Of a DNA stretch of 38,654 nucleotides, positions 1-38,654 are shown in pieces. Made by a program: the position numbers and the translations under genes. Position 1 is the stretch's first letter. Each line of letters starts with the position of its first letter. Source of the DNA: an uncultured Mycoplasmatota bacterium. GTDB taxonomy: Bacteria; Bacillota_I; Bacilli_A; RF39; UBA660. The stretch spans positions 1 to 38,654 of the forward strand of contig CANSWQ010000002.1 in the NCBI GenBank assembly GCA_947650775.1, given 5' to 3'. The notes below the pieces were generated by a model that saw only the letters and a list, made by a program, of their open reading frames with translations, did not search any database and had not been told where the DNA came from.

Positions 1-56
1 ATTATTAAGTTTAATTTTTATTAATAATTAGAGTAACTAAAAATTAGGAGGGCAAT

Positions 57-407
57 ATGTTTAAATTAGTATCAAAATTTGAACCATCAGGAGACCAACC
101 AGAAGCAATTAAAGAACTTGTAGAAGGAATTAAAGAGGGAAAAAAAGAGCAAGTTTTACTAGGAGCAACAGGAACTGGTAAGACTTTTACAATTGCTAAT
201 GTTATTAAAGAAGTCAATAAACCAACTTTAGTTTTAGCACATAATAAAACTCTAGCAGGACAACTTTATTCAGAACTAAAGGAATTTTTCCCTGATAATC
301 ACGTTGAGTATTTTGTTAGTTATTATGATTACTCCCAAAAAAGTGACTTATTTAGGCTTAATTTGTGTGATTTAATTTATTTCAAAAATCTAAATAAACC
401 TAGATAA
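57..407 (+). pseudogene. uvrB: Displaced 5' fragment of uvrB (about the first 92 codons), truncated at the left ICE junction
   Basis: aa 1-92 ([45 protein letters not shown]) match the N-terminus of the intact UvrB at 33737. After nt 331 the frame enters unrelated sequence ([11 protein letters not shown]..) and stops at 405..407. Confidence 0.9.
321..331. repeat. attL core candidate (tattatgatta), identical to 34001..34011
   Basis: This is the last block shared by the two uvrB 5' copies before the left copy diverges. A second shared block, gttgagtattttgtt, lies at 303..317 and 33983..33997. Confidence 0.55.
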
Positions 408-430
408 AATCAAGTAACAGACATATAATA

Positions 431-460
431 TGTGGCCGATTGTAGTCCAAATTCGTACAA
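431..460. repeat. Candidate integrase arm-type site at the left end of the ICE
   Basis: 29-mer tgtggccgattgtagtccaaattcgtaca matches 33630..33658 at 23/29 positions. 449..460 aaattcgtacaa is the exact reverse complement of ttgtacgaattt at 33434..33445. Flanked by perfect 11-mers acatataatat at 421..431 and 472..482. Confidence 0.5.
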
Positions 461-537
461 TACTTTAATAAACATATAATATAATATTGATATGATAATA
501 GTCTTATAATATAATAAGCAAATGAAAGGGAATTAAA

Positions 538-1188
538 ATGAAATATTTAACAATATTAAAGATAAATAGTAAATATAGAGTAGATGCTTTATCAACGATG
601 TTTTGTTGTTCTGAATCAAAAGAAAATGATTATCTTGTTAAAGGCGTATTAAAAGTAAAGAATCCAAAAGGACAACTAAGAGAAGATGAAGAAATAGTAG
701 TAATAGAAAATCCAAATAATCTAAGCAAAAAAGATTTTCTTAAATTATTTAATATAGCTGATTCAGAAAACATCCAAATGATAGTTATTCCTGATTATAT
801 ATTAGAATGTGGTGAATTAATTCCATTTAATGATTATAAAAATAATTATAAAGAACAAGTGAAAATAAAAAGCAAACAAGCTATGATTAAAAGTAAAGCT
901 AGAAAAGATATTGAAAACAATAAAAAATTAACTGAAAAGCAGATAAATGAACTATGTGAAATATATCATTGTTCAAAAGATGATAGTATTGATATATTAT
1001 CCTATTTAGAATATTGCTTATTTTACAAAACCAACGGAAAGCTCAATGATTGCTTTAGTCAGATTAGTAATATAAGATATAGAGATTTTGATGAGAAAGA
1101 AATTAAAATAAAAGAAAAAGATAGCACAAACTTAAATAGAAGGATAGGAATATCAAAAGACATAGCCAAAAAGTACTATTGCCGTTAA
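538..1188 (+). CDS. Hypothetical protein (216 aa), first gene inside the ICE
   Basis: Long ORF with SD gaaaggg 7 nt upstream of the ATG, followed by a terminator hairpin. No motif recognised. Confidence 0.65.
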   Translation: MKYLTILKINSKYRVDALSTMFCCSESKENDYLVKGVLKVKNPKGQLREDEEIVVIENPNNLSKKDFLKLFNIADSENIQMIVIPDYILECGELIPFNDYKNNYKEQVKIKSKQAMIKSKARKDIENNKKLTEKQINELCEIYHCSKDDSIDILSYLEYCLFYKTNGKLNDCFSQISNIRYRDFDEKEIKIKEKDSTNLNRRIGISKDIAKKYYCR

Positions 1189-1192
1189 AAAT

Positions 1193-1216
1193 AAACTGAT
1201 TAAATTCAGTTTTTTT
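1193..1216 (+). terminator. Rho-independent terminator
   Basis: aaactga-ttaaat-tcagttt stem-loop followed by a T run. Confidence 0.7.
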
Positions 1217-1277
1217 AATGCTATTATACATAGCCATTTTAATTAATGGCAAGAAATGTTAGAGAGGAGATGAAAAA

Positions 1278-2102
1278 TTGAAAGATTGCGAAGTAATAGC
1301 AGTTGCAAACCAAAAAGGTGGTGTAGGAAAAACGACAACGGTCTTTAATTTAGGTGTAGCGCTTGCTAAAGAAGGTAAAAGAGTATTGCTAATTGATGGT
1401 GATCCACAAGGAAATCTAACAACGTATATGGGATTTGATAGTCCTGATGATTTAAAAGTTACTCTAAGTACAATCATGCTGAATGAAATTAATAATGATG
1501 ATAGCAATATTAAAGAGTCAGTACTACATCATAAGGAAAATATAGATTTAATTCCTTCAGATTTAGAATTGTCATCATTAGAGTTCTCATTAGTAAATGC
1601 AATGTGTCGTGAAAGTACAATGAAGAAATCATTATGTCATTTAAAAAGAGAATATGATTATATTCTAATTGATTGTCAACCATCGCTTGGAATACTAACA
1701 ATAAATGCCTTAGCTTTTGCTAATAGAGTCATTATACCAACTCAAGGACATTATTTTTCAGCTAAAGGTATGACAGAATTGATTAAAACGATTAAAAGAA
1801 TAAATAGGAAAATTAATTCGGATTTAATTATTGACGGCGTGTTATTTACTATGATAGATAATAGAACTAATTTATCAAAGGAATTAAAATCTGATTTAAT
1901 AACTAATTATGGGAGTAAAATTCACTTTTATAATTCACAAATACCAATGGCAATAAAAACAGCAGAATCAACAGCTTATGCCAAAAGCATATTTGAATAT
2001 GACAAAAATAGCAAAGTAGCAATAGCTTATACTTCATTAGCAAAGGAGATATTAGAAGATGAGAGAAGAAGAACAAAAAAAGAAACTGCCATCGTTAGAT
2101 GA
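1278..2102 (+). CDS. parA: ParA/Soj-family partition ATPase
   Basis: Deviant Walker A IAVANQKGGVGKTTT. TTG start 7 nt after SD agaggaga. Typical ParA length with a downstream ParB partner. Confidence 0.92.
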   Translation: MKDCEVIAVANQKGGVGKTTTVFNLGVALAKEGKRVLLIDGDPQGNLTTYMGFDSPDDLKVTLSTIMLNEINNDDSNIKESVLHHKENIDLIPSDLELSSLEFSLVNAMCRESTMKKSLCHLKREYDYILIDCQPSLGILTINALAFANRVIIPTQGHYFSAKGMTELIKTIKRINRKINSDLIIDGVLFTMIDNRTNLSKELKSDLITNYGSKIHFYNSQIPMAIKTAESTAYAKSIFEYDKNSKVAIAYTSLAKEILEDERRRTKKETAIVR

Positions 2103-3015
2103 ATTATTTTCTACTGAGGAAGAAAGGCAAGAAAATAACATAGAGAAAGTTGTAGACATTCCTATTTCAAAAATACAAGACTTTAAAAATCATCCATTTA
2201 AAGTTGAAGAAAATGAAGAACTGATTAGTATGTCTGAAAGCATAGCAAAGTATGGCGTATTAGAACCAGCAGTAGTTAGGCCTTTAAATGATGGAACTTA
2301 TGAAATGATATCAGGACATAGAAGAAAAAAAGCAAGTACTATGGTAGGTAAAGAAACTATTAGATGTATTGTAAAAGAATTAAGCGATGATGAAGCTACA
2401 ATAATAATGGTTGATAGTAATATTCAACGTGAGAAAGTGTTACCTTCAGAAAAAGCCTTTGCATATAAAATGAGATTAGAAGCAGAAAAACACCAAGGTA
2501 GAAAGATTGAAATATCTTTGTGCCAAGTTGGCACGAAGTTAAGAAGTGATGCTATTCTAGCTCAACAATTAAATGAAAGTGCAAGAAATATTCATAGATA
2601 CATTAGATTAACAAACCTTATACCTGAAATCTTAGAAATGGTGGATAATGGAATAATTGCACTAACACCAGCAGTGGATATCTCTTATTTAGAAATAGAT
2701 GAGCAAGCAGTATTACTAGATGTAATGGGATATAATGGTTGTACACCCAGTGTATCACAAGCTAAGCAAATAAAATATTTAAGTGAAAAAGGAGAATTTG
2801 AAGAATCAAAAGTAAAAAAAATATTAAACCAAGCTAAACCTAATCAAATTGAAAGGATACACCTAGATAAAAAGAAAATTAGCCAAGTACTGCCAAAGTT
2901 AAAGGATGACAAAGTAGAAGATTATATTTACCAAGCTATTATTTTTTACAATAAACATTTAGAACATCAAAAATTAATAGATAAAAAAGTTAAATTATCC
3001 GAACAAGTTAGATAA
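2059..3015 (+). CDS. parB: ParB/Spo0J-like nuclease-domain partition protein
   Basis: ParB-box motifs (LEPAVVRP, ISGHRRKKAS). SD aaggaga 9 nt upstream. Overlaps the parA 3' end. Confidence 0.88.
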   Translation: MREEEQKKKLPSLDELFSTEEERQENNIEKVVDIPISKIQDFKNHPFKVEENEELISMSESIAKYGVLEPAVVRPLNDGTYEMISGHRRKKASTMVGKETIRCIVKELSDDEATIIMVDSNIQREKVLPSEKAFAYKMRLEAEKHQGRKIEISLCQVGTKLRSDAILAQQLNESARNIHRYIRLTNLIPEILEMVDNGIIALTPAVDISYLEIDEQAVLLDVMGYNGCTPSVSQAKQIKYLSEKGEFEESKVKKILNQAKPNQIERIHLDKKKISQVLPKLKDDKVEDYIYQAIIFYNKHLEHQKLIDKKVKLSEQVR

Positions 3016-3035
3016 TGGGAGTATTATTTCCACAT

Positions 3036-3089
3036 CCCTCCTATAACCTCCCTATAATATATATACTAACTGAAAATACTAACTGAAAA
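3036..3089. repeat. Two sets of tandem direct repeats downstream of parB (candidate centromere/operator)
   Basis: ccctcctataa / cctccctataa at 3036..3057, and a perfect tandem 13-mer tactaactgaaaa x2 at 3064..3089. Confidence 0.6.
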
Positions 3090-3153
3090 AATATTATAGA
3101 ATTGCAATATAAAATAAAATATATTACACTACGTACCAAAAGGAGAGATTTTA

Positions 3154-3906
3154 ATGAAATTAAAATTAATTTTGATATTTGTAAGCAGTTTAATAGTTTT
3201 CAGCTTTGTATTTTTATTAGGTACAAAAAATAATAAACTAAATTCTTTTTATGTAGAAAGGACTGATAATAGTGAACAAATATATGCTTCGGATGGTTAT
3301 GACATAGAAAAATCAAAAGACATTACAACTCAAAATGAATCTAGTGTAATATTAGAACCTGAGCATCAAAATGATCCAACAAAGATTAATCAAAGTAATT
3401 CTGATGGAAAAACAGAAAAGAGTGCAGAATCAAACACAAATGTAAAAAAGAACAATAAGGGTAATGTGAATGTAAAAGAGACAACTACACCAAATGATGA
3501 TAAAAAGGTTTCTAAGCCAAATAATCAAAGTACAGAAGTTACAAAAAATGAAGTAACACAAAAGGATGAAAATTTAAAAAACGATTCTACAAATTCAAAT
3601 GTTTCTAATAATTCGCAAGAAAAGAGTGTTGTATCAACAAAGTTTTATGAATCCATAACTGGAGGCAAAAAAGAATTTTCTTCAGAGAGTGAAGCTTTTG
3701 CACGTGGACAAGAAATAAAATCAAAAGAGCTTGATTATGTTTTGGATTACAATGAAACACATCCAGAAAATCCTATTAAACCTGATATAAGATATTTCAG
3801 AGTTTATCCATCTGTCATAGATGAGAATGGAAAATACTGGTATTATTTACACTTTTTCTGTGATAGTGGAGAAGGTAATGATTCAAAACTAAAAAGCAAG
3901 TTTTAA
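3154..3906 (+). CDS. Membrane-anchored or exported protein with a low-complexity N/K/T/S-rich linker, function unknown
   Basis: N-terminal hydrophobic segment LKLILIFVSSLIVFSFVFLLG. SD aaggagag upstream. Confidence 0.7.
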   Translation: MKLKLILIFVSSLIVFSFVFLLGTKNNKLNSFYVERTDNSEQIYASDGYDIEKSKDITTQNESSVILEPEHQNDPTKINQSNSDGKTEKSAESNTNVKKNNKGNVNVKETTTPNDDKKVSKPNNQSTEVTKNEVTQKDENLKNDSTNSNVSNNSQEKSVVSTKFYESITGGKKEFSSESEAFARGQEIKSKELDYVLDYNETHPENPIKPDIRYFRVYPSVIDENGKYWYYLHFFCDSGEGNDSKLKSKF

Positions 3907-3966
3907 GTAACTCAAAAATGAGTTGCTTTTTATATCTAAAGAAATATAATTGAAAGGGGAAAGATA

Positions 3967-6705
3967 ATGAAAAATATAGATAGATTTCTAGTTTTAATAC
4001 TAGGAATTTTTTTATGCTTTACAATGAAATTAGAAAAAGTAAAGGCAGCAAATATAACTGAAGTTGAAAGTGGTTATATGTATGAAAGGCAAAGTTATGA
4101 GGGGGAATATAAATCTCATTTATCTGATAAATTTAAGTTTTATTATGTAGAAGGACAAGTTTCATATTGTATAGAACTATTAATGAAACCAGGTAGCCCA
4201 ATATATGAAGCAGATTGGGAAGCTACAAAACTTCCAAATGAGATAAAAGAAAAGCTGATTCTAACTGCTTATTATGGATACACATATCCAGGGCATCAAA
4301 CAACTGCCTATAGAGCAGCAACACAAGGTATGATCTGGAAATTATTGATGGGAGAGGGATCATGGATTAAATATAGCACTGATTATTGGGGCAAAGGAAG
4401 ACTATTAGATGTTTCAAGTGAAGAAGCAGAAATTGAAAGACTTATAGCTAGTCACTATATTAGACCATCCTTTGATGGAGGAGTTTACAAAGTCCAAAAA
4501 GGACAAACTCTTACTTTAACAGATACTAATAATGTTTTAACAGACTACAAAATTACTGTTAGTGGCGCTGATTATGAAGTAAATGGAAATAAATTAACAA
4601 TTAAACCTATTAAAAATGGTACTATTGATGTGTCTTTTGAAAAGAATGCACCTTATTCAACAAATTATAAGTTGTTTGTTGGAGATGCACAACAAAATAT
4701 GATTGTACCAGGTACAAGTGATCCAGTAGAAGCAAGAATTAGAATAAATAGTTTTAGTGGTTCAGTAGAAGGATATAAAACTGATGATGAAACCATAACT
4801 CCACAAGGCCAAGCAACTTTAAAAGGCGCTGAATATGGTGTTTATGAAGCAGCCACAGGAAAATTGATAACAATTGTTACCACTGATGAAAATGGCTATT
4901 TCAAAAGTGATAATATACTTGAAAATAAAGAGTATTATTTGCAAGAGATAAAACCTAGCTTGGGCTATGAGTTAGACAGAACAAGATATAATTTTGACAT
5001 GTCTGATAAAGAAACTATAAGAGTGGATGTTGTAGAAAAAGTTATAAAAAATTATATCAGTGTTCTTAAGCAATATGAATTTGTTAATGGTAATACAACT
5101 TTTCTAAATGCTGAAGAAGGAATAAGTTTTGAAATACAATATCCAGATGGTAGTCTATTTGATACTATCATAACTGATGAAAATGGTTATGCTTCAGTAA
5201 GCCTTCCATATGGAAAATGGAAGTTTCATCAATTAAATACCCATGATGGATATGAAAAAATTTATGACTTTTATATTAATGTTGATGAAAACACTGAAAA
5301 AGAGCAATATTACAATATTCTAAATAATGCGTTAAGCGCTTATTTGAAGGTTATTAAAGTTGATGAAGAAACTGGAAAGACTATTGCTATCGCAGATACA
5401 ACTTTTAAGATATTTAATATAGATACAAATCAATATGTATCTCAGTTTGTTTCTGGTAAAATAATTAGTGAATTTAAAACTGATGAGAATGGTATTTTAG
5501 TAACTCCTTTAAAATTAGCAGCAGGCAATTATAGACTAATTGAAGTCTCAAGTCCAACTGGATATCTAATAGACAAAGATGGTTTAAACTTTACTATAGG
5601 AAATGATACAAATTATGATTATACCACCTATGGAGCTTTTATCACTATAACTTATAAGAATGCGCCAATAAAAGGAAAAATTGAAATATATAAAACTGGG
5701 GAAGATATGATTATTAGTGAAGGCGAGTTTATCTATGGTACTAAAGAATTAAGTGGTGTTATTTTTGAAATTTACGCTGAAGAAGACATTATGTCATCTG
5801 ATAAGAATCACTTATATTTTAAAAAAGGAGACTTAGTAGATACAATTACTTCTAATGAGGCAGGATATGCAGTAAGTAAATTGCTTCCACTTGGCAAGTA
5901 TTATTTTATTGAAGTAGCAACAAATGACTCCTATGTTTTAGATACAAATAAGCATTATTTTACTTTAAAAGAAGTTGATGATAAAACAGCTATTGTTTAT
6001 GAATCATATAGTGCATTAAATTATCTTAAAAAGGGAACTTTAGAATTTACTAAAACGGATCTAATAACAGGAAATGTTATAGCAGATACCATAATAGAAA
6101 TTTACACACAGAATAATGAATTAATTTTTACTGGAAAAACAGATATTAATGGTCAAATTGTTATTAATGATTTAAAAATTGGAAAATACTATATTGTAGA
6201 AAAGCAACCCACTACAGGTTATATACTAACTTCTGAAAAAGTTTACTTTGAATTAAAAGAAAATGGAGAAGTAATCAAAGCTGAAATGAAAAATATGCCA
6301 ATAACATCTACTTTAAAGTTTTCCAAAAAAGATTCTATAACTGGCAATCTGTTACCAAATGCTGTAATTGAGATTTATAAAGATAATGGAGAATTATATG
6401 CTACAGCTATTACAAATGAAAATGGAGAAATCGTCATAGATAATATTCCTTATGGGAAATATTATATTGTTGAAACTCAAGCGCCAATGGGTTATATGAT
6501 TAATTCAGAGAAACTCTATTTTGAAATTAAGAATGATAAAGAAGAGGTAAATGTAACTATGATTGATGAACCAGTAATTATCACAGATGTTCCACAAACA
6601 TACACAAAAGGTAATTATGTTTTAGATATTATTGGATTCACATTATGTATATTAGGAATATTAGGAATAGGAGTTGATCTTCATAAAAAATATAAAAAAA
6701 GGTAA
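3967..6705 (+). CDS. Cell-wall-anchored surface adhesin (912 aa) with repeated CnaB/SpaA-type (prealbumin-like) domains and an N-terminal TQXA/thioester-like motif pair
   Basis: Signal peptide ending KVKA-AN. YCIELLMKPGSP followed by AATQGMIWKLL. Repeated K.D..TG..L..A.F.IY...G....T.ENG......L..G.Y...E...P.GY units, including two adjacent ~90-aa repeats at roughly 6033..6572. C-terminal sorting signal VPQTY + hydrophobic helix + HKKYKKR. Confidence 0.85.
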   Translation: MKNIDRFLVLILGIFLCFTMKLEKVKAANITEVESGYMYERQSYEGEYKSHLSDKFKFYYVEGQVSYCIELLMKPGSPIYEADWEATKLPNEIKEKLILTAYYGYTYPGHQTTAYRAATQGMIWKLLMGEGSWIKYSTDYWGKGRLLDVSSEEAEIERLIASHYIRPSFDGGVYKVQKGQTLTLTDTNNVLTDYKITVSGADYEVNGNKLTIKPIKNGTIDVSFEKNAPYSTNYKLFVGDAQQNMIVPGTSDPVEARIRINSFSGSVEGYKTDDETITPQGQATLKGAEYGVYEAATGKLITIVTTDENGYFKSDNILENKEYYLQEIKPSLGYELDRTRYNFDMSDKETIRVDVVEKVIKNYISVLKQYEFVNGNTTFLNAEEGISFEIQYPDGSLFDTIITDENGYASVSLPYGKWKFHQLNTHDGYEKIYDFYINVDENTEKEQYYNILNNALSAYLKVIKVDEETGKTIAIADTTFKIFNIDTNQYVSQFVSGKIISEFKTDENGILVTPLKLAAGNYRLIEVSSPTGYLIDKDGLNFTIGNDTNYDYTTYGAFITITYKNAPIKGKIEIYKTGEDMIISEGEFIYGTKELSGVIFEIYAEEDIMSSDKNHLYFKKGDLVDTITSNEAGYAVSKLLPLGKYYFIEVATNDSYVLDTNKHYFTLKEVDDKTAIVYESYSALNYLKKGTLEFTKTDLITGNVIADTIIEIYTQNNELIFTGKTDINGQIVINDLKIGKYYIVEKQPTTGYILTSEKVYFELKENGEVIKAEMKNMPITSTLKFSKKDSITGNLLPNAVIEIYKDNGELYATAITNENGEIVIDNIPYGKYYIVETQAPMGYMINSEKLYFEIKNDKEEVNVTMIDEPVIITDVPQTYTKGNYVLDIIGFTLCILGILGIGVDLHKKYKKR

Positions 6706-7300
6706 AAAAAATTTTATAAAATTAAGATATTTATTACTAATATTAGGGATTTCTACTCTTTTATTAAAAGAAATAACTACATTTATAAAAATATATACGG
6801 AGCAGAAATCTATTGAAGTTTTTTATAGCGAGCAGGAGAAAATAATAGAAACTCAAGAAATAAAAACACATGAAGAATTAACAACTAGCAAAGATAAACT
6901 ACTAACTTATAATTATATAGCCATGTTAAAGATACCCAAAATTAACTTAGAGAGAGGCTTAGTATCACCAACTAGTATCCATAATAATGTAAATGAAAAT
7001 ATACAAATACTAAAAGAATCAGACTATCCCGATAAAGAAAACGGAAATTTTATTTTAGCAAGCCACTCAGGTAGAGGCAAAACAGCATACTTTAAATATT
7101 TAAACAAACTAGAAATAGATGATAAAGTATATATTACTTTTAATGGTAAAGAGTATGAGTATAAAGTAATGAACTATTACGAAATTAATAAAAATGGAAC
7201 TGCTCATATTATAAGAAATGCAGATGAAACAACATTAACATTAATTACTTGTATATCAAATACAAATAAACAAATAGTGTATATTTGTGAATTAATATAA
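6674..7300 (+). CDS. Sortase-family transpeptidase (small, membrane-anchored)
   Basis: N-terminal TM segment, active-site His context FILASHSGRG and the TLxTC motif (TLTLITC). Overlaps the adhesin 3' end. Confidence 0.85.
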   Translation: MIFIKNIKKGKKNFIKLRYLLLILGISTLLLKEITTFIKIYTEQKSIEVFYSEQEKIIETQEIKTHEELTTSKDKLLTYNYIAMLKIPKINLERGLVSPTSIHNNVNENIQILKESDYPDKENGNFILASHSGRGKTAYFKYLNKLEIDDKVYITFNGKEYEYKVMNYYEINKNGTAHIIRNADETTLTLITCISNTNKQIVYICELI

Positions 7301-7311
7301 AGGAGAATAAA

Positions 7312-7548
7312 ATGGAAATTAAATATAATTTAACTCAAGTAACTAAAACTTTAGAAAAGTTATTTACAGCAGGATTTAATACAGATAAACAGATTTTATC
7401 ATTAAAATTAGAGGATTTAGAAAAAATACCAAATTTACAATCGGCAGAGACCTTTATAATTATAAAATTTAAAGAAGCAGTTAAAAATAAACAAATAATT
7501 GCTTTCTTAAGTAATTATGGAGAATCAGGCAATGTCATTTCAAAGTAA
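7312..7548 (+). CDS. Hypothetical small protein (78 aa)
   Basis: ORF with SD aaggaga upstream, in an operon context. Confidence 0.55.
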   Translation: MEIKYNLTQVTKTLEKLFTAGFNTDKQILSLKLEDLEKIPNLQSAETFIIIKFKEAVKNKQIIAFLSNYGESGNVISK

Positions 7549-7828
7549 ATTGCCACCGTTAGCTTTAAGATTATCTATAAACAAATATAATACTTTATTA
7601 TTTATTTTAGATAATAGAAAAGATAATATATCACTACAATTAAAAGATAAATATTTAAAATATATTTATTTAATTGATAAAGAATATCTTGAACTAAGAC
7701 TTTATCCACAAGATGCAATTTATATAGTTAAACTTTTAATTGATGCCATAAATATAAATAGCAATATAAACTATTATAAAGAATTTCAAAAAAATAGATT
7801 AGAATTTATTAAAGGAGATGAATATTAG
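7517..7828 (+). CDS. Hypothetical protein (103 aa)
   Basis: Overlapping, coupled ORF in the same operon. No motif recognised. Confidence 0.5.
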   Translation: MENQAMSFQSKLPPLALRLSINKYNTLLFILDNRKDNISLQLKDKYLKYIYLIDKEYLELRLYPQDAIYIVKLLIDAININSNINYYKEFQKNRLEFIKGDEY

Positions 7829-8177
7829 AATTATGAATAATGTAACTTTAGTTGGTAGATTAGTAAGAGATCCAGAAGTTAAGGAACTAAATGATGGAAC
7901 TTGTAGAACTTTTATAACCATTGCAATATCACGTGATTATCGCAATAGTGAAGGTGAAAGAGTAACTGATTTTATTAATTGTGTTTTATGGAACGGCGTA
8001 GCGAACGCTGCAAAAGATTATTGCCATCAAGGAGATGTAGTAGGTATTAAAGGAAAATTACAATCTAGAAATTATGAAACAAGTGATAATGAAAAAAAGT
8101 ATATTCTAGAAGTTGCAGTAGATAAAATTACTTTCCTTTCAATAGATAAAATGAAGAATAAAGACAATGAGAGGTAG
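7818..8177 (+). CDS. ssb: Single-stranded DNA-binding protein (OB fold), element-encoded
   Basis: N-terminus NNVTLVGRLVRDPEVKELNDG...TDFINCVLWNGVANAAKDYCHQGDVVGIKGKLQSRNYE is a classic SSB OB fold. The C-terminus lacks the usual acidic D-D-(I/L)-P-F tip. Confidence 0.9.
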   Translation: MNIRIMNNVTLVGRLVRDPEVKELNDGTCRTFITIAISRDYRNSEGERVTDFINCVLWNGVANAAKDYCHQGDVVGIKGKLQSRNYETSDNEKKYILEVAVDKITFLSIDKMKNKDNER

Positions 8178-8186
8178 TAAATATTT

Positions 8187-8528
8187 ATGAATAATATAAA
8201 AGTTAGTGAAAAATTATATAAAAAAATGGAATTAGAGTATAATGATTTTATTTTGGATTTAAAGAAACAAAGTAAAGAAAAAATTTTAGACAGTGCTTAT
8301 GAGAAAATATTTAAAGAAGAAATGTTAAGTTTATTAATTCCTGATAATAGAGAATATAGTGAAGAAGAAATACAAGTATTATCTAAAATTAAAAAGCCAT
8401 TAGATTTTTTATATAGAGAATGGCTAGATTTAGATATAAGTATAAATGATTTGCTTATGGAGAGTGTAGATTTAATACTATATGAAGAAAGTCGTAGAAT
8501 GAAATCTAAAAATAAAGAAAGTAGGTAA
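8187..8528 (+). CDS. Hypothetical protein (resembles the DUF3848-type proteins of Firmicutes ICEs, from memory)
   Basis: 113-aa helical ORF between ssb and the primase-like gene. Confidence 0.55.
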   Translation: MNNIKVSEKLYKKMELEYNDFILDLKKQSKEKILDSAYEKIFKEEMLSLLIPDNREYSEEEIQVLSKIKKPLDFLYREWLDLDISINDLLMESVDLILYEESRRMKSKNKESR

Positions 8529-8532
8529 TAAA

Positions 8533-9477
8533 ATGCCTTATTTTTCAACAGAAGCAATTAATAGTGTTAGGAATTTAGATTTATTAACATATTTAAGAAA
8601 TTATGAACCTGAAGAATTGGTAAAGATTTGTAGAGGCAATTATTGTACAAAAACACATGATAGTTTAAAAATAAGTAATGGAATGTGGTATTGGTTTTCT
8701 AGAGGAATTGGAGGAAAAAGTGCGTTGGATTATCTTGTAAAAGTAAGAGACTACTCCTTTACTGAAGCAGTAGAAAAAATATTAAAAGAATGCGATATAG
8801 ATAATATTCAAAAAGTTGAGTATATAGACAAGAATGAAGATAGAGAATTTGAATTGCCAGAAAGAGCTTCAAATAATTATACAGCAATAAAATATTTAAC
8901 TAATAGAGGGATAGATAAAGAAATCATAAATGAGTGTATCAATAAGGGATTAATATATCAAGATATAGACAACAATGTAGTATTTGTGGGATATGATCAA
9001 AATAATATAGCTAAATATGCTAGTATAAGAACTACAACTAATAGGAGATTTATGTATGAAGCATATAAAAGCAATAAAGCTTTTTCATTTCAGTTAGCCA
9101 ATATAAAAGAATCAGAAAGTGTCCATATTTTTGAAAGCGCTATTGATCTTTTATCATATGCAACATTAGTGAAGATGAGTAATAAAAACTTAAATACAAA
9201 TTTAATTTCTTTATCAGGAGTGTATCAACCACCAGAACAAATTGAAGATACTTTAATACCAATAGCACTAAATTATTATCTAAATATACATCCAAAAACA
9301 AAAAGAATTTTTTTACATTTAGATAATGATTATACAGGAAAAAAGGCAAGTAATGCTTTAAGCTGTGTGATTCCAAAACGTTTTGAAGTCATTGATAGTC
9401 CACCACCAAATGGTAAAGATTACAATGATTTTTTGTGTTATATAATAAATAAAAATTTAGATAAAGGAGAAAGATAA
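8533..9477 (+). CDS. Toprim-domain protein (DUF3991/primase-like)
   Basis: Degenerate primase Zn-finger-like N-terminus (CRGNYCTKTHDSLKI..WYWFSRGIGGKSALDYL). Toprim Glu (FESAIDLLSY) and DxD (HLDNDYTGKKA). Confidence 0.85.
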   Translation: MPYFSTEAINSVRNLDLLTYLRNYEPEELVKICRGNYCTKTHDSLKISNGMWYWFSRGIGGKSALDYLVKVRDYSFTEAVEKILKECDIDNIQKVEYIDKNEDREFELPERASNNYTAIKYLTNRGIDKEIINECINKGLIYQDIDNNVVFVGYDQNNIAKYASIRTTTNRRFMYEAYKSNKAFSFQLANIKESESVHIFESAIDLLSYATLVKMSNKNLNTNLISLSGVYQPPEQIEDTLIPIALNYYLNIHPKTKRIFLHLDNDYTGKKASNALSCVIPKRFEVIDSPPPNGKDYNDFLCYIINKNLDKGER

Positions 9478-9478
9478 A

Positions 9479-9958
9479 ATGTTAAATAATATAAAAATAG
9501 GTGAAGTAATTAGGTATTTTAGAATGAAAAATAATATGTCTCAAAGAGAGCTTGCTAATATTGTTGGAATTGATAGAACAGAAATAAGTAAGATAGAAAA
9601 CAATATTAGAAAGACAATTAATGATAGCGTATTAAAAAGAATTTGTAATGTTTTAAATATAAATTATATCAAACTTGTGGAAAAGTCAGATATAAATAAT
9701 AAAGAAAATAATTCTAAAAAATATGAAATAATAATTACAGAAACATTTAAAACAAAGTATATAGTTTCAGCTAAAGATGAACAATCAGCAGTTGGTTTTA
9801 TTAATGATTTTTTTAAAGCAGCAGATGTTTTGGAATGTGAAATAAGAAAAGAAAGTGAATCTTTTTCTGATGTTGATGTAAAAGAAATAAAGGAAAAACA
9901 TTGCAGTTTGGAAGAAAAAAATTATATTTTATTTGATGAAGCAGATATTTTACTATAA
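9479..9958 (+). CDS. XRE-family HTH regulator with an extra C-terminal domain
   Basis: MSQRELANIVGIDRTEISKIENN HTH_3 signature. Confidence 0.8.
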   Translation: MLNNIKIGEVIRYFRMKNNMSQRELANIVGIDRTEISKIENNIRKTINDSVLKRICNVLNINYIKLVEKSDINNKENNSKKYEIIITETFKTKYIVSAKDEQSAVGFINDFFKAADVLECEIRKESESFSDVDVKEIKEKHCSLEEKNYILFDEADILL

Positions 9959-10216
9959 AAATTATAATAATGTGCTGTATTAGCAAGCACTGAATAATTA
10001 CTCCCGTAATTATTCTCTTGTTACCCAGTGTAACTTAAAATATATATTAAAATAATTAAACGTATGATATAATTGTCATTGGGAAGTAATATCAAGATTG
10101 TACCACTAGAGTGTAGGAATTTATCAGAACAATCTTTTTATTGTAAATGAGTTTTAACTCATAGTTAAGTGTTAGCACTAATGTGCTAATTTTTTTTATT
10201 AGAAAGGATTGATATC
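9959..10216 (+). promoter_or_regulatory. Candidate oriT and/or structured leader upstream of mobC
   Basis: ORF-free and packed with inverted repeats: a 10-bp perfect stem gaataattac/gtaattattc (9992..10015), gttac/gtaac (10020..10034), aagattgt/acaatctt (10094..10136) and atgagtt/aactcat (10147..10162). Extended -10 tgatataat at 10065..10073. Lies immediately upstream of the relaxosome genes. Confidence 0.5.
10172..10198 (+). terminator. Intrinsic terminator-like hairpin upstream of mobC
   Basis: ttagcac-taat-gtgctaa followed by nine T. Confidence 0.65.
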
Positions 10217-10342
10217 ATGGAAGAAATATTTTTCTTAATAGGAGGATTAAGTGTAATATGTATTATGAATTGTTTTCAAATAAATAAAATAAATGCATTT
10301 ATTAAATCAAATAAGAAAGAAACAAAAGATAATGAGAGCTAG
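10217..10342 (+). CDS. Unannotated 41-aa hydrophobic/basic peptide ORF overlapping the mobC start (leader peptide?)
   Basis: SD aaagga 8 nt upstream of the ATG. MEEIFFLIGGLSVICIMNCFQINKINAFIKSNKKETKDNES. Its TAG (10340..10342) lies 8 nt after the mobC ATG at 10332. Confidence 0.35.
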   Translation: MEEIFFLIGGLSVICIMNCFQINKINAFIKSNKKETKDNES

Positions 10343-10661
10343 AAATATAAAAAAGCAAATATGGATTAATAAGGAAGAAGATTATATCTTAAAAGATAAA
10401 GCTGCAAGGGTAGGATTGTGTGAAGCAGAGTTAATACGGAATTTGATTTTAGGTTTTGAGCCTAAAGAGAAACCAGATAATAGATTTTATGAAGTTATGA
10501 GAGAGTTAAGAGCTATAGGAAACAATATAAATCAAATAGCAAGAAGAGCAAATACATTAAATAATATAGATTGTGAATTGTATAAAACTGAAGCTATTAA
10601 ATGGAATAACTTTATGTTAGATATAAAAAAAGAGTTTCTTCTTCCAAAAGAAATTAAATGA
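10332..10661 (+). CDS. mobC: MobC-family relaxosome accessory protein
   Basis: Signature ELRAIGNNINQIARRAN. Start moved to M14 of the track ORF (MRARNIKKQIWINKEE..), which fits typical MobC length. Neither ATG has a good SD. Confidence 0.85.
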   Translation: MRARNIKKQIWINKEEDYILKDKAARVGLCEAELIRNLILGFEPKEKPDNRFYEVMRELRAIGNNINQIARRANTLNNIDCELYKTEAIKWNNFMLDIKKEFLLPKEIK

Positions 10662-10663
10662 TA

Positions 10664-10692
10664 TATACATTATTAGAAGTTAGTGATATAAT
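10664..10692 (+). promoter_or_regulatory. Predicted sigma-A promoter for the Zn-ribbon/HEPN-like pair
   Basis: -35 tataca (10664..10669), 17-nt spacer, extended -10 tgatataat (10684..10692). Followed by SD gaggtg and the ATG at 10719. Confidence 0.45.
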
Positions 10693-10718
10693 ATACAATA
10701 AATTTGAGGTGAAATAAT

Positions 10719-10967
10719 ATGAGTTGGGAAGTTACAAATAAAAAAAGCATAAAATGTTTATGTGGTAAAGGAAGTATTGTTCAGGAGACAATAGGTGATG
10801 ATTGGAATAGACATAAAGATAAAGAACCTATTATAGAATGTGAAGAATGTTCCCAAAAATATAAAATTGATTCAGAATGTATTTGTCCAAAGCCTTACCA
10901 TGATTATACAAATTATTATTGTGTTGAAAAAGAAAATCCAAGTAAAAAAATAACGTTGGATTTATAA
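10719..10967 (+). CDS. Small Cys-rich zinc-ribbon-like protein (82 aa)
   Basis: CxC...CxxC pairs (CLCGKG / CEECSQ) plus further Cys/His residues. SD gaggtg upstream. Confidence 0.6.
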   Translation: MSWEVTNKKSIKCLCGKGSIVQETIGDDWNRHKDKEPIIECEECSQKYKIDSECICPKPYHDYTNYYCVEKENPSKKITLDL

Positions 10968-10980
10968 TAGGAGATAATAA

Positions 10981-11505
10981 ATGAATGAGGTATGGACATG
11001 CAAAAGTCCCTATAATTTTGCAGATGAAAATTTTGCTACGATATTTTCGTTTTTTGTTATTGAGTGTCCGGTTGAAGATATAAGTGTAAGAGGAGCAACT
11101 TCTGAAAGAAAAACAAATTTACAAGGATTTACTAGCCAAAGTATTTCTACAAATTTGAAAACTGGATATTGGAATCCAATAGATGAGAATAAGAATAATA
11201 GTAATATAGAAGATATAATACGTAATAATGGTATTATTTCACATAATGAAATAAAATATGAAATAGTAGCTTTTAAATATTATAAAAAAGATATGATGAA
11301 ACAATTTTTATATTCCATAAGGTGTGCTTTCGCTCATGGTGCGTTTTGTATTCATGAACATGATAATTGTAAATTTTATTATTTTGAAAATTTTGATATA
11401 AATGGAAAAGGTTTAATAGCAAGGATGGTTTTAAAAGAAGAATCCTTAATAAAGATAGTTGATAAATTAAAAATTAAAAAGGAAAACTACAAACAGCAAA
11501 ATTAG
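10981..11505 (+). CDS. HEPN-like protein (putative RNase), 174 aa
   Basis: Rx4-6H motifs: R114-CAFA-H119 within YSIRCAFAHGAF (nt 11320..11337) and R81-NNGIIS-H88. SD aggaga 13 bp after the previous stop. Confidence 0.45.
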   Translation: MNEVWTCKSPYNFADENFATIFSFFVIECPVEDISVRGATSERKTNLQGFTSQSISTNLKTGYWNPIDENKNNSNIEDIIRNNGIISHNEIKYEIVAFKYYKKDMMKQFLYSIRCAFAHGAFCIHEHDNCKFYYFENFDINGKGLIARMVLKEESLIKIVDKLKIKKENYKQQN

Positions 11506-11511
11506 AAAGGG

Positions 11512-12819
11512 TTGATATTAATTGCAACTACAGCAATATGGAAGATAACTAAAAGACTAGACCATGTAATAGACTATACGACAGATAAAGATAAAACTTT
11601 AAATAAAAAATATGGTAAGCAAGACTTTAAAGAATTTCATAACTTGTCAGCACATAAGAATGAAGAATATGTAAATGAGAAACATTGCTTTATATCTTCA
11701 CTAAATTGTTCCGTAGAAAGTGCATATGAAGAAATGAAGATAACTAAGAAAACTTTTAACAAAACTGAAGGTATACTTGGTTTCCATGCTTTTCAATCAT
11801 TTGCAGAGAATGAAGTAACACCAGAAACAGCTCATGAAATAGGAGTTAAACTAGCTGAAGAAATATGGGGTGATGATTTTGAAGTAATAATTAGTACTCA
11901 TCAAAATACTAAACATATTCATAATCACTTTGTAATAAATTCTGTAAGTTTTAAAAATGGTAAAAGATACTATGATAAAAGAGACACGTATGCAAGAATA
12001 AGACAAGTGTCAGATTCTTTGTGTGAAGAATATAATCTTAGTGTTTTAAAAGAGAAGAAATGCCAAAGAAGTAAAATAAATTATGATAATTATAATAAGA
12101 GCTATATAACAAAAGATAATTATCATTCTATTGCATTAGAAGATATTAATTTAGCTATTGATAAATCAAAATCATTAAATGATTTTGTAAATAATATGAT
12201 TGCATTGGAATATGAAGTTTTCTTTAGATATGGAAAGATTAGTATTCGTAAAAAAGGATATAAAAAGAATATTAGAATAGAGCGAGCTTTTGGAAGCGAA
12301 TATACTATAGACAGAATAAGAGAAAGAACTTTTGAGAATAGAACTAAGTATAGACAATATGAAAAACAAAGTTTTAAAAGAATAAAAGGTTTCTATAATT
12401 TATATGCTTATTATTATTTCCTTTTAAAAACTTTTAAACAAAAGCCAATAAAATATATTCCATCATATATAAGGGAAGATGTTAAAAAGATGGATGAAAT
12501 ATCTGAACAGACAAGATTGCTAGTTAGTAATAACATAGAAACTGACAAGCAATTTTTTTTATTTGCCAAAAATAAAAATGATGAGTTAAATATTTTAATA
12601 GGGGAGCGTGAAAAATTATGGTACAAATATAAAAAAAATGATTCCAATAAAGATGAAATTAAAGTTAAAATTAATTCTATTACGAAAGATATAAATAATT
12701 TAAGGAGAGTGATAAAGTTATGTGATGGAATAAAAGAACGATGTTATAAAATTGAAGAAGTAGTAAAAGAAGTAGAAAAAAATGAAAGAAAGGGTGAAAA
12801 GAAATATGAACTCAAGTGA
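11512..12819 (+). CDS. Relaxase (MobA/VirD2-type relaxase/mobilisation nuclease domain)
   Basis: Histidine triad STHQNTKHIHNHFVINSV and the N-terminal region ATTAIWKITKRLDHVIDYTTDKDKT. Start codon uncertain: the TTG at 11512 abuts the SD, and an ATT at 11521 is better spaced. Confidence 0.9.
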   Translation: MILIATTAIWKITKRLDHVIDYTTDKDKTLNKKYGKQDFKEFHNLSAHKNEEYVNEKHCFISSLNCSVESAYEEMKITKKTFNKTEGILGFHAFQSFAENEVTPETAHEIGVKLAEEIWGDDFEVIISTHQNTKHIHNHFVINSVSFKNGKRYYDKRDTYARIRQVSDSLCEEYNLSVLKEKKCQRSKINYDNYNKSYITKDNYHSIALEDINLAIDKSKSLNDFVNNMIALEYEVFFRYGKISIRKKGYKKNIRIERAFGSEYTIDRIRERTFENRTKYRQYEKQSFKRIKGFYNLYAYYYFLLKTFKQKPIKYIPSYIREDVKKMDEISEQTRLLVSNNIETDKQFFLFAKNKNDELNILIGEREKLWYKYKKNDSNKDEIKVKINSITKDINNLRRVIKLCDGIKERCYKIEEVVKEVEKNERKGEKKYELK

Positions 12820-13564
12820 TGCAGCAGAGACTCTTGTAAAGATAACATTAGAAGGAACAGAATTTGCTTTAAAAATAACAGGTACAGCAGCGTCTTATTT
12901 AGTTCCGTTAATAATTGCGAAATTACAAGAGCAAAATGAATCTGTAGGTAAGACAAAACTAATAAAATTATTAAAAAGTGAAAAGCCATTAAAAATATTC
13001 TCTATCAAATTAGATGATGTAAAAGAGTTTAGAAGTCAAGCTAAAAGATATGGAATTAATTATGCTGAGCTTAAACATAAAAAGAATGATAAAGATGATA
13101 TTGTTGATTTAATAGTTAAAGCTGAAGATGCTGCAAGAGTAAATCGCATGGTTGAAAGATTTAATCTATCTAATTTCAATGAAAATGAAATTAGAAGTAA
13201 AATTCAAGATAGTGATGACAAAGAATCTAACAATGAAGTAATATCTCCAATTAAAGATCCAGATTCATTGGTAGCTGACATTTTCTCAAAGCAAGAAAAG
13301 GAAGCTGAAGCCCCCCTGTTAGACAAGGAGATAGGGAAAAAGAGTCCGTTAGAGAGTTCTTATACAAGCAAAAACAATCAGAGTTCAATTACTTCTAACG
13401 ATAGACCTTCAGTTATAGAAAATCTCCAAAAAATAAAAGAAGAACAAGTTAATAAAGATATACCTGAAGAAGAAACTATAAAATCAAAGACTAAAGAGAT
13501 AAAGCATCAACAACCTAAAATTAAAAAGAAAAAAGAAAGGGGAAACAAAGATGGATATAGATAG
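12782..13564 (+). CDS. PcfB/DUF3801-like conjugation protein
   Basis: N-terminal TLEGTEFALKITGTAASYL.. region and a position between relaxase and T4CP typical of PcfB-like proteins. The alternative start at 12806 is possible. Confidence 0.6.
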   Translation: MKERVKRNMNSSDAAETLVKITLEGTEFALKITGTAASYLVPLIIAKLQEQNESVGKTKLIKLLKSEKPLKIFSIKLDDVKEFRSQAKRYGINYAELKHKKNDKDDIVDLIVKAEDAARVNRMVERFNLSNFNENEIRSKIQDSDDKESNNEVISPIKDPDSLVADIFSKQEKEAEAPLLDKEIGKKSPLESSYTSKNNQSSITSNDRPSVIENLQKIKEEQVNKDIPEEETIKSKTKEIKHQQPKIKKKKERGNKDGYR

Positions 13565-14402
13565 TGTTTTGCAAAATAAAAGTAAAAAAGAGTATAACAA
13601 AGAAGAATATAAAGCTTATAAAAAAGAAGAAAAACAGCAGATATATGATTTAGCAGACCAGACGGCTAATAAAACATTAACTTCACCTGAAATGTTAAAG
13701 ACATATTTAGATGTCCAAGCAAGATTCGCAAACTATTCTATGAATAATGCTTTATTAATAGCAGCTCAAATGCCAAATGCTAGAATGATAAAGTCATTAG
13801 ATGAATGGAAGAAAATAGGAGCATATGCAAAGCCACAATGTAAGTTTATAACAATACTAGAACCTGGACAAAAATTTTTAAAATCGGACAATTCCATTTC
13901 TACTACGTTTAACACAAAAAAAGTTCTAGATGTATCACAAACTACTATTGCATTAGGTAATGATACAAAAAAATATAATGCAGAAGAGATGTTCAAAGCT
14001 TTTATATATAAATGCCCATATAATATAGAAGCAGCAGATGAACTGAATGAAGGGAAGACTGTAGAACATAATGGTGATACCATTTATATAAAAAGAGGGT
14101 TTGAAGAGACAAAAATGTTTACTGAATTGTCATTAGCCTTTACAAATGCAGAAATGAATATTTATAGTGATTCTAGTTTAAATGATTTCGTAAGTAATTG
14201 TTCTGCATACATGATTTGTAAGAGTGTAGGCATTGATAGTGAATTGTTTGATTTAACTATTCCAGAAAGTATAAAAGATATAGATATTGTAGATAAGAAA
14301 AACATTTTAACTCAAATGAAAAATTTAATGGATGATCATATTAATAGAATAAATGTGTATTATAAGAATAAAGAACAAAGAAATCAAAATTATGAAAGGT
14401 AA
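13551..14402 (+). CDS. ArdC-N-like (DUF1738-type ssDNA-binding) domain protein without a protease domain
   Basis: FANYSMNNALLIAAQMPNARMIKSLDEWKKIGAYAKPQCKFITILEP resembles the ArdC N-terminal motif. No HExxH. Confidence 0.55.
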   Translation: MDIDSVLQNKSKKEYNKEEYKAYKKEEKQQIYDLADQTANKTLTSPEMLKTYLDVQARFANYSMNNALLIAAQMPNARMIKSLDEWKKIGAYAKPQCKFITILEPGQKFLKSDNSISTTFNTKKVLDVSQTTIALGNDTKKYNAEEMFKAFIYKCPYNIEAADELNEGKTVEHNGDTIYIKRGFEETKMFTELSLAFTNAEMNIYSDSSLNDFVSNCSAYMICKSVGIDSELFDLTIPESIKDIDIVDKKNILTQMKNLMDDHINRINVYYKNKEQRNQNYER

Positions 14403-14407
14403 GATAA

Positions 14408-14578
14408 ATGAAAATATTAGAGCTTAGTAGACACGAAACAGGGATTATCATAAATGCACTAATGGAATTTAGGAATAAAGTTATTTCAAATAATGAAAAT
14501 TATGAACCTATTAATGAACTTTTAATTAAAGTGCTAGATGCACCAGAAAAGAAATCAATTTTTAGAGATAGTAGATAA
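14408..14578 (+). CDS. Small conserved-looking ORF (56 aa) upstream of the T4CP gene, below the track size cut-off
   Basis: MKILELSRHETGIIINALMEFRNKVISNNENYEPINELLIKVLDAPEKKSIFRDSR. Fills the gap exactly, with its stop 3 nt before the T4CP GTG. Confidence 0.5.
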   Translation: MKILELSRHETGIIINALMEFRNKVISNNENYEPINELLIKVLDAPEKKSIFRDSR

Positions 14579-14581
14579 ATA

Positions 14582-16309
14582 GTGCTAAAAAACAATAATG
14601 ATGTAAAATGGCTTTTTATAATAGGTATAATACCAGTAGTTTATTTTTCATTATTATTAGCACCACATTTTGATAAGAGCTTAATAAATATAATTCAAGA
14701 ATTACCTGAAATATTAGATAATCCATTTAATATAACATTTTGTGAGTATAGCATAAAAGCTATTACTCTTTTTTTATTCATTTATTCATTATCTATAGCA
14801 ATATATTATTCTATTCCAAAAAATTATCGCCATAGGGAAGAACATGGTTCTGCAAAATGGGGAAATAAGAAAAGAATTTGTAAAAAATATTTACAAAAAC
14901 CAATAGAGAATAATAAGATCCTAACTCAAAATGTTTCAATCGGACTTGATGGAAAGAAGCATAGGCGCAATCTAAATACGTTGGTTATAGGTGGATCTGG
15001 TGCTGGAAAAACAAGATTTTATTGTAAACCAAATTTGTTGCAAGCTAATACATCATTTGTAATTTTAGATCCTAAAGGCGAAATGCTGCGAGATACAGGA
15101 TATTTATTAGAGAAAAAAGGGTATTCAGTAAGAGTATTAGACTTAATAAATTTTGAAAAAAGTTTTTGTTATAATCCACTTTTTTATGCAACTACAGATA
15201 ATGATGTTCAAAAACTTGTAACTAATTTCTTTAAAGCGACAACTCCAAAGGGTTCAACTTCTAGTGATCCATTTTGGGATACTGCTGCATCAATGTTACT
15301 TTTAGCTTTAATTTTCTATTTAAAGTATGAAGCACCAGAATATGAACAGAATTTTTCAACTATTATGGATATGATAGCTTATGGTGAAGTTAAAGAAGAT
15401 GATGATTCTTATTTGAGCCCGTTAGATATTCTATTTAATCGCTTAGAGAAAAGACAAAAAGATCATATAGCTGTCAAATATTATCGTAACTATCGCTGTG
15501 GTTCGGCAAAAACCTTAAAATCTATTCAAATAACACTAACTTCTCGCCTAGAAAAATTCAATTTAAGCAGTGTAGCAGCACTAACAATGACAGATGAACT
15601 AAATCTACAAGAGTTAGGAGAAAAGAAAGTAGCGTTATTTGCACTTATTCCTGATAACGACACTTCTTTTAATTTTTTAGTAAGTATTCTATATACACAA
15701 ATATTTCAACAATTATTCTATTTAGCCGATCATAAATATTCTGGATGCTTGCCAATGCCAGTTCATTTTCTAATGGATGAGTTTGCTAATGTCTCATTGC
15801 CAGATGACTTTGATAAGATTCTTTCAGTAATGCGTTCAAGAGGAGTTTTTGTATCTATTATTCTCCAAAATTTAGCTCAATTAAAAGCGCTGTTTGAAAA
15901 ACAATGGGAAAGTATTGTTGGAAATTGTGATGAGTTTTTATATTTAGGAGGAAATGAACAATCAACACATAAATATGTAAGCGAATTGTTAGGGAAAGAC
16001 ACTATTGATACTAACACTTTTGGAAAATCATCTGGAAATAGTGGAAACTTCTCTACTAACTATCAGAGTACAGGGCGAGAACTTATGACACAGGATGAAG
16101 TAAGAATGTTAGATAATTTATTATCTATTCTATTTATTAGAGGTGAAAGACCAATTATAGATTATAAATATGATATTTTAAAACATCCAAATGTCAACTT
16201 AACCACAGATGGAAGTGAAAAACCATACAAACACAATAAATATGATAATGAAATAGGAACAATAGAACTTGATTATAATGTTAGCAACTATGTTTTTACT
16301 AACATTTAA
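14582..16309 (+). CDS. virD4: Type IV coupling protein (VirD4/TraG family)
   Basis: Two N-terminal TM segments, Walker A VIGGSGAGKTRF and Walker B-like HFLMDEFAN. GTG start. Confidence 0.93.
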   Translation: MLKNNNDVKWLFIIGIIPVVYFSLLLAPHFDKSLINIIQELPEILDNPFNITFCEYSIKAITLFLFIYSLSIAIYYSIPKNYRHREEHGSAKWGNKKRICKKYLQKPIENNKILTQNVSIGLDGKKHRRNLNTLVIGGSGAGKTRFYCKPNLLQANTSFVILDPKGEMLRDTGYLLEKKGYSVRVLDLINFEKSFCYNPLFYATTDNDVQKLVTNFFKATTPKGSTSSDPFWDTAASMLLLALIFYLKYEAPEYEQNFSTIMDMIAYGEVKEDDDSYLSPLDILFNRLEKRQKDHIAVKYYRNYRCGSAKTLKSIQITLTSRLEKFNLSSVAALTMTDELNLQELGEKKVALFALIPDNDTSFNFLVSILYTQIFQQLFYLADHKYSGCLPMPVHFLMDEFANVSLPDDFDKILSVMRSRGVFVSIILQNLAQLKALFEKQWESIVGNCDEFLYLGGNEQSTHKYVSELLGKDTIDTNTFGKSSGNSGNFSTNYQSTGRELMTQDEVRMLDNLLSILFIRGERPIIDYKYDILKHPNVNLTTDGSEKPYKHNKYDNEIGTIELDYNVSNYVFTNI

Positions 16310-16335
16310 AATATCAATAATTAGAAAGGGAAATT

Positions 16336-16632
16336 ATGAAAAAGAAAAAAATTTATATTATAGCAGTATTTATTTATATACTAACAATAGGAACAAGCAC
16401 CATAGCTTTTGCTGCAACTGATGATCCTTTGCAAGTAATTAATAATTTATCAGATTATATATTTAATATTTTAAAAGCAGTGGGATTTATATTAGCTGGA
16501 CTTGGTGTTGTTCAAATAGGTCTAGCTTTTAAAACGCATGATCCATCTCAAAGAGCACAAGGAATTTTATCAGCCGTAGGGGGAATATTAATTGCTTGCT
16601 CAAAGTATATAATTAATGCCATAATCGGATAA
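16336..16632 (+). CDS. Maff2-like / VirB2-like small membrane protein
   Basis: Signal peptide (..STIAFA-ATDDP) plus two hydrophobic helices. Position directly after the T4CP gene. Confidence 0.6.
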   Translation: MKKKKIYIIAVFIYILTIGTSTIAFAATDDPLQVINNLSDYIFNILKAVGFILAGLGVVQIGLAFKTHDPSQRAQGILSAVGGILIACSKYIINAIIG

Positions 16633-16663
16633 TAAAGAGTATTTTTAGAATTGGGGTGATATT

Positions 16664-17518
16664 ATGCTGATTGGATCTAATTGGATTATAAATAATTTAA
16701 CTAAATCATTAAACACATGGAATGAAAGTTTAACTGACATTATTAATTTAATAACTAGTTCCCCAGAGGAATTTAAAAATGGCAGTGTATGGGCAATTAT
16801 AGAAAAGATTAATGGGGGGTTGCAAGCAGTAGGTTTAGCATTATTAGTATTGTTTTTTGTAGTAGGAATTTTAAAAACATGTACTTCATTAAATGAAGTA
16901 AAGAAACCAGAGCATGCTTTCAAATATTTTATACGTTTTGTACTTGCTAAAGCTATTGTAACATATGGTATGGAATTAATGTTGGCAATATTTAAAATAG
17001 GTCAAGGAATATGTAACAGGGTTATTGAAGCTGCTTCAGTAGAGTATATCCTTGAAGGCTTGCCTATTGGAGCAGAGTTGCCAGAAGAAATAGTAACTGC
17101 TATTCTTAATTGTGGATTTTTGGAATCTATTCCACTTTGGGCAGTTACAATTATAGGTAGTTTGTTTATAACTATAATGACTTATATTATGATAATGACT
17201 ATATATGGTCGTTTTTTTAAATTATATATTTATGCTGCCCTAGCACCTATTCCACTTTCATGCTTTTCTGGAGAATCTACCCAACATATAGGTATAAGCT
17301 TTTTTAAATCCTTTTGTGGAGTATGTTTAGAAAGCGCAGTTATAGTTTTAGCATGTGTAATATTCACTTACTTTGCTTCATCTCCACCAGCATTAGCAGA
17401 TGGCGATGCAATAAATATGGTTTGGTCGTATGTAGGTGAACTCGCTTTTAATATGTTAGTTTTAGTAGGAACGATTAAAATGTCCGATAGGGTGATAAAG
17501 GAGATGATGGGAATTTAA
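16664..17518 (+). CDS. VirB6/TrbL-like polytopic membrane protein (CD1112-type)
   Basis: About 6 TM segments, T4SS operon context. Confidence 0.65.
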   Translation: MLIGSNWIINNLTKSLNTWNESLTDIINLITSSPEEFKNGSVWAIIEKINGGLQAVGLALLVLFFVVGILKTCTSLNEVKKPEHAFKYFIRFVLAKAIVTYGMELMLAIFKIGQGICNRVIEAASVEYILEGLPIGAELPEEIVTAILNCGFLESIPLWAVTIIGSLFITIMTYIMIMTIYGRFFKLYIYAALAPIPLSCFSGESTQHIGISFFKSFCGVCLESAVIVLACVIFTYFASSPPALADGDAINMVWSYVGELAFNMLVLVGTIKMSDRVIKEMMGI

Positions 17519-18420
17519 TGAAGTTAACTAAAACAAGAGAAAAACTAATTGAAATGTATATAAGTGCATTGAACGAAAATGAAATCCCTTGGGAGCAACA
17601 ATGGCATAATGGAATAAATAAAAATGGGATAACTAATAGAGAATATAATGGTATAAACCAACTTATATTATCATTTACATCCTATTTTGAGAAATACACA
17701 GATTCAAGATGGCTAACATACTTGCAAATAAAAAACAATGGCTATAAATTAGCAGATGGTAAAGGGAAAGGTGTGCCAGTAGAGTTTTGGAGTGTTTATG
17801 ATAAAAAGAATAAGAAGAATATAAGCTATGAAGACTATGAAGATATAATAAAATTATGCCCTGATTTAAAAGAAAATTTTGTAATTTATAACAAGACAGT
17901 TAATGTATTTAATGGAGATTTAATTGTTGGTTTACCAAAGGAAACTTTGAATAATAAAAAAATAGAACCTTCGCATTATATTTCCAATTTAATTAAGAAA
18001 ATGGATGTTAAATATTCTGAAAAAGGGAACAAAGCACTTTATAGACCTAGAACAGATGAAATAGTTTTGCCACCTAGTCATCTTTTTTTTGATAAATATT
18101 CATATTATGCAACACAACTCCATGAACTATGCCATGCTACAGGAAATAAAAAAAGATTAAATAGAGATTTTAGTAATGACGAGGAAAACTATGCCCGAGA
18201 AGAACTTGTTGCTGAAATTAGTTCTTCTTTTCTTATGCCAAAAATTAATATTGATGTAAAAGCAGTTCACTATGATAACCACAAAAGGTATATTCAGTAT
18301 TGGATTAAGATTCTAAAAGAACAGCCAGCAGAGCTGTTTAAAGCAATAAATGAAGCAAAGAAAGTTTGCGATTATATTGATAATATAACTAAATCAAAAA
18401 CAAAAAAATATGAAAGATAA
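17518..18420 (+). CDS. ardC: ArdC-like antirestriction protein (ssDNA-binding N-domain + zincin metalloprotease)
   Basis: N-terminal IPWEQQW...EYNGINQLILS and C-terminal HExxH (ATQLHELCHATG). Confidence 0.8.
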   Translation: MKLTKTREKLIEMYISALNENEIPWEQQWHNGINKNGITNREYNGINQLILSFTSYFEKYTDSRWLTYLQIKNNGYKLADGKGKGVPVEFWSVYDKKNKKNISYEDYEDIIKLCPDLKENFVIYNKTVNVFNGDLIVGLPKETLNNKKIEPSHYISNLIKKMDVKYSEKGNKALYRPRTDEIVLPPSHLFFDKYSYYATQLHELCHATGNKKRLNRDFSNDEENYAREELVAEISSSFLMPKINIDVKAVHYDNHKRYIQYWIKILKEQPAELFKAINEAKKVCDYIDNITKSKTKKYER

Positions 18421-18438
18421 TAAAGGAGAAAGAAAAAA

Positions 18439-18951
18439 ATGAAAACATTATATGAAGATTTTAGTAAGTTAAAATTAAAGGATATGAGTAAAAGTATAAG
18501 TGATATGACTTATAAATATATAAATCCTGATACACAAGCACCAACTAAAGTGCCAGCATCTCATTATGAAGGAATATTAGACCAAATAGCTGAAAAGTAT
18601 ATTAGTGCTGCAACAAATAGTCAATTTCTTTCAATAATGTATAATCAGTTAAACTCTCTAAAAAAGGAAGATGAAAAATATTTTTATCAAGCGCTGGTAT
18701 GTATGGATTTAGGTCTTAACCCTAAAGATCTAAGAATAAATGAACAAGTTGCTATAGAGTATATTGTAGAATATATAGCAAATAAAAGAGAAACCGAAAA
18801 GAAATACTTTCATTTTTTAGATGAACGTATTGTAAATGCTTTTAGAGAGGCTAGAGATAATCAAGATTTACAAGCTTCTGCCGTAAGAAACAGCAATTAT
18901 TATGAGACCAAAGATAATAAACCAAATAATAATAGACATTATGAAAGATAA
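18439..18951 (+). CDS. Hypothetical protein (170 aa)
   Basis: SD aaaggaga upstream, operon context. Confidence 0.6.
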   Translation: MKTLYEDFSKLKLKDMSKSISDMTYKYINPDTQAPTKVPASHYEGILDQIAEKYISAATNSQFLSIMYNQLNSLKKEDEKYFYQALVCMDLGLNPKDLRINEQVAIEYIVEYIANKRETEKKYFHFLDERIVNAFREARDNQDLQASAVRNSNYYETKDNKPNNNRHYER

Positions 18952-18965
18952 GAAAGGAACAATTT

Positions 18966-19259
18966 ATGGATAATAAAGCATTAAAATTAATCAAAGATTA
19001 TGATAAGCCTTCAATAACAATGGCACTTATGTTAATTATGGAACTAGGAAAAACAGAAATAATAAATAAAGATTCAAAAGAATTATTTGATTCTTTAAAA
19101 AAAAGTACTAGTAATTTTCTTTCAGATAACTATAGAGAAAATATTATAGATGTAGCTAAAAAAATTGCTAATCTTAATAGTAATCAATTTAGAGATATAA
19201 TGAATTATACAATGATTAATGAAACTAATAAAAAACATGTTAAAGAAAGGGTAAAATAA
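18966..19259 (+). CDS. Hypothetical protein (97 aa)
   Basis: SD gaaagga upstream, operon context. Confidence 0.55.
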   Translation: MDNKALKLIKDYDKPSITMALMLIMELGKTEIINKDSKELFDSLKKSTSNFLSDNYRENIIDVAKKIANLNSNQFRDIMNYTMINETNKKHVKERVK

Positions 19260-19260
19260 T

Positions 19261-19629
19261 ATGGAAGTTAAAGTTAATCAAGAAATACGTAATTATAAAG
19301 AGCATATATTTTTTGGGCTGTCTTTTAGACAGCTCCTTTTTTCTATACTAGCATGTATAACATCAGTATTTGCTTACTTTTTATTAAAAGATAAAATAGG
19401 TTTAGAAGCAGCATCTTGGGTTTGTATTTTTTCTGCACTACCATTTATCATAATGGGATATATAACTTATAATGATATGCCAGCCGAAAAGTTTATATGG
19501 TGTTGGATTAAATCACAAATTCTTATTCCAAAACACTTGGAATACAAACCTATAAATTTTTACTATGAACTTATGAAAGAGGGAGATATAAGTAATGAAA
19601 AAACTAAGAGAATTAAAATTAAAAGATAA
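19261..19629 (+). CDS. PrgI/VirB3-like small membrane protein
   Basis: Two TM helices, immediately upstream of and overlapping virB4. Confidence 0.6.
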   Translation: MEVKVNQEIRNYKEHIFFGLSFRQLLFSILACITSVFAYFLLKDKIGLEAASWVCIFSALPFIIMGYITYNDMPAEKFIWCWIKSQILIPKHLEYKPINFYYELMKEGDISNEKTKRIKIKR

Positions 19630-21925
19630 AGAATCATTTAAAATACCAAAAAATATTCAAGATATAATTCCAATTAGTAGAATATATGAAGATGGAATAT
19701 TTTTACATGATAATAATAAATATTCAAAATGTTTTGCTTTTACTGATATAAATTATTCAGTTGCGTGTTTAGATGATAAAAAAGAAATGTTTCTTAATTA
19801 TTCTGAGCTTTTAAATTCTTTAGATTCAGGAGCTACAACAAAAATAACAATGTCTAATAGAAGATTAAATAAAAATGATTTTAAAAATAATATATTAATT
19901 TCATTAGAAGATAACTATCTGGATCAATATAGAAAAGAGTATAATAATAACATACTAAATCAAATTAATCAAAGTAATGGTTTTATTCAAGAAAAATATA
20001 TTACAATTTCTATAAATAAAAAGAACATAGAAGAAGCAAGAAATTATTTTAATAGAGTAAGTGCTGATTTATTTAATTACTTTAATAAAATGGGTTCTAA
20101 ATGTAAAGAACTATCTACTAATGAAAGATTAGAGATAATTCATAATTTTTATAGAGAGAATGATAAAAATATATTTAACTTTAATTTAAAAGAAGATATG
20201 AAAAGAGGTCAAAGCTTTAAAGACTACATTTGCCCTGATATATTAGAACATGATAAAGATTACTTTAAATTAGGAGATAAGTTCGGAAGAACCTTATATT
20301 TAAAGAATTATGCAACATATTTAAAAGATTCATTTTTAGCAGAGCTAACCGAATTAAATCGTAATATAATGTTAAGTGTAGATATAATTCCAGTTCCAAC
20401 AGAACAAGCTATTCAAGAAGTTGAAAATAGAAGATTGGGAGTGGAAACAAATATAACCAACTGGCAAAGAAGACAAAATGCTAATAATAATTTTAGTGCA
20501 GTAATTCCTTATGATCTTGAACAACAACGTAATGAAAGTAAAGAATTTCTTGATGATTTAACTTTAAGAGATCAAAAGATGTTTTTAACTACATTAACTA
20601 TGACTCATATTGCTGATACTAAAGAGCAACTAGACAATGACACAGATAGTTTAATTTCTTCAGCTAGGAAACACTTATGTCAATTAGCAATACTAAAGTA
20701 CCAACAAATAGATGGATTAAATACATCACTTCCTTATGGAGTTAGATGTATAGATAGTCTAAGAACTCTAACTACAGAATCTCTATCAGTTTTAATGCCT
20801 TTTCGTTCTCAAGAGATAAATCATGAAGGAGGAATATTTTATGGTAGAAATGTTATTAGTAAAAATATGATTATTGCTGATAGAACAAAGTTATTAAATG
20901 GTAATAGTTTTATATTAGGTGTTTCAGGTTCTGGTAAATCATTTATTGCTAAAAGTGAAATAGCTGCAACAATATTAAAAAATAAAAATGCAGATGTTAT
21001 TGTTCTTGATCCAGAACGTGAGTACTCAGAACTAGTCAAAACATTAGGTGGAGAAGTTATTAATATATCGGCCACAAGCAATAATCATATAAATGCGTTA
21101 GATTTAGATGAGAATTATGGTGATGGTGAGAATCCAATAATATTAAAATCAGAATTTATATTATCACTATGTGAACAATTAATGGGTGAAAGAAATTTAG
21201 GAGCGATTCAAAAATCTATAATAGATAGGTGTGTATCTTTAACATATAGACACTATCAACAAGGTAATTACAAAGGACTAGCACCAACACTATTAGATTT
21301 TAAAAATGAACTAGATAAGCAACCAGAACCTGAAGCTAAAGAGATATCTTTAGCATTGGAACTATTTACAACTGGTAGCTTAAATACTTTTGCTAAAGAA
21401 ACAAATGTTGATACTAATAACAGATTTATTTGCTATGATATCAAAGATCTTAGTAAACAATTAAGACCATTAGGAATGTTAGTAGTACTTGATAGTATAT
21501 TAAATAGAATTAGTAAAAATAGAAAACTTGGGAGATCAACTTTTTTATTTGTAGATGAAATATATTTAATGTTTAAAAATGAGTATTCTGCTAACTTCTT
21601 TTTTGAACTATGGAAACGAATCCGAAAGTATGGAGGAGCAGCCACAGGAATCACTCAAAATGTTGAGGATGTTTTACAAAATTCTACAGCTAGAGCTATG
21701 CTATCAAATAGTGAATTTATAATAATGTTAAATCAAGCAAGTACAGATAGAGTAGAATTGGCAAACTTGCTTAATATATCAGATTTACAATTAGGATATA
21801 TAACAAATGTAAATGCAGGAAGGGGTTTAATAAAAATAGGTGATGCTTTAGTTCCTTTTGAGAATGATTTTCCTAAAAATACTCAATTATATAAACTCAT
21901 GTCTACTAAGCCTAATGAGGCATAG
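19595..21925 (+). CDS. virB4: VirB4-family conjugation ATPase
   Basis: 776 aa. Walker A GVSGSGKSF and Walker B LFVDEIY. N-terminal IQDIIPISRIYEDGIF is typical of Gram-positive VirB4 proteins. Confidence 0.93.
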   Translation: MKKLRELKLKDKESFKIPKNIQDIIPISRIYEDGIFLHDNNKYSKCFAFTDINYSVACLDDKKEMFLNYSELLNSLDSGATTKITMSNRRLNKNDFKNNILISLEDNYLDQYRKEYNNNILNQINQSNGFIQEKYITISINKKNIEEARNYFNRVSADLFNYFNKMGSKCKELSTNERLEIIHNFYRENDKNIFNFNLKEDMKRGQSFKDYICPDILEHDKDYFKLGDKFGRTLYLKNYATYLKDSFLAELTELNRNIMLSVDIIPVPTEQAIQEVENRRLGVETNITNWQRRQNANNNFSAVIPYDLEQQRNESKEFLDDLTLRDQKMFLTTLTMTHIADTKEQLDNDTDSLISSARKHLCQLAILKYQQIDGLNTSLPYGVRCIDSLRTLTTESLSVLMPFRSQEINHEGGIFYGRNVISKNMIIADRTKLLNGNSFILGVSGSGKSFIAKSEIAATILKNKNADVIVLDPEREYSELVKTLGGEVINISATSNNHINALDLDENYGDGENPIILKSEFILSLCEQLMGERNLGAIQKSIIDRCVSLTYRHYQQGNYKGLAPTLLDFKNELDKQPEPEAKEISLALELFTTGSLNTFAKETNVDTNNRFICYDIKDLSKQLRPLGMLVVLDSILNRISKNRKLGRSTFLFVDEIYLMFKNEYSANFFFELWKRIRKYGGAATGITQNVEDVLQNSTARAMLSNSEFIIMLNQASTDRVELANLLNISDLQLGYITNVNAGRGLIKIGDALVPFENDFPKNTQLYKLMSTKPNEA

Positions 21926-23311
21926 ATGAAAGATATAAAAGTAAAAAATAAAAGTATTAAGATAACAAATAAATCTTCTATTTTATATAATAAAGCTAAA
22001 TCATCTGTAGAATCATTAAATAGAAAAACAGATAAGTTTGATTCACAAAATTATAGTGAAGAAGATTCAATTAATCCGACAAAAAAGTTAATAAAATCAA
22101 CTTTCAACACTAATTTTAAATTAATTAAAAAAACAACTCTACCAATAACTAAAAAATTAAAAGAAAAACAAAAATTAAGAATGATGCGAAAAGCAGCTAA
22201 AAATAATGCTAAGAGAGCACGGCAAGCAGCTAAAGAAACTAGAAAAACTTTTTATATAACTTATAAAGTTGTAAAAAAAATAGTGCCATTATTTATAAAC
22301 CTTATTTTTAAAGTAATAGCGTTATTGCTTAGTTTTGGGATATATGCTATACTAATAATCGTTGCAATTATGATAGCAGCTGTCATATTAGGTTCATACC
22401 AAGGAATATTATTTACTAGTGAAGATATTTCTGATACTAAAATGAAAGATGTAATTAAATCTTTAAATAGTGAAATGGCAAATAGAATAAATGAAATCAA
22501 AAGTAATAATGAGTATGATGAATATAAGATTATATCTAATAAAGCTGATTGGAAAGAAGTTTTAGCGATATATTCAGTAAAAGTATCCAATAATAATCAA
22601 AATGAAGTTATAACATTAGATGAGAATAAAATTAATGAATTAAAAGGGATATTTTGGACTGCAAACTCAATTCGTTATGAAATTTTAGAAGAAAATCTTT
22701 CTGAAGAATATGATGCTGAACTAATAGAAAACAAAAATGTATTATATGTATATATTGATAGTAAACCAGCCGGAGAAATGATGAATATATATCATTTTAA
22801 TGAAAACCAAAGAAAGCAAATGGAAGATTTACTAAGTGGATATTATGATGATTTATGGTTATCTGTAATTTATGGTACACCAATAGAAAACTCTAATGAT
22901 GTTGTAACTATAGCATTATCTCAAGTAGGACAAGTAGGTGGCGAACCATATTGGCGATGGTATGGTTTTGATTCACGAGTAGAGTGGTGCGCTATATTTG
23001 TAAGCTGGGTAATGAATCAAGCTGGAGTAGATGAATCAATAATGCCTAAATTTGCTGTTGTTAGCACAGGAGCAAACTGGTTTAAAGCTATTGGATCATG
23101 GCATGGTAAAGAATATAAACCTAAACCTGGAGATATAATATTCTTTGATTGGGAGAACGATGGTAGAATTAATCATGTAGGAATCGTTGAATATAGTGAT
23201 GATGAATATGTATATACAATAGAAGGCAATTCTAATGGAGATACTTGTCGCCAAAAGCAATATTCTCTTAGTAACAATGTTATTTATGGTTATGGAAGTC
23301 TTTACCAATAA
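21926..23311 (+). CDS. Membrane-anchored CHAP/NlpC-P60-type peptidoglycan hydrolase (VirB1 functional analogue)
   Basis: Central TM region. C-terminal catalytic Cys context RVEWCAIFVSWV and His context GRINHVGIVEY. Confidence 0.88.
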   Translation: MKDIKVKNKSIKITNKSSILYNKAKSSVESLNRKTDKFDSQNYSEEDSINPTKKLIKSTFNTNFKLIKKTTLPITKKLKEKQKLRMMRKAAKNNAKRARQAAKETRKTFYITYKVVKKIVPLFINLIFKVIALLLSFGIYAILIIVAIMIAAVILGSYQGILFTSEDISDTKMKDVIKSLNSEMANRINEIKSNNEYDEYKIISNKADWKEVLAIYSVKVSNNNQNEVITLDENKINELKGIFWTANSIRYEILEENLSEEYDAELIENKNVLYVYIDSKPAGEMMNIYHFNENQRKQMEDLLSGYYDDLWLSVIYGTPIENSNDVVTIALSQVGQVGGEPYWRWYGFDSRVEWCAIFVSWVMNQAGVDESIMPKFAVVSTGANWFKAIGSWHGKEYKPKPGDIIFFDWENDGRINHVGIVEYSDDEYVYTIEGNSNGDTCRQKQYSLSNNVIYGYGSLYQ

Positions 23312-23314
23312 AAA

Positions 23315-23333
23315 AGCAAGGCTTAACCTTGCT
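23315..23333 (-). terminator. Terminator between convergent genes
   Basis: agcaagg-cttaa-ccttgct. On the minus strand the hairpin is followed by TTTTT. Confidence 0.6.
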
Positions 23334-23341
23334 ATTACATA

Positions 23342-23794
23342 TTAATATAAATCTTTTAAATATTTTAGTTTACTTCTTCCTAAAACATAATCCATAGATA
23401 TTCCAGATTTTTTGCAAGCAAATACTAATATCCATGTAGATACAATATAAAGTCCAGCTTCATAATTTGCCCATCTGGAATTATTTATACCAATTGCTTT
23501 TTCTATATCTCTTAAGGAAAAATTTAACTCAACTCTAATTTCACGTAAATGAACAGCTATCTCTTTTAAATCTAATTTGCTTTTGCCTTTTCTATTAATC
23601 TTCATATTAGTAAGTCCAACCAAATAATCAGTGTTAATCTCATAAAAATCAGCTAGTTCAACAAGTCTTCTTATAGGAATATTGTTATTATTTTCCCATT
23701 GATTATAAGTTGACTTATGCACACCAATTATTTCAGCTATGTCTTTTTGCAAATAGTTTTTGCTTTCTCTTAATTCTTTTAATCTTAATTGCAT
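23342..23794 (-). CDS. Regulator with two XRE-type HTH domains
   Basis: Two HTH_3-like halves, each ending in DY(L/V)(V/L)G(L/R). Start placed at MQLRLKEL, 6 nt after SD aggtggg. Confidence 0.8.
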   Translation of the reverse strand: MQLRLKELRESKNYLQKDIAEIIGVHKSTYNQWENNNNIPIRRLVELADFYEINTDYLVGLTNMKINRKGKSKLDLKEIAVHLREIRVELNFSLRDIEKAIGINNSRWANYEAGLYIVSTWILVFACKKSGISMDYVLGRSKLKYLKDLY

Positions 23795-23906
23795 AATTAC
23801 CCACCTATACAAAATATTCTCTCACTTTACACAATAAAAAGCTTTATAGTATGATATATATGAGCACTCGTGGTATAATATTTACAGAAAGGAGGATAGA
23901 AATATA

Positions 23907-24257
23907 ATGAAAAAATATATTTTAGTTGAAGAAGGCGATGAATTAATAGTTGTAAATTCCAAAACTAATCTAGGAACTTTAAGAATTGAATTAGAAGGAG
24001 AAAGATTGCATGTAGATACAACATATGCAGAAAGTAATGAATATTATATAATAAAGAGCATTAATCAAGATGATTTTTTATGTTATGAAGCACTAGACAA
24101 CCTAGAGCAGAGAATAATAAAATTGAAACTTCCTGAAGAAATAAGAAAAAAATATTTAGATGTTTATAATTATATAGAAAAAAAAGCCAATCCAACGGCT
24201 GGTATTGACTACAAAGGAGAAAAAACTTTTCAGTATATAATAAATTGTAAAAAATAA
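23907..24257 (+). CDS. Hypothetical protein (116 aa) between the two double-HTH regulators
   Basis: SD aaggagga upstream and extended -10 tggtataat at 23869..23877. Confidence 0.6.
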   Translation: MKKYILVEEGDELIVVNSKTNLGTLRIELEGERLHVDTTYAESNEYYIIKSINQDDFLCYEALDNLEQRIIKLKLPEEIRKKYLDVYNYIEKKANPTAGIDYKGEKTFQYIINCKK

Positions 24258-24267
24258 GAAAGTATTG

Positions 24268-24738
24268 CTACTTTCTTAACTCATATTTGCTGCTAGATCT
24301 TCCAAGTAAATAGTCAATAGAAACATTATACTTTTTTGCTAAATCATAACAAACTGAAGTAGAAATCAATTTTTCGCAAGATTCATAGTAATATATTAAT
24401 GCTTCAGAAACATTCAAACTACTAGCTAATTCAGCAACAGACAGATTATTAACATGCCTAATTTCTAATAATCTATCACTGATTATGCTTCTATTAATTT
24501 CTATAGGTTTAACATCAATTTTTGTATCTGTTAATCCCAATAAATAGTCAATGTTAATACCATAGAAATTAGATAATGGAATAAGTCTTTTTAACGGAAT
24601 AATTCTTTTATAATGTTCATATTCACAATAAGCATTTCTACAAATATCAAGTGTTCTAGCAATGTCAGTTTGCTTATAACCATAATAAATACGAATATCC
24701 TTTAATCTAGCAGAAATACTTTTAACTTCTGCTTCCAT
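24268..24738 (-). CDS. Regulator with two XRE-type HTH domains (paralogue of 23342..23794)
   Basis: Same two-HTH architecture (..NFYGINIDYLLGLTD.. and ..KYNVSIDYLLGRS..). Start placed at MEAEVKS after SD ggag. Confidence 0.78.
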   Translation of the reverse strand: MEAEVKSISARLKDIRIYYGYKQTDIARTLDICRNAYCEYEHYKRIIPLKRLIPLSNFYGINIDYLLGLTDTKIDVKPIEINRSIISDRLLEIRHVNNLSVAELASSLNVSEALIYYYESCEKLISTSVCYDLAKKYNVSIDYLLGRSSSKYELRK

Positions 24739-25075
24739 AAAACACTCCATTATTGATTTTACAATTTTTTACATTTATATAATTAAAATGTAATGCAATA
24801 GTTGAATAAACGTGTTAATATATTAATTAGGAGAAAAACTTATATATAAATTAATCTCAAAAATACTCTTTGAAAGTTCTCGTTTATATTTTTCTCCTAA
24901 ACACTATCTACTTTGTTGTAGATAATAACATACAGAAAAGAAGCAAATATAAAATTAATTTTGCTTCTTTTTAATTTTATCAAAAATATACCAAATTAAC
25001 ATAGGGCTAATTTAGGACATATATATATGTTTTTTTTTATATAAATATGTTAGAATATATCAAAGGTGAGATTAT

Positions 25076-26143
25076 ATGGATAGAAAAGAGATTGGTAAGT
25101 TTATACGTGAATTGCGTAAAGAAAAAAATTTAAGTCAGTATGAATTAGCAGATATTATTCATATTAGTAGAGAGTCAATTTCAAAATGGGAGCGAGGAAT
25201 AGGGAAACCAGATAAAAATTGTATACAGCAATTAAGCAAAATATTCGGAGTTTCAACCGATGAGTTAATATTAGGAAGAAAAATAGAAAATAAGTTTGAA
25301 TCTGAGACATTATCATTAAACTTATATGATAAAATGAACAAACAAAAGAAAATAATTTTAATAACTCAGTTAATTATAGTTATTATATCACTATTATTTT
25401 TTATGTATTATTTTATAACTAATTATAATTCCATACATGCATATACAATTAGTTACTCAGACAAAAATTATACTATTGACAATGGTATTTTTATAATTAC
25501 AAAAGAAAAAATATATTTTAATTTAGGAAATATAAAATCAAATAGTGAAATAAAATATCTAAAATTGTATTATAAAGATAATAAAAAAGAAAACTTAATT
25601 TATAGGACTGATGATGTAAATATTGTATTATATGATTACTATGGATATAATAATTTTTTTGATTATAATAAAATGAATACTATTTTAGAAAATCTTTATT
25701 TAGATATAGAATTAGAGAATGGCATTCAGACAATTAAATTATCTGTTGATAAATATTTCTCAAATGATAAAATCAAATATGATAAAGAAAATGAAGTTAT
25801 AAAAACACCAAATATAGATAAAAATAAAATAAATCTTAATAGTATAAAAGAAAAGTTTAAAGAAGAAGATGGTGTATATACATATATTAATGATAATCTT
25901 GAAATCATTTACTTTGAAGATTTAAAGATAATAAATATTCATATAAAAAATAAAGAAAATATTGAAGAATGGAATTACTACATTACACAAGATATGTTAA
26001 GTTATACAGAATATATAAAAGATAATATAAAAAATTCGTTTGATTTCTCAGATAATAATTATAAATGTCTGATTGATACATGTTCAAATGAAAAAGCAAA
26101 AGTTGACTATTTTTATGATTTATTATACAAAATTTTAGTATAA
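25076..26143 (+). CDS. Membrane-tethered XRE-HTH protein (HTH + single TM + ~230-aa extracytoplasmic domain)
   Basis: N-terminal LSQYELADIIHISRESISKWERG and TM segment ILITQLIIVIISLLFFMYYFI. Confidence 0.75.
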   Translation: MDRKEIGKFIRELRKEKNLSQYELADIIHISRESISKWERGIGKPDKNCIQQLSKIFGVSTDELILGRKIENKFESETLSLNLYDKMNKQKKIILITQLIIVIISLLFFMYYFITNYNSIHAYTISYSDKNYTIDNGIFIITKEKIYFNLGNIKSNSEIKYLKLYYKDNKKENLIYRTDDVNIVLYDYYGYNNFFDYNKMNTILENLYLDIELENGIQTIKLSVDKYFSNDKIKYDKENEVIKTPNIDKNKINLNSIKEKFKEEDGVYTYINDNLEIIYFEDLKIINIHIKNKENIEEWNYYITQDMLSYTEYIKDNIKNSFDFSDNNYKCLIDTCSNEKAKVDYFYDLLYKILV

Positions 26144-26225
26144 AAAAATGGTAGGGCTGAAAGTGGTCCTACCATTTTTATAAAAAATATGTTATCTTTA
26201 AATTAAGAAAGGAGGAAAATATATC

Positions 26226-26936
26226 ATGAGAAAAAGATTATTTGCACTAGCCATCATAGCTATATGTACCATCTTTGTTATACCAGAAGTCAAAGCAGCA
26301 GAATTATATTACAAAAATGACAATGGAGTAATATTAACAAAAGATGAATATGACTTTTTTTCATACATGTTTTGGGAAGGAAGTCAAGAATTGATAACTA
26401 AAGAAGATTATAGTAGATTTGTTAAATCAAATATCATGTATGGAGAATTAGGAGATAGTATTTATACCGAAATGCAAACAAGGGCTACATCAATTGAAAC
26501 AAATAATAGGACATTAAAAATAGTTAAAAGTTGTAATTCAGATTGCTTAATATCAGTAACTTTAACTTGGAAAAATAATCCAACAATTAAATCCTATGAT
26601 GTAATGGGTGCATACTTAGAAAATACACAGTTAGTAAATTCTCCAAAAACTGTTATTGGTTCAACATCTTACACTGACATAAAAACGTTTAATAATGGCT
26701 TTGGTGTTTCTATGTTATTGCCTAAATATGATGCAGCGCCAGTTATCAACCAAACTTTTAGAGTTGCTAAAGGTGGTACAATATATGCAAGTTATCAGCA
26801 TTCAATGAGAAATATTTCTTTAGCAGATAGTAAAAATTATACACTATCTAAAACAGGCTATGGTGGAGTATTTAATTTTTATAGTACAGCAGCTAACACT
26901 TATGACAGAATGAATGGGGTTAGTATCAATTTATAG
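26226..26936 (+). CDS. Secreted protein of unknown function (236 aa)
   Basis: Signal peptide MRKRLFALAIIAICTIFVIPEVKA-AE and SD aaaggagga. Duplicated TK(D/E)(E/D)Y..F motif, then a beta-rich C-terminal part. Confidence 0.7.
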   Translation: MRKRLFALAIIAICTIFVIPEVKAAELYYKNDNGVILTKDEYDFFSYMFWEGSQELITKEDYSRFVKSNIMYGELGDSIYTEMQTRATSIETNNRTLKIVKSCNSDCLISVTLTWKNNPTIKSYDVMGAYLENTQLVNSPKTVIGSTSYTDIKTFNNGFGVSMLLPKYDAAPVINQTFRVAKGGTIYASYQHSMRNISLADSKNYTLSKTGYGGVFNFYSTAANTYDRMNGVSINL

Positions 26937-26975
26937 TTATTAAAAAGTAAATTTTAAAGTGAGAGGAATTTTTAT

Positions 26976-27788
26976 ATGAAAAAAATTAATAAAATGATTA
27001 TTGGAATGGCAAATTTTGCCTTATTAGGACTAGTATTGATGCCAAATGCTATGGCTGATACTATTAAATGTAGTGATTTAACAAATGAAGAATTAAAATA
27101 TATAGCAGAACAAAGTGATCCAGAAATTCTTGATTTAACTTGTTCAAATGGAACACCATTTACAGATGAGTATCTTGATTCTAGCAATAATATGCAAGAA
27201 TATATTTCATCAATAGGTGAATATTTTGAAGATCGTGTTACGCCATATTCTACACAAGTATTACAAGTTCCAGAGTACATTCAAGAAAAAAATAATTGGT
27301 GTGGACCTGCTAATATAAAACAAGTTTTGCAATATTATAATGGTAATTCAAGAACTCAAGCAGAATATGCTGATGAAACTGAAACTGATAAATATGGAAG
27401 TGCATATGTTTTTAGAGTAACAAACACTTTAAATAAATACGCACCAAGTGGAGTTCAGTATGTTCATACAATAGGTAGTACTTGGGGAGAAAATAACTTT
27501 TTCTATCTAATGTCTGCTTCAGTTATGAATAGAAAACCAGCAATATTACATGCATTAACAAAATCTTTAACTATTTATAATGGTAAAAATTTAGGACATT
27601 ATTTAACAGTTAGTGGCTATATAGATGAATGGCAATCTCAATCTATAGCTTATGTTGATACTTTTAGTTATGACTATGGAAAAGGAAATGTAGCAGGTTT
27701 CCATATAGATTCTAAAGCAAATGTATATAAAACAGTGTCAAATGGTAGTAGATATATAATACATGATAAATATACTGCAGAATTATAA
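26976..27788 (+). CDS. Secreted papain-fold cysteine peptidase, C39-like (Peptidase_C39_2-type)
   Basis: Signal peptide ..PNAMA-DT. Gln/Cys context VPEYIQEKNNWCGPANIKQVLQYY and His context GHYLTVSGYID. Confidence 0.6.
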   Translation: MKKINKMIIGMANFALLGLVLMPNAMADTIKCSDLTNEELKYIAEQSDPEILDLTCSNGTPFTDEYLDSSNNMQEYISSIGEYFEDRVTPYSTQVLQVPEYIQEKNNWCGPANIKQVLQYYNGNSRTQAEYADETETDKYGSAYVFRVTNTLNKYAPSGVQYVHTIGSTWGENNFFYLMSASVMNRKPAILHALTKSLTIYNGKNLGHYLTVSGYIDEWQSQSIAYVDTFSYDYGKGNVAGFHIDSKANVYKTVSNGSRYIIHDKYTAEL

Positions 27789-28911
27789 AAATTTTTTAAT
27801 AACAGTATTCACTTGTATAATAATAATTATTATTATCATAGCGATTAGTAAGAAGCAAAATATATTTTCCACTAAACAAGACAAAGAGTATTTTGTTGAA
27901 ATTAATGAAACAAATTTAAGTAATTATTTAAAGAAAGATTTAAAAACTATTTATAGTGTGATTGACTTTAGATATACAAAAAATAATATTGTCTATGGTA
28001 GTATATTAGATACTGACAAAGGAAACGATTTGTTTCAAACAGAATCAATATTTATTTATGATGAATTAAATAATAAATATGAAAATTATAATTATATATA
28101 TAATAAGAGAATAATGGAATTTTATATTCTTGATGAAAAAGTATATGCAACTACTATTTCATATACTGAAAATGATGGAGAATTTTTATGGGAATTTGTA
28201 AAATATAATAAAGATTTTACAAAGGAAACTGTCATAAAAGAAGGGATTATTAGAAATCCATTACATTCTCCTATTATACACTTTTCTGAAGAAATAAATA
28301 ATGTGTATGTTACTGCGATTAGTGAAAATGCAAACGAATTAACTACCATGATTTATGCTTTGCATGATGATGAATTAGTTGAGCTTACACATCTTATTGA
28401 TAATAAAAGTGAAAGTAATAATAGTATTATTAATGTAGATAATATGATTATATTAGATGAGGACAATATTATATATCTTAAGGAAAATGACGTTAGTCAA
28501 GAATTAATTAATTATAATATTAGTTCAAAAAAAGAGAAAAAATTGTTATCCTTGTCAACAAAAAATGGTAAAATATCTAATTTGCTATTTAAAAATAATA
28601 TAATATACTTTTTAAAAAATAATGTTAAAGAATCTAGTATTTGTGCACTTGAAATAGGTAAGGATCATTTTCAAGAATTAGGCAGTGGTGACTTAGCTTT
28701 TGGAAACTTTATTTTGGATAATGATTATATATTATTTCATGGGAGAGAAGAATGGTGTTTATATTCTTTAAATGATAAAAAAATTTATTCAATTGACTTT
28801 CCTAATATATATGCTTACCCAAAATATTTATTAATTAATAATGATATTCTATTTGAGAGTGATGAAAACACTTTATACTTAGGAAAAATAAAATTAAAAA
28901 CTGCAAATTAA
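27763..28911 (+). CDS. N-terminally anchored membrane protein with a large, probably beta-rich extracytoplasmic domain
   Basis: TM segment FLITVFTCIIIIIIIIAIS. Overlaps the peptidase gene. The start has no good SD, so it is uncertain. Confidence 0.6.
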   Translation: MINILQNYKNFLITVFTCIIIIIIIIAISKKQNIFSTKQDKEYFVEINETNLSNYLKKDLKTIYSVIDFRYTKNNIVYGSILDTDKGNDLFQTESIFIYDELNNKYENYNYIYNKRIMEFYILDEKVYATTISYTENDGEFLWEFVKYNKDFTKETVIKEGIIRNPLHSPIIHFSEEINNVYVTAISENANELTTMIYALHDDELVELTHLIDNKSESNNSIINVDNMIILDEDNIIYLKENDVSQELINYNISSKKEKKLLSLSTKNGKISNLLFKNNIIYFLKNNVKESSICALEIGKDHFQELGSGDLAFGNFILDNDYILFHGREEWCLYSLNDKKIYSIDFPNIYAYPKYLLINNDILFESDENTLYLGKIKLKTAN

Positions 28912-28921
28912 GCAGTTTTTT
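28897..28921 (+). terminator. Rho-independent terminator ending the cargo operon
   Basis: aaaactgc-aaattaa-gcagtttt plus a T run. Overlaps the stop codon. Confidence 0.75.
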
Positions 28922-29150
28922 AATTTTATTATTTTATAACATAAAACGACAAAATTCTTATGATTTATTGTCTATAATAGAGATAATAAAACGATTGTTG
29001 TCATAAAAAAGTAGATAATAGTTGTATTATTTAGAAAGTTGGCGTTATTTAAGAAGTTTTGTAGAATCTATTTTTTTATATGACAACAACATAAGGAGAA
29101 TGCTTTATGTTGGAGTTGGCTAGAAAAACTACAATTTTAAGCAGTATATT

Positions 29151-29197
29151 AAAAAGAGATGGTATATCCTTTCTAGGGTGTTTCATCTCTTTTTTTT
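29151..29197 (+). terminator. Terminator/attenuator-like hairpin in the leader of the sigma-like gene
   Basis: aaagagatg (29153..29161) pairs with catctcttt (29184..29192) and is followed by a T run. Lies 78 nt upstream of the ATG at 29275. Confidence 0.5.
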
Positions 29198-29274
29198 GTT
29201 TAACTTTTAGAGCTAGAAGCCCACCTTTAGTCAATTTAAGTTTTAAAAAATATTAAATTGATTGGAGAATAGAA

Positions 29275-29745
29275 ATGGAAAATAGACCTAAAAGAAGAAG
29301 ATATAAGGATAACCCTTATAATTTAGAAATAAATAATAGTAAATATATAATTAATTTTTATGATAGTAAAAAAGTATTACAAAAAATAGAAGTTAGCGAA
29401 GAAGTATTTTCTGTTTTTGATAAAAGTGAATTAAAGGATCTTTCACAAATGAATGAATATGATAATCATATTGAACATGCTGCTTTATTTGAAGAAGTAC
29501 TAAATAAAAGGGCAATTAATAAAACTAAACTAACTGAAGAAATAGCAGAATCCAATATAATTACTGAAGAATTATTAAATGCTATAAAAGAACTGCAAAC
29601 AACACAAAAAAGAAGATTAATATTATATTACTTATATGATTATACATTGGAAGAAATAGCAATTAAAGAACATTGCTCAAAAGTTGCAATAAAGTATAGT
29701 TTAGATATTGCTATAAAAAATTTAAAAAAAAATTTAAAGTTTTAA
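29275..29745 (+). CDS. Small sigma-70 region-4-like DNA-binding protein (comparable to the Tn916 orf7 type)
   Basis: C-terminal QKRRLILYYLYDYTLEEIAIKEHCSKVAIKYSLDIAIKNLKKNL is a region-4 HTH. Confidence 0.7.
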   Translation: MENRPKRRRYKDNPYNLEINNSKYIINFYDSKKVLQKIEVSEEVFSVFDKSELKDLSQMNEYDNHIEHAALFEEVLNKRAINKTKLTEEIAESNIITEELLNAIKELQTTQKRRLILYYLYDYTLEEIAIKEHCSKVAIKYSLDIAIKNLKKNLKF

Positions 29746-29777
29746 CTTAACTTTTAAATTACTATTTAGGAAATATA

Positions 29778-29802
29778 TGAAAGGGAGTTTAACTCCCTTT
29801 CA
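29778..29802 (+). terminator. Strong hairpin after the sigma-like gene
   Basis: tgaaagggag-tttaa-ctccctttca, a 10-bp G/C-containing stem. The downstream tract is only moderately U-rich. Confidence 0.5.
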
Positions 29803-30167
29803 TCCTCCTTTCCGTAAGGGATGCTCTTTGAAAATTATATATTCACATATTAAATACTTTCTCATTATTATTCGGAAACGATGAGCACGTTAGCAAATAC
29901 GCATGCGATAAATATTTGGCTATAAATATTAAGTAGCACTTAATAATGCGATGACAAATAATGAGTATAATGATACTTCTGCTTAGCCACAACTATAAGT
30001 AATGGAAGCAGTTCTGTGAGAACCACAGGGGGGTGAAATTCCCATGAAACTATTTAGCTGATAGTTGTTTAATATGATCCCTATAGAGGGTACTAAGAAA
30101 AATATCTATAACAGAAGTAAAATTAAATATTACAATTAAAGTCAAAATATTTTGTTTTGACTTTTTT
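29803..30167 (+). ncRNA. Candidate structured noncoding RNA or cis-acting leader (~300-365 nt), identity unknown
   Basis: No ORF longer than about 17 codons on the + strand. Locally G/C-richer than its surroundings. Several hairpins: ctgctt/aagcag, ctgtg/cacag, aactat/atagtt. Possible promoter ttgaaa-17-taaata (29828..29856). Ends in a strong terminator aaagtcaaaa/ttttgacttt + T run (30138..30167). Confidence 0.4.
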
Positions 30168-30201
30168 ACATAATTAAACATATAAAATGAAAGGATAAAA
30201 T

Positions 30202-30381
30202 ATGAGAAATTTTATAGTAAATGTTAAATATAAAAAAAGTAGTATTAATTTTAGTGTGAAGGCTTATAATCGCAAAGAAGCTGTAGAACAAGTAAGAGAG
30301 ATAATTAATGACACAACAATGTTTGCTTTTACTACCGAAGAGAAGAAAAAATTAGTATATAGAGTAAAGAGAGAAAAATAA
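30202..30381 (+). CDS. Unannotated 59-aa highly basic ORF translationally coupled to mazF (non-canonical antitoxin candidate)
   Basis: SD aaagga upstream. MRNFIVNVKYKKSSINFSVKAYNRKEAVEQVREIINDTTMFAFTTEEKKKLVYRVKREK. Its TAA overlaps the mazF ATG (taATG). Confidence 0.5.
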   Translation: MRNFIVNVKYKKSSINFSVKAYNRKEAVEQVREIINDTTMFAFTTEEKKKLVYRVKREK

Positions 30382-30725
30382 TGGGTAAAACAATAAAAAG
30401 AGGAGATGTATATTATGCAAATCTGAATCCAAGAAAAGGAAGCGAAGAAGGTGGAATAAGGCCAATTGTTGTAGTTCAAAATAATGTAGGGAACTATTTT
30501 AGTAAAACTATCATTGCTATTCCTATAACAACTAAAAAAGGAAAATTACCAACACATATTAAAATACCCAAAGGTAATAATATAGAATATGATTCTACAG
30601 CATTAAGTGAACAAATAAGAGTATTAGATAAAAGTAGATTAAGAAAATACGTATGTAAGCTATCAAAGGAAAAGATGAAAGAGATAGATTCTAAATTGCT
30701 TTTAGCATTAGGACTAAAAATATAA
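30381..30725 (+). CDS. mazF: MazF/PemK/EndoA-family type II toxin endoribonuclease
   Basis: KRGDVYYANLNPRKGSEEGGIRPIVVVQNNVGN....LPTHIKI....SEQIRVLDKSRL closely parallels B. subtilis EndoA/MazF as I remember it. Confidence 0.9.
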   Translation: MGKTIKRGDVYYANLNPRKGSEEGGIRPIVVVQNNVGNYFSKTIIAIPITTKKGKLPTHIKIPKGNNIEYDSTALSEQIRVLDKSRLRKYVCKLSKEKMKEIDSKLLLALGLKI

Positions 30726-30871
30726 AAGCAGTACGAATAAGTAGTAACAAAATTTATGCAGTGCGAAAGGAGAAAAAGTCAAGTGTATAAAATAAGTTTT
30801 TATACGTTCGTATTAAATAAAATTAAATGTTATTCTTTTAGCGTGATTAGCAGTTATTACAGAGGTGCTAT

Positions 30872-31075
30872 ATGATAATTCAAGAAAAAAAAGTATATAG
30901 TGCATCTGAAGTCCAAAAAATATTAGGATTAGGAAGAAATATCTTATATAACTACTTGGATGAAGTATATAAAAAGCAAACTCCATTTAGGGTTATTAAG
31001 ATAGGTAAGATTTATAAAATACCAAAAACGTCTTTTGATAGCTGGCTAAATTGTATCACTAGTAAAGAGGAATAA
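30872..31075 (+). CDS. xis: Excisionase-type HTH DNA-binding protein
   Basis: 67 aa. YSASEVQKILGLGRNILYNYL...IKIGKIYKIPKTSFDSWL. Immediately upstream of the integrase genes. Confidence 0.75.
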   Translation: MIIQEKKVYSASEVQKILGLGRNILYNYLDEVYKKQTPFRVIKIGKIYKIPKTSFDSWLNCITSKEE

Positions 31076-31077
31076 AC

Positions 31078-32262
31078 ATGGCTTTAATTAAAGGCAAAAG
31101 TAAAAAAGCTTTTTTTGAAAGAAAATCATGGTGTCATAGATATAAAATAATAAGTCCTGAATGTAAAATTCTATATAGAAAAAAAGGAGGATTTAAAACT
31201 GAAGAAGAAGCAGTAGCTAGTTATAAAATATACGAAGAGCAGTTTAAAGAACAATGTAAAAAGTATATAGTAAAAAAAGAAATGTATGTTAAAGCATTTT
31301 TTGAATATTGGTTTGAAGAAATATATTCCTTAAGGATTCAACCGAATACAAAATCTATAGGCGCATATATTGTCTATGACTTAATAATACCATCAATTAT
31401 CTATGATATAAGATTAGATCTAGCAACAGCTGATTATTTTGATAATATCTTGAATATTGCAGCAAAAAGAACAAAATATAGTGGTGTAGCAGCTAGTAGT
31501 TATATAAGAATGGCAATAAAAGATGCTTTTTCTATGGGATTAATTAATTACGATTATGTTGAAGAAATAAAAAAGTTTCATCGTGAAAAGCCAAGAATTA
31601 CAGTATTAAATTTATCTGAACAATCAAAACTTTTAGAACAAGCAGAGAATACACAATGGTTTTTAGAAATATTATTAGGATTATATTGTGGACTAAGAAA
31701 GGCTGAAATTTTAGGTTTAAAGTTTTCAGATATAGATTTTGAAAATAAAGTATTATTTGTACAAAGACAATTAATTATAGAGAAGACAATTGAAAAAGGG
31801 ACTTCAAAAGTATTGAATACTCAACTAAAGGAAAGCACCCCAAAAACTAAAAATAGTATTAGAAAATTTAAACTTCCAGACTTAGTATTAGAAGAAATAT
31901 TAAAACGAAAAGTGGAAGTAGAAAAAATAAAAAAACTATCACCAAATTATAATGATAATGATTATATTAGTTGTCAAAAAAATGGAAAACCACATGGTTT
32001 AACATCATTAAATGACGCAATAGCAAGAATATGTAAAATAGTGTCTTTGCCACATATTACAGTGCATTCTTTAAGGCATATGTGTGCAACAATGCTATTA
32101 GAGGAAGGAACTGAATTGGCTAAGATATCAGCTTTTTTAGGGCATTCTAGTGTGCATACAACATTTGAATATTATTGTGAAATTGTTGATGGTAGAAATA
32201 AAATATTATCTTATATTAACGATATATATAAAAATGGTTCAATAGAAGGTGCGCTATGTTAA
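31078..32262 (+). CDS. int: Tyrosine recombinase/integrase 1 (with an AP2-like arm-binding N-terminus)
   Basis: GLRKAEILGL (R), HSLRHMCAT (HxxR), LGHSSVHTTFEYY (H..Y). Confidence 0.9.
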   Translation: MALIKGKSKKAFFERKSWCHRYKIISPECKILYRKKGGFKTEEEAVASYKIYEEQFKEQCKKYIVKKEMYVKAFFEYWFEEIYSLRIQPNTKSIGAYIVYDLIIPSIIYDIRLDLATADYFDNILNIAAKRTKYSGVAASSYIRMAIKDAFSMGLINYDYVEEIKKFHREKPRITVLNLSEQSKLLEQAENTQWFLEILLGLYCGLRKAEILGLKFSDIDFENKVLFVQRQLIIEKTIEKGTSKVLNTQLKESTPKTKNSIRKFKLPDLVLEEILKRKVEVEKIKKLSPNYNDNDYISCQKNGKPHGLTSLNDAIARICKIVSLPHITVHSLRHMCATMLLEEGTELAKISAFLGHSSVHTTFEYYCEIVDGRNKILSYINDIYKNGSIEGALC

Positions 32263-33545
32263 ACTTAGCAGAATTAACAAAGAAACCAATTAAATATCAT
32301 GTATATAATGTAACAAGATTAAAGGATAAATATGGTTATAAAATAAAGTTTGAATATGCAGACGACACTATTAGAATACACCAATTTGGTGGTTTTAAAA
32401 AAAAGAGTGAGGCAAAAGAAGCAAGAGACAATGCAGTAGCAGATATTAAAAATAACAAATTTGTTTATTATGGAAATATAAAGTTTAAAGATTTTGCTAT
32501 AGCATGGCTTGAACAAATAAGTAAACCTAACATAGCATATAACTCGTATATGTCATATAGGAACGTTATTAAGAACTATGCTATACCATTTTTTAAAGAA
32601 ATGTATTTAACAACAATTAATATAGGACATATAACAAATTTTTATAATAAAGCGACAGATAAATCTTCTGTGCTACGTATAATAAAATATGTACTGGGAA
32701 TAATGTTTCAATATACAAAAGAAAACAATTTAACAAGAGTAAATCCAACTATAGGAGTTAAAATACAAAAGAATGAAGAAGAAAAACAATATGGTGTATT
32801 AAATATAGATACCAGTAAAACATTAACGATAGAGCAAACAAAAATATTAATAGAAGCAAGTAAGAGTACACCAATATATTTGGAAATATTATTCGCATTA
32901 TTAACAGGTTTAAGAAAATCAGAAATTCATGGTTTAAAATATACGGATATTGATTGGAGTAAAAAAAAGATATATATAACAAGGCAGTTAGGAGTAGATC
33001 CAAATAAGAATAAAGAAGAATGCAAGAAGAAAACAATAACAAAGCAAGAAATAAAACTAAAAACAAGATCAAGTAAAAGAGAAATTGATATACCAGATAT
33101 GTTGTATGAAGCATTATTAGAAGAAAGGATAAAATATGAAAAGAATAAGAGAAGAAGAATTAATGATAAAACCAATCTATTTATAGATGAAAATTATATA
33201 TGTTGTTCTACGTATGGGCATTCCAGAAGTAGAGGCTTTGTAAGACCATATTTTATTAAATTACTAGAAGATAATAATTTGCCTAAAATAAGATTTCATG
33301 ACTTAAGACACACTTACACAACTTTAATTTTAATGAATAATGGTAGCTTAAAAGCAGTATCCACATTACTTGGACATTCTTCCACAATGATTACTTTAAA
33401 TAACTATTTTAATGTTCATGACATAGTTATAGATTGTACGAATTTTTTAAATTCTATCATTGCGAAAACATATCATAAAAAAGATACAAAAATAGAAATA
33501 ATTGACTTAAACCTAAATTTGCTAATAAAAAGAGAAGTCCCGTAA
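32256..33545 (+). CDS. int: Tyrosine recombinase/integrase 2 (with an AP2-like arm-binding N-terminus)
   Basis: GLRKSEIHGL (R), HDLRHTYTT (HxxR), LGHSSTMITLNNYF (H..Y). Its start overlaps the int1 stop (ATGTTAA). Confidence 0.9.
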   Translation: MLNLAELTKKPIKYHVYNVTRLKDKYGYKIKFEYADDTIRIHQFGGFKKKSEAKEARDNAVADIKNNKFVYYGNIKFKDFAIAWLEQISKPNIAYNSYMSYRNVIKNYAIPFFKEMYLTTINIGHITNFYNKATDKSSVLRIIKYVLGIMFQYTKENNLTRVNPTIGVKIQKNEEEKQYGVLNIDTSKTLTIEQTKILIEASKSTPIYLEILFALLTGLRKSEIHGLKYTDIDWSKKKIYITRQLGVDPNKNKEECKKKTITKQEIKLKTRSSKREIDIPDMLYEALLEERIKYEKNKRRRINDKTNLFIDENYICCSTYGHSRSRGFVRPYFIKLLEDNNLPKIRFHDLRHTYTTLILMNNGSLKAVSTLLGHSSTMITLNNYFNVHDIVIDCTNFLNSIIAKTYHKKDTKIEIIDLNLNLLIKREVP

Positions 33546-33629
33546 ATACTAATAAAAAAGCAATATACAATGGTTTATTTCTGTGTTAAAATAGATTAGA
33601 AAAAGTTATTTAGTGTTATCTAATATTTT

Positions 33630-33700
33630 TGTGGCCAATTGGTGTACAATGTCGTACACAGGCTAAAATATAAAAAAATAAAAATCTAATGTACGAATTT
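33630..33700. repeat. Candidate integrase arm-type sites at the right end of the ICE
   Basis: The 29-mer at 33630..33658 matches 431..459 at 23/29 positions. tgtacgaattt at 33690..33700 recurs at 33435..33445 and, inverted, at 449..459. Confidence 0.5.
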
Positions 33701-33736
33701 TCATTGGTTGAGAATAATCATATTAAGGAGGGCATT

Positions 33737-35683
33737 ATGTTTAAATTAGTATCAAAATTTGAGCCATCTGGAGACCAACCAGAGGCTATAAAAGAGTTGG
33801 TTGAGGGAATCAAAAATGGCAAGAAAGAACAGGTTTTACTGGGTGCAACAGGTACTGGTAAGACATTTACAATTGCAAATGTAATTAAGGAAGTTAACAA
33901 GCCAACTTTAGTTTTAGCACACAACAAAACTTTGGCTGGTCAGTTGTACACAGAACTTAAAGAATTCTTTCCAGAGAATCATGTTGAGTATTTTGTTTCG
34001 TATTATGATTATTACCAACCAGAAGCATATGTTCCTTCAAGTGATACATATATTGAGAAAGATTCTTCAATTAATGATGAGATAGATGAATTAAGACATG
34101 GAGCAACCAGTGCATTAATTAACTATAATGATGTTATAGTAGTATCAAGTGTATCCTGTATATATGGTATAGGGGAAAGAGAAGAATATGAAAAAGCCAG
34201 GCTTATATTAACAGTTGGAGATATTATTAAAAGAAATGCTATTATAAATAGATTAGTAGATATGACTTATGAGCGAAGTGATATTGATTTCCATCGTGGA
34301 ACCTTTCGTGCTAGAGGAGATATTATTGATGTCATACCAGTTAATGAACACGCTTATGGAATAAGAATTGAATTATTTGGGGATGAAGTTGAAAGAATAT
34401 CAACATTTGACCCAGTAACAGGTGTTATCATATCTGATAAAAAAACTATTACGATATCTCCAGCTTCACATTTCGTAACAAGCCCTGAAAAATTAGAGGA
34501 AGCATTAAAAAGAATTGAAGCTGAATTAGATGAAAGGTTAAAAGAATTAAAAGAAAATAACAAATTATTAGAAGAGCAAAGACTTCGAGAAAGAACCAAT
34601 TATGACATTGAAATGTTAAAAGAAACTGGCTTTTGTAGTGGAGTAGAAAACTATTCTAGACATTTAGCCCTAAGAGGACCAGGCGAGACCCCAACTTGTT
34701 TAATAGACTTTTTTCCCAAAGATTTTTTATTAGTAGTTGACGAATCTCATGTTACATTACCTCAAGTACGTGGTATGTATAATGGTGATAAAATGCGTAA
34801 AACGGTTTTAGTAGATTATGGTTTTAGATTACCAAGTGCCCTAGATAATAGACCTCTTAATTATGAAGAGTTTGAAAAAAAGATTAATCAAGCAATATAT
34901 GTATCAGCAACTCCAGGAGACTATGAATTAGAACATACAAATAATGAATATGTAGAACAAATAATAAGACCAACTGGACTATTAGACCCAACTATTGAAA
35001 TAAAACCAAGTATGGGACAAATAGACGATATAATAAATGAAATAAACATCAGGAAAGAAAAAAATGAACGAGTATTAATTACAACTTTAACTATTAGAAT
35101 GAGTGAAGAGCTAACAAATTATTTAAAAGAAATGGGTATCAAAGTTGCATATTTACACAGTGAAATAAAAACGTTAGAAAGATTAAAAATAATTCACGAC
35201 TTACGTTTAGGAATGTATGATTGTGTAGTTGGAATAAATTTACTTCGTGAAGGAATAGACATACCAGAAGTTAGTTTGATATGTATATTAGACGCTGATA
35301 AACAAGGATTCTTACGAAGTGAACGTTCACTTATTCAAACAATTGGTAGATGTGCCAGAAATGAAAATGGTCATGTAATTATGTATGCTGATAATGTAAG
35401 TGAAGCAATGGATAAAGCAATAAAAGAGACAGCGAGACGTCGTGAAATCCAAATGAAATACAATGAAGAAAATGGAATTACACCAAGAACAATTATTAAA
35501 GATATCAAAGAAGTAGTATCAAATGAAGTAGAAAATAAATCTAAAAAGCCAAAGATGAGCAAAAAAGAAAAAGAAAGTATATTAATGACTTTAGAAGAAG
35601 AGATGAAGACAGCAGCTAAAAACTTAGACTTTGAAAGAGCAATGGAATTAAGAGATATTTTATTTGAAATGAAAAAATCATAA
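33737..35683 (+). CDS. uvrB: Excinuclease ABC subunit B (UvrB), full length, 648 aa, with a chimeric 5' end
   Basis: Walker [21 protein letters not shown], helicase motifs ([15 protein letters not shown]) and the C-terminal UVR domain ([17 protein letters not shown]). Start at MFKLVSK after SD aaggaggg, not the track's upstream ATG at 33689. Confidence 0.97.
34001..34011. repeat. attR core candidate (tattatgatta)
   Basis: Identical to 321..331 and lies inside uvrB codons ~89-92. Confidence 0.55.
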
Positions 35684-35702
35684 AGAAGTAGGAGAGAAAG
35701 AT

Positions 35703-36359
35703 ATGAAATGTAATATTGAAGAAGTAATTTGGAATGATGAAAGAAAGTATTATTGTGCTACTCATCGTTCGCCTGCATTTGATAAAGAAAATAATAAATT
35801 AGAACAATGTTTATCTAAAAATAAATCAGCTTATGATAATATTATTGAAATGAAAAAAGAAGATATAAAAGAAATAGTATTAATATATCCTAATTTATTA
35901 GAAAGCGTTAAAGGTAAAATTTTAATTAATGATAGAGAAATAGGGATATTAAAAATTGATAATTCGATTTTTGAAGTTAGAGACTTTGGAGGACTTTTAT
36001 TATCTTTATTAAATGATATAACACTAAAAGAGGAGAAATGTCCTATATGTGGTCATATCCATAGTGATGATGGCAAATTTGCATACAGTCCCCACGATAC
36101 ACATTTATGTATGTATTGTGGCAATCTTTTTGATGTTAAAGAAGCAAATGTCGGAAATGAACTAAGTACTATTTTTGATATTCCAAAAATTGAACTAAAA
36201 AATAATATGATAGATGTTAAAGAAAAATGCACCCTAAAATATAATGTATTAAAAGGGTCTTTAGAAATAAATGAAGAAGATTGTAATAAGATTATTCTCA
36301 ATAAAAAAGAGTATTTACTAGTTGATTATTTAAATAAATTACTATATGACGAATATTAA
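35703..36359 (+). CDS. Hypothetical protein with a Zn-ribbon-like CPxCG...CxxCG motif
   Basis: 218 aa with CPICGHIH...CMYCGN. SD aggaga upstream. Occupies the position where uvrA often follows uvrB. Confidence 0.65.
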   Translation: MKCNIEEVIWNDERKYYCATHRSPAFDKENNKLEQCLSKNKSAYDNIIEMKKEDIKEIVLIYPNLLESVKGKILINDREIGILKIDNSIFEVRDFGGLLLSLLNDITLKEEKCPICGHIHSDDGKFAYSPHDTHLCMYCGNLFDVKEANVGNELSTIFDIPKIELKNNMIDVKEKCTLKYNVLKGSLEINEEDCNKIILNKKEYLLVDYLNKLLYDEY

Positions 36360-36440
36360 AAAGCTTTACTTTTTGTTAAAAATATTATAATATTAATTTA
36401 GCGAGACACTAAATAGTGCTTGCCACAAGAATTTTATGGT

Positions 36441-36474
36441 GCACCACTTATTTTATGAGTGGTGCTTATTTTTA
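36441..36474 (+). terminator. Rho-independent terminator
   Basis: gcaccact-tattttatg-agtggtgc followed by ttattttta. Confidence 0.7.
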
Positions 36475-36496
36475 TATCCAAAACCCCCATAGATAC

Positions 36497-36565
36497 TTAT
36501 CTAAATAGGATTAACAGAATAATTATCACTAAAAGTATTAAAACTAAAAAGTCTTTTTTACTCAC
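36497..36565 (-). CDS. Tiny hydrophobic peptide ORF (22 aa) with a near-perfect SD
   Basis: Minus strand reads aggaggtg, 7 nt, then GTG. Encodes MSKKDFLVLILLVIIILLILFR. Confidence 0.4.
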   Translation of the reverse strand: MSKKDFLVLILLVIIILLILFR

Positions 36566-36665
36566 AAGTGACCACCTCCTAGAAAGTGGCAAGTACCATA
36601 ACATAATGTGTCTCACGAAAACAAAATAACATACAAAATAGTAAAAGTCAAAAACAGAATCCTAA

Positions 36666-36742
36666 AAATCTGTCTAGCCAAAAGCACCAAATCTGCTAAG
36701 CTAAAGAGCACAAATCTGTATAGCAGTTTACCTAAAATCTGT
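36666..36742. repeat. Four direct repeats of aaatctg(t/c) phased exactly 23 bp apart
   Basis: Copies start at 36666, 36689, 36712 and 36735, upstream of the predicted promoter of the membrane-protein gene. Confidence 0.7.
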
Positions 36743-36775
36743 AAAATTAAAAAAATAATAAATAAATTTTTTATA

Positions 36776-36804
36776 TTGTAAAAAGTAATAAATTATGTTA
36801 AATT
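36776..36804 (+). promoter_or_regulatory. Predicted sigma-A promoter
   Basis: -35 ttgtaa, 17-nt spacer containing TG, -10 taaatt. Confidence 0.45.
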
Positions 36805-36820
36805 AAGATAGGTGAAGCCT

Positions 36821-38654
36821 ATGAAAAAGATAGTTATATATTTAATAAGTTTATTAACTGCCTTGTGTATATATAGTGAAAGAATATTAAAAGAAGTAGT
36901 TTTAGCCTATGGAAATATCAAAAATATTAGTATATCTTCTTTAACAAAGTTTTTTTATTCTAATACAGATTTTTTATTAATTTTAGGCTTAACAATCGCT
37001 CTAATAATTTTTTATAAAAAGTTTATTGATATAGAGAAGAAAAGAGCTTACAATATTTTAAGTTTTATATTTTCATTATTACTAACATTTGGTTTTAGTT
37101 ATAGCATTATTGGAAATGAAAGTTTAATCACTGGAAATATTATATTAATAATGTTATCAGTTGTAAAAATAATTACATATTATTACTTTTTATCAACAGT
37201 TATTAATTTATTAATGGCAAAAATTAAGGGTTTAAACTTAAAAAAAATAAAAGAACCAAAGTTCTTAAAAAAATTTAAAAATTATTATGAAAAACATCCA
37301 TATAAAACAACAATAATAATTATATTAATCGCTTGGTTACCATACATAATTAGTTTTTATCCTAGTATAATGTCATCTGACCCAGCCAATCAAATAAAGC
37401 AATATTTTGGAATGGACACTAGATTTTCAACAGGAGTTAACTTAATAAATGATAATATTAAAATAACAAACCATCATCCAGCATTTCATTCATTTATATT
37501 AGGTGGATGTGCCAAAATAGGCGATGTCATAGGAAATATTAATATAGGATTATTTATGTTTAGTTGCTTTCAAATATTTGTATTAATAAGTGCTTTAACA
37601 TATTCTTTAATATATTTAAAAAGATTAAAAATACCATTTATATATCGTTTTATAGTCTTAATAATGTATTCTTTGATACCAGTATTTCCATTATATGCGA
37701 TGTCACCAGTTAAAGATGTCTTTTTTGGAGCATTATTAATATTTTTCATTATTGAATTACATCGCTTAATAACATCAAATTATAATAAAAAAGATTATAT
37801 TATATTAGGGTTATTAATGTTATTTACAATGCTTACAAGAAACAATGGTGTATACATTTTATTATTTACTATTTTAGGAGCAATTATCGTTATAAAAGAA
37901 AAAAGAGTAGCTTTAATAATAACCATATTATCTACATTATTTGTGTATGCTGCACACAATAAAATTCTTTTACCAAAAATGAATATAACATCGGGAAGTA
38001 TAAGAGAAGTATTATCAGTACCATTTCAACAAACAGCCAGATATGTAAAATACCATAGTGAAGAATTAAATGAAGAAGAAATTGCTATAATTGATAAAAT
38101 ACTAAACTATGAAACATTAGGTACAAGATATAAAGCCAATCTAGCTGATTATGTTAAAGATGAATTTAATAAAGATACTACTAATGAAGATTTAATTAAA
38201 TATTTAAAAGTATGGTTTATCCATTTATTTAAACACCCAATGACCTATATAAATGCTACAATAAATACAACTTATGGTTATTTTTATCCTAATACATCTA
38301 ACTGGTATGTTTATCATAATTATGACAAAAAGTTAGAAAATGTTGGACTAGATTATCATTTTATTAAAGGCTTAGGAATACCAAGAAACATACTTGGAAA
38401 CTTTGGGGTAATATACCCTTACATTCCTATACTTGGTTCTCAAGTTAATATTGGTTTTAACGTTTGGGTATATATGTTAATATTTACCTATTTAATAGTA
38501 GAAAAGAAAAAGAAATTCATACTTTTATTAATACCAGCATTTACACTATTACTCACTTGTGTAGTAGGACCAGTAAATACATATTTTAGATATATGGTAC
38601 CAATCGTATTTAGTTTACCATTAATCATCGGTTTAATATATAAAGAAACTAAAA
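36821..38654 (+). CDS. Large polytopic membrane protein, 3'-truncated by the window end (DUF6020-like / GT-C-like, from memory)
   Basis: Open frame from the ATG at 36821 (SD aggtga) to the window end, about 611 codons and hand-checked for stops. More than 10 hydrophobic segments, plus SSDPANQIKQY and NHHPAFH motifs. Missing from the ORF track, presumably because no stop codon is in the window. Confidence 0.8.
   Translation, partial: MKKIVIYLISLLTALCIYSERILKEVVLAYGNIKNISISSLTKFFYSNTDFLLILGLTIALIIFYKKFIDIEKKRAYNILSFIFSLLLTFGFSYSIIGNESLITGNIILIMLSVVKIITYYYFLSTVINLLMAKIKGLNLKKIKEPKFLKKFKNYYEKHPYKTTIIIILIAWLPYIISFYPSIMSSDPANQIKQYFGMDTRFSTGVNLINDNIKITNHHPAFHSFILGGCAKIGDVIGNINIGLFMFSCFQIFVLISALTYSLIYLKRLKIPFIYRFIVLIMYSLIPVFPLYAMSPVKDVFFGALLIFFIIELHRLITSNYNKKDYIILGLLMLFTMLTRNNGVYILLFTILGAIIVIKEKRVALIITILSTLFVYAAHNKILLPKMNITSGSIREVLSVPFQQTARYVKYHSEELNEEEIAIIDKILNYETLGTRYKANLADYVKDEFNKDTTNEDLIKYLKVWFIHLFKHPMTYINATINTTYGYFYPNTSNWYVYHNYDKKLENVGLDYHFIKGLGIPRNILGNFGVIYPYIPILGSQVNIGFNVWVYMLIFTYLIVEKKKKFILLLIPAFTLLLTCVVGPVNTYFRYMVPIVFSLPLIIGLIYKETK

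Follow-up and report, generated by a model that had tools for sequence, protein, structure and literature searches.

The mob operon analyzed here has a genuine insertion of 851 bp between mobC and the relaxase gene, and the junction that the insertion occupies is a cargo hotspot of this ICE family. The insert encodes an 82-aa zinc-ribbon protein and a 174-aa protein featuring R114-x4-H119, an essentially invariant HEPN-type signature of its family; the two genes do not represent a conserved toxin–antitoxin pair. With a modest preference, the segment is interpreted as accessory cargo in a recombination-prone mobC–relaxase slot, comprising a divergent HEPN-like effector of conflict or defence and an independent zinc-ribbon gene. 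The element hosting the cassette appears to be an ICE of a low-GC Bacillota bacterium, and the whole stretch of DNA analyzed (38,654 nucleotides) is referred to as the window. The features of the region, given in window coordinates, are as follows:

10293..10661, + strand: mobC, encoding a NikA-like/MobC relaxosome accessory protein, left flank of the slot (Pfam PF21983, 3e-14; PF05713, 1e-8); homologous to the related locus L073 up to position 10653
10654..11504, + strand: insert of 851 bp in the mobC–relaxase slot (blastn against the related loci L073 and L076; gene maps of L073-78)
10664..10692, + strand: promoter-like site TATACA-17 nt-TATAAT with a TG-extended -10 (10 of 12 positions and the TG matched)
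10719..10967, + strand: gene for the 82-aa zinc-ribbon protein, with Cys knuckles C13xC15 (10755-10763) and C41xxC44 (10839-10850)
10981..11505, + strand: gene for the 174-aa HEPN-like protein, a putative distant relative of the pEK499_p136 type (family of 501 representatives; PF18736 matches in relatives)
11320..11337, + strand: codons of R114-C-A-F-A-H119, the conserved Rx4H motif (family alignment, position in the AF2 model)
11503..11524, + strand: junction of the 174-aa gene and the relaxase gene, as read from the sequence (TAG stop at 11503-05, AAA GGG, TTG start at 11512, all in one frame)
11512..12819, + strand: MOBP/Q-type relaxase, right flank of the slot (PF03432, 4e-38; 3409 homologues at E<=1e-30)

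The mobC–relaxase junction as a cargo slot

The open reading frames around mobC and the relaxase gene, together with their spacing, were confirmed from the sequence as the initial annotation had given them. Its proposal that the cassette is an insert separating the two genes also held when checked, an empty site being present in the closest relatives. By blastn, the conserved flanks are 851 bp apart in the window but 25 nt apart in L073, the nearest syntenic relative, with the alignment covering window positions 9981-10653 and 11505-12000. The relaxases most similar to that of the window (identities of 74% and 81%) are encoded directly after mobC, and both cassette genes are missing from L073-78, the loci whose relaxases are 74–81% identical to that of the window. 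The GC content of the insert (25.1%) shows no anomaly compared with that of the element (26.4%); neither a target-site duplication nor terminal inverted repeats were found flanking the insert, and no Rfam RNA was detected in the region. An 18-nt RBS-like direct repeat at positions 10198 and 11501 was the sole notable repeat around the insert. For mobC, an alternative ATG start at position 10332 was favoured by the gene callers used on the related loci. Furthermore, an ArdC-N-like gene, representing an establishment or anti-defence type, is located near the cassette.

A scan of metagenome contigs with the relaxase recovered a single relative with 35% identity, and the survey of the junction was made instead by searching for homologous proteins and inspecting the contigs encoding them. 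The survey revealed both an empty site with conserved flanks in relatives and other cargo elsewhere, the pattern by which a hotspot is recognized. Five other lineages carry mutually different cargo at this position. One has an LPD11-RadC protein of 403 aa and another a lipoprotein of 186 aa; in a third, the slot is filled by four to six small genes, among them a zinc-ribbon homologue (73% identical), and in a fourth by genes for a sigma-like factor and membrane proteins, with or without IS110. The fifth filling, in L064, consists of a 212-aa and a 92-aa gene together with a HEPN-like gene (25% identical). The cassette genes are replaced by unrelated genes in L079-93. PDB searches with the 92-aa and 212-aa proteins of L064 were uninformative. 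In the relaxase tree, the window and L064 belong to different clades, indicating that a HEPN-like gene entered the slot independently at least twice. A search of the literature for a described mobC–relaxase hotspot returned nothing specific.

In the initial annotation, the insert had been assigned a promoter of its own. The site is present as described, ranks among the four best plus-strand matches within positions 9400-13000, and has a counterpart in L001, where a similar TGTGATATGAT (extended -10) was found at a comparable distance upstream of the zinc-ribbon homologue. However, promoter-like matches in this region of 26% GC are not commoner than in shuffled sequence (24 found versus 28.7 expected), and the zinc-ribbon homologue in L086 lacks the element in its upstream region. 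Terminator prediction gave nothing in the interval from mobC to the relaxase gene. The 174-aa open reading frame follows that of the 82-aa protein after 13 nt and has its own RBS (GGAG, 8 nt 5' of the start), and an SD-like AAAGGG abuts the TTG start of the relaxase gene (11512). In L073 and L076, the relaxase starts 4–6 codons further upstream, at an ATG (MRGVV / MSIKKGV). Both cassette genes are probably transcribed along with the relaxase gene, by read-through from mobC and from a likely internal promoter, and translation of the relaxase is probably coupled to the end of the 174-aa gene.

The 174-aa protein family and its motif

The 174-aa protein was assigned to a family of 501 clusters at 50% identity, mainly originating from gut Bacillota with some members from Treponema, Actinomycetota and Bacteroidota, and its relatives are labelled 'hypothetical protein' in public records. 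Its one plasmid match, a weak one, was to a Treponema megaplasmid. Searches of the protein against Pfam, NCBIfam, PADLOC, PHROGs and PDB sequences gave nothing significant, and PF18736, the pEK499_p136 HEPN family, was not matched even at E<=1 (gathering cut-off 26.6 bits), which places the protein below the cut-off for membership. Among its relatives, 24 of 120 matched PF18736 weakly (E<0.01, best E 3.5e-7), two matched HEPN_MAE_28990 and one matched RiboL-PSP-HEPN. The PF18736 scores amounted to 17.9 bits for the relative P0002, whose alignment spans residues 73-167 and thus extends beyond the motif, and 16.7 bits for the L009 paralogue, as compared to 168 bits for the founder pEK499_p136. 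Outside the motif, similarity between the 174-aa protein and the founder was insignificant (hhalign probability 1.7%; hmmsearch not significant). The relatives of the founder in PLSDB are all at least 74% identical and, therefore, too close for a useful profile.

The initial annotation had named two Rx4-6H candidates, of which R114-CAFA-H119 is the conserved one. Across 117–120 family representatives, the Arg is kept in 99% and the His in 100%, with the consensus IRNAFAHGxF. The candidate formed by R81 and H88 represents a chance match, because these residues, present in the 174-aa protein, are not conserved even among its four closest homologues. HEPN proteins are characterized by a polar residue (N/D/H) directly following the motif Arg (PMC3710099); this residue is Asn in 71% of the family and Cys in about a quarter of the relatives. 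The same replacement of the usual polar Asn by Cys in the 174-aa protein itself may speak against the HEPN reading.

For structural analysis, the AF2 model computed from 120 sequences (pLDDT 86) was used, the one from 5 sequences (pLDDT 69) being too poor. The predicted fold is of the alpha/beta type with a five-strand sheet and not all-alpha. R114 is located in the last turn of the helix 105-118, at its C-terminal end, followed immediately by H119, and a long C-terminal helix (153-171) comes after a beta insert. In HEPN domains, core helix 3 carries the motif at its C-terminal end, leading into the loop before helix 4 (PMC3710099), and the position of the motif in the model agrees with this. 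The order of the helices would fit a HEPN core bearing two beta inserts, which were likened to the hairpin after the motif in Csx1; some 45% of the chain is non-core. Foldseek searches with the model gave neither a HEPN nor any other match (best E 0.19 in PDB and 0.05 in BFVD), and the weak top matches, namely PAS, Cache and IclR-type ligand-binding domains, were all at noise level. Since the confident model matches no solved fold, the predicted HEPN membership of the protein is supported by its motif only. The HEPN claim of the initial annotation accordingly stands in part: the family features an invariant RNxxxH-type motif and its members weakly match PF18736, the very family that had been named, but the window protein passes no HEPN model and has no structural match.

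The neighbourhoods of the family are in agreement with the conflict or defence leaning proposed at the outset. The relatives are single genes keeping defence-island company, namely type I and IIG restriction-modification, PglX, TIR and HNH genes. PglX/type IIG genes account for 8 of 94 immediate neighbours, the others including HsdM, HsdS, HsdR, TIR-TPR-RCC1, SPFH-zinc-ribbon and HNH. Family members usually come after large restriction-modification or TIR genes, and chromosomal relatives lie inside restriction-modification operons, between hsdM/S and hsdR. The family is mostly chromosomal, a relaxase homologue being encoded within 5 kb at only 2 of 61 loci. This context corresponds to that published for pEK499_p136 (PMC3710099) and also fits the interpretation of standalone HEPN genes in BREX loci as 'backup effectors' (PMC12839542). 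The annotated parts of the window ICE revealed no restriction-modification or BREX genes, so that a role as 'backup to R-M' would be without an obvious partner here.

Relationship between the two cassette genes

The 82-aa protein was described beforehand as Cys-rich with a CxC...CxxC arrangement, and this description was corroborated by its relatives. Eleven homologues with 55–99% identity were found, and an alignment of 12 homologues showed no variation at C13 and C15, C41 and C44, as well as at W3, D28-W29-N30, H61 and Y66. The protein had no significant match in Pfam, NCBIfam, PADLOC, PHROGs or PDB, the best being a sub-threshold match to Zn_ribbon_4 (E 0.046). No relatives were found in plasmids or phages, and all contexts observed here are conjugative elements. 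In L001-5, the zinc-ribbon gene is monocistronic and has its own terminator-like hairpin; in L010 and on the P0014 contig, it is unpaired; in L086 and L087, it is found in this slot as well, followed by an unrelated gene of 146 aa (gap of 8 nt in L086), whose product from L086 gave an uninformative PDB search. Members of the 174-aa family are lacking from four of the five contexts of the zinc-ribbon family. The 82-aa protein is, hence, probably an independent small zinc-ribbon protein from the ICE accessory gene pool and not a dedicated partner of the 174-aa protein.

The two genes had initially been regarded as one system, possibly a toxin–antitoxin or abortive-infection module in which the zinc-ribbon protein neutralises or regulates a HEPN RNase toxin. 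The linkage over 13 nt, the possible own promoter and the order of a small gene followed by a larger one would suit such a module, as would L064, where the HEPN-like gene, acquired independently, likewise has a small gene, that for the 92-aa protein, next to it at a distance of 3 nt. However, none of 61 GTDB genome loci of the 174-aa family carries the zinc-ribbon gene within 5 kb, a small Cys-rich neighbour of any kind was found at only 2–3 of 59 loci, and the relatives usually stand behind large R-M or TIR genes instead. PADLOC gave no match, and the zinc-ribbon gene is found alone in three other ICE contexts and ahead of the 146-aa gene in a further one, which makes the module quite unlikely. 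Alternatively, the zinc-ribbon protein might be a conserved regulator or adaptor of whichever gene follows, its placement before the relaxase gene tying an interchangeable effector to transfer. The same slot does hold members of its family with two different, tightly spaced downstream genes (13 nt and 8 nt), and there appears to be coupling between the relaxase start and the gene before it. This interpretation is improbable, considering that a tightly coupled downstream gene is lacking in three of the five contexts, that the HEPN-like gene of L064 has a different upstream neighbour and that the sample consists of two cases only. Finally, the position inside the mob operon would be expected if, in this relaxase family, both proteins served as ordinary accessory factors of the relaxosome or of transfer. 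The initial annotation had recognized that universal presence of the pair in the family would speak for this reading. The pair turned out to be absent from the two closest relaxase lineages and from L073-78 as a whole and to be replaced by unrelated genes in others (L079-93), and the predominantly chromosomal 174-aa family has a relaxase nearby too rarely; an accessory role in transfer is, thus, extremely improbable.

Proposed function and comparison with known systems

The large family to which the 174-aa protein belongs is proposed to be a distant relation of the pEK499_p136 branch of predicted HEPN nucleases, the protein itself being a divergent member that has so far lacked annotation. As deduced from the family alignment and the structural model, the Arg-x4-His at the helix end most likely forms a metal-independent endoribonuclease site, and the most likely role of the protein would be that of an effector in conflict or defence, belonging to the 'backup suicide RNase' type that accompanies R-M and BREX-like loci. 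It is also conceivable that the protein is no nuclease and that the conserved Arg and His of its alpha/beta fold serve in binding of a ligand or partner; it could then be, for example, an anti-restriction or establishment factor helping the ICE in new hosts. Such a role would suit a confident model that is not all-alpha and lacks a HEPN match, with PAS, Cache and IclR-type domains as its weak top matches, and also the LPD11-RadC slot occupant and the nearby ArdC-N-like gene, both being establishment or anti-defence types. Nevertheless, all of these Foldseek matches are at noise level, RNxxAHG at a helix end is a HEPN hallmark, and the HEPN profile matches of relatives reach beyond the motif. 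Moreover, the chromosomal location between hsdM/S and hsdR is a place of defence accessories and not of anti-defence genes, and a non-nuclease function is, consequently, considered unlikely.

The verdict on the cassette is that of ordinary conflict cargo, and current understanding is not overturned by it. The family is large and gut-associated (at least 500 clusters at 50% identity), possesses an invariant HEPN-type Arg-x4-His, is called hypothetical and appears in no defence catalogue, and its predicted alpha/beta fold, matching nothing solved, either questions or extends the structural meaning of the pEK499_p136 label. The hotspot collects genes of the conflict type (HEPN-like, LPD11-RadC, lipoprotein and small Cys-rich), and it represents a place to mine for new defence and anti-defence genes; it also raises the question of whether co-expression with the relaxase matters. 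A more far-reaching proposal, which is considered improbable, is a selected 'transfer-coupled weapon slot' before the relaxase start, where a small upstream protein (the zinc ribbon, or the 92-aa protein in L064) and an interchangeable effector would be produced solely upon firing of the mob operon, with translation of the relaxase physically linked to the effector gene. That two HEPN-like genes of 25% identity arrived independently at exactly the same position would be its first hint. If true, the HEPN-like RNase would act during mating, for instance against recipient defences, competing elements or failed transfers, and would not be generic cargo.

Among known systems, the pEK499_p136 family (PF18736) described by Anantharaman et al. 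in 2013 (PMC3710099) resembles the 174-aa protein in consisting of a single domain of ~170 aa, where RNxxAH precedes first a hydrophobic and then a '..F.E' strand, in being matched by 24 of the 120 relatives, and in its carriage on mobile elements and next to R-M and Pgl/BREX genes. In contrast, the 174-aa protein itself stays below any PF18736 reporting threshold and shows no significant direct similarity to the founder, whose clade in PLSDB is enterobacterial and plasmid-borne (746 plasmids), whereas the 174-aa family mainly belongs to gut Bacillota. PrrC/RloC and the standalone HEPN 'backup effectors' of BREX loci (PMC3710099; PMC12839542) share with the 174-aa relatives the location inside type I R-M operons and beside PglX/type IIG genes. 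Latent RNases of this kind were proposed to fire when the primary defence is blocked, which follows the same genomic logic (PMC12839542). Unlike PrrC/RloC, the 174-aa protein has no ABC-ATPase domain and no R-M partner in the annotated ICE parts, and its RNase activity is a predicted one.

Type II HEPN-MNT and other pairs of a small antitoxin and a HEPN protein are similar to the cassette with respect to the small upstream gene, the HEPN-like downstream gene and the short spacer. However, the cassette encodes no MNT, its upstream gene is no regular companion of the HEPN-like family, and the zinc-ribbon gene also occurs alone. ICE backbones are known to possess variable regions and hotspots, such as HS1-5 of SXT/R391. 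As in these, a fixed backbone junction is empty in some relatives and filled with unrelated cargo in others, but the junction in the window is part of the relaxosome operon and a few codons at most from where the relaxase starts, and cargo entering this slot joins the mob transcript and probably affects translation of the relaxase.

The mob operon and its host element

The conjugative element in the window (GC content approximately 26%) is an integrated ICE, as deduced from its annotated gene content, comprising partition genes, a mob operon, a VirD4-type coupling protein, TrbL, recombinases and uvrB. A sortase, a SpaA-type adhesin, an SSB, a DUF3991-Toprim primase and an HTH regulator were also annotated, and further ORFs correspond by synteny to VirB4-type ATPase genes found in related elements. 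With recombinases and uvrB at one end (31078–35683) and ParA/ParB at the other (1278–3015), it resembles an ICE that integrated next to uvrB and has retained its partition genes.

Features of the window (positions on the forward strand)
1278–3015, ParA and ParB
10293 or 10332 to 10661, mobC, first gene in the mob-operon order
10664–10692, promoter-like site (TATACA, 17 nt, (TG)ATATAAT; 10 of 12 positions plus TG)
10719–10967, 82-aa ORF, second gene
10981–11505, 174-aa ORF, third gene, after a 13-nt gap
11512–12819, relaxase, fourth gene
31078–33545, two tandem tyrosine recombinases, directly upstream of uvrB
33689–35683, chromosomal-type uvrB

These coordinates agree with the description in the initial annotation. 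A scan of 9400–13000 revealed no terminator-like site between mobC and the relaxase, the sole one in this region being a hairpin at 10171–10190, upstream of the operon. Followed by a T-run and adjacent to a second hairpin (10145–10161), it lies in a 330-bp gap (9959–10292) that is approximately 75% conserved in the related contigs L073 and L076 and could be the oriT or a terminator at the operon boundary. Furthermore, a tiny hydrophobic ORF (10217–10342; 36–56 aa) overlapping the mobC start was called in six of six related lineages (L073, L076, L079, L082, L086 and L090), and may encode a leader or membrane peptide conserved in the mob operon.

The promoter previously proposed to drive the two inserted genes holds as a pattern, and is partly supported by contig L001, where a similar TGTGATATGAT precedes the 82-aa homologue at a comparable distance. 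However, promoter-like matches in the region do not exceed the shuffled frequency (24 found versus 28.7 expected), and the homologue in L086 is preceded by just a 28-nt spacer devoid of such an element.

Cargo at the mobC–relaxase junction

Relaxase homologues were gathered and their contigs were examined. In two groups of related ICEs, mobC directly precedes the relaxase, namely in L073–75 (relaxase 74% identical; 9 nt between the genes) and in L076–78 (81% identical). The blastn alignment of the window with L073 covered 9981–10653 and 11505–12000, leaving 851 bp unaligned in the window (10654–11504) versus 25 nt in L073. The insert reported in the initial annotation is thus real. A 63-aa ORF in L076–78 was rejected as a cargo gene, being the relaxase N-terminus severed by an in-frame TAA. 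This split of the closest relaxase relative (63 aa and 361 aa; L076:3761–5086, also L077 and L078) occurs on contigs from several samples and could reflect pseudogenisation, recoding or an assembly variant common to them.

More distant lineages (relaxases 52–56% identical) carry unrelated genes at the same junction.

Junction contents in more distant lineages
L079–81 (L079:2776–3987), a 403-aa LPD11 + RadC/JAB protein
L082–84 (L082:3344–3904), a 186-aa lipoprotein
L086–89 (L086:1025–2946), four to six small genes, including a resolvase-like fragment, a Cys_rich_CPCC protein, another Cys-rich protein, an 82-aa homologue (73% identical) and an unknown 146-aa protein
L090–93 (L090:940–2877), a sigma-70-like protein and membrane proteins, with IS110 in one copy (L092)

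No transposon-like ends or target duplication were found flanking the insert, which has the same GC content as the element; its exchange would therefore most likely have proceeded through recombination in a common gene pool.

The relaxase TTG start (11512) is in frame with the TAG stop of the 174-aa ORF (11503–11505), with only AAA GGG between them, and this sole SD-like sequence directly abuts the start codon (11503–11524). The relaxases of L073 and L076 use an ATG that lies four to six codons farther upstream, and this native N-terminus is missing in the window. Insertion thus appears to have replaced the native initiation region, and relaxase translation would now depend on termination–reinitiation after the HEPN-like ORF; read-through of the TAG at 11503 would yield a fusion protein. 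Elements with this cassette are common: 256 blocks of the assembly collection index the 82-aa protein, and the 174-aa protein was seen on 105 contigs. The arrangement is therefore evidently compatible with spread.

A further occupied junction was found in L064, a rabbit-gut Bacilli MAG, by searching the 61 loci encoding members of the 174-aa family with the ICE proteins of the window. The gene order in L064:1–3300 is mobC (severed by the contig end), a 212-aa gene, a 92-aa gene, a 180-aa family member, relaxase (52% identical to that of the window), DUF3801 and VirD4. The 180-aa protein features the motif IRNALAHG, is 25% identical to the window protein and is encoded 3 nt after the 92-aa gene, whose product is non-Cys. 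The relaxase tree puts the window together with the two empty-slot lineages and L064 in the other clade, implying at least two independent arrivals of a HEPN-like gene. In both cases, this gene immediately precedes the relaxase, with a small unrelated gene abutting upstream. L064 originated from the family search and not from relaxase sampling, so no enrichment statistic applies. In L018, a family member resides 2 kb from an adjacent mobC–relaxase pair, on the opposite strand. Cargo hotspots are a familiar phenomenon in ICEs; the position of this one inside the mob operon and its repeated HEPN-like occupancy make it worth following up.

The zinc-ribbon and HEPN-like proteins

Invariant in the 82-aa protein and its 11 homologues (55–99% identity) are an N-terminal MSWEV, C13-x-C15, C41-x-x-C44, D28-W29-N30, H61 and Y66, the cysteine arrangement being that of a predicted zinc-ribbon. 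Its sole family match was Zn_ribbon_4, below threshold (E 0.046), and no match was obtained in PDB, PLSDB or phage genomes. Every recovered context is that of a conjugative element. The gene stands alone with its own terminator-like hairpin in L001–5, adjoining a cargo-variable region and preceding an AbrB/MazE-fold gene; it follows a VirB4-like gene and an HNH gene in L010, and an MmeI-type enzyme on the contig of homologue P0014; it lies in the mobC–relaxase slot 8 nt before the 146-aa gene in L086 and L087, and ahead of the 174-aa gene in the window, L006 and L007. The 82-aa gene therefore recurs among the accessory genes of these ICEs and is tied to no particular partner. The interval just upstream of homologue P0008 (L001–L005:2300–5950) differs between samples, holding DUF3221 and a Hexapep acetyltransferase, a nitroreductase-like gene, or RrnaAD (erm-like) with MerR/TipAS and a hydrolase, and is a second cargo hotspot, beside the zinc-ribbon gene.

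For the 174-aa protein, a word-indexed search returned just four relatives, and an exhaustive profile search 501 representatives at E ≤ 1e-3 (241 at E ≤ 1e-10); relatives that have names in public records are called 'hypothetical protein'. In approximately 120 full-length representatives, conservation reaches 99% for R114 and 100% for H119, within the consensus IRNAFAHGxF, where Asn follows Arg in 71% (Cys in the window protein); P30, S35, E94, Y133, E136, E153 and L156 are also well conserved. Of the two Rx4-6H candidates originally put forward, R114-CAFA-H119 is therefore borne out, and R81...H88 is unconserved even in the four closest homologues.

The pEK499_p136 HEPN family (PF18736), named in the initial annotation, was weakly matched by 24 of 120 relatives when these were scanned singly (best E 3.5e-7); the window protein itself gave no match to any model in Pfam, NCBIfam, PADLOC or PHROGs. 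HEPN_MAE_28990 was matched by two and RiboL-PSP-HEPN by one of the 120. Residues 73–167 of P0002, the closest non-identical homologue, align to PF18736 with 17.9 bits, below the 26.6-bit cut-off; the founding pEK499 protein (L085:16727–17224) scores 168 bits, and its alignment to the 174-aa family profile was confined to the motif surroundings and not significant. The family is best described as a probable outlying relative of PF18736 and not a member by Pfam's own criterion. On plasmid pEK499 (L085:8309–18013), the founding 'HEPN family nuclease' is located among two VapBC pairs and a 3.8-kb hypothetical gene, with an AAA ATPase and UvrD-helicase pair (candidate Gabija-like, by composition) and a DUF3800 gene nearby; together they form a small defence or addiction island.

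The AlphaFold2 model, built from a 120-sequence alignment, is confident (pLDDT 86.1, pTM 0.84). It comprises helices 16–27, 41–49 and 52–58, strand 63–68, helix 76–82, strand 95–100, helix 105–118 (R114 in its last turn, H119 just after), three strands within 121–152 and helix 153–171. HEPN domains carry their motif at the end of helix 3, commonly have inserts between helices 2 and 3 and, in Csx1, a beta-hairpin right after the motif (Anantharaman et al. 2013, PMC3710099); given these features, the order of helices in the model would fit a HEPN core bearing two beta inserts.

Genomic company and interpretation

Members of the 174-aa family are encoded at 61 loci from GTDB species representatives, mostly of gut Clostridia and Bacilli and in some cases of Treponema, Coriobacteriia or Bacteroidota. 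A gene of the zinc-ribbon family lies within 5 kb of none of them, and just two or three have a small Cys-rich neighbour of any kind. The two genes had been regarded as one module; their pairing is not a system. A true toxin–antitoxin or Abi pair is quite unlikely, as the two genes do not co-occur, and a modular adaptor-plus-effector unit appears improbable, being based on two cases only. That the 174-aa protein is a non-nuclease or anti-defence protein is unlikely, although it would accord with the Foldseek search, in which the model matched neither a HEPN structure nor anything else in PDB (best E 0.19) or in BFVD (best E 0.05). Relaxosome accessory factors, as a reading of both proteins, are contradicted by the empty sites in relatives and highly improbable.

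We favour, at slightly better than even chances, accessory conflict cargo in the mobC–relaxase hotspot. Gene 2 would encode a predicted RNase effector, HEPN-like and of the type that accompanies restriction-modification and BREX loci, and gene 1 an independent ICE accessory zinc-ribbon protein.

The immediate neighbours of the 174-aa family are heterogeneous and rich in conflict genes. PglX-like or type IIG enzymes account for 8 of 94 neighbours, and type I HsdM, HsdS and HsdR are also found, the HEPN-like gene following hsdS or hsdM in L034 and L041 and preceding hsdR in L016 and L026. Others are TIR-TPR-RCC1, SPFH with a zinc-ribbon, and small phage-type HNH genes. IMG/VR viral contigs carry ten family loci, and L009:17–1213 encodes tandem paralogues (165/170 aa and 190 aa, 111 nt apart; approximately 28% identical to the window protein). 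The 174-aa gene adds an unannotated member to a kind of gene predicted in 2013. Its family's neighbourhood agrees with the published context of pEK499_p136, namely restriction-modification, Pgl, ART and Macro genes (PMC3710099), and with the recent reading of standalone HEPN genes in BREX-type loci as backup effectors (PMC12839542).
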